Shown one piece after another: positions 1 to 64,000 of a stretch of DNA of 64,000 bases. The notes beneath the pieces are model-generated. The model worked only from the letters and a program-made list of their open reading frames with translations, did no database searches and was not told the DNA's origin. How positions within the stretch are numbered: the stretch's first letter is position 1; the number at the start of each line of letters is the position of its first letter. A program made the translations under genes and the position numbers. The DNA is taken from positions 384,001 to 448,000 of the forward strand of contig OZ253462.1 in assembly GCA_965261395.1 (NCBI GenBank), in the 5' to 3' direction. This DNA comes from Candidatus Latescibacterota bacterium (GTDB taxonomy: Bacteria; Latescibacterota; UBA2968; UBA8231).

Positions 1-1620
1 GGTGGCCTCGGGGGCGTAGTCCGACACCCCGTCTCGGTTTACCGTCAGGACGCTGGTGCGGTACCCGTCTTCCATGCCGAATCCCTCGCCCATAAAGCTC
101 CAAGGCCCCTCCCGGAAGGCCAAATTGACCAACCAGCCTACCTCGTGGCGGTTCCCCGCGATGCCGTTGATCGCACGGTGCGAATCGCGCCCTATGCTGG
201 GATATTTTCGGTACTGGGTATTGAGGTTTACTTCCCCGTAAAAATCGAAGCCGTGAAAATCCCGCACCTCGGCCGTCAGACCAACGATCTGGTTGGCCGT
301 AGGCAGTCCATAATCGAAGACGACCTCGCGCTGGTTCAACTGGTTCTTGATATTGCCATCGGCCCGCGCCACGGGTAAAAATTGAGGCACGCTAAATTCG
401 TCCGTCTGCCTATTGGAACTGACCTCGACGCGATAGTCGTTGGCTAGCACGAGGCGGAAGCGCACGTCCCGAATGGCGCTAACCGCGGCCGCGGCCTCAG
501 ATAGGGTGAGATCTAAGTGTTGCTGGAAGAGCGCACGCAAGGTTCCCTCTTCCCCCGTCGTCTCCCTAGGGGCCAAGGAATATTGCAAAATGATCTGGTC
601 CGCTCCATCGGCCGTTAGAAACCCCCGGTCTCGCCGCCCCCCCGCAATGGTCGGTCTAAAGCCGATACTGCTGCTGAGGATGACGGTATCCCGCTCCACG
701 TGGACTAGCTGGTCCCGAATCATCTCTTGACGGCTTAGGGTGGTGCGGATTTCGATCTCCTCGCTGACCAAGACGGCACCACCTTCGCCATCTTCTGGCG
801 AGTCGTCCGAGAGCCGCACCAAAAGCTGGTCAACCCGCTGGGCCAGTTGTCCCGCCGTCAGGGCACCCTTGAACACATTCCCTTGGAAGCTCTCGTTGCT
901 GCCAGTGTTGTTGTGGCTGTTGACGAAGTTCATCCCCAAGGTAAAAGAATCGGTCAAATCGGCTTCTAGTCGGCCCGCGGTGAGGTTGGTGGCGTACTGG
1001 AAGCGCGCGGTGCCCCCCGAAAGGAGAGGAAACGAAACCCGCGAAAAAAGCCCAGTAGCGCGAAAGCGGTCTGCGGCAAAGTCAGCTACCACCCCGTTGA
1101 ATCCCGCCTTGCGGAAGGTCATCGGCGTTAGGGTAGTCCATATCTCGTCTCCGACCATGACCGAATAGCGGTACTGGCCCTTGGTGTCCCCGGATATGAC
1201 CAAGCGGCTAAACCAGTTGTTGTACTGGCCACCTTTTCTGACGGAGGAACTCTCGGCGATCAGTGGTTTCGTCTGGCGCCAGTCGTACACTAGCCAGCCC
1301 CGCGTAATGAGGCGACCGAAGGGATCGTAGAAGAGATCCCCCTCTGATGCGGGGTTGATATAGCGCTTGTGGGCTTGGCGGGCGTAGTTGGTGTACTCCC
1401 ACTGATTGCGGCCGAATTCGCCAAAGAGGGGGGCCGGCATGTACCAGCGCTGCACGGTCGGGTCCAGTGCCTCTATATAGGTGGTCACGCCGGGCACGTG
1501 GTAAATGACGCGGTCTCCCACCCGATCCCCCAGACGACCCCCATAGTCGATTTGAGCAGCGGCTACCCCCCACAGACTCAACCCGGCCAGAGCAGCCAAT
1601 GTGATGTGACGCGCCCTCAT
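1..1620 (-). CDS. Large secreted hypothetical protein, paralogue of 1626..4433; runs off left edge of window
   Basis: Not in ORF track (no stop in window). Manual translation from ATG at 1620: MRARHITLAALAGLSLWGVAAAQIDYGGRLG...ALDPTVQRWY...QWEYTNYAR...RGWLVYDWRQ...TTLTPMTF...LSDDSPEDGEGGA...YGLPTAN...GFDFYGE, collinear with 1626..4433; signal-peptide-like N-terminus. Confidence 0.85.
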   Translation of the reverse strand, partial: MRARHITLAALAGLSLWGVAAAQIDYGGRLGDRVGDRVIYHVPGVTTYIEALDPTVQRWYMPAPLFGEFGRNQWEYTNYARQAHKRYINPASEGDLFYDPFGRLITRGWLVYDWRQTKPLIAESSSVRKGGQYNNWFSRLVISGDTKGQYRYSVMVGDEIWTTLTPMTFRKAGFNGVVADFAADRFRATGLFSRVSFPLLSGGTARFQYATNLTAGRLEADLTDSFTLGMNFVNSHNNTGSNESFQGNVFKGALTAGQLAQRVDQLLVRLSDDSPEDGEGGAVLVSEEIEIRTTLSRQEMIRDQLVHVERDTVILSSSIGFRPTIAGGRRDRGFLTADGADQIILQYSLAPRETTGEEGTLRALFQQHLDLTLSEAAAAVSAIRDVRFRLVLANDYRVEVSSNRQTDEFSVPQFLPVARADGNIKNQLNQREVVFDYGLPTANQIVGLTAEVRDFHGFDFYGEVNLNTQYRKYPSIGRDSHRAINGIAGNRHEVGWLVNLAFREGPWSFMGEGFGMEDGYRTSVLTVNRDGVSDYAPEAT

Positions 1621-1625
1621 CCCTA

Positions 1626-4433
1626 TTACAATCCGGCGTAGATGGTGATAAAGCTAGTGGTCTCGGTCCGGCCTTTGATGCGCTTGTCGAAGACCCGAGG
1701 TTCTACCTCCCGCACCTCCTCGGTGAAGGTGCGGCCGATGCGTAAGCCGAGTTGCATCGTCATCCTGTAGCCCAAATAGTTCGAGTTGTTGGTTAGCTGC
1801 ACCGCAAAAACCGCGGAGCGCAAATCCCCGGTCTCTTCGGCGATGCCCTGCTCGACCATATCCTCCTCCTGCTGTACCAGTTCGTTGAACTGGGCCAACT
1901 CCACCCCGAAGTCAAATACGCTGCTGTTGAGTAGGGGCACTTGGGCCAAAAGCGAGACAATCCCAGTCCATTGTTTTAGGTCTTCTTCGACCTGCACAAA
2001 GGCGTCTTGGCGGAAGTACTCACTTTTGAGCCTAGGCTGTAGGATAAAATGACCTAGATGGAGCTTGTACTCGAATTTGTTGATCAGGCCCAAGAGGAAG
2101 GGCGAACTGGCCAATTTCCGGCCGTCGATGTCGCGGGCCTCGTCTTGGACTTGGTTGTAGCGCTCGTATTTGAGTTTGTTGACGATCTCGAAATTGGCAA
2201 TGGCTGTGTAGTCCACCCCCAGCCACGCGGTGTTGATCCAGGTATCGGGAAAGACCAGCATATCCGCCACCAGCGGCGGCGTGGGCGCGTCGAGGAAGGG
2301 CAGCGGTGCCCGCCGGGCGTCGGGGATGGTGTCCACGACCCGCTTGAGCATATCGAAGACCCGTACCCGCCCCAAACCGGGGTAGTCTTTGTCGAGGGTG
2401 AACATGGCATACGCGGTTTGGTTGTCCCGATCATCCGAGAGCATGCGCTCGTCGAGCCGCCCTACCAGTAAGCGCGCCTCGGGGAAAAGGTGAAAGCCAA
2501 AAAAGACGTTGTACCCGCGCCGGTCGGGCTTGTAGGGATAGTCGGCCAACTCGTCGTCCTCAAAACGGTCGATCCAGCCGTTGTTGTTGAGGTCAATGCC
2601 AAAGAGGAGTTCGGGCCGATCGACGTGGTAGCGCAAAAACGGCTCTTCGTAGTCGGGAATGGAATTGGGCACCGAGCGGTTGTCGTTCTGGTTGAAATCC
2701 GAAATGAAGTCGAGGTTTTCGTCCCAGCCGGGAAACACCTCCCGGTCATTCGACTGCGAGCCTACCCGAGCCCAGTCGGGCTGGCGGTCTTGGTCGTCAT
2801 TGTCGGCGACAAATTCGTAAACCGAGCGTATGGGATCGTCGTAGTAAACGTCACCTCCGGGCAGGGAGACAAACGCCGAGGTCGAATAGTCGGCATCCAC
2901 CGAATAGGCTTCACCATAAGCAAAAAACGGATAGGCCTCTTTGGACAGGTTGAAGATGGTAGCTTGGCCGCTCTCCGCAGAGATCTCGTGCCCTTCGTTG
3001 GCGTTGAACAGGGCGGCATTAGGGTACTGGAAATAGCGCAGGTTGTTGTTCCATTCACCGTAGAAATCAAAGCCCCACACGTTCTTGCCCTCAATGGTCA
3101 ATCCGGCGATCATATTGGCCGAGGGCAAGCCGTAGTTAAAAAGAACCCGCTGGGCGTTGGATATATCCTTTATATTGCCAGATGCCTGCCGTATGTCGAT
3201 GAGCACCGGCTCGGCTTCTGCAATGACTTGGTTGGTCAGCGGCGGAGGCGGCACCGGGCGCGTGCCAGTTTGCAGATTGGACCACATCTCGACCTTGAAA
3301 TCATTGGCTAGCACATAGTCGAATTCCACCTCGACTATGGCGGTTAAATCCGGTCCTACATACGCCGGGTCCGTAAAGTCGTAATTGAGGATGATCCGCT
3401 CGGTCCCGTCGGCGGCCAAAAAGCCAGTGCGCGGAAAGCCGCCGAATACGGTCGGCCATTCCGCCCCCTCGCGCACCACCTCGTCCAACGTCGAGACAGT
3501 CTCTAGTCCGGTCTCAAAATCGCGGCTCCTGATGCGTATATCGTGGCTGAAAAGGGCCGCGCCGCCCTCTTCGTCCTCCGGGCTGTCGTCGCTGAGGACG
3601 ATAGCGATGGCCGTAACCGGCGTACTGGTCTGGCCCGAGGTGAGGTTGCCCGCTAGGAGATTGCCTTCGAACATGTCCAAGGCGGTATTGGCGTTGTGGG
3701 CGTTGACCACGGTCCCGCCCAAAGTGATAAAGTCGCCCACCTGAGCGATGGCCCGGCCACCGAACAGGGAGGTCGAATTGGATTGCCGTCTAGGATTGAT
3801 GGTCACGCCCACGGCCGGATCATTGATCCGCGAGGCTAGCACAGTGGCGGCGTATTTGTCCGAGGCGAAGTCGATCTGGACTCCGTTGAAATTCGGCTTG
3901 GAAAAGGTCATCGGCGTGAGGGTGGTGCGGATCGAGTTGCCCACGGTAATGGCGTAGGAGTACTGGCCCCTGGAGTCGCCGCTTACGGTCACCGAACTAA
4001 AGAACTGATCGAATTGACGACCCTTGAAGATACCGCTGCCCAACTCTTGGGGCTGGTCTTGGCGCCAGTCGTACACCAGCCAGCCGCGGTTGATATAGTT
4101 GCCGAAAAAGTCGTAGAAGTAGTCGCCCTCTAGGTTGGTGTTGATATAGCGCTGGTACTGGTCGCGGGCGTAGTTGGAGTACTCCCATTGGCGCCACCTG
4201 AACTCGTAGTAGAGTTCTTGGGGAACGTACCACTTCTGTACGGCAGGATCGAGCGCTCCAAAGAGTACGCCTGGGCCCCGGGGCTCAAAACTGACTTCGC
4301 CGCCGCGCTGAATCCCTAGGCGGGTGCCGTAGTCTTGGGCGTGGAGCACGGTTTGAAACGCGACCAACAGTGCCAGCCCAATCGTTAAATTCGCTCCGCG
4401 GACATTCAATGCCGCACCCTCCCAATTCTGCAT
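1626..4433 (-). CDS. Large secreted/outer-membrane hypothetical protein (935 aa) with Asp-rich Ca-binding-like loops
   Basis: Signal peptide (LALLVAFQTVLHA-QD); DNDDQD, DENLDFISDFNQNDN, DLNNNGWID motifs; C-terminal third has alternating hydrophobic strands. Confidence 0.85.
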   Translation of the reverse strand: MQNWEGAALNVRGANLTIGLALLVAFQTVLHAQDYGTRLGIQRGGEVSFEPRGPGVLFGALDPAVQKWYVPQELYYEFRWRQWEYSNYARDQYQRYINTNLEGDYFYDFFGNYINRGWLVYDWRQDQPQELGSGIFKGRQFDQFFSSVTVSGDSRGQYSYAITVGNSIRTTLTPMTFSKPNFNGVQIDFASDKYAATVLASRINDPAVGVTINPRRQSNSTSLFGGRAIAQVGDFITLGGTVVNAHNANTALDMFEGNLLAGNLTSGQTSTPVTAIAIVLSDDSPEDEEGGAALFSHDIRIRSRDFETGLETVSTLDEVVREGAEWPTVFGGFPRTGFLAADGTERIILNYDFTDPAYVGPDLTAIVEVEFDYVLANDFKVEMWSNLQTGTRPVPPPPLTNQVIAEAEPVLIDIRQASGNIKDISNAQRVLFNYGLPSANMIAGLTIEGKNVWGFDFYGEWNNNLRYFQYPNAALFNANEGHEISAESGQATIFNLSKEAYPFFAYGEAYSVDADYSTSAFVSLPGGDVYYDDPIRSVYEFVADNDDQDRQPDWARVGSQSNDREVFPGWDENLDFISDFNQNDNRSVPNSIPDYEEPFLRYHVDRPELLFGIDLNNNGWIDRFEDDELADYPYKPDRRGYNVFFGFHLFPEARLLVGRLDERMLSDDRDNQTAYAMFTLDKDYPGLGRVRVFDMLKRVVDTIPDARRAPLPFLDAPTPPLVADMLVFPDTWINTAWLGVDYTAIANFEIVNKLKYERYNQVQDEARDIDGRKLASSPFLLGLINKFEYKLHLGHFILQPRLKSEYFRQDAFVQVEEDLKQWTGIVSLLAQVPLLNSSVFDFGVELAQFNELVQQEEDMVEQGIAEETGDLRSAVFAVQLTNNSNYLGYRMTMQLGLRIGRTFTEEVREVEPRVFDKRIKGRTETTSFITIYAGL

Positions 4434-4472
4434 GGTAAAAATTCATCACGAGGGAATTCCCCTCGCCCAATA

Positions 4473-6758
4473 TCAATACGCTACCCCGACAAGCCCCACC
4501 CGCTTCTCCTCTCCGGTCCCCGCATCCAAAGCGACAGCAAAGATATAGTGGCCCGGCGGCACCGCGTTGTCCCCATCGTCGCGCCCGTCCCAGAAGCGGG
4601 GGAATCGACCGCTCATATCCAAGCCTTCGTAGAGGTTGCGGATCAGCCGGCCACTCAAATCGTAGATCCTGAGCCGCACCCGGGTCGGGTGGGCTATATT
4701 GGTAATATCATAAGTAATGGCCGCCCGCTCGTTGACCCCGTCGCCATTGGGGGTAAAAACGCTGGGGGAGGCCGCCACATTCACTAGTAGTTCGTCGGTG
4801 ATCGGCACGTTGACAAAGAGGTTTTCTGGATCGAGGGTGCCCACGGCTTTGCGGTCGGGATCATCCATGCCCTCCCGGCTCAAATCCGCGGCATTACCGG
4901 CCAACACCACTTGACCCAGCACCTCGTTGTCGGCTGTGAGCGCCCGGCCGGCAAAGCGAGTTCCTAGGCGCAGGACCGTATTTTCAAATTCTAAGGTCAA
5001 GAGTACCCCATTCTCCTCAATCCGCGGAAAGGCCATGACAAAGCCGTCGTCGCGCACTGCCACCACGCTAAAGCCATTCTGCTCGACCGGTAGCGCTGCA
5101 AGGGACAAGCCGGAAAAATCCGCAGTTTCCGCCGTGCCGTCAGGCCGGCGTATTTCCACTCGGCCCATCGACTCCGTGCGCAGCGGTGTGCTGATTTCAA
5201 AGCGGTCAAAGCCCGCATTCTGGGGAGTGGATTTGACCAGTACGCCATACGTGAAGCGGGTGGCTTGGCCTAAGATGGCGGTGCGGGGCAGAATCTCGGC
5301 GATGAGGGAGTCGGCGAAGACGGGCTGGAAAACATCCCAAGCCATCCCGCCGATGCCAGTAGCCGCATCGACATCGGCGTTGAAGAATTCGATCATAACT
5401 TGAAAATAGCGCCGCGGGCTAGGCGATACGATCAGCGTCCCCGATCCCTGCACCTGAAGTTGGTCTGGGACGACAATTCCCTCGGGCGAATAGGGAGGGG
5501 ACCAAGGGCTCCAATTGGTGAGGTCTTCGCGAATCACCGATTTTTGGTCGCTCGCCAACTTGTTGTAGTCCGCCTCGTCGAGGGTGATCTGGGACCGCTG
5601 TTCAAAAGGCAACTGGCCAAAGGTCAAAAGCGCCTCGCGCCCGTCCATCTCTTCGTTGTCGAGGAGGTTGGCGATCAGGCTGTTGAGTTCGCTGTCTTCT
5701 ACATCTTCGGCCTTCTTCCAAGGCGCGTCGATGGGGATGTCAAAAACGGTATCGCCCCGCTGTTCAAGTCGGCCAGAGGATTGCTTGCCGATCCGGGTGA
5801 ACTCGACCGGCTGGGGATCGCCCCCAGTGCGGGTGCGGATCTGCACCCTAGAGCGGGTTGGATCGCCCACCTGCTCTTCAACCCAGCGCAAACGGCCCAA
5901 AAGCGCCCGGTCGCCAAAATCGAATACATTGGAAATGTACACGGCCTGCGGCACAAAGCCCTCGCTGAACACTTGGAACTCGGCGATCTCAAAGTCCGCA
6001 GCCGTCAGAGACTTGAGCCGCAAAAAGCGCACGAAGCGGGTGGGGATTCGCACATCCACCACCGCTTCTTGGTTCTGCCCCTCAAAGGCGACAGTCTCCC
6101 AGATCAGACTGCCCTCGCGGCGCGATTCGGGTTGGCCGTCATTGACGAAAATTTCGTAGCCCTTCAAAAAGTCGTCTTGGGACTGGAAATCGGGAGCTGG
6201 AAAGGCCGGATCGGCGTTGCGCGGAAAAAACTTGAACCGATTGATGCCAAAGATGGCCCCCAAGTCGAATTCGATGAGCAGGCCAAAAGCCCCGGTACCC
6301 CCCGTGCCCGAGGATTGCAGCGCTAAGGCGGTATTTCCGTCGTCGTCGAACATCTGGGGAAAGTCGGCTTCTAGAAAGCGGAAGGAGGGGATGGGCGTGA
6401 TGACGCTGCCACCGCGCTCCTTCGAGTTGACGCCGATCAATATGTTGTCCGTCGTATCGGCCTGCTGCGGGAAGATCCAATGGGCGCGCTCAAAGGGAGC
6501 AAAGTCGATGACGCCGCCGGGCGCGTTGGATTGATCGACAGTCGCCGGGCCGAGGATTACCGTAGCCGGGATCTCCCCGCCACCACTCTCCCAAGACAAC
6601 CCACCCTCGCCCCCCAGTTGGACGACCTCGATTTGGGCACCAACCGGTGCCTGATAACTCAATCCTCCGAGAATAGAGAACAGGAGCAGAGCCCTAAGCG
6701 CGATCCGTCGTCGCCTGTGGTCCTTTTGACCTGCCTGGGATTGTAGCATGGTTGGCAT
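4473..6758 (-). CDS. Secreted protein with discoidin-like jelly-roll region and C-terminal FlgD-Ig/T9SS type B-like domain (subtype A)
   Basis: Signal peptide; FDLG...RFKFFPR...RFVRFLRL...IAEFQVF; C-terminus SPSVFTPNGDGVNE...IYDLSGR...WDGRD...VPPGHY...VGVAY. Start chosen downstream of AGAGGAG (6749 also possible). Confidence 0.85.
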   Translation of the reverse strand: MPTMLQSQAGQKDHRRRRIALRALLLFSILGGLSYQAPVGAQIEVVQLGGEGGLSWESGGGEIPATVILGPATVDQSNAPGGVIDFAPFERAHWIFPQQADTTDNILIGVNSKERGGSVITPIPSFRFLEADFPQMFDDDGNTALALQSSGTGGTGAFGLLIEFDLGAIFGINRFKFFPRNADPAFPAPDFQSQDDFLKGYEIFVNDGQPESRREGSLIWETVAFEGQNQEAVVDVRIPTRFVRFLRLKSLTAADFEIAEFQVFSEGFVPQAVYISNVFDFGDRALLGRLRWVEEQVGDPTRSRVQIRTRTGGDPQPVEFTRIGKQSSGRLEQRGDTVFDIPIDAPWKKAEDVEDSELNSLIANLLDNEEMDGREALLTFGQLPFEQRSQITLDEADYNKLASDQKSVIREDLTNWSPWSPPYSPEGIVVPDQLQVQGSGTLIVSPSPRRYFQVMIEFFNADVDAATGIGGMAWDVFQPVFADSLIAEILPRTAILGQATRFTYGVLVKSTPQNAGFDRFEISTPLRTESMGRVEIRRPDGTAETADFSGLSLAALPVEQNGFSVVAVRDDGFVMAFPRIEENGVLLTLEFENTVLRLGTRFAGRALTADNEVLGQVVLAGNAADLSREGMDDPDRKAVGTLDPENLFVNVPITDELLVNVAASPSVFTPNGDGVNERAAITYDITNIAHPTRVRLRIYDLSGRLIRNLYEGLDMSGRFPRFWDGRDDGDNAVPPGHYIFAVALDAGTGEEKRVGLVGVAY

Positions 6759-6847
6759 ATCTTCTAACTCGACTCCTCTGGGCCAAGGCAAGTAACTGTA
6801 TGAAATACAAAAAGACACAGCAACCAAAATCCGTCAACGCATAGCCG

Positions 6848-8553
6848 CTAGGGTTGGTTGGCTTCAATCCGGGTCTCGCCCATAAACCCACCGGCGATCA
6901 AACGTTCCGCTAGGGCCTTAGCCGCGCTACTCGGCAAGTTTCTATTGGCCCTAATGCCTAGCCGACCACCTACTCTTTCTAGCATTGCCAAGCCCGCCAA
7001 ACTCTGCAATTTCTCGTTAAATTGGACAAATAAATGGCCTTCGATGGTCCTGAGTTCGCCTAATCCAGCCGCGCTGATCAAGGCACCGTTCCGCTCCAAG
7101 AGCAGGTTCCCGCGCACCACTTTGAGGGCCTGCAATCCGCTTAGCGTCTTTAGTGCGTTGTTATTGCGGATAATCAGATCGCCTCCTAGGCGGGATAGGG
7201 CACCCAAGCCCTCGACGCTAGCCAACGCCTCGTTGCCTTCGAGCAGTAGTCCATCCTCCACGATTTTGAGGCGGCGCAAGCCCTGCAAATCGACCAGCAA
7301 CCCATTGCCAACAATCGCCAGTTTACCCCCGACGCTTTCCACCTTGTGCAGCCCCTCCAACGTCGTCAGTGAAGGATTGTTCTCAACCCGCAGAAACTCA
7401 TCTACGATGCCCAAACGGCGCAGCCCAACCAGATCAGTCAGGGCACCATTGCCGAAGATGGATAGGATTCCCCTTATCCGGCTCAGGCGGTGCAGCCCTG
7501 CCAAACTGATCAGCGCTCCATTATCGACGATCAGCAAATCCCCGCCGACGTAGTCTAGACGGCGCAGACCCGCCAAACTTTGCAGCGCGCTATTGCCGAT
7601 GATCAAGAGGAGTCCCTCAATGCGGGCCAAGCCGGCCAAGCCCTCGAGATCGGGCAGAACGCTATTGGCCTGAATCAGCAAATCGCCCCAATGCTCTGGC
7701 ACCCGGCCAAGCCCGCCAAAGATACCAGCGCATCGTTTTTCTCGACTCTCAGACTACCCCCGATCTGGCGCAGGCTACCCAAGCTCGCCAAACGCTCCAA
7801 ACGGGGGTTGCCGATTACCAACACATTCCCAGCGACGCGCGCGAGTTGCTCTAGGCCCGCTAGCTCGACCAAGGCTCTATTTTTCCTAATCCGCAAAAAA
7901 CCGCCCACGTCTTCCAATCGCCGCAGTCCCCCCAAGGCTTGCAACGCCCGATTGCGCTCTATAGCCAACCCGCCCTTTAGGCGTTTGATTCCCTCTAGGC
8001 CGACCAGGCTTTTTAGCGATCCATTGCCGACGACGAGTACCTGCCCCTCTATCGCCTCCAATCGCTCCAGCCCCTCAATGCGGACGAGTTGGCGATTGAA
8101 TTGAATCCTGAGCGACCCGCCCATACGACTAACCCGACGCAACCCCCTCAGACCCACCAAGGCATCGTTGCGCTCGACTATTAAGCTGCCCCCCAATTCC
8201 TCCAGAGACCGCAATCCCTCCAAATCCACGAGTTTGGGGTTGCGCCGGATCCTCAGACTGCCCCCAATCCGCTTTACGTGGTGCAGGCCCGCCAAACTTT
8301 CCAACGAGTCACTATGCTCAATGCTCAGATCGCCTCCTATATACTCGAGTCGCTCCAACCCGTGCAGCGTTTTCAGTTGGTCGCTCTGCACGAGCAAATG
8401 TCCTTCAATAGACCGGGTCGTCAAAGCACCTAGGTCGGCTGCCGAATCAATGACCAATCCTTCTGCTGGTTTGTTCGACTCAGTCGCTTTTATCGGGCCA
8501 ACACTCCAACACAACACCCCAATCAGCGGTGCGAGCAGGGCGCTGTGATTCAT
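6848..8553 (-). pseudogene. Secreted leucine-rich-repeat (receptor L-domain-like, 25-aa period) protein split by a 1-nt frameshift
   Basis: ORFs 7675..8553 and 6848..7702 carry the same LxGLxxLxxIGGxLxIxxNxxLxxL repeat; one extra G in the G4 run (C4 at 7686-7689) restores SIGGDLLIQ and a single 568-aa ORF. Confidence 0.8.
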
Positions 8554-8573
8554 TATGTGGTCCCTAGGCTAAA

Positions 8574-8598
8574 GTTTCCCCGCTCAAAGCGGGGGAAC
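8574..8598 (-). terminator. Stem-loop between CRTAC1-like gene and LRR gene; possible intrinsic terminator
   Basis: GTTTCCCCGCT-CAA-AGCGGGGGAAC, 11-bp stem with one imperfect pair, followed by only TTT on minus strand. Confidence 0.35.
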
Positions 8599-8604
8599 GC
8601 AAAG

Positions 8605-9380
8605 TCAATGAGTAGGTTGGACTACCCGTACAATCTGATTGGAGTCAATAGCGGCCAACGTCTGAACTTGGCCATCGGGCCAGCGAATCGTTATATCCGC
8701 CTTCGTCGCCTGACCGAGGCCAAAATGAAGGCGGGGATCGTGGCCGGATAGATAGCTCCCCCCGGACTGGCGCTCCCGCACCTGACGCGCACCGCCAGCC
8801 GTAACGGTGACGCGGGCACCCAACGCATCCCGCTGACCGGCACCGACCAAGAGGAGCTCGATCCAGTGCTGGCGATTGCCCCCATCGTTGCGCAACAGGC
8901 GCGGCCGGCCGGCCACAGTGGTCGCCAGTAGATCCAGATCGCCGTCGTTGTCAAAATCGGCCGCCGCCGCGCCGCGAACCGCGCGCTCAACGACAAAGTC
9001 GGTGCCCAGTTGATCGGAGACCTCTTCAAAATGAGCACCGTCTTGGTTGCGCAGCATAAGGTCGGGCTGGGCGTAGCGGAGGTCGGCGTCGAGTTGCTCG
9101 ATATTATCCACCACGTGCCCGTTGCCGACAAATAAATCGAGGTCGCCATCGTTGTCGTAGTCCATGAATTTGGTCCCGAACCCCAAGGACAGATAACTGG
9201 GTGCCCCCAAGCCGAGGTGGGCGGTAAAATCGGCAAAGCGCCCCCGGCCATCGTTCCAGTAGAGGGTGTTGGTTTCGCGCGAGTAATTGGTTACGAAAAG
9301 ATCGGCGTACCCGTCGTTGTCAAAATCGCCGAAGTCCACCCCCATACCGGCTTCGGCGTGCCCATCTTCATTTATAGTGC
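8605..9380 (-). pseudogene. CRTAC1/ASPIC-UnbV family protein (FG-GAP repeats), N-terminally truncated
   Basis: AGMGVDFGDFDNDG, DYDNDGDLDL, DFDNDGDLDL, GARVTV, GGSYLS...RLHFGLG, IRWPDG; family-like sequence begins abruptly at NEDGHAEAGMG with no signal peptide. Confidence 0.75.
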
Positions 9381-9544
9381 TGGAAATCAATCCCGGCTTC
9401 TTGGGCGACTTCCCGGTATCGCACCTGCGCCTCTGCCGCGACCACACAAGCGCACAAGATGGACAATCCTACGTATCTTCTCATATACTAATTGCTCGGT
9501 TTATTTGACCGACAATCTAACCGCATCAACAAACCGGGACACTC

Positions 9545-11101
9545 GTGCATTTGTACCTAAAAAACGGGCGATCAATAGCCCGCTTTCACCTGCCCTTACA
9601 AAAGGCCTTGGCTTGGCTCACGGCCACCTTTTGTCTCCTCCTCTGTGCCTGTGGCCCCAAGGAGCGCGACCCCTTGGTCAACGCCGGGATGTACGCCTTG
9701 GCTCAGGAGCGCTACAGCGAAGCCATCGTCGCCTTTCACAAGGCGCTGGCCTCACACCCCGACGATCACGAGGTTCACCACTACCTCGCCCGCTCTTATT
9801 TAGCACTGGGCAAATTTCCCCAAGCTCTGCGCGCGATCGAACACGCGATTGAACTAGCCCCGCAAAAAAACCAGACGCGCGCCGAATTGTACGAAATCCT
9901 CGGCATCATCCACACGGCCCGATACACCTCCAGAGCGTATAGCCAAGACCATTACCGCGATGTCGAAGCAGCGCGAGCCGCCTTTGAGCAATCGACCGCG
10001 CTCGATCCCCACCGAGCAACGGCGTACTACAACCTGGGCTTATTGCACGGCTATCGCAAAGAAGTAGATCAGGCCCAAGCAGCGTACACTGCGGCCTTGG
10101 AGGCGGATTCCACCTTGGCGCCGGCCTACAAGAAATTGGGCAAAATCCACCGCGAAAAGGGGTTTCCGCCCGAGGCGGCTGGGGCCTTCAAAAAAGCGGT
10201 GCGCTTCGACCCGCAGGACGCCGAAGCGCACTTTCTCTTGGGACTAGCTCATCGCGATATGGGCGACAATGAGGCGGCTTTGCAGGCACTACTCAAGGCC
10301 ACCGAGCTCAACCCCGACTCGCCCAAGCTCCGCCTCAACCTCGGCAATATCTATCTCCGCCTAGGTCGCCGCGAAGAGGGCAAGCGGGAAATGGCGCGTT
10401 CCGAAAGCCTGCGCCAGCAGCATCGGGGCCTGCACTCCGAAATCTCCCCGCCGACGCACAAATCGCTCCCCATCGGCTCGGCGCGGGATCGCTACAATAT
10501 GGGTTTGAAGCACCAGATGGTCGGCGAAACCGACCAAGCGCTGTTAGAGTTTCGTCGCGCAGTCGAAATCAAACCCGATCACAAAGACGCCCATATCGGC
10601 CTCGGCCTCCTCCTCGCCGAACAAGGCCGGCACAAACTGGCGGCCCGATATTTCCAGCGGGCTATTGAGCTAGATCCAGAAAATCCCGTTCTCTACGTGC
10701 ATCTAGGCAATGCTCTCCATCAATCGGGATTACTCGAAAGGGCGGCCCAAACCTTGGCCAAGGCGAGCCAACTCGACACCGCCCTCGTCGAGCCTCCCTA
10801 TTCGCTCGGTTTGATCGCCGCCCAGAAGCGCCAGTTCAAAGAAGCTACGCGATTTTTCGCCCAAGCCACGGCCCTCGCCCCCCAATACGCCAAGGCCCAC
10901 TTCAACCTAGGGGTAGCCCATGCTCAGCTCGGAGACTTTGCTGCGGCCCGCACCGCCTACCAACGCTTTGTCGAGTTGGAGCCCGGAGATGGGCGCGGGC
11001 ACCTCTACTTGGGCGATGCCTGCGAAGCACTCGGTCTGCTCGCAGAGAGTCAAAAGCATCGAGCGCGTGGTCAGCAGCTTTTAGAACCGGACGAACGCTA
11101 G
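9545..11101 (+). CDS. Tetratricopeptide-repeat protein, probable lipoprotein
   Basis: Many TPR units (AYYNLG, AHFLLG, AHIGLG, AHFNLG); lipobox-like LLLCACG. Confidence 0.9.
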   Translation: MHLYLKNGRSIARFHLPLQKALAWLTATFCLLLCACGPKERDPLVNAGMYALAQERYSEAIVAFHKALASHPDDHEVHHYLARSYLALGKFPQALRAIEHAIELAPQKNQTRAELYEILGIIHTARYTSRAYSQDHYRDVEAARAAFEQSTALDPHRATAYYNLGLLHGYRKEVDQAQAAYTAALEADSTLAPAYKKLGKIHREKGFPPEAAGAFKKAVRFDPQDAEAHFLLGLAHRDMGDNEAALQALLKATELNPDSPKLRLNLGNIYLRLGRREEGKREMARSESLRQQHRGLHSEISPPTHKSLPIGSARDRYNMGLKHQMVGETDQALLEFRRAVEIKPDHKDAHIGLGLLLAEQGRHKLAARYFQRAIELDPENPVLYVHLGNALHQSGLLERAAQTLAKASQLDTALVEPPYSLGLIAAQKRQFKEATRFFAQATALAPQYAKAHFNLGVAHAQLGDFAAARTAYQRFVELEPGDGRGHLYLGDACEALGLLAESQKHRARGQQLLEPDER

Positions 11102-13695
11102 TAGGCCACGGCCAGGGTGCGGACTAATTCCTCTTGGCGCAATTCAGCTCCCGACGTATTGGCATCCAGTCGCAAATGCATTACGTACACCCCCGGCGGC
11201 ACGAGCGTTCCCTTTTCGTTCCTTCCGTCCCACCTCATTTCGTACATTCCCGAGGCAAAATCCCGCTGCTCGGCTAGCTGGCGCACCAAGCGGCCCTGCA
11301 AATCGTAGATAGTCGCCTCAACCCGCTGACTGCCCTCCACCAGCACCACTGAAAAGCGCAACGCCACCTCGTCGTTGACCCCATCCCCATTCGGCGTCAA
11401 TACCGCTGGCTCGACCACTAAATCCGCAAAAATCGAGCGACGCTGCGGCTGCCCCACCACCAAGAGCCGATTGCTATCGACAGTCCCCACAGCATCCCCT
11501 GGATCGACGCGCTGCCAGATCCCCTCCCCATCTTCTCCTCGTCGTAGCTGCACTTTTAGAGGTCCACCGCGGGAAAACAGACGCCCCGCAAAGTCTATCC
11601 GCAGCACGGCCACCTCACTCCCCGGCTCCATCGGGGCAAAGGACACATGCACCCGGTCCGCCGCTGCGGCCAACACCTCCGCCGCCAATGGTGAAAAATC
11701 CTCCCCGTCCGCACTCCCCAACAACCCTTCGTACGTCAGCTCCATGCCCGCCGGTGCTTCCAACAACAACTCGTTGAACCCCCTATCTCCTGCGCCAAAC
11801 TCGGGTCGCACATACACCGAAAAAGGGGCCTCGACCCCCAACCGATCCACCTGATTGGGCACCGCCTCCCCCAAGAGCCGCCGCGCCACCGGCTCGGCGA
11901 AGTGCAGCCGCAGCCCTGACAACCTCGCCGCCACATCCGGTACGGCCGAACGCAACGTCGCCCGCACCTTGAGAAACTCCCGCGGCGACGGCGAAGTGAT
12001 GGGACTACCTTCCGGCTCGTCGTAGGGCACACTCCACGGCTCCCAGTCTGCGCCAGCGACTTCCACGGACACAGTCTCGCCGCGAAAAATGCTCAATAGT
12101 TTGTTGTAGGCCGCTTCGGAGATTTCGGTCCCATCCTTTTTGAAGTAGTGCACGATCTCGCCCAAGGTGTCGCCGGTGCGAGTCTGAAGCTGCACCTCGG
12201 TGCCGGGAGGAGTGTGAGCGTCCCACTCGAGGGAGACCAAGTTGCGGCTACCCCCCAACCGGATCAGGTCCGACTCGAGCTGCACCTCTGGCAAAAACCC
12301 CTCGCCAAAAAGTTGTATCTCGCTCAACCTGGTAGCGCTCCGGTTGGGCCGGCGCACGTGTTCTACTTCAAACACCAAGCGAAAAAAGCGCCCCTTTATC
12401 GGGTCGAAGTCATTGCCATCGACGGTGAGGCCCCCCGCGACGCTCCGCTTTACTTGCTCGCGCCGCACGGCAGTGTCCCACTTGAGTCCCCCGTCCACCT
12501 CCCGCGAACCGTCCGAAAATTCCAACCGATGGTTCCCAAGGGCGTACTCTACGAAACTCATCCTGTGGCTATGGACCCAGAAGAACGAGCCCAAGTCAAT
12601 GAACAACTCGTCCTCTAACCGATTCTCGATGTTGAATAGGGGCAACCCCTCTACGCTGGTCACATCACCGTCGATCATCAATTGAGGATTGATACTGCCG
12701 GGCACCGTAGTAGAAATGGAGCCATTGCGCCGCAAGGCCCCACTGGCCAAATCGTCGCCTTGGGTCCAGACTTCGAGTTCGGCCAACCGGGGCCGCTCGC
12801 GCCGAAAGTAGCGTATCGCCCCCCGCCGCTGAGGATCGAGGGCCTCGTACACTGCCTGTTTGACCACGATCTCCCGCCCGTCGACTTGGCGCTTGCTATA
12901 TTCGATAATTCCTCGGTCTTCAGAAGGTAGCTGATCGTATTCCTCTGGGGAGACTTCTCGGCCGCGGCCAAAATCGCTGGCCTGCACCACCACTTGGACA
13001 AAGCGTCCCACAGCCCGGCGCTGGTCGAGCCCCACAGGGTCGAGTTCGACCTCAAAGGTTCGCTGGCTTTTGTTGGGTTTTAGCGTCTGTAGCACTGGAA
13101 AGAACTCGATGCTTGACCCGCCGATTGCCTGTACTGGCTTCTGCCCGTCCGACACCAGTACATCAAATAAAAGAAAGGGATCGCCCATTCCCTCCTCGAC
13201 GAATCTCAGCGCGATTTTGTTGATGAAGACAACGCGGCCCAAATCCACGGTAAACCACCACTGAGACGACAGCTCTACATTCTCAGCGACCGGATCAGGT
13301 TCCCAGTACGTGGTCATATCGCCATCTAGGGCGGCGACGACCCCTGCGCGGTTGGAGCCACCCTGAATGGCGTCGAGGAGGACGATGGCTTCAGGCTCTT
13401 TCTTGGAGAGGTAATCTGGCGGGTTATAGCGCAGAAAATCGACGATGTCCAGCGCGGCGTTGGTGTTTTTGCGGACGCGATTGGGCTGCACCTCTCCGAG
13501 GGGGGAAATCTGGATAGTACCGGGCGCAAATTTCCAGTGGTCCCAGTGGTCAGGTCCGACGACGACTTGGTTCGCACTGCGGTCGATCCGATGACCTGCT
13601 TGAGCCAGCAAATTCTCGGCCCCATTCGACCACAGCACTGCGCTGACCACCACAAATCGCGAGAAGAGTTTCGTGCGGATATTCATCGGGGGCAC
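11098..13695 (-). CDS. Secreted protein with discoidin-like regions and C-terminal FlgD-Ig/T9SS type B-like domain (subtype B)
   Basis: Signal peptide; ALDGDMTTYW...WFTVDLG; QTRTG...WEPWS...SPSPREF; VLTPNGDGVND...IYDLQGR...WDGRN...VPPGVY...LAVAY. Confidence 0.85.
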   Translation of the reverse strand: MPPMNIRTKLFSRFVVVSAVLWSNGAENLLAQAGHRIDRSANQVVVGPDHWDHWKFAPGTIQISPLGEVQPNRVRKNTNAALDIVDFLRYNPPDYLSKKEPEAIVLLDAIQGGSNRAGVVAALDGDMTTYWEPDPVAENVELSSQWWFTVDLGRVVFINKIALRFVEEGMGDPFLLFDVLVSDGQKPVQAIGGSSIEFFPVLQTLKPNKSQRTFEVELDPVGLDQRRAVGRFVQVVVQASDFGRGREVSPEEYDQLPSEDRGIIEYSKRQVDGREIVVKQAVYEALDPQRRGAIRYFRRERPRLAELEVWTQGDDLASGALRRNGSISTTVPGSINPQLMIDGDVTSVEGLPLFNIENRLEDELFIDLGSFFWVHSHRMSFVEYALGNHRLEFSDGSREVDGGLKWDTAVRREQVKRSVAGGLTVDGNDFDPIKGRFFRLVFEVEHVRRPNRSATRLSEIQLFGEGFLPEVQLESDLIRLGGSRNLVSLEWDAHTPPGTEVQLQTRTGDTLGEIVHYFKKDGTEISEAAYNKLLSIFRGETVSVEVAGADWEPWSVPYDEPEGSPITSPSPREFLKVRATLRSAVPDVAARLSGLRLHFAEPVARRLLGEAVPNQVDRLGVEAPFSVYVRPEFGAGDRGFNELLLEAPAGMELTYEGLLGSADGEDFSPLAAEVLAAAADRVHVSFAPMEPGSEVAVLRIDFAGRLFSRGGPLKVQLRRGEDGEGIWQRVDPGDAVGTVDSNRLLVVGQPQRRSIFADLVVEPAVLTPNGDGVNDEVALRFSVVLVEGSQRVEATIYDLQGRLVRQLAEQRDFASGMYEMRWDGRNEKGTLVPPGVYVMHLRLDANTSGAELRQEELVRTLAVAY

Positions 13696-13830
13696 CTTTC
13701 AAAACCGTGGCAAATCCGAGTTCTAAGGGTCCATATTTGGAAAATCTAACGCCCCTTTGGTCGAGGAACAACATTTGCCTATCCTATGTGGACGCATAGA
13801 GGACTTGGCAAATCTAAAGTAAGGAACGCG

Positions 13831-15198
13831 ATGGGACTGAATTGGCGAGAAATCGACCGCTGGATTTTTGGCGAAGCTTGGACTAGCTCGCGGATCGGCG
13901 AGCACGTGGAGGTGTTGTGCGAGCAGATCGGGCCGCGCTGGGCTTCTTCGGAGGGGGAGCGCCAAGCGGTGGAGTACCTACGGGAGCAATTTGCGCAGGC
14001 GGGACTGGCCGATGCGGCGCTGGAGGAGTTTGCGCTGGATACCTGGGCGTACAAAGGGGCCGAAGCCACGGTGGGGGATATGGAGATTGACCTCTTGCCC
14101 TACAATCGCTGTCCGCCGTGCGATCTCGAAGCACCGATCGTCAATGCAGGATATGGTACGGAGCACGAAATCGACCGGGTGCGCGGCCAGCTCAAAGGAA
14201 GCATCGCGGTGATGCACCTAGCGCTGGAGCCTTTTACCACGCCCTCTCCGCCCAATGTGCGGCTCGCAGCGCTATGCAATGCTGGCGCAGTGGCGGTGGT
14301 GGCGATTGATCCAAAGGACGGGCGGCGGGTGGAGTACCACAACGGCGGAGATTGGCGCGAGCCGGAGACCGCTGAGTTGCCCATTCCGGCGGTGACGACC
14401 TCGCGGGAACACGGGGCCTTGCTGCAGAAGTGGGCCGGCGAGGGCAAGCGGCTCAAGCTATCCGTTGAGAGCCGGTTTTACCAAGCAGCGGCGCACAATG
14501 TGGTCGCCTCGATTCCCGGGGCGCGGTGGCCTGGGGAACGGCTGATATTGGGTGGGCACCACGACACGGTGTACGGCGCACCAGGGGGCAACGACAATGC
14601 CTCGGGGACCATTGCAGTGCTGGAGACGGCGCGGGTATTGGCCGGGCTGAAATCAGCGTTGGGAGTCGAGCCGGGGATAAGCCTGTGCTTTGCGACGTAC
14701 AGCGCCGAGGAGCAGACGTTCCAAGGGTCAATCGAGTACGTGCGGCAACATTGCGTCGCCAAGCCGCGGCTGGCGATCAATCTCGACGAGCTATCGACCG
14801 GGCCGATCAGGGGGGTGGTGCTGGGGTTTGGGCATTTGCGCGACTTGGTGCAGGCCCAGTTCAATGCGATGGGCGACGGGCTAAAGTGCCACGTGATGTC
14901 CCAACTCGACGCGACTTCAGACCACTTTCCCTTTTTGCGTGCGGGCATTGACGCGGCGCATTTGTGGCGCTGGCGCTTTAGCGGCCGACACGCCGATTCC
15001 AACTACCACCACGAGCCAGCCGACACCGCCGACAAGCTCAACGTGCGGGAGTTAAAAGAATACGTCGGGCAGTTAGCGCGACTGTTGTTGCGGCTGTCGC
15101 ACGTAGCACCCGAGGAGTGGCCGGAGAATCCGGTGACCAAGGAGGCGGTAGCAGAAAGGCTGGAAACGGAGCGCGGGACGGTGGTGCGGGTGTTTTAA
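13831..15198 (+). CDS. M28 family metallopeptidase with PA domain
   Basis: GGHHDT, GNDNASG, SAEEQ, NLDE, SDHFPF, YHH motifs. Confidence 0.9.
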   Translation: MGLNWREIDRWIFGEAWTSSRIGEHVEVLCEQIGPRWASSEGERQAVEYLREQFAQAGLADAALEEFALDTWAYKGAEATVGDMEIDLLPYNRCPPCDLEAPIVNAGYGTEHEIDRVRGQLKGSIAVMHLALEPFTTPSPPNVRLAALCNAGAVAVVAIDPKDGRRVEYHNGGDWREPETAELPIPAVTTSREHGALLQKWAGEGKRLKLSVESRFYQAAAHNVVASIPGARWPGERLILGGHHDTVYGAPGGNDNASGTIAVLETARVLAGLKSALGVEPGISLCFATYSAEEQTFQGSIEYVRQHCVAKPRLAINLDELSTGPIRGVVLGFGHLRDLVQAQFNAMGDGLKCHVMSQLDATSDHFPFLRAGIDAAHLWRWRFSGRHADSNYHHEPADTADKLNVRELKEYVGQLARLLLRLSHVAPEEWPENPVTKEAVAERLETERGTVVRVF

Positions 15199-15205
15199 TC
15201 GGGCA

Positions 15206-16039
15206 TCAAGACCAGACGTAGATCTCGTCGTCGTCCGGGGACATGGCAAAGAAGATGGCCAGCACCGCCCGGGGCTGGTCGCCGACGACAGCGGGCACCT
15301 CGTGGATGTTTTCACTAAAGAAAAAGTAGAGGTCGCCGGGTTCGAGTTGGACTTGCACGCGCTCGATACCCTCGCGGGCGACGTAGGCAGCAAATCGCTC
15401 GCGTCCCAGATGCTCTGTTAGCTCGGGGCGAAAGGGGCAGTTGTACAGGTACGGCTCACCGGTGCCGCCTTCTTTGGTGCTGTTCTGGAAGCAGAGGACC
15501 CCAGCAAACTGGTATTTGAAGCGCGAAATCTGGTACTCGAAGGCCTGCGTGCGCTTGGCAACGGAGTCGTAGTGCGGGCCGTGGCCGGTTTCCCGGTGAT
15601 AGACGCGGAAGATGGCCGGGCCGTAGAGGCGACCGTCCGGCTCGCGCGCGGTCTTGACTTCTTTGCCGGGCGCTAGCTGGGCGAGGGCGTCGTACATAGT
15701 GCGGACCGGATCGTCATAGCCGTCGAAGAGGGCCTCAAACAACGCCAGCGTCGCTGCGGAGTGAGTGTGGAATTGGTCGCGCTCGCGGTGATGGTGGCCA
15801 AAACTAGTGCCAATATCGACGCGACGCGCTTGGCCCTCGCCGACCTCGTGGGGATCGTAGAGCAGGCTGCGCTCGTAGAAGCGCCGCATCAGCGCTCGGC
15901 AATGGGCGGGGTTGTAGTGCTGGCGTAGCACGAAGGCCGGGACCTCGCCGCGGGCCAAAGCTAACAGCGGCTCGGGATGCTGGGCGAGGATCTCGGGGAT
16001 GGGGGCTTCGAATGGGGTCCAGGTTTGGGAGGTTGTCAT
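15206..16039 (-). CDS. Putative 2OG-Fe(II) oxygenase-fold protein
   Basis: HxD (PHYD) ... LEPGDLYFF ... HEV ... R motif spacing. Confidence 0.7.
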   Translation of the reverse strand: MTTSQTWTPFEAPIPEILAQHPEPLLALARGEVPAFVLRQHYNPAHCRALMRRFYERSLLYDPHEVGEGQARRVDIGTSFGHHHRERDQFHTHSAATLALFEALFDGYDDPVRTMYDALAQLAPGKEVKTAREPDGRLYGPAIFRVYHRETGHGPHYDSVAKRTQAFEYQISRFKYQFAGVLCFQNSTKEGGTGEPYLYNCPFRPELTEHLGRERFAAYVAREGIERVQVQLEPGDLYFFFSENIHEVPAVVGDQPRAVLAIFFAMSPDDDEIYVWS

Positions 16040-16151
16040 GGCGGGGAATTTAATATGCGTCGCGGGCTGAGTCCACATGGACTATCCGCTTTACATCAAA
16101 TCCAGACTGTGTTAGTGTCCTTTGTCAATCACCCAGCCTAGAGGTGTCACC

Positions 16152-17045
16152 GTGTCCGCAACCGCCGATCTGACCCCGGTCACAGCTTTCGATTCACCGC
16201 ATTTGGATTTTGATTTTCCCGGTCTGAAAATTGGCTGCGCCGAATACGAGGAAGGTCCCACCGGATGCACGGTTTTTGCTTTTGCGGGCGGGGTCGTGAC
16301 CGCGGTCGATATTCGCGGGGGAATGGTCGGTCAGGTCGAGTCGGAGTATCACTTTCACCACGCCCTTTGCTTTGCCGGCGGCTCCTTGCACGGTCTCGAG
16401 GCGGTATCCGGGGTGCGCGCGGCTTTGACTGCTATGGAAAAACCGCAGAGTCCACCGCCGATTCCGCTAGTGGCAGGGGCGATTATTTACGATTGGTTTG
16501 GGCGCGAGAATATGGTCTATCCAGACAAGGTGCTGGGAGCGGCGGCCATGGCAACGGCGGCGGAAGGGCGTTTTTTCTTTGGCCAATGCGGTGCCGGGCG
16601 TTGGGCCGGAGTCGGTCAGGGCGGCGCGTACCGACAGCTCGGCGCAACGAAAATAGCAGTGTTCACGGTGGTCAACGCGCTGGGCGATATCGTCGATCGC
16701 GACCGGAAGGTGCGGACCCGGGACAAACGCCATCCGCTCGAAAAACTGGAGGCACGTCTCGCCGGGCAGGCGATTGCTCCGGCTGATCAGACGGGCAAGC
16801 ACACGACGCTCACGCTCGTCGCGACCAACCAGCAGTGGAGCCAGCGCGAACTCGATCAGATCGGACGGCAGGTCCATTCCTCGATGGCGCGGGCGATCCA
16901 GCCTTTTCACACGATACAGGACGGGGACATCCTGTTTACGGCGACCACGGGCGCGGTCGAGAACGAGGCGTTGCAGAGCACGACTGATTTTGGGCTAGTC
17001 GCTTCCGAGTTGGCGTGGGACGCGGTGTTGAATAGCCTTGGCTAA
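16152..17045 (+). CDS. P1/S58 (DmpA-like) peptidase family protein
   Basis: GPTGCTVF, VDIRGG, AGGSLHGLEA, VVNALGD, TTLTLVATN, HTIQDGDILF; GTG start after AGAGGT. Confidence 0.85.
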   Translation: MSATADLTPVTAFDSPHLDFDFPGLKIGCAEYEEGPTGCTVFAFAGGVVTAVDIRGGMVGQVESEYHFHHALCFAGGSLHGLEAVSGVRAALTAMEKPQSPPPIPLVAGAIIYDWFGRENMVYPDKVLGAAAMATAAEGRFFFGQCGAGRWAGVGQGGAYRQLGATKIAVFTVVNALGDIVDRDRKVRTRDKRHPLEKLEARLAGQAIAPADQTGKHTTLTLVATNQQWSQRELDQIGRQVHSSMARAIQPFHTIQDGDILFTATTGAVENEALQSTTDFGLVASELAWDAVLNSLG

Positions 17046-17136
17046 TAAAGAGATAGGCCAGACTGTGGGTCGCCGCGTCGGACAGCAATGCCACAAATGC
17101 GGTGGGGTGAATATTTGAAGTATAGGGGCTTGTAAC

Positions 17137-17771
17137 GTGGAATATCGAAAATTGGGCACTACGGATATCGAAGTATCAGTAATGGCGCTCGGCTGTTGGC
17201 CTTTCGCCGGTGGTGTCGTCTGGGGTGAGCAGGACGACGAGCAGTCGATTGCGACGGTGCACGCGGCGCTCGACGCGGGGATCAACTTCTTCGACACGGC
17301 CGAGGGCTATGAGGAGGGGCACTCCGAACGCGTGCTCGGACGCGGTCTGGCCGGTCAGCGCCAGCAGGCGGTCATCGCCAGCAAGGTGAGCCCGAATCAC
17401 CTGACCCCGGAAGGGGTCGCGGCCACCTGCGAGCAGAGTTTAGAGAATTTGCAGACGGGCCGCTGGCCAAACACGGCGAGCCTGGCTGTGAAGAGGCCGT
17501 GTTTCACGCCATCGCGGGGATTCGCGATGGCAGCGAACGGGTCGGCGCGCCGCTGGCGAGCGTGGCGCTGGCGTGGGTGCTCAAGCAGCGGGGGGTGACA
17601 TCGCTATTGGTGGGGGCGCGGAATCCGGATGAACTCGCACGCAATCTGCCGGCGCTGGCGCTGGATTTGGACGCGGCGACAATGGCCGAACTGGAGCGGC
17701 TGACCGAGCCGGTCAAAGAGGCGCTCGGGCGAAATCTGGATATGTGGTTTGCGGAGTCGCGGATGCGGTGA
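17137..17771 (+). pseudogene. Aldo/keto reductase with out-of-frame internal deletion
   Basis: N-part LGCW...GINFFDTAEGY...IASK...SLENLQT joins at ~17457 in another frame to C-part HGEPGCEEAVF...VALAWVL...LVGARN; the DYIDLYxxHWP core is missing. Confidence 0.85.
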
Positions 17772-17779
17772 AGCGGGCG

Positions 17780-20134
17780 TCAGTATGCCAGCCCGATCAG
17801 ACGCACGGCATCGTCCTCGCCGGTCTGAGCGCCCAGATCAATGCGGCAGAGGTAGATCCCCGGCGGCACGACCACGCCCTGTATATCGACTCCATTCCAC
17901 AGATAGGATCGTAAACTGCCCGCCGATGACGGGCTCAGCCGTGCCACCTGGTGCCCGCTCAGGTCGAAGATCTCCACTTGCGGTGCGGGCGCGGCGACCT
18001 TCAAGACGGCAAAGCGGATCGCGACCTGGTCGTTGATCCCGTCGCCATTGGGGGTGAAGACCGGTGGGTCTATCGCGAGGTCGTCGATGAGCCATCGGCT
18101 TCCAGTCAGTTCGGGCAAGAGCACAATATTGGCGCGGCGGGTCATGGCCTCCACCGATTGCCACAGACCCGGTCGCTCGTTGGTGCCGAGGTCGAGGGCG
18201 AAGAGGGCGGCGTTTTGCAGGACGCGGGTAGTAAAGCTGACTTTGAGCGAGTCGGCGGCGATCGCCTCTGGCAGGGCGATGAAGAGCGAGTCGCCCCGCG
18301 CTTCCACCGCCACGGGATCAATGGGTGCTGCTCCCGCGCTCACCTCGACGCCAGCCTCGAGGTCGACCGGCCCAGGCAGGGTAAAGCGCAAGAGGTCGAA
18401 GCCGCTGTCTGCGGGCAACGCGCGCGTCGCCAGGGCGTAGGTGAAGCGGGTGGCCTCGTTGGGGGGCGCCTCGCGCGGCTCAATGCGGCCCAAGGCCTCC
18501 TGCACCAAAGCCTCCTCAAACTCGATCGCTAGCGAGTGGACCGTCGGCGCGAACTCGGGGTCGTCGGTGGCGAAGATCAGTTCCAATTGCACAAAGCGGC
18601 GCGGACTCTCCGACTTGAAGGGATCGCCCGAGGACTGGTACTCGTTGCTCCACGCGCCCCAGTCCTCGCCCACCACCAAGGCGGTGTCGATGGAGCCTTT
18701 GAGAACCTTGGGGATACTATTGTATTTCTCCTCGGTGACCTCGTCCCCCTTCCTGTCGTAGAAGGTGTATTGCTCGCTGAGCGCGTTGCCCGAACGCGAG
18801 CGCAATTGGATGCGGGTGTCGGCAGGCAGTCCGGCGTCCCAGGAGAGTGCGTTGATGACCTTGGGGCGGCCGTCTGCGGCACCCAGATCGATAAAGTCGG
18901 ATCGCAGCACGACCTGGGCGGGATAGCCGGGTGAGAAGACCATGAACTCCCCCCACTTGGCCTGGCCCCAGCCGCTATCGGTGACGCCGTGCCAGAACAA
19001 ATAGCGCATTTTGCGCGGTCTGAAGAGATAGCGGATATAGAGCAGGCGGTCGGTGCCGGGGTTGAGGTGGGTGAGCAGTTCGGCGTAGTCGAAGGGCTCC
19101 GCCACCGGCAGGCCGCTGCCCAGGGCGCGGGTGCCGTCCGAAAAGAGGATGGTGTGGCCGGGACCGGTGCCGCCGACGCCAAAGCCCAGAGTACCCTCCT
19201 GCTGGCGCATCGAATAGATGAACATCTCGTCGACGAAAAACACCGCGCCCAAGTCGACTCCGAACCACACGCCGCCGTCCTTCCAACCCAGTTCGCCAAC
19301 GCCTGAGGAAATGGAGTTGTTGGTGTTGAGATTAGCGTCGAAGAGGTTGGCGGTGGCGGTGGCGCGGAACCCGTCGGTGAAGGAGCCGCGCCGATCGGTG
19401 CCGATGGCGATATTGTCACCGATGGCGATGACCTCAATCTCGGCGAGGGCCCCGTCCGCGCTCTGTTCCTCGGCCATGATACTGATGTACTGGATGAGCT
19501 GGTAGTGGTCGCGGCGATCCGGCTCTACCCGCAGGCCGGCGTCGACTACCAAGGTGCTGTCGTTGCCGGAAAATCCGAGGGGTATGGCGATGGAGGTCGC
19601 CTCATTAGGTCGGGTGGTGCGATAGACCGAGCGAAAGAGAAAGACGTCCTGGGTGGCGACGATGCGCACGCCGGTATTGACCAGCACGGTAAACTGCCTG
19701 AAGGGACGGGCCCCTTCCCGGTCGGGAAAGATCAGGCGGATTTCGCGAGCGAGTACGGCGCGACCTAGGTCGATGGTGATAAACCAGTCTTCGGGTGCCG
19801 CACCGGGATCGGGCTGCCAGAAGGTCTCGGGATCGCCGTCGATGGCCAGCGTGGCCGTCTCTGGGCTGGAGCCCACTTCCCAGATGCCACCGAAAACCGA
19901 GTCGCCGCGCTCTTTGGTCTCGTGTGCGAACAGGTGGGCGTCCCGCACCGCGTTGATATCCTTGCGGAATTTGACCAGTTGTAATTGTCCCTCGGTCCCG
20001 ACCTGCGTCAGGCCGAAGGGCTTTTCCCAGGTCGCCCATTCTGCGGCGCTGTCGAAGACCAGTTGGTCGGCGCAGACCGGGACGGCGCACAGCAGTAAGG
20101 CGCAGATGGCGAGGTGCTTGCTCGACATAGCCAT
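17780..20134 (-). CDS. Secreted protein with discoidin-like regions and C-terminal FlgD-Ig/T9SS type B-like domain (subtype B)
   Basis: Signal peptide; AIDGDPETFW...WFITIDLG; RSRSG...WGAWS...SESPRRF; VFTPNGDGIND...IFDLSG...WNGVD...VPPGIY...IGLAY. Confidence 0.85.
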   Translation of the reverse strand: MAMSSKHLAICALLLCAVPVCADQLVFDSAAEWATWEKPFGLTQVGTEGQLQLVKFRKDINAVRDAHLFAHETKERGDSVFGGIWEVGSSPETATLAIDGDPETFWQPDPGAAPEDWFITIDLGRAVLAREIRLIFPDREGARPFRQFTVLVNTGVRIVATQDVFLFRSVYRTTRPNEATSIAIPLGFSGNDSTLVVDAGLRVEPDRRDHYQLIQYISIMAEEQSADGALAEIEVIAIGDNIAIGTDRRGSFTDGFRATATANLFDANLNTNNSISSGVGELGWKDGGVWFGVDLGAVFFVDEMFIYSMRQQEGTLGFGVGGTGPGHTILFSDGTRALGSGLPVAEPFDYAELLTHLNPGTDRLLYIRYLFRPRKMRYLFWHGVTDSGWGQAKWGEFMVFSPGYPAQVVLRSDFIDLGAADGRPKVINALSWDAGLPADTRIQLRSRSGNALSEQYTFYDRKGDEVTEEKYNSIPKVLKGSIDTALVVGEDWGAWSNEYQSSGDPFKSESPRRFVQLELIFATDDPEFAPTVHSLAIEFEEALVQEALGRIEPREAPPNEATRFTYALATRALPADSGFDLLRFTLPGPVDLEAGVEVSAGAAPIDPVAVEARGDSLFIALPEAIAADSLKVSFTTRVLQNAALFALDLGTNERPGLWQSVEAMTRRANIVLLPELTGSRWLIDDLAIDPPVFTPNGDGINDQVAIRFAVLKVAAPAPQVEIFDLSGHQVARLSPSSAGSLRSYLWNGVDIQGVVVPPGIYLCRIDLGAQTGEDDAVRLIGLAY

Positions 20135-20140
20135 TACCTC

Positions 20141-22192
20141 TTAGTAGGCGATACCCAGAGGGTGGATCTGTGCCGAGGTGGCAAATTCGGCATTGGGGGC
20201 GACACTCAGGAGGTAGACTCCGGGCGGTAGCAGCTCGCCGCTCTCGTCGCGTCCGTCCCATTCGGTTTCCTGCGGGCCGGCGGTCTGCCGCCCGGCGTCA
20301 ATGCGGGCCAGTCTGCGTCCGTCGAGGGCGTAGATCTCCAGCACTACTGGCACCAATTCGGGCAGGCGAAAAAGCGTGTAGCGGATCTGCAGGCGATCGT
20401 GGACGCCGTCGCCGTTGGGGGTCAGCACCGGGGTCGAGACGCTCAGTTCCTGGACCACGCTGGGGACAGAGTCCGCCGCCCCCAACACGTGCAGGCTATT
20501 GGTCGACAGCGCTTGGCCTGCGTCGCCGCCGACGACCGGCTGTGGCAAGACCTCGCGCTCACTGTCGGAGACCTCGCCGGTGAACGTGGTGGCGAAGGAG
20601 AATAGCGCGGTTGAGAAGAACAGGCGCAGCGGCGGGTTGTCGGCGCGGGTGACGCGGGCGGGCAGGCGGACGAGCAGGCCATCTTCTGACTCGATAATCT
20701 CGGCGGGTGCGACTATTGCGAGCGGCTGGCCCATCTCCAAGCCGGCGAAGCGGGTGCGGCTGCCAGTGCGGATGCGCAGCACGTCGAAGCCCGGGGCGTC
20801 GACCTGCGAAAAATCGGCGCGCAGGTCGTAGACGAAGTCGGTCTCCTGCCCCAGGGAGACCTCGGTGAAACCGCGCGCCGGTTGCGGGTCGGTGCGCAGG
20901 GCGACCTCGCCGATAATGTCGCCAGCCAAAAGCGGGGCGGTCTCGATCCACAGCGAGTCGAGGCGGACGAAATCGTCGAAGGACCGGCTTTCGAGCGCAA
21001 TCCGCAATTGCAAATAAGAACCGCTACGCAGGTTGAGCGGCAGGCCCGGTTGGGTGAAGGGCACCGACCAGAAAGTCCAGTTCTCGTCGTCATAGCTGAT
21101 GGAGGCGCGCAGGCCGGGGCGCGGATCCAGGGTGACGATGGGTGCCTCGAGGTTGGGGCGGAACTGGCGGGTGCGCAGCTCGTTTTCGTAGCGCTCGCGC
21201 GAGACGACGCGTTCAAAACCCGTCTCCATGTACTCGTGGTAGACGGCGGGGTCCCCGTCGCGGCCGGTGCGCACCTCGATCTTGACTCCGACCGCCGCGT
21301 CGGGCGTCTCCACGGGCGTTCCGTCGACCATGCGCAAGGGCGTGGTCCGCCAGAACAGCCGCCCGAAGTTCACCGACTGGCCGAGGTCGGTGATGCTGGT
21401 TTTGTAGATGGCCTTGCGGGGCACGCCCTCAGCGAAGAGCTCGAACTCGGCAACGGTGCCGGGTGGGGCGTCCCGGTATTGGCCGCGGACGAAGGAAGCG
21501 AGAAAGTCCTCGTCGAGGACCGAGACCTGCCGCCGATAGCGCACGTAGCGCACGTAGCGGCGGGGGAAGGGGATCGCGACGCGGGGCTCGAAATTCTCGT
21601 CGACGTCGGCGATGATATGTGAGAGAGGCTCCAGCGTGCCTTCGACGACGGGCCGCTCGGATTCGCTGGCGACCGACACGTCGTAGCCGGGAATTGCGTC
21701 GGTCTTGAGGGGCGTGCCGTCGGAGCGAAAGCCCTGGCTGGGGGTGGTAAAGCCGAAGGAGACGGCCGGCACGGCGACGGCCAGATCCATGGTGTAGACC
21801 TCGCGTTCGAGCGGCACGGCGCGGGGCGGGTAATAGGTGGCGTCGTCGCCGTCGATAAGCAGGCTACCGCTGGGGGCAGCCAGGCCGTCGCTCCACTTCC
21901 AGGTGCGCGGGGTCGCGCCGTCGACATAGCCGAGGACGATATCGCTGGGGTCGCGCCAGAAAACCCAATTGTCGAGGTGGGAAAAAACCGTTTTTTCAGG
22001 CGTCAGGTAGATGGGCTGGATGGAGCCGGGCGCGCTGACGAAGTCGATGAACAGACGCGTGGTGTCGCTTTCGCTCCACGACAGGCCAGCGCCGCCCAGC
22101 TTCCACGCCGAGATCTGGGCGGGGGCCGGCTGCGCCATCAGCACCAGCGCGAATAACAATACGCGGCCGAATGAGGACTGCTTCAGAGCCAT
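20141..22192 (-). CDS. Secreted protein with discoidin-like region and C-terminal FlgD-Ig/T9SS type B-like domain (subtype A)
   Basis: Signal peptide, RBS GAAGGAG; VRTG...WTFWS; VLTPNGDGVHD...IYALDGR...WDGRD...LPPGVY...LGIAY. Confidence 0.85.
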   Translation of the reverse strand: MALKQSSFGRVLLFALVLMAQPAPAQISAWKLGGAGLSWSESDTTRLFIDFVSAPGSIQPIYLTPEKTVFSHLDNWVFWRDPSDIVLGYVDGATPRTWKWSDGLAAPSGSLLIDGDDATYYPPRAVPLEREVYTMDLAVAVPAVSFGFTTPSQGFRSDGTPLKTDAIPGYDVSVASESERPVVEGTLEPLSHIIADVDENFEPRVAIPFPRRYVRYVRYRRQVSVLDEDFLASFVRGQYRDAPPGTVAEFELFAEGVPRKAIYKTSITDLGQSVNFGRLFWRTTPLRMVDGTPVETPDAAVGVKIEVRTGRDGDPAVYHEYMETGFERVVSRERYENELRTRQFRPNLEAPIVTLDPRPGLRASISYDDENWTFWSVPFTQPGLPLNLRSGSYLQLRIALESRSFDDFVRLDSLWIETAPLLAGDIIGEVALRTDPQPARGFTEVSLGQETDFVYDLRADFSQVDAPGFDVLRIRTGSRTRFAGLEMGQPLAIVAPAEIIESEDGLLVRLPARVTRADNPPLRLFFSTALFSFATTFTGEVSDSEREVLPQPVVGGDAGQALSTNSLHVLGAADSVPSVVQELSVSTPVLTPNGDGVHDRLQIRYTLFRLPELVPVVLEIYALDGRRLARIDAGRQTAGPQETEWDGRDESGELLPPGVYLLSVAPNAEFATSAQIHPLGIAY

Positions 22193-22247
22193 AGAGTGCT
22201 CCTTCAATACGCATAATAAATAACAATTGTACGGCGCAAAGCGAATC

Positions 22248-23870
22248 CTACTCGTCCTCTCCGTCCTCTATCGCCTCGATATCAAAAGCCGCCGCGATCA
22301 ACGCTCTTGTATAAGCCTCTTTTGGCGCGGCGAAAACCTCCTGCGTCGGCCCCTGTTCGACTACCAACCCTTCCTTCATCACGATTAGCTCGCTAGCCAA
22401 GGCGCGGACGACCTTGAGGTCGTGGCTGATGAACAAATAGGCCAGACCGTGGTCCGCCTGGAGTTGGAGCAGGAGTTCGACTATTTGGGCCTGCACCGTT
22501 TTGTCTAAGGCGCTGGTCGGTTCGTCGAGGATCACCAAGCGCGGCTTGAGGGCCATGGCGCGGGCGATGGCGATGCGCTGGCGTTGGCCGCCGGAGAACT
22601 CGTGCGGGTAGCGGTCCATGGTCAACGGGTCCAGATCGACTTCAGCCATGGTCTCGGCGACTAGCTGCCGGCGCTGGTGGTAGTCGCCGCCGATTGCGTG
22701 AATCAGCAGGCCCTCCTCAATGATCTGAAAAGCCGAGAGGCGCGGGCTCAGCGAGGCGAAGGGATCCTGGAAGACGATCTGCATCTGCCGCCGTAGCGGG
22801 CGGATCTGCTTTTGCTGCCAGCCCTGGATATCGCGGCCGTCAAATTCGATCGGCCCCGCGCTGGCGACTAGCCGCAAGAGCGCCTGACCGAGGGTGGTCT
22901 TGCCCGAGCCGGATTCGCCGACGATGCCGACGGTCTGCCCCGCGCGGATGGTGAGCGAAATTCCGTCGACTGCTTTTACATGGCCCACAGTGCGGCGCAG
23001 CAGACCGCGCTTGATGGGAAAGTGGACCTTGAGACTGTGGGTGCGGATAACTTCGGGCGCGGTCTCGTCCATCGGGGCCGGTTCGCCCTCGGGCTCGGCG
23101 GCTAGGAGCGTGCGGGTATAGGGGTGTTGCGGAGCGGTGAAGAGAGCCTCGGCGGTATTGTGTTCGACGATCTCGCCGTTGGTCATCACATAGACGCGAT
23201 CGGCCATGTGGCGGACGATGCCCAGATCGTGGGTGATTAGCAGAATCGCCATGCCTAACCGGGCCTGCAAGTCCTTGAGCAGGGCGAGGATCTGCGCCTG
23301 GATCGTCACATCGAGCGCGGTGGTCGGCTCGTCGGCGATGAGCAGGTCGGGTTCGTTGGCCAAGGCCATGGCGATCATCACCCGCTGGCGCTGACCGCCC
23401 GAGAGCTGGTGCGGCCAAGCGTCTAGGCGCTCCTCGACATTGGGGAGGCCAACCAGCCCTAAAAGCTCTATCGCGCGGGCGCGAGCTTCCGCGCGGCTCA
23501 GGCCCCGATGCAAGATGAGCGTTTCGCACAGTTGCTTTTCGATGGAGTGCAGTGGGTTGAGCGAGGTCATCGGCTCCTGGAAGACCATTGCGACGCGATT
23601 TCCGCGCAGCTCCTGCAACCGCGCCGCCGCCGCGCCCAACAGCTCCTCGCCGTCGAGGCGGACGCTGCCGTGGGGGTGGCTGGCGCGCGGGTAGGGCAAC
23701 AGTTGCAGCACCGAGAGCGCGGTCACCGACTTGCCCGAGCCGGATTCGCCGACCAGCGCCACGGTCTCGCCGCGTTCGATCTTAAGCGAGGCGCTGCGCA
23801 CCGCTTCGATATCGCCTTCGTCCCCAAGGTGAAAACGCACGCCCAGATCTTCGATCGCCAACAAACTCAT
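22248..23870 (-). CDS. yejF: Peptide/microcin C ABC transporter, fused double ATP-binding subunit
   Basis: Two NBDs: [21 protein letters not shown] and [21 protein letters not shown]; start MSLLAIEDL overlaps yejE stop (ATGA). Confidence 0.9.
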
Positions 23871-24955
23871 GCGCCTTCCTCCCCAGCGTAGGTCTTGCGC
23901 GGATCGAACGCGTCGCGCACCGCCTCGCCGATAAAGACCAACAGCGACAGCATCACCGCCAGCGCGAAAAAGGCCGTAAAACCCAGCCACGGGGCTTGGA
24001 GATTGCGCTTGCCTTGGTTGAGCAGTTCGCCCAGCGACGGCGAGCCGGGCGGAAGGCCAAAGCCGAGGAAGTCGAGCGAGGTCAGCACTGCTACCGAGCC
24101 GGTGAGCACAAAGGGCAAAAAGGTCAGAGTAGAGACCATGGCGTTGGGCAGCACGTGCCGCCACATGATGCGGCGATCGCTCTGGCCGAGGGCGCGGGCG
24201 GCTTTGACGAAGTCGAAGTTGCGCGCCCGCAAGAATTCGGCGCGCACGACCCCGACCAAGCCCATCCAGCGAAACAGCAGTAACAAGCCGAGCAACCACC
24301 AGAAATTCGGCGCGACGACGCTGGCGAGGATGATCAGCAGGTAGAGCAGCGGCAAGCCCTGCCAGATCTCGATAAAGCGCTGGAAGAGCAGGTCAATCCA
24401 GCCGCCGAAATACCCTTGGACCGCGCCGGCGGCAATGCCGACCGCGGCGCTGAACAGCGTCAGCAGCAGGCCGAAGAGCACGGAGATGCGATAGCCGTAG
24501 AGGACTCGCGCCACCACGTCGCGCGCTTGGTCGTCCGTGCCGAGCCAGTTTTCGGTGTCGGGCGGGGAAGGAGCCGGATGCTTGAGGTCGTAGTTGACGG
24601 TGTCGTAGCTATAGGACACCGGCGGCCACAAGATCCAGCCCTTTTCTTCGATTAGCTCCTCGACGAAGGGGTCGCGGTATTCGGCCTCGGTCGCGAAATC
24701 GCCGCCAAAGGTCGTTTCAGGGTGCGTCACAAAGACCGGGAAGTAATAGCTGCCGTCGAAGTGGACGAGCAGCGGGCGGTCGTTGGCGATGAACTCAGCC
24801 GGCAGGCTCAGGACGAAGAGGCACCAAAAGATCCAGAAACTCCAAAAGCCACGGCGGTTGCGGCGAAAATTGGCCAGCCGGCGTTGATTGAGCCGCGACA
24901 ACTGCATGCCCATAAAGCGCGGCGGAGCGGGCGGCGGAGCGGATACGGCACTCAT
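23867..24955 (-). CDS. yejE: Peptide ABC transporter permease
   Basis: [51 protein letters not shown]. Confidence 0.92.
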
Positions 24956-26055
24956 GACTCGCGGCTTTCAAAGTCGATGCGGCGGTCAACCAGCGTGTAG
25001 GTCAGATCGCCTAACAACTGCATCAGCATGCCTAGCAACGTGAAGAAGTACAGCGTGGCGAACATCACCGGGTAATCGCGGCCAATAGCCGCCTCGTAGC
25101 CCAACAAGCCCAACCCGTCCAACGAGAAGATGATTTCCGTCAGCAGCGCACCAGTGAAGAAGATATCGACGAAAGCGCTGGGAAAGCCGGCGATGACGAT
25201 CAGCATGGCGTTGCGAAAGACGTGGCCGTAGAGCACCCGGTTTTCGCTCAGGCCCTTGGCGCGAGCGGTGGTGACGTAGAGCTTGTTGATCTCGTCTAGG
25301 AAGGAATTTTTGGTCAGCAAAGTCAGCCCGGCGAAGCCGCCGATGACCATCGCCGTGACCGGCAGCGCTAGGTGCCAAAAGTAGTCGGCTATCTTAGCGA
25401 AGAGGGTCAGTTCATCCCAGTTAGACGAGGTCAAACCGCGCAGCGGAAACCAGTCGAGATAATGCCCACCGGCAAAGACCACGATCAGCAGAATGGCAAA
25501 GAGGAAGCTGGGGATGGCGTAGCCGACGATGACCAGCCCCGAGGTCCAGATATCGAACCGCGAGCCATCGCGTACGGCTTTGGCGATCCCCAGGGGAATG
25601 GAAATGAAATAGACCAGCAGCGTGGTCCACAGCCCCAGCGAAATCGACACCGGCATCTTCTCCTTGACCAAGTCAACGACCCGCTGGTCGCGGTAAAAGC
25701 TCTCGCCGAAGTCGAAGCGCACGTACTGGCCGATCATCTGCAAGAAGCGCTCGTGTACCGGCTTGTCGAAGCCGTACATGCGTTCGAGCTCGGCGATCAA
25801 CTCGGGATCGAGTCCTTGGGCACCGCGATATTTGCTGCTGATCTCGCTGCCTTGACCCGCGTCGGTGTCGAGGGTCTCGCCCATGCCCGAGCCGCTGACC
25901 CGCTCGGTGGCGTCGGTGCCAAAGCCCTGAATCACCGCGATAGTGCGCTCGACTGGGCCGCCCGGTGCCGCTTGGATGATGAGGAAGTTGATGGTCATAA
26001 TGCCGAACAGGGTCGGCACCATCAACAGCAGGCGGCGGAGGATATAAGCGCCCAT
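24952..26055 (-). CDS. yejB: Peptide ABC transporter permease
   Basis: [42 protein letters not shown]. Confidence 0.92.
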
Positions 26056-26064
26056 AAAAGCGGG

Positions 26065-27891
26065 CTAACGGGCCTGTTCCAACTGCGCCGCCTTCTCTTC
26101 GTCGTACCACCAAGTGTAGGGCATGACAAAGTAATCTGCGGTGTGGGGGGCGGAGAAGGCGGGTTTGCCGAACTTGTCCCAATGGACCACGCGGAAGTGG
26201 TCGCTGTACCAGTGCGGGATAGTGTAGTGTCCCCACAACAATATCCGGTCCAATGCCCGAGTCGTCGCCACCAGTTCGGCGCGGCTAGGGGCCTGAATCA
26301 ATCGTTCGACTAGCGCATCGACGACCGGATCTTTGATGCCAGCGACGTTGCCGCTGCCCGGCTGGTCCGCAGTGGTGCTGGTCCAGTGGTTGCGTTGCTC
26401 ATTGCCGGGACTATGGCTCTGGCCTCGGACTAGGACGATGATGTCGTAGTCAAATGTCTGGAGCCTGTTTTGATACTGAGTCTGATCGACAATGCGGATC
26501 GTCGCTTTGACGCCGAGGCGTTCGAGGTTGGGCAGCATCGGCGCGACAATGCGTTCCCACGACGAGCTGGAGAGCAAAAATTCGATTTCCAGGACCTCGC
26601 CGGTCTCGGCGTGGGTCAAGACATCATCGACAACTACCCAGCCCGCCGCTTGCAATAGCTTTTGGGCGGTGCGCAAGTTTTGGCGGATCTGGACCGAGCC
26701 GTCGGTGGTGGGTAGCTGAAACTCAGTAGTGAAGAGTTCGTCGGGGATGCGACTTCGGTATTCCTCTAGCATTTCTAGCTCCCGGCCCGAGGGCAGCCCC
26801 GTAGAGGCCAACTCCGAATTGGCGAAGTAGCTCTTACTGCGGGTATAGAGACCGTAGAACAAATTCTTGTTGGTCCACTCAAAGTCAAAGGCGTAGCCGA
26901 GGGCTTGCCGCACTCGGGGATCTGCAAATTTAGCGCGGCGCGTGTTGAACCAAAAAGCCTGCATACCAGCGCCGCGCCGATGGGGCAGTGGATCCTTGAC
27001 CAGCTTGCCAGTGGCTACGGCTTCTCCCTCGTAGGCTGTTGACCAGTCCTTGGACGAGCTTTCGCGGCGGTAGTCGAATTCACCGGCCTTGAGCGCTTCG
27101 ATGGCCACGGTCTGGTCGCGGTAGTAGTCGAAGTGGATGCGGTCGAAGTTGAAGCGGCCCTTGTTGACGGGCAGGTCGCGGCCCCAGTAGTCCTCGACGC
27201 GCTCGTAAGTTATGGAGCGCCCGGCCTCGACCGCGGCGATTCGGTAGGGGCCGCTGCCCAGCGGTGGGTCGAGCGTGGTTTCCTCAAAGTTGCGGCCCTC
27301 CCAGTAGTGTTTGGGCAGGATGGACATCTGGCCGGCGATTAGCGGCAACTCTTTGTTGGTCTCTCCACTGAAGATAAACCGGACCTGGCGCATTCCGACT
27401 TTTTCGGCTGTCTCGATGGCCGCAAAATAGCTGCGCCATCTAGGATGCCCCTTGGTCTTATAGGTCTCTAGCGAGAAGATCACGTCCTCGGGGGTTACGG
27501 ACCTGCCGTCGTGCCAACGCGCCTCCGGCCTCAAGGTGTAGAGCACCCAAGAATTGTCGGGAGGAACTTCGATGCGCTCGGCGAGGCGACCGTATTCGGA
27601 GAAAATTTCGTCCTCAGCGTGCTCGGTGAGGGTGTCGTAGATCAAGCTACCCAGGCGCGGCGGCTCAAGGCCCTTGAGGATATGGGGGTTGAGATTGTCA
27701 AAGGTTCCAACCCAACCCAGGCGCAGCGTACCGCCCTTCGGAGCATCGGGGTTGGCATATTCAAAATGGGCAAAGTCGGGACCGTATTTGAACTCGCCGT
27801 AGAGAGAGATGCCGTGGCCGACATAGTTGTCGGCATGGACGGGAAGCGCCGTCAGGATGGCGACTAGAAGGAGTGCGATGCTCCTTGACAT
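26065..27891 (-). CDS. yejA: Extracellular solute-binding protein, family 5 (YejA-like)
   Basis: KYGPDFAHFEYANPDAPKGG, ARWHDG, PLGSGPY, AFDFEWTNKNLFYG. Confidence 0.9.
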   Translation of the reverse strand: MSRSIALLLVAILTALPVHADNYVGHGISLYGEFKYGPDFAHFEYANPDAPKGGTLRLGWVGTFDNLNPHILKGLEPPRLGSLIYDTLTEHAEDEIFSEYGRLAERIEVPPDNSWVLYTLRPEARWHDGRSVTPEDVIFSLETYKTKGHPRWRSYFAAIETAEKVGMRQVRFIFSGETNKELPLIAGQMSILPKHYWEGRNFEETTLDPPLGSGPYRIAAVEAGRSITYERVEDYWGRDLPVNKGRFNFDRIHFDYYRDQTVAIEALKAGEFDYRRESSSKDWSTAYEGEAVATGKLVKDPLPHRRGAGMQAFWFNTRRAKFADPRVRQALGYAFDFEWTNKNLFYGLYTRSKSYFANSELASTGLPSGRELEMLEEYRSRIPDELFTTEFQLPTTDGSVQIRQNLRTAQKLLQAAGWVVVDDVLTHAETGEVLEIEFLLSSSSWERIVAPMLPNLERLGVKATIRIVDQTQYQNRLQTFDYDIIVLVRGQSHSPGNEQRNHWTSTTADQPGSGNVAGIKDPVVDALVERLIQAPSRAELVATTRALDRILLWGHYTIPHWYSDHFRVVHWDKFGKPAFSAPHTADYFVMPYTWWYDEEKAAQLEQAR

Positions 27892-27971
27892 GGGCTAGCT
27901 TTCCTTTGGGGAGTTGGGAGCTGTCAGAATGGCGATTAAAGCAAGTGCTATGTACGACTTCTGTTGGACGT

Positions 27972-29792
27972 TCATTCGGCTTCTAAACGCGCCGCTTTTT
28001 CCGCGTCCCACCACCAAGTGTCGGGAAAGCCCAGCCCATTGGGGGCCGGCTTTGGCATCCGTCCGAATTTGTTCCAGTACGCCAAGCGATAGGAGCGGCT
28101 GTGCGAGTCGGGGATTACGTAGTGGCTCCAGAGCAAGATGCGGTCGAGGGCGCGGGTTATCGCGACCTGCGTTGGACGATCGGGGGCGGCGATCTGGCGC
28201 TCGATCAGCCCGTCGATAACCAGGTCGGCGATGCCGACGTAATTGCGGCTGCCCGCAGATTGCGCCGCGGTACTCGACCAGAAGTTGCGCTGCTCATTGC
28301 CCGGGCTCAAGGTCTGACGCCACGAGGCGACGATAATGTCGAAGTCGAAGTCCTGGACGCGGTTTTGGTACTGGGCCGCGTCAACGGTGCGGATGGTCGC
28401 CTCAATGCCGAGGCGTTCGAGGTTTTGCACGAGGGGGCTGAGGACGCGCTCGTACGACGAGGACCCGAGCAAGAATTCAAAGCGCATTACCTCGCCAGTC
28501 TCAGCGCGAGTCAGCGCCCCATCGACGACGGTCCAGCCAGCTTCGGCGAGCAGGTTTTTAGCCGTGCGCAAGTTTTGCCGAAGCTGTCCCGAGCCGTTGG
28601 TAGCCGGCGGCACATAGGCAGTGGTAAACACCTCGTCGGGGATCCGCCCCCGGTATGCTTCCAGGATTTCCAACTCTCTGCCCGAGGGTAGCCCCGACGA
28701 CCCAAGGTCTGAGTTGCCCCAATAGCTGCGGCTACGGGTGAGGAGACCGTAGAACAAATTCTTGTTGGTCCATTCAAAGTCGTAGGCGTAGGCAAGGGCC
28801 TGCCGCACCTTGGGGTCTTTGAACTTGCCGCGCCGAGTGTTGAAGGCAAAGGCCGACATGCCGCGGATGAGCTGGTGCGGGATCTGCACCTTGATCATCC
28901 GTTCCTCGGCGATCGGCGCAAAGTCCTCGTAGTTAGTGGCCCATTCCTTGGAATTGCTCAACAGGCGATAGTCGTACCCCCCCGTCTTGAAGGCTTCGAT
29001 GGCCACGGTCTGGTCGCGGTAGTACTCGTAGCGGATGCGGTCGAAGTTGTGGCGGCCCTTGTGCACGGGCAGGTCGCGGCCCCAGTAGTCTGCGACGCGC
29101 TCGTAGGTAATTGAGCGGCCCGGCTCGAACTCGACGATCTTGTACGGCCCGCTACCCAAAGGCGGCTCGAGCGTGGTGGCGGCGAATTCGCGCCCTTGCC
29201 AATAGTGCTTGGGCAATACGCGCAACTGGCCAATGATCAGCGGCATTTCGCGGTTGGTGCCCTCTTTGAACTCGAACTTCACTTGGCGCTCGTCGAGGGC
29301 GAAGACGGTGTCAACGTCGGCGTAGAAGGTGCGAAAGAACGGGATGCCCTTGGTGGTGAGGATCTCAAAGCTGAAGATCACGTCGGCCGCGGTCACAGGG
29401 ACGCCATCGTGCCAGCGCGCTTCAGGGTGCAGCTCAAAGACGACCCAAGAGCGGTCCTCCGACATCTGCATCTGCGCGGCAAGCTGGCCGTATTCGGTGA
29501 ACGGCTCGTCCTTGGACTTGGTGCAGAGCCGGTTGTAGAGCATCAGCGAACCGGCCGCGGCGACGCCCTTGAGGGTGAAGGGATTGAGATTGTCGTAGGT
29601 GCCGATGGCGGCGAGGCGGATTTCGCCGCCTTTGGGGGCGCTGGGATTGACGTAGTCGAAGTGGGTGAAATCAGGTCCGTACTTGGGATCGCCGTAGAGC
29701 GTGAGGGCGTGGGCGCGGAGAATCGTGTCGTCGGCGGCATGGGCCACTGAGGCGAGGATAAAGCATAGAACTAGTGAGCGCATGGTCTGCAT
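27972..29792 (-). CDS. yejA: Second YejA-like solute-binding protein (tandem paralogue)
   Basis: Same motifs, collinear with 26065..27891. Confidence 0.9.
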   Translation of the reverse strand: MQTMRSLVLCFILASVAHAADDTILRAHALTLYGDPKYGPDFTHFDYVNPSAPKGGEIRLAAIGTYDNLNPFTLKGVAAAGSLMLYNRLCTKSKDEPFTEYGQLAAQMQMSEDRSWVVFELHPEARWHDGVPVTAADVIFSFEILTTKGIPFFRTFYADVDTVFALDERQVKFEFKEGTNREMPLIIGQLRVLPKHYWQGREFAATTLEPPLGSGPYKIVEFEPGRSITYERVADYWGRDLPVHKGRHNFDRIRYEYYRDQTVAIEAFKTGGYDYRLLSNSKEWATNYEDFAPIAEERMIKVQIPHQLIRGMSAFAFNTRRGKFKDPKVRQALAYAYDFEWTNKNLFYGLLTRSRSYWGNSDLGSSGLPSGRELEILEAYRGRIPDEVFTTAYVPPATNGSGQLRQNLRTAKNLLAEAGWTVVDGALTRAETGEVMRFEFLLGSSSYERVLSPLVQNLERLGIEATIRTVDAAQYQNRVQDFDFDIIVASWRQTLSPGNEQRNFWSSTAAQSAGSRNYVGIADLVIDGLIERQIAAPDRPTQVAITRALDRILLWSHYVIPDSHSRSYRLAYWNKFGRMPKPAPNGLGFPDTWWWDAEKAARLEAE

Positions 29793-29954
29793 CAGAATCG
29801 TCGTTTAGTGTGAGGGCGATAAAACGGAAAATTAGCGAGTGCATGGACTATAAAATTAACCTGAAAAGGCATTTACGGCCACCGACGCGGTTGGCCACAG
29901 CGCGGCTCTTTTCTATCTTGCCGACTTATAATCGCTACCCGAGGAGGACTGCCG

Positions 29955-30752
29955 ATGCTGACGCCCAAACAAAAAGAGCACTTTGACGTCTTTGGCTTTC
30001 TCTGCCTGCGCCAAGCGTTTTCCCCAGCCGAGATGGCCGAGATTACCCAGGCCGCCGACCAAGTGTGGCGCGAAGATCGGGGCGGCCTACCCGACGACGG
30101 CCAGCACCAGGGCCTTGCGCCTTTTGCCGAGCGCAACCCCCGGCTTTTGGACCTAGCCGAGGACGACCGCGTTTTCGAGGTAGTCGCCGACCTCTTAGGA
30201 GACGATTTCTTGTGGTCGGGATCGGAGGGCAACAAGGAGGGGCATACCGAGAAGGGGGAGCACAACTGGCACGCGGATCGGCCAGGGGCCGCAGAGACCG
30301 AGTATCGGCGGCTCAAGGTGATGATTTACCTGACGCCCACCACCAAAGAGCAGGGCGCGCTGCGGGTGATCCCCGGTTCGCACCGCATGCCCTTCCACGA
30401 GTGGTTGTGGCCCTTACAGGCCCACCACTTCAAGGACGGCACGATCGGCGACAGCTTCGGGGCCAAAGGCGAGGACATCCCTTTCTGCGCGCTGGAAATA
30501 ATGCCCGGCGACGTGGTCTTTTTCCACCACAGCCTCTTTCACGCGGCCTACGGCAAGTTCCCCGAGCGGCGCTACGTTGCCTTCAAGTTCGTCACCCGGC
30601 CCGACACCGAGGCCAAGCTGCGGTCCATGCAGCACTACGCAGCCGGGGCCTTCGACGTCGATCCGGCGCTCTTAGCAAGGCCCCGACTGCGCTCCATTGC
30701 AGAGGATTTGATCGCATTGGGGCAGCAGGCGAAGGCTTTAACAGGTCGATAG
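29955..30752 (+). CDS. Phytanoyl-CoA dioxygenase (PhyH) family protein
   Basis: WHAD, GALRVIPGSH, PGDVVFF, LFHA; RBS GAGGAGG. Confidence 0.9.
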   Translation: MLTPKQKEHFDVFGFLCLRQAFSPAEMAEITQAADQVWREDRGGLPDDGQHQGLAPFAERNPRLLDLAEDDRVFEVVADLLGDDFLWSGSEGNKEGHTEKGEHNWHADRPGAAETEYRRLKVMIYLTPTTKEQGALRVIPGSHRMPFHEWLWPLQAHHFKDGTIGDSFGAKGEDIPFCALEIMPGDVVFFHHSLFHAAYGKFPERRYVAFKFVTRPDTEAKLRSMQHYAAGAFDVDPALLARPRLRSIAEDLIALGQQAKALTGR

Positions 30753-30766
30753 AGGCATCTTAGGCG

Positions 30767-30795
30767 TTGACAGGGTTCTCCCGTTCCGCTAGCTT
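30767..30795 (+). promoter_or_regulatory. Sigma70-type promoter upstream of DNA methyltransferase
   Basis: TTGACA-17 bp-TAGCTT. Confidence 0.55.
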
Positions 30796-30905
30796 CAAAA
30801 TTTATCCTTTAAGTCTGTCCACTGCCGACGCAACCCAATGTGGCTCAGTCAATTAGGACACTGGGGAAATTGGCCTGCCCAACAAAGTGAAGTGAGAAAA
30901 AGCAC

Positions 30906-31664
30906 ATGGACGCGAGTCAGTCAGAGCTTGACTTTGGCATGAGCGAAGGCAGGACGCCATCTGGCCGGAAAAGCCCAGATGGAAACGCCACGACGAACCT
31001 AGTTTTCTCCGCTCATACCGGAAATAACGCGGATGTGTTCCCGGCTGTTTTAAGGCTGCACATCGAGGAAGGCTCCAAAATCGCCGATGTGACATTTGGC
31101 AAGGGCGTCTTCTGGCGCAACGTCGACACTTCAAAGTACGACTTACATCCCTCAGATATCGCGGACGGCACAGACTGTCGCAATCTCCCGTATGAAAGTG
31201 AGTCATTCGATGCGATCGTCCTCGACCCGCCCTATATGGAAGGGTTCTTTCGCAGTGGAAACGCGATCAAAGCAGGCGCGGGGACACATAATGCCTTTCG
31301 AGATCATTATTCCAACGGACATGAGGAACCAAGGCGCGGCGGCGGGAAGTGGCACGCTGCGGTTGTAGAACTTTATGAGGATAGCGGTCGTGAGGCCCAC
31401 CGAGTGCTGCGAGACCGAGGCGCATTGATCGTGAAGTGTCAAGATGAGGTCAGCGCGAACCGCCAGAACTTGACCCACGTTGAGATCATCAACGCCTACG
31501 CCGAGCTTGGATTCTTCTGCAAAGATCTGTTCGTTGTCGTTCGCTCAAACAAACCTGGAATAAGCCGCGTCCTCAAACAGGTCCACGCGAGAAAGAACCA
31601 CTCCTACTTTCTTGTATTTGTAAAAGTCCCCAAGGGAAAGACCGCGGATCAGATGCGCTTCTGA
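30906..31664 (+). CDS. Amino (N6-adenine or N4-cytosine) DNA methyltransferase, compact
   Basis: SAM-binding IADVTFGKG followed by catalytic IVLDPPY. Confidence 0.85.
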
Positions 31665-32242
31665 ATAATCTCATTCATAAGCGTGAAAGGCTCGTCGCTG
31701 AATGGCGGTCTCGGGGGCCAATGGACGGTTACAAGGGTCGCCAAAAGATGCTGGCGCTGATATGGAGTGTACTTCCGATAACTAGACGTCGGAATATCTG
31801 AGTTCTTGGCGAAGACAAACCGCCACTTCTCTTCAAAAGCAAATACGTTGACGGCGAGAATATCGAACTCCCCCTTTAGCAGACACGTTGTCGTCACGCG
31901 GCTATTGTCTGGAAGCACTATCTCCCGGCGATCACTCGCATCGACTTGAGCCTTGCCTATCCATCCTTCTTCGGTCTTCTCGATCATCGCGCTTTGTAGC
32001 GATTTCGATTCAAAGATGAACTCCTGCCCCTTGTACCGGATGACTCGGTCGCCTTTCTTCTTTCTATCGTGGTCATCGTGCTTGATAACCTCTGAAACGT
32101 TGTCACCCGACAGCCAGAGTTTTTCGAGCTTGAGTTCCGCCAAGTAACCCAGAATCATGCCGCGGAGACTCGGATTATCCTCTACTAGCTCCGTTAGCTC
32201 TTCTGGGGTCATATCCCATCTGTCGAGAATCGTTTCGGGCAT
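31649..32242 (-). CDS. Putative type II restriction endonuclease (PD-(D/E)xK)
   Basis: KKGD...FIFESKS motif; convergent with and overlapping the MTase; lower GC than flanks. Confidence 0.7.
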
Positions 32243-32331
32243 ATTATCGCCTTCTTAAGCCTTATATGCAGTAGCTAAATTATGAGCTTACGGAGAATTT
32301 GTGCCCCCAAGGCAACCCAAAATTACATTCC

Positions 32332-33414
32332 CTAGACCGACGGCAATTGCGGCACCACTTGGTTGGCGAGCAGATCCATCGAGCGCTCCCACAGCGGCCG
32401 GTCGTCCCAGTCGTGGGCGATCATCAGCAGCGTGTCGAAACCCCCAGTCGTCTCCCACAAGCCCGCTAGCTGATCTACGCACGACTGCACGTCGCCTATT
32501 ATGCACAGGTTGCGGATCAGATACTCGGGCGTGACCTGCTCGTCGGGGATCTCCGGGTCGTGCTTCGTAATGTGGAGCATCTTGGCACCGCTGAGTACGG
32601 CGATCAGATATTCAAAGGCGCGGCTGAAAGCACTCTTCTCGTCGAGGGCGTAGTCCCAAGCGCGCGCTGCTTCATCGGCGACGAGGATACTGCGCGAGAT
32701 GCGCCAGCGAGTGCGCTCGGGCGCGGGCAGACCAGCCCCGGTAGCCCCGGCGCTGTAGGTCTGCCAGTGCTGGGTCAAGGTCGAATCAGCGACGAGGTTG
32801 GTGCTAATGGGCAGATAGCCCCGCTGGCCGGCCATGGTCGCGGCCATGGAATCGCCTCTGATTACGCTCATGCCAATGGGCGGGTGCGGCTGCTGGTAGG
32901 GCTTGAGCAGTTCGCCGATGCCGAGTTCGGGTTGCGGCTCCTCAATTTTGATGCGGTAGAAATCCCCCGCAAAATCAAAGGGGGCCTCTGCCTGCCAGAG
33001 CTTGAGGACCATGTCGATGCTCTCGACAGTCATCAGCCCTTGCGTCTTGGGATCGGGCAGGTCAAAAAGGCCCCAGTCGGTAGCGACGCCGCCTTGGCCG
33101 AAACCGCAGTTGAAGCGGCCCTTGGACAGGTGGTCGAGAAAGGCCAAGCGCACTGCGACATTGACCGGGTGGTGCTGCGGCATGATGGAGACGCCCGTGC
33201 CCAAGCGGATGTTTTGCGTCAGGGGCAGGACGTGGGCGATGAAGAGGTCGTTGGACGGGATCGGCTCCCAAGCGACGGTGTGGTGCTGGCCGATCCAAGC
33301 CTCGGTGAAGCCGAGCTGATCGGCGCGGACGACAAACTCGACGTCTTCGGCAAAGCATTCGGTGCGGTCTTTTTCCGGGGGATGCAAGGGCATCATAAAG
33401 GTGCCGAGTTTCAT
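32332..33414 (-). CDS. LLM class flavin-dependent oxidoreductase
   Basis: GFTEAWIGQHH, IRLGTGV, LDHLSKGR, PYQQPHPPI. Confidence 0.92.
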   Translation of the reverse strand: MKLGTFMMPLHPPEKDRTECFAEDVEFVVRADQLGFTEAWIGQHHTVAWEPIPSNDLFIAHVLPLTQNIRLGTGVSIMPQHHPVNVAVRLAFLDHLSKGRFNCGFGQGGVATDWGLFDLPDPKTQGLMTVESIDMVLKLWQAEAPFDFAGDFYRIKIEEPQPELGIGELLKPYQQPHPPIGMSVIRGDSMAATMAGQRGYLPISTNLVADSTLTQHWQTYSAGATGAGLPAPERTRWRISRSILVADEAARAWDYALDEKSAFSRAFEYLIAVLSGAKMLHITKHDPEIPDEQVTPEYLIRNLCIIGDVQSCVDQLAGLWETTGGFDTLLMIAHDWDDRPLWERSMDLLANQVVPQLPSV

Positions 33415-33458
33415 GGGAATCCTCCTCTATGGGGAACGTAGATGCACGGCGCTCTGGT

Positions 33459-34793
33459 TCAGTATCCCAACTCCCGCTCCATTTCTCCGACCACCTCCGC
33501 GATTACCTGCGCGACTTCCTCGACCTGTTCTTCACTAATGGTAAAAGGCGGGCTGATGGCAATGTGGTCGCCGGCGACGCCGTCGATCAACCCAGGCGAC
33601 CCAGGCATGATGAGCACGCCCTTGGCAAAGGCGCGGTTGACGACCGCGGCAGACACGCCCTGAGCGGGGTCGAAGGGCGTGTGGGTCGCCTTTGCCTTTG
33701 CAAACTCCACGCCAGTGAGCAGGCCCTTGCCGCGCACCGCGCTGACTATGGGTGAGTCCATCAAGGGCTGCATCTTCTCCAGCATCAGGTCGCCCATCTG
33801 CGCGGAGCGAGCGACTAGGTCGTGGTCCTCGATGTAGTTCTGCACGGCGAAGGCGACGGCACAGGAGAGCGGATTGCCACCATAGGTGTGGCCGTGGACG
33901 TAGTGGTTTTGCTCTTTGTAGATCCCGTCGTAGATCTCGTCGCGGACCAGGGTCGCGGCAATGGGGGTGTACCCGCTGCTGAGGCCCTTGCCGGTGGCCA
34001 AGATGTCTGGGATGGCGTCCCAGTGCTCAATGCCGAAATTGAGGCCCGTGCGTCCGTAGGCGGTGACCACTTCGTCGATGATCATCAAGATGTTATAGCG
34101 GTCGCAGATCGCGCGGATCGTGGGGAAGTAGTCGGGCGGCGGCATCAGCCCGCAGCAAGAAGTGCCCGAGATCGGCTCGGCGATGAAAGCGGAGATGTAT
34201 TCGCTGCCCTCCTGTTTGATGACCCGCTCCAGCTCTTCGGCGCAGGCCAGCGTACAAGCGGGTCGATCCTGGCAGTACGGGCAGTGAGCCGGGCGGGGGA
34301 AGGTGATGTGCGGGAAGTCGAGTAGGTAGGGCACGTAGTCTTCGCGCCAAGTGGAACGGCCCGACATCGAAAGCGCGCCGATGGTGTTGCCGTGCCAGCT
34401 CTGCCAGCGGGTGATGACTTTGTACTTTTTGGGATTACCGGTTTCGACGTGGTACTTGCGGGCGATCTTGAGCGCGGCCTCCGTGGCTTCGGACCCGCCG
34501 GAGACGAAGAAGACGCGGTTGAGATCGCCGGGGGCCATGGCGGCAAGTTTGTCGGCGAGATCGATTTGCGGCTGGGTGAGGAAGCGGGCGTAGGTAAAGC
34601 AGACCTTGTTCGCCTGCTCCTGCATGACCGCAGCTATCTCCGGGACGCCGTGGCCGATGGAGACCACGTGGACGCCGGCGCAGGCATCGAGGTAGGCGCG
34701 GCCGTCCTCGGCGTAGAGATAGCAGTCTTTGCCGTGGGAAATCTGCGGCCAGTTGTCGGTAATGACGCGGTGAAAAATGCGGTCGGTAGTCAT
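33459..34793 (-). CDS. Class III PLP-dependent aminotransferase
   Basis: GGSEATE, SWHGNT, FIAEP, IDEVVTAYGRTG, GKGLSSGY, HGHTYGGNP. Confidence 0.92.
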   Translation of the reverse strand: MTTDRIFHRVITDNWPQISHGKDCYLYAEDGRAYLDACAGVHVVSIGHGVPEIAAVMQEQANKVCFTYARFLTQPQIDLADKLAAMAPGDLNRVFFVSGGSEATEAALKIARKYHVETGNPKKYKVITRWQSWHGNTIGALSMSGRSTWREDYVPYLLDFPHITFPRPAHCPYCQDRPACTLACAEELERVIKQEGSEYISAFIAEPISGTSCCGLMPPPDYFPTIRAICDRYNILMIIDEVVTAYGRTGLNFGIEHWDAIPDILATGKGLSSGYTPIAATLVRDEIYDGIYKEQNHYVHGHTYGGNPLSCAVAFAVQNYIEDHDLVARSAQMGDLMLEKMQPLMDSPIVSAVRGKGLLTGVEFAKAKATHTPFDPAQGVSAAVVNRAFAKGVLIMPGSPGLIDGVAGDHIAISPPFTISEEQVEEVAQVIAEVVGEMERELGY

Positions 34794-34880
34794 GGAGCTG
34801 TCCTTTGTATGTAGTAATGGCAAGGCACTCAAGATACAAAGTCCCAAGATGCCAGCATAGGGCGCGGCCGATTTTGGCGC

Positions 34881-34925
34881 GTTGCAAGGGTGCAACTCGC
34901 TCAATATCTCGATATGTTTCTCTAC
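34881..34925. promoter_or_regulatory. Palindromic operator-like element upstream of TBDR 1 (copy 1)
   Basis: GTTGCA-AGGG-TGCAAC perfect inverted repeat; related sequence recurs at 37178-37214. Confidence 0.5.
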
Positions 34926-34982
34926 AAGCTCGCATTTATGGGATAACCCCTGTGGTCGTCTTTCGTTTGGATAGGCACAAAG

Positions 34983-37148
34983 GTGAGATTGCAAAAAAAA
35001 TGTAGGCGGGTGCTGGCGGCGTGGCTGCTACTGGCGGGGTCAGCACAGGCGGCGACCCTGAGCGGCTTTGTCACCGATGCTGACAACGGCGAAGCCCTGA
35101 GCCGCGCAGCTATCGCGGTGGAGGGGCTTCCGCTCGGGGCGGTCAGCAATCACAGCGGCTACTACGCGGTCAAACAAGTACCGGCTGGTACGCACGTGGT
35201 AAGCGCGTCGCATGCAGGCTACCAGACCCGGTGGGACACGCTGCGCTTTGGCGCGGACGAGGCCGTGCGGCTCAATTTGGCGCTAGTGTCCAAGCCGGCG
35301 GGCCTGGGCGAGCAGGTCTCGGTGGAAGCCGAACGCATCAGCCTCCGCGCCAAGCCGGTGCAGCAGTTGCCCGCCCTTGGCGAGGCCGATCTCTTGCGCA
35401 GCTTACAGCTACTGCCGGGCATCCAAGCGGTCTCGGATATCAGCAGCGGCTTGTACGTGCGCGGCGGCGGCCCCGATCAGGCGGCTATCCTCCTCGACGA
35501 CATTCCGCTGTACAATCCTTCCCACCTCTTCGGCCTCTTCTCGACCTTTAATCCAGACGCCATCAAGGAAGTCAATCTGTACAAGGGAGCCTATCCCGCT
35601 CCGTATGGCCGCACGCTCGGGGCAGTGCTCGACGTGAGCAACCGCGAGGGCAACCGACAGCGAACTAGCGGGCGTGGCGGCGTGAGTCTAATTTCAGGCC
35701 GCCTGCTCACCGAGGGACCAGTCGGCCAAGGCTCGTGGATGCTGGCCGGCCGCCGCACCTACCTAGAACCCGTGCTCAGCGCCATCCGCTCGCGCGGAGT
35801 GGATATCCCCTTGAACTATTACTTCTACGACTTCAACGGCAAAGTCAACCAGCGGTGGGGCGACGACACCTTTACAGTGAGCACGTACTGGGGCCAAGAC
35901 AACCTGCGGCTTGACCTAGAAGACGACGAAGAGTCTTTCGTCAATCTGCGCTGGGGCAACCGCGCCCTGACTGCGCGCTGGACGCGGGTGTTCTCGCCGG
36001 CCCTATTCGGGCACTTCATGGCCACCGGCTCGTCGTACGAAAGCATCATCGCGCTCCGTTTCCTCGACGCGCCCGTCCGCATCGCCAACAGCATCCGCGA
36101 CCTGTCGCTCAAAGGCGACTTGGATTACTTCGCCAACCGCAACCACACCCTTTCTTTAGGCTTGTTGGCCACCCTATTTGAGTTTCACTTTGCCCGATCT
36201 TTCAACGAGCGGACTCAGCTCGACTTGCGCCAAGAGCCGGTGCTGTTGGAAGGCTACGTGCAGGACGAGTGGCGGCTCGGGCCGACCACGCGAGTGCAGC
36301 TAGGCGGACGAGGGACGTACTTCAGCGCAGGGCACCGCTGGCATTTCGCACCCCGGCTGTCCCTGAGCCACGCCCTCAGCGACAAAGTCCGGGTCAAAGC
36401 CGGCGGCGGGGTATATCGCCAACACCTGCAACTGATCACCACCGAAGGCTTTAGCGGCGGCGATTTCTGGGTGCCGCTCGACAGCACCGTCGAGCCGGGG
36501 CGATCCTATCAGGCTGTCACCGGCGTCGAGTGGATCCCTTCGCCGCGCTACCAGCTTTCCGTGGAGGCTTATTACACGGACCTTGCCAACCTAGTGACCG
36601 TGGATACCGAAGTGGATGATGACAACGAGGCCACGCACTCGGACGCGGTATTCAAAAGCGGCGGCACGGGCTGGGCGAAGGGGTTGGAGGTCTTTTTGCA
36701 GCGGCGCACCGGCGCACTCACCGGGTGGATCGGCTACGCGCTCGGTTGGACGCGGCGGACGTTTCCCGAACTCAATGATGGCCGTCCCTTTCCCCCCAAA
36801 CACGACCGCCGCCACGACCTGTCTTTTGTCGCTTCCTACAAGGTGGGCGCATGGCGGCTCGGCGCGAGCTTGGCGTACGCCAGTGGTCAGGCGTTTACAC
36901 CGGTCTCCGAGACCCCTGCCCAGCGCAACAGCGCCCGCCTGCTGCCCTACCACCGCCTCGATGTCAGCGCTAGCCGATCGTTCGGATTGTGGGGAGCCGC
37001 CAGCGAGTTCTACGTGCAGATATTCAATGTGTACAGCCGCCGCAACGAGTGGTTTTTGCAGCTTGATTCAGTCGATCCCGAAGTCGACCCGCGCAAGATC
37101 AAACAATTGCCCATAATTCCCACGCTGGGCTTCAACTTCAATTTTTAG
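34983..37148 (+). CDS. TonB-dependent receptor (carboxypeptidase-regulatory-like N-domain, plug, barrel), paralogue 1
   Basis: LSGFVTDAD, LQLLPGI, VRGGGPDQ, YKGAYPAxYG, terminal Phe (GFNFNF). Confidence 0.92.
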   Translation: MRLQKKCRRVLAAWLLLAGSAQAATLSGFVTDADNGEALSRAAIAVEGLPLGAVSNHSGYYAVKQVPAGTHVVSASHAGYQTRWDTLRFGADEAVRLNLALVSKPAGLGEQVSVEAERISLRAKPVQQLPALGEADLLRSLQLLPGIQAVSDISSGLYVRGGGPDQAAILLDDIPLYNPSHLFGLFSTFNPDAIKEVNLYKGAYPAPYGRTLGAVLDVSNREGNRQRTSGRGGVSLISGRLLTEGPVGQGSWMLAGRRTYLEPVLSAIRSRGVDIPLNYYFYDFNGKVNQRWGDDTFTVSTYWGQDNLRLDLEDDEESFVNLRWGNRALTARWTRVFSPALFGHFMATGSSYESIIALRFLDAPVRIANSIRDLSLKGDLDYFANRNHTLSLGLLATLFEFHFARSFNERTQLDLRQEPVLLEGYVQDEWRLGPTTRVQLGGRGTYFSAGHRWHFAPRLSLSHALSDKVRVKAGGGVYRQHLQLITTEGFSGGDFWVPLDSTVEPGRSYQAVTGVEWIPSPRYQLSVEAYYTDLANLVTVDTEVDDDNEATHSDAVFKSGGTGWAKGLEVFLQRRTGALTGWIGYALGWTRRTFPELNDGRPFPPKHDRRHDLSFVASYKVGAWRLGASLAYASGQAFTPVSETPAQRNSARLLPYHRLDVSASRSFGLWGAASEFYVQIFNVYSRRNEWFLQLDSVDPEVDPRKIKQLPIIPTLGFNFNF

Positions 37149-37177
37149 CATCGAGATCGGCGTCTATTCGGGCCGTT

Positions 37178-37214
37178 TTGCAAGGGTACAACTCCCTCAA
37201 TATGTTTTTCTACA
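37178..37214. promoter_or_regulatory. Operator-like element upstream of TBDR 2 (copy 2)
   Basis: TTGCAAGGGTACAACTCCCTCAATATGTTTTTCTACA, similar to 34882-34925. Confidence 0.5.
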
Positions 37215-37242
37215 TCCCGATTCCAAGCAGATTTGAGCAATT

Positions 37243-39510
37243 ATGACGAATATTCGCAAGACCGTGCAGCATGGGCGGAGCGGTTTACGAATGTTAGCGG
37301 CAGTGTGGCTGCTAGCGGCGGGCGCGGCACAGGCGGCGACCCTGAGCGGATTTGTGACCGACGCCGACAGCGGCGAATCCCTGCCTCTGGCCTCCATTGT
37401 CCTGACGCAGGTACAGTTGGGCGCGGCGAGCAATAGCAGCGGCTACTACGCCGTCAAAGAGGTACCAGCGGGGACGTACGAGGTGGTGATTTCGTATATA
37501 GGCTACAAAAGCTGGCGCGACACCCTAGCGTTCAGCGACCGAGATGTGCGCTTGGATGTGGCCTTGCAGGTCGAGTCGGTGGACCTAGAGGAAATTGTGA
37601 TCCAAGCCGAGCGCAGCGAAGAGCTGGAGCAGGCCACCCAGAGCAGTTTTATCGCCCTACAGGTCGAGCCGTTGCAGCAAATGCCAGCCATTGGTGAGGC
37701 CGATCTCCTCCGCAGCTTGCAACTGCTGCCGGGCATCCAGTCGGCTTCGGACATTAGCAGCGGCCTGTACGTGCGCGGCGGCGGTCCCGATCAGACGGCT
37801 ATCCTCCTCGACCACATCCCCTTGTACAATCCCTCGCACCTATTCGGCTTCTTCTCGACCTTTAATCCAGACGCCATCAAGGACGTCCAGCTATACAAAG
37901 GGGCCTACCCGGCTGCGTACGGCCGCACGCTCGGGGCGGTGCTCGACGTGAGCAACCGCGAGGGCAACCGACAGCGCTTCAGCAGCCGGGGAGGCATCAG
38001 CCTGATCGCAAGCCGTTTGCTGGCCGAAGGGCCGGTGGGGCAAGGCTCGTGGATGCTGGCCGGCCGCCGCACCTACCTAGAACCCGTGCTCAGCGCCATC
38101 CGCTCTCGCGGGGTGGACATCCCCTTGAACTATTACTTCTACGACTTCAACGGCAAAGTCAACCAGCGCTGGGGCGACGACACCTTTACGGTGAGCACGT
38201 ATTGGGGCCAGGACGATCTGCGGGTGGACATAGAAGATGAGAATGAGTCGTTCGTCGATCTGCGCTGGGGCAACCGCGCGCTGACTGCGCGCTGGACGCG
38301 GGTGTTCTCGCCGACCCTGTTCGGGCACTTCATGGCCGCTGGCTCGTCGTACGAAAGCACCCTCTTATTCAGCTTCTTCGACACGCCTTTTAGCATTGCC
38401 AACAGCATCCGCGATTGGTCGCTCAAGAGCGACTTGGATTACTTTGCCAACCGCAACCACACCCTCACCCTCGGCTTTCTCGCCACCCTGTTCGAGTTCG
38501 ACTATGACGAGTCCTTCAACCAGCAGGACCAGTCCGACTTGTACCAAAGGTCGGTGCTGGCCTCGGCCTACGTGCAGGACGAGTGGCAAGCCGGGCCGAC
38601 CACGCGGCTGCGACTCGGGGGACGGGGCACCTATTTCAGCGTTGCGGATCGCCTGCATTTCACGCCGCGAATGTCCCTGAGCCACGCCCTCAGCGACAAA
38701 ATTCGCGTCAAGGCCGCCGCGGGCATGTACCGCCAGTACTTGCAATTGATCACCACCGAAGCCTTTAGCGGCGGCGATTTCTGGGTGCCGCTGGACAGCA
38801 GCGTCGAGCCGGGGCGCTCTTATCAGGGGGTGATAGGCACCGAGTGGGACCCGTCGCGGCGCTACCAGCTCTCCGTGGAGGCCTACTACACCGACTTGGC
38901 CAATCTGGTGGTGCTAGACAACGCGGTGGCCGTCGATAGCGAAAGCACGCGCTCGGATGACATATTCAAAAGCGGGGGTAGCGGCTGGGCCAGCGGAGTC
39001 GAGGTCTTTTTGCAGCGGCGCACTGGCGCACTTACCGGGTGGGTGGGCTATACCCTGGGCTGGACGCGGCGCACCTTTCCCGAACTGAACGGCGGGCTCA
39101 CCTTTCCCCCCAAGTACGACCGCCGCCACGACCTATCTTTCGTGTTCTCGTACCAGGCGGGGAAATGGCGCTTAGGCTCCAATCTCGTGTACGCCACCGG
39201 ACAGGCCTTCACCCCGGCCTCGGCCCGCTATTCGCTGCGCGAGCCAACCACTGGATCGGTGGAAGACTACGTGCTACCGGCCGAGCGCAACAGCGCCCGC
39301 CTACTGCCCTACCACCGCCTTGATGCCAGCGCCAGCCGCGAGTTTGGGCTGTGGGGCCTCGACGTCGAGTTCTACTTGCAAATTTTCAATCTCTACAGCC
39401 GGCGCAACGAGTGGTTCGTGCAGTTCGACACGAAGAATCCCGAGACCGAGCCGGAAGTGGTCAAGCAATTGCCCATCGTGCCGACGCTGGGCTTCAACTT
39501 TTCGTTTTAA
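37243..39510 (+). CDS. TonB-dependent receptor, paralogue 2
   Basis: Same motifs; highly similar to 34983..37148; terminal GFNFSF. Confidence 0.92.
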   Translation: MTNIRKTVQHGRSGLRMLAAVWLLAAGAAQAATLSGFVTDADSGESLPLASIVLTQVQLGAASNSSGYYAVKEVPAGTYEVVISYIGYKSWRDTLAFSDRDVRLDVALQVESVDLEEIVIQAERSEELEQATQSSFIALQVEPLQQMPAIGEADLLRSLQLLPGIQSASDISSGLYVRGGGPDQTAILLDHIPLYNPSHLFGFFSTFNPDAIKDVQLYKGAYPAAYGRTLGAVLDVSNREGNRQRFSSRGGISLIASRLLAEGPVGQGSWMLAGRRTYLEPVLSAIRSRGVDIPLNYYFYDFNGKVNQRWGDDTFTVSTYWGQDDLRVDIEDENESFVDLRWGNRALTARWTRVFSPTLFGHFMAAGSSYESTLLFSFFDTPFSIANSIRDWSLKSDLDYFANRNHTLTLGFLATLFEFDYDESFNQQDQSDLYQRSVLASAYVQDEWQAGPTTRLRLGGRGTYFSVADRLHFTPRMSLSHALSDKIRVKAAAGMYRQYLQLITTEAFSGGDFWVPLDSSVEPGRSYQGVIGTEWDPSRRYQLSVEAYYTDLANLVVLDNAVAVDSESTRSDDIFKSGGSGWASGVEVFLQRRTGALTGWVGYTLGWTRRTFPELNGGLTFPPKYDRRHDLSFVFSYQAGKWRLGSNLVYATGQAFTPASARYSLREPTTGSVEDYVLPAERNSARLLPYHRLDASASREFGLWGLDVEFYLQIFNLYSRRNEWFVQFDTKNPETEPEVVKQLPIVPTLGFNFSF

Positions 39511-39528
39511 GGAGGAAGTCGTGCGCTA
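39484..39528 (+). repeat. 45-bp direct repeat, left copy (TBDR 3' end + RBS + start of DUF4249 gene)
   Basis: ACGCTGGGCTTCAACTTTTCGTTTTAAGGAGGAAGTCGTGCGCTA; 42/45 identical to 42070-42114. Confidence 0.92.
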
Positions 39529-39588
39529 TTAAGAGTTGGACGGTGAGGCACAGGGAAGGTATGAGACCCGGTTCTATATAGTTTCTAC

Positions 39589-40235
39589 TCACTTGCGTGC
39601 AATACGGCACGACTTCCAGTTCTTCGACCAATGTTCATCGGACTGGACATGGCCCGCCCGAACGCTCTTGCAGACATTGTACCTGAATTCCTCGACCGGA
39701 AATGCTCGTGCCAACCGTATCACCACCCCTTCCCGTTCACCTCCCAATACGGATGGCTCCGTGTGCGCCTTGCTTACGAAGTCCTGAATTTCGTCAACGG
39801 AGCGGAACAAGCCCTCGAACAGAATGGGGGCTACCGGAATGTCGTGTTCTTGGGCATAATCCACCATCGTCCGGAACGACGAAAAGGTACCATCCCCAAA
39901 GCGAAGCGCGAAGGCATAAAAGGTTTCGTTCTCGGCGACGGGTTCATATTCGATGCTGTGTACTCCGTAGATATCTTCACCATAAAGAAACACGTCCGGC
40001 TCCATCACTTTCCAAGCATGGTGTTTCTTGACCATCGCCATCCACTTGCCATTCGAAGGAGCGGAGACACTACGTGCATAAACTTCACCCTGGTGAAGGA
40101 GTGTATTGCCTCCATCGATCTTCTCGGTTACGACAATCGGTAATCCTATGAACCTCATCGGGTCGGCAAGAGCTTCGCCGTCTCGGACAGCCGCTGGCGA
40201 GTCTGGCCAGTAGGAGTTTTTGGATATTTGAGCAT
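39589..40235 (-). CDS. ATP-dependent RNA ligase family protein (Rnl2-like adenylation domain); 1-nt frameshift near 5' end
   Basis: Nucleotidyltransferase motifs TEKIDG, LYGE, FYAF, EGVVIR, KSVR. ATG at 40235 reads MLKYPKTP, then needs +1 nt to continue YWPDSP. Confidence 0.8.
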
Positions 40236-40331
40236 ATGACCTGACGTCGAAAATTGGCACTCGAGATCCGCGTGCGTGTTTCTTCCGTTCGCCGCTATGG
40301 CAACGTTGGTGTCTACGACAAAGGATGTCAT
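40155..40331 (-). pseudogene. 58-aa ORF: PIN-domain-like N-terminus running in frame into the RNA ligase start
   Basis: ATG overlaps ATPase stop (TGATG); MTSFVVDTNVAIAANGRNTHADLECQFSTSGH-MLKYPKTP...; below ORF-track length cutoff. Confidence 0.65.
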
Positions 40332-41689
40332 CACGAGGCTTTGATCCGTCTTTCCAGGGACGCTGTGCTAATCGCAGCAATCTCGCCCATTTCATCTCCA
40401 AAAAATTTATCCGGCCAGTTCTCTATTTCACCCCACATATTCAGACTGAGATCGTCGCATTCGGCTACGCCGTGTTTCGTATGAACGAAGTAGAGCTTCA
40501 AGTCTGACGATGACATTTCTTCTTCGGCTACGCGACGCTGGAAGCGCCTTAATAAGTGCTCACTGTGGCTTTCCACGACAATCTGGACCCGGCGCGTCTT
40601 GGCCACTGCGAGTATCACGTCCGCCAATCCACTTTGAACGGACGGATGCAAATGAATTTCCGGCTGCTCCATCAGAACGATAGAGCCATCCGGCACATAG
40701 TACAGAAGTACCAGAACAGGCAAGATTTGGGAGACGCCGAAGCCTACATCCGTTAGCATCGTCTCCGGGCCTTTGTCTCTTTGAACGCAGGCTTGGTACA
40801 GGTTGGACCTAGGCGCGATTTCTTTAACCTCGAAGGAATCAATCAGGCCTAGTTCTCTCAACCAATGGGCAATCATTTCTTGGAATGGCTTGTAGTGCTT
40901 GCGTGGTGCAAGGTTTCGCATCTCGCCTCGTGCGGTAGCCGCCAGAATGGCATCGATAGTGCGTTCGCCGCGTGGTCCCACATCATCGGGGCTAGATCCC
41001 GCCCACCTATACTCGCGCTGCGGATGCTCTCGGAGAGGGCCAAGATAGAAGATCCTATCCATCAGCGCCTCGTACTGAGCTTCGAATTCACTTAGAAAAT
41101 TGGCGTCTTGAAAGTAGGTACGGGCTTGGTCAGGGAAGAGATGTGTCTTAACCGGGCCGGGCAGAGCCCAACCCCGTCCTCTATTCCGAGTGAACTCGAA
41201 CGGGTGTTCACCGCATGATATAAGATCGAACTCATTGGGTTTGTCTACTTTTGGTTCGATGGCGAAAACGGTGTTGTCAAATTTATATTTCATATGATGC
41301 GCCGATAGATCTGAGCCTTTCAGTCCAACCCGGCATTCCATTTGTAGACTAGTTCCCTCTAAGAGCACCTTATTGCGAGGGCCCTTGGGGTCATAGACTT
41401 TATAAGAATTTGGAAGTGTCCAATCTAGGGTCCAGTTGATGTTCGCTTTCTGGTCGCCTTGATGCACAATGGCTTGGTAGGTTCCCAGATTTACCAGTTC
41501 GTTCGGTCCGCCGAAGTCCAGCACGGTACCCCGGTCTGTCGCATTCTTCGTCTGCTTGAGCAAAAGTAGAAACTGAAGCACACTGCTCTTGCCTGAACTA
41601 TTCGTGCCGAAAAGACCAGTGACCTTCCCTAAGGATATCTGTAACTCGCACCATGCCTTGAAGTTAGTGATATTAAGAAATTCCAACAT
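40331..41689 (-). CDS. ABC-type AAA ATPase (AAA_15/AAA_21) with DUF3696-like C-terminus
   Basis: NFKAW, Walker A GTNSSGKS, signature DVGFGVSQ, Walker B MEQPEIHLHP, ESHSEH, GEIENWPDKFF. Confidence 0.9.
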   Translation of the reverse strand: MLEFLNITNFKAWCELQISLGKVTGLFGTNSSGKSSVLQFLLLLKQTKNATDRGTVLDFGGPNELVNLGTYQAIVHQGDQKANINWTLDWTLPNSYKVYDPKGPRNKVLLEGTSLQMECRVGLKGSDLSAHHMKYKFDNTVFAIEPKVDKPNEFDLISCGEHPFEFTRNRGRGWALPGPVKTHLFPDQARTYFQDANFLSEFEAQYEALMDRIFYLGPLREHPQREYRWAGSSPDDVGPRGERTIDAILAATARGEMRNLAPRKHYKPFQEMIAHWLRELGLIDSFEVKEIAPRSNLYQACVQRDKGPETMLTDVGFGVSQILPVLVLLYYVPDGSIVLMEQPEIHLHPSVQSGLADVILAVAKTRRVQIVVESHSEHLLRRFQRRVAEEEMSSSDLKLYFVHTKHGVAECDDLSLNMWGEIENWPDKFFGDEMGEIAAISTASLERRIKAS

Positions 41690-42069
41690 TGGTTACTTGC
41701 CTTCCTTGGAGTGCGGTCGCCACCTCGACGCTTCTCGTGAGGTCTCGTTCCGAAACCGCGCCGACCGACCATCTCCTTCCGGTGAAATAGCTGGATTCGC
41801 TTGGAGGCAGCCTTAATGGTCTCTTTCATGGCTCCACCATAGTTTTGGTCGCGTGGTGTAAGACAAAGTACAAGGTTCAGCAAACCCTCGCCAGCATCAC
41901 GTCCTCTTGTAGTAGCCTCTCGATACGGACCTGGAGCAGCGATCGTATATATTTGTATATAGTGTTCGATATACTGTACTTTTGCTTTATGCCAAGCAAG
42001 ACTTTGGCCTATCTAGGCAGCCGTTTTCGACTTGGGCCAAACAGTATGAATCCCAAGGTGCGCCTAAAC

Positions 42070-42114
42070 ACGCTGGGTTTCAATTTTTCGTTTTAAGGAG
42101 AAAGTCGTGCGCTA
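42070..42114 (+). repeat. 45-bp direct repeat, right copy
   Basis: ACGCTGGGTTTCAATTTTTCGTTTTAAGGAGAAAGTCGTGCGCTA. Confidence 0.92.
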
Positions 42115-43027
42115 CATTTTTATCGTCCTATGCCTAACGGCCTGCGCTGCCGAGCGCCAGCCGGGCGATCTCTTCGGCTCAGTAAAAAAAGAAAGCGAGG
42201 TGGTGGTGGACGGGGTGCTGCTGGTCGATCAGCTCCTACCCGAATTGTTCGTGCGGCGCACCCTGCCTCTCGACCAAACCTATCGCAGGGAAGCGGCGGT
42301 AGTAACTGACGCCGAGGTGCGCATTTTCCAAGGGGACCAAGTCTTTGATTACGCACCCGACCCGACTACGCCCGGCCGCTATCTGCCACCGCCAGAGGCC
42401 CCCCAAGTGGAAGCCCTGACCGAGTACCGACTGGAAGTGGACGTAGAGGGAAAGAAAGTGCGTGCCAGCACGACCACGCCAGAGCGGCTGCGGCTGCGGC
42501 AGGCGGTGCTGGTTGACGAAGACACCCAAGAAATCGTGCGGACTCTCAAGTCATTTGCCGAGGTTGGGGACGAGGTTTACACGGCACCGGAGAATCAGCT
42601 TACTCACCTAGAGGGCCTGATCGAACTCCACTTGGAAAAGGCAGGGGAGGCGTACCAAGCAGCACTCTTCGCTTTGGAAGAGAACGCGCAATTGCTCGAC
42701 GAGGATTTCCCGGACTTGTTCGACGAGGACTTGGATGCATTGCGAGCCAACCAATCGCCGCCCTTCGCCGCCAGCGACGGAATCGTGCGCTGGCCGTGGT
42801 TCGCCGTGGTTTATACCGGGCGTTCGCTAATAAAGGTGTACGCACTCGACCACAACTGGTTCGAGTACGCCCGCTCCAGCCCCGACCTGCAGGAACAGGG
42901 AGGATCTGCAGGAGGGCTGGCCGGCGAAAATTTCGAGCGGCCATTCTTTCAGGTGGAGGGAGGCATCGGGCTGTTCGGCTCGGCGTCGGTGGATTCGGTG
43001 GGGTTTGTCGTCCTGCCGCGACCGTAG
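42107..43027 (+). CDS. DUF4249-like lipoprotein (TBDR partner)
   Basis: Lipobox LTAC; VVDGVL, DAEVRI, YRLEV, C-terminal VEGGIGLFGS; RBS AAGGAG. Confidence 0.8.
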   Translation: MRYIFIVLCLTACAAERQPGDLFGSVKKESEVVVDGVLLVDQLLPELFVRRTLPLDQTYRREAAVVTDAEVRIFQGDQVFDYAPDPTTPGRYLPPPEAPQVEALTEYRLEVDVEGKKVRASTTTPERLRLRQAVLVDEDTQEIVRTLKSFAEVGDEVYTAPENQLTHLEGLIELHLEKAGEAYQAALFALEENAQLLDEDFPDLFDEDLDALRANQSPPFAASDGIVRWPWFAVVYTGRSLIKVYALDHNWFEYARSSPDLQEQGGSAGGLAGENFERPFFQVEGGIGLFGSASVDSVGFVVLPRP

Positions 43028-43063
43028 AGCGCAGCGTTTTCACTGCTAACAAGGACCAGACGC

Positions 43064-43855
43064 ATGTGGACAGAAGCGCAACAACAGGCATTTGCAGAGC
43101 GAGGGTACTTCATTGCCAGCGACGCCGTCAGCCCAGATATGGTGGATGAACTGCGCCAAGCAGCCCGGCGCGTAAAGGCCCGCATACGCACCGGTGAATT
43201 GGACTTGTACACCGACCACCGGGGCGAGAGTGAGCCGTATCACGTCTCCGGCCTAATCGCACCGCAATACGGCGAGCCTATCTTCGCCCAGTACTTGGCC
43301 TCAGAGCCTTTGCTCGCCTACGTCCAAGCGCAGATCGGCCGCGAGTTGCGCTTCGGTTCCCTCTCCATGTTTACCAACCCGCACGACCAAGTGTTCAATG
43401 TGCCTTGGCACCGCGACGACGGCCTCGTGTTCGACAAGGACGAAGCCACCGAACTGGCTTATTTGCAGGAGCCGCGCACGGAGTGCCGCTGGGAGCTAGC
43501 CCTCGCAGACGACTCGGCACTTGGCGTAATTCCGGGCAGTCAGAAGCGCTACCGCACCCAGCGGGAATGGGAGGCCATGAGCAACAGCCGGGCCGAGGAC
43601 TTGCCCGGGGCCGAGACGATTCACTTGCGGGCCGGAGAAACCGTTTTCTGGAACGGCAACATCATTCACCGGGCCTGCCACCAGCCCGATCGCGAGCGGC
43701 TGACCTTGGTCGCGGCCTATAAAGCATACCGCGCCGACGAATCTCCACAGGACGTAGGACGCTTCCAGTTCCTGCTCGACGACGAAGTGCGCGCCGGCTT
43801 GCCCACAGCCTTGCACGTCTATTACGACCGCTGGAGATCCCTCCAACTCGCCTGA
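43064..43855 (+). CDS. Phytanoyl-CoA dioxygenase (PhyH) family protein
   Basis: WHRD, VIPGS, LRAGETVFW, IIHR. Confidence 0.88.
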   Translation: MWTEAQQQAFAERGYFIASDAVSPDMVDELRQAARRVKARIRTGELDLYTDHRGESEPYHVSGLIAPQYGEPIFAQYLASEPLLAYVQAQIGRELRFGSLSMFTNPHDQVFNVPWHRDDGLVFDKDEATELAYLQEPRTECRWELALADDSALGVIPGSQKRYRTQREWEAMSNSRAEDLPGAETIHLRAGETVFWNGNIIHRACHQPDRERLTLVAAYKAYRADESPQDVGRFQFLLDDEVRAGLPTALHVYYDRWRSLQLA

Positions 43856-43917
43856 GCAAGCAGCCTAATTCATCCCATCGCCCTGCGGTTTCCTTCCCGC
43901 TAGATCCCGATCCATTT

Positions 43918-46269
43918 TTAACGGTTTTCGGCCGCTTGCTTGAGCGCTCGGCTGCGTTCGTAGAATTCGGCCAGATCCATTTCCTTGAGGAACACGAGGC
44001 CCCGCGTGGCGCGGATCAGGGGGCTGGGATGTTCGTGGAACCACTTGTGGCCGAGACAGGTTTTGATCTTCTGGTACTGATCGACCTGCACCTGCTGCGC
44101 CAGTTCGGAGAAGGGGCCGTCGTGCTCGTAACTGGGGAATGAGGCGTCGCGCTGGGAGATAAAGGTGTTCATAAAGGCGCTGTGCATGACCGAAAACATA
44201 TTGAGCGACACCGGCACGAAGATATTGGCCTCGCTGGGGTCAAAGCGGTACCACACATTGCGGTAGCCCCAGACCTTGATCTCGGAGCGTCCACTTTGTC
44301 GCTCGTAGCGGCGGAGTGCCTCGGTAATCACCTGTAGCACCTTGTAGTGGGTATCCGGCCCGCTGGCTTCTGGGTCTAAGGCTACGCCGACCACGTCGGG
44401 CGCTACTTGGTCCAGGAGCGCGAGTACGGGCGGCACATCGTCTTCGAGCGTCGGCTCTTGAGTGAAGATGTCGCCGGTGTAAAAGCCGAGGCTCAGGTGT
44501 TTGACGCTAGAGCAATCCCAACCAAAATACCCCCACAGACACTCGGCCTCCCACGCGCGGCATTTGCTTTTGAGCATCTGCACCTCCGGCGCGTCCTTCT
44601 GGCCCGGATAGTGGCTGGCGAAGTAGGCCTCCAACTCCCCCAACCGGGCCTCAATGCCCTCGAGGTCCTCAACGTCGTACAGCTCGACGAGGTTCCGTAA
44701 AAAGCGCCGTGCCGCCCCTTCGTCGCACAACAGCGGGTCCGCGGCGGCAACCCCGTCGAGGTACTGCCAAACATCGCGGTTGCGGCCGTTTTCGTAGCTG
44801 GGGTCAAAGTAGTCCTGCGCCCAAAGCGCCGAGCACTCGGCGCTGGGCAAAAAGCGCCGCAGCCGTTGCAAGTGGGCCTCGATAAAGCGGTTGGTCACCG
44901 CGGTGAAGCCGCCGGTAAAACAGGCGAAATAATGCACGTTGGTGGCGTCGCGCACGTGGCGGACGATATAGGACAGGTAGCCCAGCATTAGGTCGTCGTG
45001 GTGCGGCTCCGTGTGCAGGAAGCGCGTCCCGGAAAGGGTCTGAGATCCCCGCTCGATTTTGCCTATTAGCCGGTCGTGTACCATCTGCGTCAATGCGGCA
45101 ATCCCCTCCGGGCGCTGGCACAACAGCACGGCACCCAAGGCGTCTCGGGCAAAGTCGGCTTCGGTCAGGTCAACGACCTTTTTGCTCAAGCCGCAGGCTA
45201 GGTCGATGACGATCTTTTCCACCATCTCATCGTCCATGGCTGCCCGCTGCTCCACGAGCACGAGCCGCCTAGCCCTGAGCGCCTTAGCCGCTCCCTGGGT
45301 AATGTAGAACCGCGCCATGGGCAGGCGGTGCAGCGCCGTGGCCGGATAGCGCACGTCTGGCGCTTGCTCGATCGCGGCGGCGACAATGCCAGCCTTGGCC
45401 TCGCCAGCGGCGATGATCAGGGCGCAGCAGTCGGGATTATCAACGATTGTACCCAAGCCGATGGTAATGACCAACCGCTTACGCGATACCTCAATGCCGC
45501 CCAAATCGCCGGCAGCCGCCGCCTGCGTTTCGTAGTTGATCCCCGTCAGCCTCGTCGTCGAAAAGTGGTCCGAGCCGCGCACGTTAAAGCCGATGTGCCC
45601 GTCCGGGCCAATGCCCCCCAAGAAAAAGCCAATGCCTCCGAGGGCGCGGATTTGCTCCTCGTACTCTTGGCACCACTGGTCAATCCTGCGCAAGGCGTCC
45701 TGCTGCACGCGCTCAAGCAAAGTGCGGGCAGCCCGATAGCGCAGTGAGAGATCCACGGTGCCGTCTGGCCACACCTCGTTCAAGGTTTGGTCGGCCTTTA
45801 GGCCGATCTCGGCGCAGTTGATGCGCAGAGCCTTGGCCGGATCTAACCCAAAACCATCGATATAGAAGCGGTTTACATAGGCGTAGAAACTGTTGTCCTG
45901 TCGGGGGTCGATCGGATAGAACTCGTCAATTTGCACAAAGTGTAAACTGCGCAGGTCCGGCTTGCGCCCTGGGTCGATGCCGGCCTCTTCGAGTTGGGCG
46001 CGGACATCCGCCTCGTCCCAATGCCGCAGCAGTCGTTCGACCCAGCGGATAAAGTGTTCGGGGGTTTTGCCCGTCGGCAGCGAGACCACGCCGCCGGGAT
46101 GGTCCTGGACCCATTCGACAAAGCGCATCGCCGCTAGCTTGCCCAGCGCCGGGAAGTGCTCGACCACAATGGTCTTGATGCGCTCGGTCGAAGGATAGTG
46201 TGCCGCAAAAGGCGAGCTTGCTACAGCTCTGCGCTCGACCGCGGTCAGCTCTCCGGTATCGACCATCAC
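43918..46269 (-). CDS. Glucosamine-6-phosphate deaminase-like domain fused to PIG-L/LmbE-type deacetylase domain
   Basis: LPTGKTP, IDEFYP, GGIGPDGHIGFN, ITIGLGTI; then EPHHDD, GPDTHY, SQRDASFPS. Confidence 0.88.
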   Translation of the reverse strand: MMVDTGELTAVERRAVASSPFAAHYPSTERIKTIVVEHFPALGKLAAMRFVEWVQDHPGGVVSLPTGKTPEHFIRWVERLLRHWDEADVRAQLEEAGIDPGRKPDLRSLHFVQIDEFYPIDPRQDNSFYAYVNRFYIDGFGLDPAKALRINCAEIGLKADQTLNEVWPDGTVDLSLRYRAARTLLERVQQDALRRIDQWCQEYEEQIRALGGIGFFLGGIGPDGHIGFNVRGSDHFSTTRLTGINYETQAAAAGDLGGIEVSRKRLVITIGLGTIVDNPDCCALIIAAGEAKAGIVAAAIEQAPDVRYPATALHRLPMARFYITQGAAKALRARRLVLVEQRAAMDDEMVEKIVIDLACGLSKKVVDLTEADFARDALGAVLLCQRPEGIAALTQMVHDRLIGKIERGSQTLSGTRFLHTEPHHDDLMLGYLSYIVRHVRDATNVHYFACFTGGFTAVTNRFIEAHLQRLRRFLPSAECSALWAQDYFDPSYENGRNRDVWQYLDGVAAADPLLCDEGAARRFLRNLVELYDVEDLEGIEARLGELEAYFASHYPGQKDAPEVQMLKSKCRAWEAECLWGYFGWDCSSVKHLSLGFYTGDIFTQEPTLEDDVPPVLALLDQVAPDVVGVALDPEASGPDTHYKVLQVITEALRRYERQSGRSEIKVWGYRNVWYRFDPSEANIFVPVSLNMFSVMHSAFMNTFISQRDASFPSYEHDGPFSELAQQVQVDQYQKIKTCLGHKWFHEHPSPLIRATRGLVFLKEMDLAEFYERSRALKQAAENR

Positions 46270-47025
46270 TTAGCTCCTCTCGTGGGTCGCACTCAGGTGC
46301 GAGGCCGCTACTTGATCGAGCAGGAATGTACAGTCGGGGTGATTTTGCAACAGGCTGGCCGGGCAATCCGGCGTGCAAGGCCCCTCCACGGCCCGCGCCA
46401 CAGCCGCGGCCTTATGAGCACCAGTAGCCAAAAGCGCAATGCTCCGCCCGTCGAGAATGGTCGCCAAACCCACCGTCAGGGCTAGCTGGGGCACGTGCGA
46501 CGGATCGGCAAAATGGCGGCTGTTGGCGGTGACGGTCTCTGGATTGGGCGCTACCACCCGCGAGCGGCTCGCTGGATCGCTACCGGGTTCGTTAAAGGCG
46601 ATATGGCCGTTGCCGCCGATGCCCAAAAGCCACAGGTCAACCCCGCCCAAAGCGCGGATCTTGGCCTCAAAGGCCAGGCACTCCTGCTCGGGATCTGACG
46701 CCGTGCCGTCGAAGAGGAACGTGTTATAGGGACGGACATCGACGTGATCGAACAAGTACCGCTGCATAAAGAAGCGGTAGCTCTGCTCGTCGTCTCCAGA
46801 CAGGCCGAGGTACTCGTCTAGGTTGAAGGTTCGCGCCTGGGCAAAGCTAAGCCCTTCCTCGCGGTGCATCCGCACCAACTCGCTATAGGTCGGCACCGGC
46901 GTCGAACCGGTCGCCAAACCCAACACGGCGTTGGAACGGCGGCGCAGCCACGCGGCGCACAGACCAGCGGCAGCAGCAGCCACCGCCGTCTCGTCGGCGA
47001 GGACGCGTACCTCAATCCCGCTCAT
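46270..47025 (-). CDS. nagB: Glucosamine-6-phosphate deaminase
   Basis: LGLATGSTP, FNLDEY, GIGGNGHIAFNEPGS, PASLLQNH. Confidence 0.93.
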   Translation of the reverse strand: MSGIEVRVLADETAVAAAAAGLCAAWLRRRSNAVLGLATGSTPVPTYSELVRMHREEGLSFAQARTFNLDEYLGLSGDDEQSYRFFMQRYLFDHVDVRPYNTFLFDGTASDPEQECLAFEAKIRALGGVDLWLLGIGGNGHIAFNEPGSDPASRSRVVAPNPETVTANSRHFADPSHVPQLALTVGLATILDGRSIALLATGAHKAAAVARAVEGPCTPDCPASLLQNHPDCTFLLDQVAASHLSATHERS

Positions 47026-47109
47026 TGCGTACCTAACCTGTGAAAAGTGAACAAGTGTATGGAACAAATTAGAAAGAGGAGGGATTGCGGTAAAGAATGC
47101 TAGGCGACC

Positions 47110-64000: not shown

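Follow-up and report, generated by a model that had tools for sequence, protein, structure and literature searches.

An insert of about 2.5 kb in a Latescibacterota genome very probably carries a decayed three-gene cassette of the HEC-03 type, in which an ABC ATPase would gate a PIN ribonuclease and an RNA ligase would reseal the cuts, and from which most of the PIN gene has been deleted. HEC-03 (Hma-embedded candidate 03) is a tested two-gene anti-phage system consisting of an ATPase and a VapC-like PIN protein (Payne, Hughes, Fineran, Jackson, bioRxiv 10.1101/2024.01.29.577857). The window analyzed here is a stretch of 64,000 nucleotides, and it is compared below with L009, a syntenic Latescibacterota genome that shares the flanking genes and still has the intact trio in the corresponding place. 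The features of the locus, in window coordinates, are:

39529..42069, minus strand: insert with the decayed three-gene cassette, defined by GC contrast and by blastn against L009
39484..39528, no strand assigned: left copy of a 45-nt repeat (TonB-receptor end, RBS, first 8 nt of DUF4249), taken as the reference copy of the repeat family
42070..42114, no strand assigned: right copy of the 45-nt repeat, directly before the real DUF4249 gene (42107-43027; DUF4249 match), whose start it overlaps
41690..41895, minus strand: leader or promoter region 5' of the ATPase, conserved with L009, where the blastn match starts at window position 41895
40331..41689, minus strand: intact ABC ATPase (452 aa, DUF3696 tail) that corresponds to the ATPase of HEC-03 (PADLOC and Pfam)
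40252..40334, minus strand: PIN gene remnant (HEC-03 PIN component), codons 1-27, with the first-strand VVDTNV Asp retained (PADLOC PDLC04147; L009 PIN)
40236..40251, minus strand: deletion junction, where the remaining spacer replaces about 417 nt of L009 (blastn coordinates, alignment, L009 ORFs)
39589..40235, minus strand: RNA ligase, in relatives a 215-aa protein made of the nucleotidyltransferase domain alone (start ATG 40235-40233, stop 39589-39591; PF09414)

The ATPase, the PIN stub and the ligase all lie on the minus strand of the insert, where GC content is 0.48-0.54 as against 0.59-0.65 in the flanks. The two copies of the direct repeat that bracket the insert are 93% identical, and each covers the final codons of the TonB-receptor gene, an RBS, and 8 nt from the beginning of the DUF4249 gene. 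The repeats, the GC contrast and the shared strand bear out the first-pass annotation, which had read the locus as a co-oriented trio in a repeat-bounded, lower-GC insert, and the insert is foreign DNA. An inverted repeat is also present at 39514-39530 and 39601-39617. Aligned to L009 by blastn, the window matches at 41895-40252 and 40240-39605 with 91-92% identity. Nucleotide identity to L009 is 91% for the cassette, compared with 90% and 86% for the flanking genes, and values this close fit inheritance of the cassette from an ancestor common to the two genomes. An ORF at 41629-41883, upstream of the ATPase, was considered as a small extra gene and rejected, because it has no family match in Pfam, PADLOC or NCBIfam and its conservation with L009 is limited to about 200 nt. 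Overall, the NCBIfam search returned sub-threshold matches only.

Over residues 1-451, the ATPase matches the HEC-03 ATPase model in PADLOC (PDLC04148; E 3e-214, profile positions 1-455 of 458), and in Pfam it matches AAA_15, AAA_21 and DUF3696. It retains 142 of 143 conserved columns and has a dN/dS of 0.18 against L009. Its stop codon overlaps the start of the PIN stub in the sequence TGATG (40329-40333), the coupling to a hidden ORF that had been proposed from the letters alone. The stub begins MTSFVVDTNVAIAANG, and 32 codons on the same frame enters MLKYPKTP. Its residues 4-31 match the HEC-03 PIN model (PDLC04147) at E 4.7e-10 over profile positions 2-29 of 159, which upholds its earlier description as a PIN-type first strand with the catalytic Asp. 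Judged by these profile scores, the likeness of ATPase and stub to the HEC-03 models is far beyond chance.

How much of the PIN gene is gone can be read directly from L009, with whose PIN residues 1-29 the stub is 90% identical. About 417 nt are missing, in frame: PIN codons 28-163 (136 of 163 codons) together with the stop codon and some of the spacer, while the ligase ATG and the rest of the spacer are retained. Only the first Asp of the active-site acids remains in the window. The stub is the sole match to this PIN in the host genome, where no second PIN copy of the HEC-03 family was found and the ligase is likewise present in one copy. That the copy is disarmed by the loss of most of its PIN gene, as the first-pass annotation had it, is therefore confirmed against a chromosomal site that is intact in L009, and the ATPase in this genome is an intact orphan. 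With codons 28-163 lost and no other PIN copy in the genome, the cassette should no longer be able to defend; an assay of the window copy for phage protection is predicted to be negative, the effector being missing.

The intact L009 PIN protein matches the HEC-03 PIN HMM at 1.3e-66. An AF2 model of the stub's intact orthologue has a pLDDT of 93, and a Foldseek search against the PDB with it returned mostly VapC and other PIN-like nucleases as top matches, with probabilities of 0.97-1.00. Across 33 sequences, conservation is complete or at least 90% at the acids D8, E54, D112 and D131/D133. By its predicted structure, the intact orthologue is thus a PIN fold with D-E-D-D acidic residues, and its Pfam score for PF01850 is 21.0 bits (E 5.5e-4), below the gathering threshold of 23.6.

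Downstream of the stub, the window ligase ORF scores 65.2 bits with PF09414 (cutoff 27; E 1e-17), and its motif I (KxDGxN) reads EKIDGGN, in agreement with the PF09414-type ligase first assigned here. Among 28 ligase sequences, the motif I lysine K39 and 63 other columns are invariant, D41 and G42 included. The fold matches of the ligase model, which is of moderate quality (pLDDT 71), are Rnl3, NgrRnl and T4 Rnl2. These matched chains of 233-381 residues align over the adenylyltransferase domain only, and the ligase has no accessory N- or C-terminal domain; single-sequence and profile searches against PDB chains gave no true match, and none of the PADLOC models matches the ligase. The stub had been described as running in frame into the ligase. 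This is correct for MLKYPKTP, the first 8 ligase codons, and incorrect beyond them: the stub's frame stops at 40155, and the ligase body, which opens with YWPDSP and ends with the stop codon at 39589, occupies another frame. In an alignment with L009 and L017, the window has one C too few in a run of Cs near 40213-40214 (minus strand), which puts the ligase out of frame after codon 8.

Either the ligase carries a true frameshift past codon 8, or the homopolymer was misassembled. It is possible, though we would not favor it, that the shift is an assembly error at the short homopolymer and that the ligase is still made, either starting at its own ATG or fused to the 32-residue stub, and survives as an independent RNA-repair enzyme now that the nuclease is lost. 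The single missing C is the sole defect, the deletion is in frame and spares the ligase ATG, and the ligase keeps 87 of 89 columns conserved in at least 95% of sequences, with conservative changes at the other two. Ligase-only remnants also recur at other loci (L097-L099 and L108). Against this, the shift is present in the sequence as given, and the ligase dN/dS of 0.25 against L009, which would otherwise argue for a functional gene, averages the whole divergence from that genome, such that a recent inactivation would look alike.

To place the ligase in the cassette, we surveyed 80 ATPase-anchored loci. The PIN gene adjoins the ATPase in all 80, with a single HSP of at least 140 residues in 71, and it is followed by an intact ligase in 55 (a full ORF in 54; in L017 the gene extends past the contig end). 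PIN and ligase are both full ORFs in 52 loci, and the ATPase-PIN-ligase order spans eight phyla, with the ligase start either overlapping the PIN stop or lying no more than tens of bases from it. Ligase presence is clustered on the ATPase tree: its distribution takes fewer changes than any of 500 label shuffles. When the scan was anchored on the ligase instead, PIN and ATPase were found upstream in 17 of 35 metagenome loci. The first-pass annotation had tied the ligase to ATPase-PIN pairs and allowed that the two might never co-occur elsewhere, yet they do so in most loci of the survey. On this comparison of loci, the ligase is a genuine third gene of the cassette. The only observation in favor of a chance neighbor, brought next to the ATPase-PIN pair by a deletion and without functional tie, is that the deletion in the window directly fuses stub and ligase; given the intact trio in L009, the recurrence of the order with an intact PIN in so many phyla, the close spacing and the tree clustering, we regard this as highly improbable and reject it.

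No conserved fourth gene, kinase or phosphatase was found beside the 54 trio loci. Among neighboring same-strand ORFs, the largest cluster held 4 of 42 on the downstream side and 9 of 48 on the upstream side, and the upstream one consists of spurious high-GC ORFs from near-identical genomes. Natural pair-only loci with an intact PIN make up 18 of 78 assessable loci, and in these no third-gene substitute was found, the downstream ORFs varying from locus to locus. At L064 the PIN gene is intact and the ligase broken. Because the PIN gene stays intact in these 18 loci and in L064, the ligase is not an obligatory antidote.

We propose that in intact relatives the ABC ATPase would sense infection and would hold or gate the VapC-like PIN nuclease through its DUF3696 tail. 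Once released or activated, the PIN protein may cleave RNA of the translation apparatus. Members of the PIN superfamily target RNA and leave 3'-OH and 5'-phosphate ends, and the same is assumed for the cassette PIN, whose metal-dependent cuts would then leave such ends. The co-transcribed ATP-dependent ligase could seal them without an end-healing enzyme, and it might thereby mend damage from a leaky nuclease and let cells recover. A contrary role for the ligase, in attack or signalling, is unlikely in our judgment. It might, for example, adenylylate cut ends or join them into dead-end products, or modify the PIN target against phage repair. The bare nucleotidyltransferase domain of about 215 aa, without the extra domains of Rnl2, Rnl3 and Rnl5, and the strict conservation of its catalytic motifs are consistent with such a role, and the existence of pair-only forms means that the ligase could be an outcome-changing add-on in place of a safety device. 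Homologues with 30-41% identity in jumbo phages and megaplasmids speak against it, as jumbo-phage ligases of this kind are taken to be RNA-repair counter-defence (PMC7824862). The pattern of decay also points away from attack: the PIN gene is lost and the ligase kept at L020, L097-L099 and L108 (and in the window, if the frameshift is an assembly error), while the ligase is lost or broken and the PIN kept at fewer loci (L058 and L064). Such a pattern is easier to reconcile with a harmless ligase than with a toxic one.

The window genome is an ordinary case, a dead defence cassette that exemplifies decay with the toxic effector disappearing first. More broadly, in most close relatives a nuclease-based anti-phage system of tested activity is accompanied by an RNA ligase of its own, a gene that the PADLOC HEC-03 detection models leave out. 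If the ligase reverses the nuclease cuts, it would be a built-in recovery arm of RNA-targeting immunity, and the trio would offer a simple three-gene model for asking whether such defences must kill the cell. More tentatively, HEC-03-type immunity might be a cut-and-reseal response in about two thirds of the clade, where the host ligase would make PIN cleavage reversible, turn the response into a tunable growth pause and not suicide, and set the threshold of autoimmunity. If so, the repeated independent loss of PIN (in the window and at L020, L034, L043, L044 and L097-L099) would mark the cost of the nuclease when the balance fails.

RNA ligases reverse the cuts of tRNA nucleases, and phage T4 supplies its own Pnk and Rnl1. 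The stand-alone PF09414 ligases of jumbo phages and megaplasmids belong to the same family as the cassette ligase and are about as long, their matches covering 93-99% of the cassette query, although their identity to it is low. The adenylyltransferase domains of Rnl2, Rnl3 and Rnl5 share its fold without a sequence-level PDB match, and the accessory domains of T4 Rnl2, Pab1020 (Rnl3) and NgrRnl (Rnl5) are absent from it. VapBC modules share the VapC-type PIN fold and acidic tetrad with the stub's intact orthologue, which falls short of the Pfam PIN threshold as noted; in contrast to VapBC, there is no VapB-like antitoxin here, and the partners are an ABC ATPase and a ligase. PARIS (AriA/AriB), PrrC and RloC resemble the cassette in combining an ABC-ATPase sensor with an RNA (tRNA) nuclease, and the AriA model matches the window ATPase at 2.9e-28, partially (residues 294-380). 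However, the Toprim (DUF4435) partner AriB has no counterpart in the cassette, and the effectors of these three systems are Toprim or HEPN-like whereas that of the cassette is a PIN protein. The products of PrrC and RloC need end healing and the ligase is phage-borne, while the cassette has a host ligase and no kinase or phosphatase.

The ABC ATPase of Menshen (NsnABC), NsnB, likewise carries a DUF3696 tail, and its model matches the window ATPase at 1.4e-60. In the predicted complex, two NsnB DUF3696 tails grip the PIN-like N-domain of NsnC between them (PMC12065111), and this prediction is the basis of the gating model proposed here for the HEC-03-type cassette. Menshen differs in having NsnA (DUF262/ParB); the cassette lacks NsnA, has three genes and gives no match to the NsnA or NsnC models. 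The PIN domain of NsnC has no catalytic residues and is joined by a separate C-terminal RNase (PMC12065111), in contrast to the cassette PIN, which keeps the D-E-D-D residues, has no extra domain and is predicted to be the effector itself. Menshen is also described without a ligase, the word occurring 0 times in PMC12065111.

The closest known system is HEC-03. The first-pass annotation had proposed an ATPase/PIN defence module and knew of no named system with the trio. The module is supported by the HEC-03 model matches; the claim of novelty fails for the ATPase-PIN pair, which is HEC-03 itself, present in PADLOC-DB, already named and tested against phage. According to the main text of the preprint (bioRxiv 10.1101/2024.01.29.577857), the HEC-03 ATPase and PIN lower plaquing, defence requires both genes, and IPTG-induced strains show apparent toxicity. 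The component names differ between sources: HEC-03A is the ATPase and HEC-03B the PIN protein in the paper, and the PADLOC HMM names are reversed. RNA ligase is mentioned 0 times in that main text, and the literature searched contained no account of an operon that joins ATPase, PIN and RNA ligase. As a two-gene system without a ligase in the preprint, HEC-03 indicates that defence does not need the ligase. As in the window, the ABC ATPase of HEC-03 has a C-terminal tail and stands ahead of a VapC-like PIN gene. The system is described and modeled as two genes, to which the cassette of the window and its relatives adds the ligase. The window copy has the HEC-03 ATPase and lacks the adjacent intact PIN gene, which the L009 copy retains.

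An ABC ATPase, a PIN nuclease and an RNA ligase are encoded by three conserved, co-oriented and closely spaced genes, and the effector gene among them has been deleted in the window. The cassette occupies a 2541-nt insert (39529-42069) with a GC content of 0.48-0.54, compared with 0.59-0.65 in the flanks, and all of its coding content lies on the minus strand:

37243-39510, plus strand: TonB-dependent receptor gene, left neighbour of the insert
39589-40401, minus strand: long ORF with an RNA-ligase domain (PF09414)
40155-40334, minus strand: stub ORF of 59 codons, its start overlapping the ATPase stop (TGATG at 40329-40333)
40331-41689, minus strand: ABC-type ATPase with a DUF3696 tail (452-aa ORF)
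42107-43027, plus strand: DUF4249 gene, right neighbour of the insert

In Pfam searches, the 452-aa ATPase matches AAA_15 (1.9e-25), AAA_21 (1.2e-20) and DUF3696 (9.4e-7). Against PADLOC-DB, the ATPase aligns end to end with PDLC04148 ('HEC-03B'; 3e-214), with Menshen NsnB far behind (1.4e-60), and residues 4-31 of the stub ORF match positions 2-29 of the 159 in PDLC04147 ('HEC-03A') at 4.7e-10. The ligase ORF matches PF09414 at 1e-17 and none of the PADLOC models, and NCBIfam returned nothing above cutoffs for the cassette genes. The window's genome also contains several distant AAA_15/21-type ATPase paralogues (L002-L004 and L008, at G000:C1 3217174-3226344 and 3090811-3094968; 28-38% identity over parts), and two of these lie at most 6 kb apart, which suggests other ABC-ATPase defence loci.

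A Latescibacterota MAG (locus L009) shares the window's neighbouring genes, namely the TonB receptor, the DUF4249 gene and a 782-aa gene, and carries an intact operon between the first two:

5001-6359: ATPase, intact
6356-6847: PIN, 163 aa, intact
6875-7522: ligase, 215 aa, intact
7657-7929, minus strand, opposite to the operon: UPF0150/HicB-like antitoxin-type gene (PF21748, 2e-26)

The last of these, located between ligase and receptor gene, is absent from the window. Window positions 41895-40252 correspond to L009 4796-6438 (91% identity) and 40240-39605 to 6870-7506 (92%), so about 417 nt are missing in frame from the window, comprising PIN codons 28-163, their stop codon and a few bases of spacer. 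The first-pass annotation had the stub running in frame into the ligase start MLKYPKTP. This peptide does share the stub frame, but the frame stops at 40155, and the rest of the ligase, from YWPDSP on, is read in a different one. Alignment with L009 and L017, a further relative, shows a C run on the window's minus strand, at about 40213-40214, to be one C short, which indicates that the window ligase is frameshifted after codon 8, unless this is a homopolymer assembly error. We found no second PIN of the stub's family elsewhere in the window's genome, and its only ligase copy is the cassette's own. The ATPase (dN/dS 0.18 against L009) and the ligase (0.25) still look selected, retaining 142 of 143 and 87 of 89 highly conserved columns, respectively. 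The explanation is either recent decay or continued use of the ligase. The window's copy is a non-functional remnant, and its own interest is thus modest.

The insert is flanked by a 45-nt direct repeat (39484-39528 and 42070-42114; 93% identity between copies) consisting of the receptor gene's final codons, an RBS and the initial 8 nt of the DUF4249 gene. The duplicated receptor-gene tail is longer in L009 (4678-4845 and 7942-10182), with KQLPIVPTLGFNFSF in both copies, which argues that the repeat is an old target duplication or att-like site, now eroding. The insert holds no integrase, in the window or in L009. Divergence from L009 is similar for the cassette (91% nucleotide identity) and for the flanking genes (90% and 86%), which fits an insertion predating the split of the two lineages. 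Its position is the exact 3′ end of the second of two tandem paralogous TonB-dependent receptors (34983-39510; 721 and 755 aa; CarboxypepD_reg and Plug domains). A 17-nt inverted repeat (39514-39530 and 39601-39617; 88% complementary) links the left boundary, with RBS and duplicated gene start, to the ligase's last codons, and could represent a terminator-like hairpin or a relic of the insertion. A second low-GC island at 30850-32300 (GC 0.50-0.53) probably encodes a small type II restriction-modification pair:

30906-31664, plus strand: N6/N4 DNA methylase, 252 aa (PF01555, 6.3e-7)
31649-32242, minus strand: convergent ORF, 197 aa, no Pfam match

Scanning one genome per species, we confirmed 275 relatives of the ATPase and fetched the best 80 (L009-L088; 57-89% identity). 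Using the L009 proteins as tblastn queries, a PIN homologue was found directly after the ATPase in all 80, with a single HSP of at least 140 of 163 residues in 71; the remaining nine are L020, L022 (contig end), L027, L029, L033, L034, L043, L044 and L065. In the otherwise intact trio of L065, about 1.2 kb (6356-7601), possibly a mobile element, is inserted between ATPase and PIN gene. Downstream of the PIN, 54 of these best 80 loci have a full-length ligase ORF (at least 200 aa), or 55 when counting L017, where 215 aligned residues run off the contig end; PIN and ligase are both full ORFs in 52. The ligase is broken or shortened in five (L034, L043, L044, L058 and L064) and missing from 18, while L022 and L031 are too short to judge. 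Downstream genes vary among the 18 pair-only loci, and no further conserved gene was found on either side of the 54 trio loci. On a quick maximum-likelihood ATPase tree, pair-only and trio forms cluster, and no label shuffle out of 500 gave a value as low. Phyla with the trio are Latescibacterota, Binatota, Thermodesulfobacteriota, Spirochaetota, Acidobacteriota, Pseudomonadota, Gemmatimonadota and Rhodothermota.

A second, ligase-anchored scan of metagenome contigs yielded 35 loci, 17 of them with PIN and ATPase upstream. Six match the PIN alone: two of them are truncated by contig ends, and four, L097-L099 and L108, hold true remnants. Another 12 have neither gene; two of these are too short to judge, and of the remaining ten, eight are more distant ligases (51-62% identity). 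Similar decay recurs across different lineages: L034, L043 and L044 from genomes and the four metagenome remnants carry independent deletions, either across the PIN-ligase junction or removing the ATPase and PIN N-terminus and leaving the ligase. Loss of the PIN with survival of the ligase is commoner among decayed loci than the reverse, which suggests that the nuclease is what makes the module costly.

The intact PIN retains acidic residues D8, E54, D112 and D131/D133 in an alignment of 33 sequences. Its Pfam PIN score is just under threshold; its predicted fold (pLDDT 93) best matches mostly VapC toxins and other PIN-like nucleases in the PDB, at probabilities of 0.97-1.00 and E-values of only ~2e-3. 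Among 28 ligase sequences, the motif I lysine and 63 other columns are invariant. The ligase is a bare domain; its model, of moderate confidence (pLDDT 71), resembles Pab1020 (Rnl3), Naegleria Rnl and T4 Rnl2 in their adenylyltransferase domains, but no PDB relative was found at the sequence level.

PIN superfamily members are generally metal-dependent nucleases that leave 3′-OH and 5′-phosphate ends. The ATPase would sense infection and gate the PIN RNase, whose cleavage would produce such ends, and the ATP-dependent ligase could seal them directly. Direct sealing fits the module, in which no kinase or phosphatase was found, and the toxicity of HEC-03 reported by Payne et al. An obligatory antidote role for the ligase is disfavoured by the natural pair-only forms and by L064, where the PIN is intact and the ligase broken. 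Homologues with 30-41% identity to the ligase occur in jumbo phages and megaplasmids, and similar jumbo-phage ligases have been interpreted as RNA-repair counter-defence (PMC7824862).

The ATPase-PIN pair is a clear member of HEC-03, an ABC ATPase with a VapC-like PIN protein that reduces plaquing of at least two phages, requires both genes for defence and causes apparent toxicity with IPTG in expressing strains (Payne et al., bioRxiv 10.1101/2024.01.29.577857). The paper names the ATPase HEC-03A and the PIN HEC-03B, whereas the PADLOC HMM names are reversed. Literature searches found no published description of an ATPase-PIN-RNA ligase trio, and 'RNA ligase' does not occur in the main text of the HEC-03 preprint. 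The candidate new module of the first-pass annotation is a three-gene HEC-03 variant, absent from the PADLOC model and that main text. In Menshen, an NsnB dimer is predicted to clamp the PIN-like domain of NsnC with its DUF3696 tails (PMC12065111), and this clamp offers, by analogy, the best available model for how the ATPase may hold its PIN.
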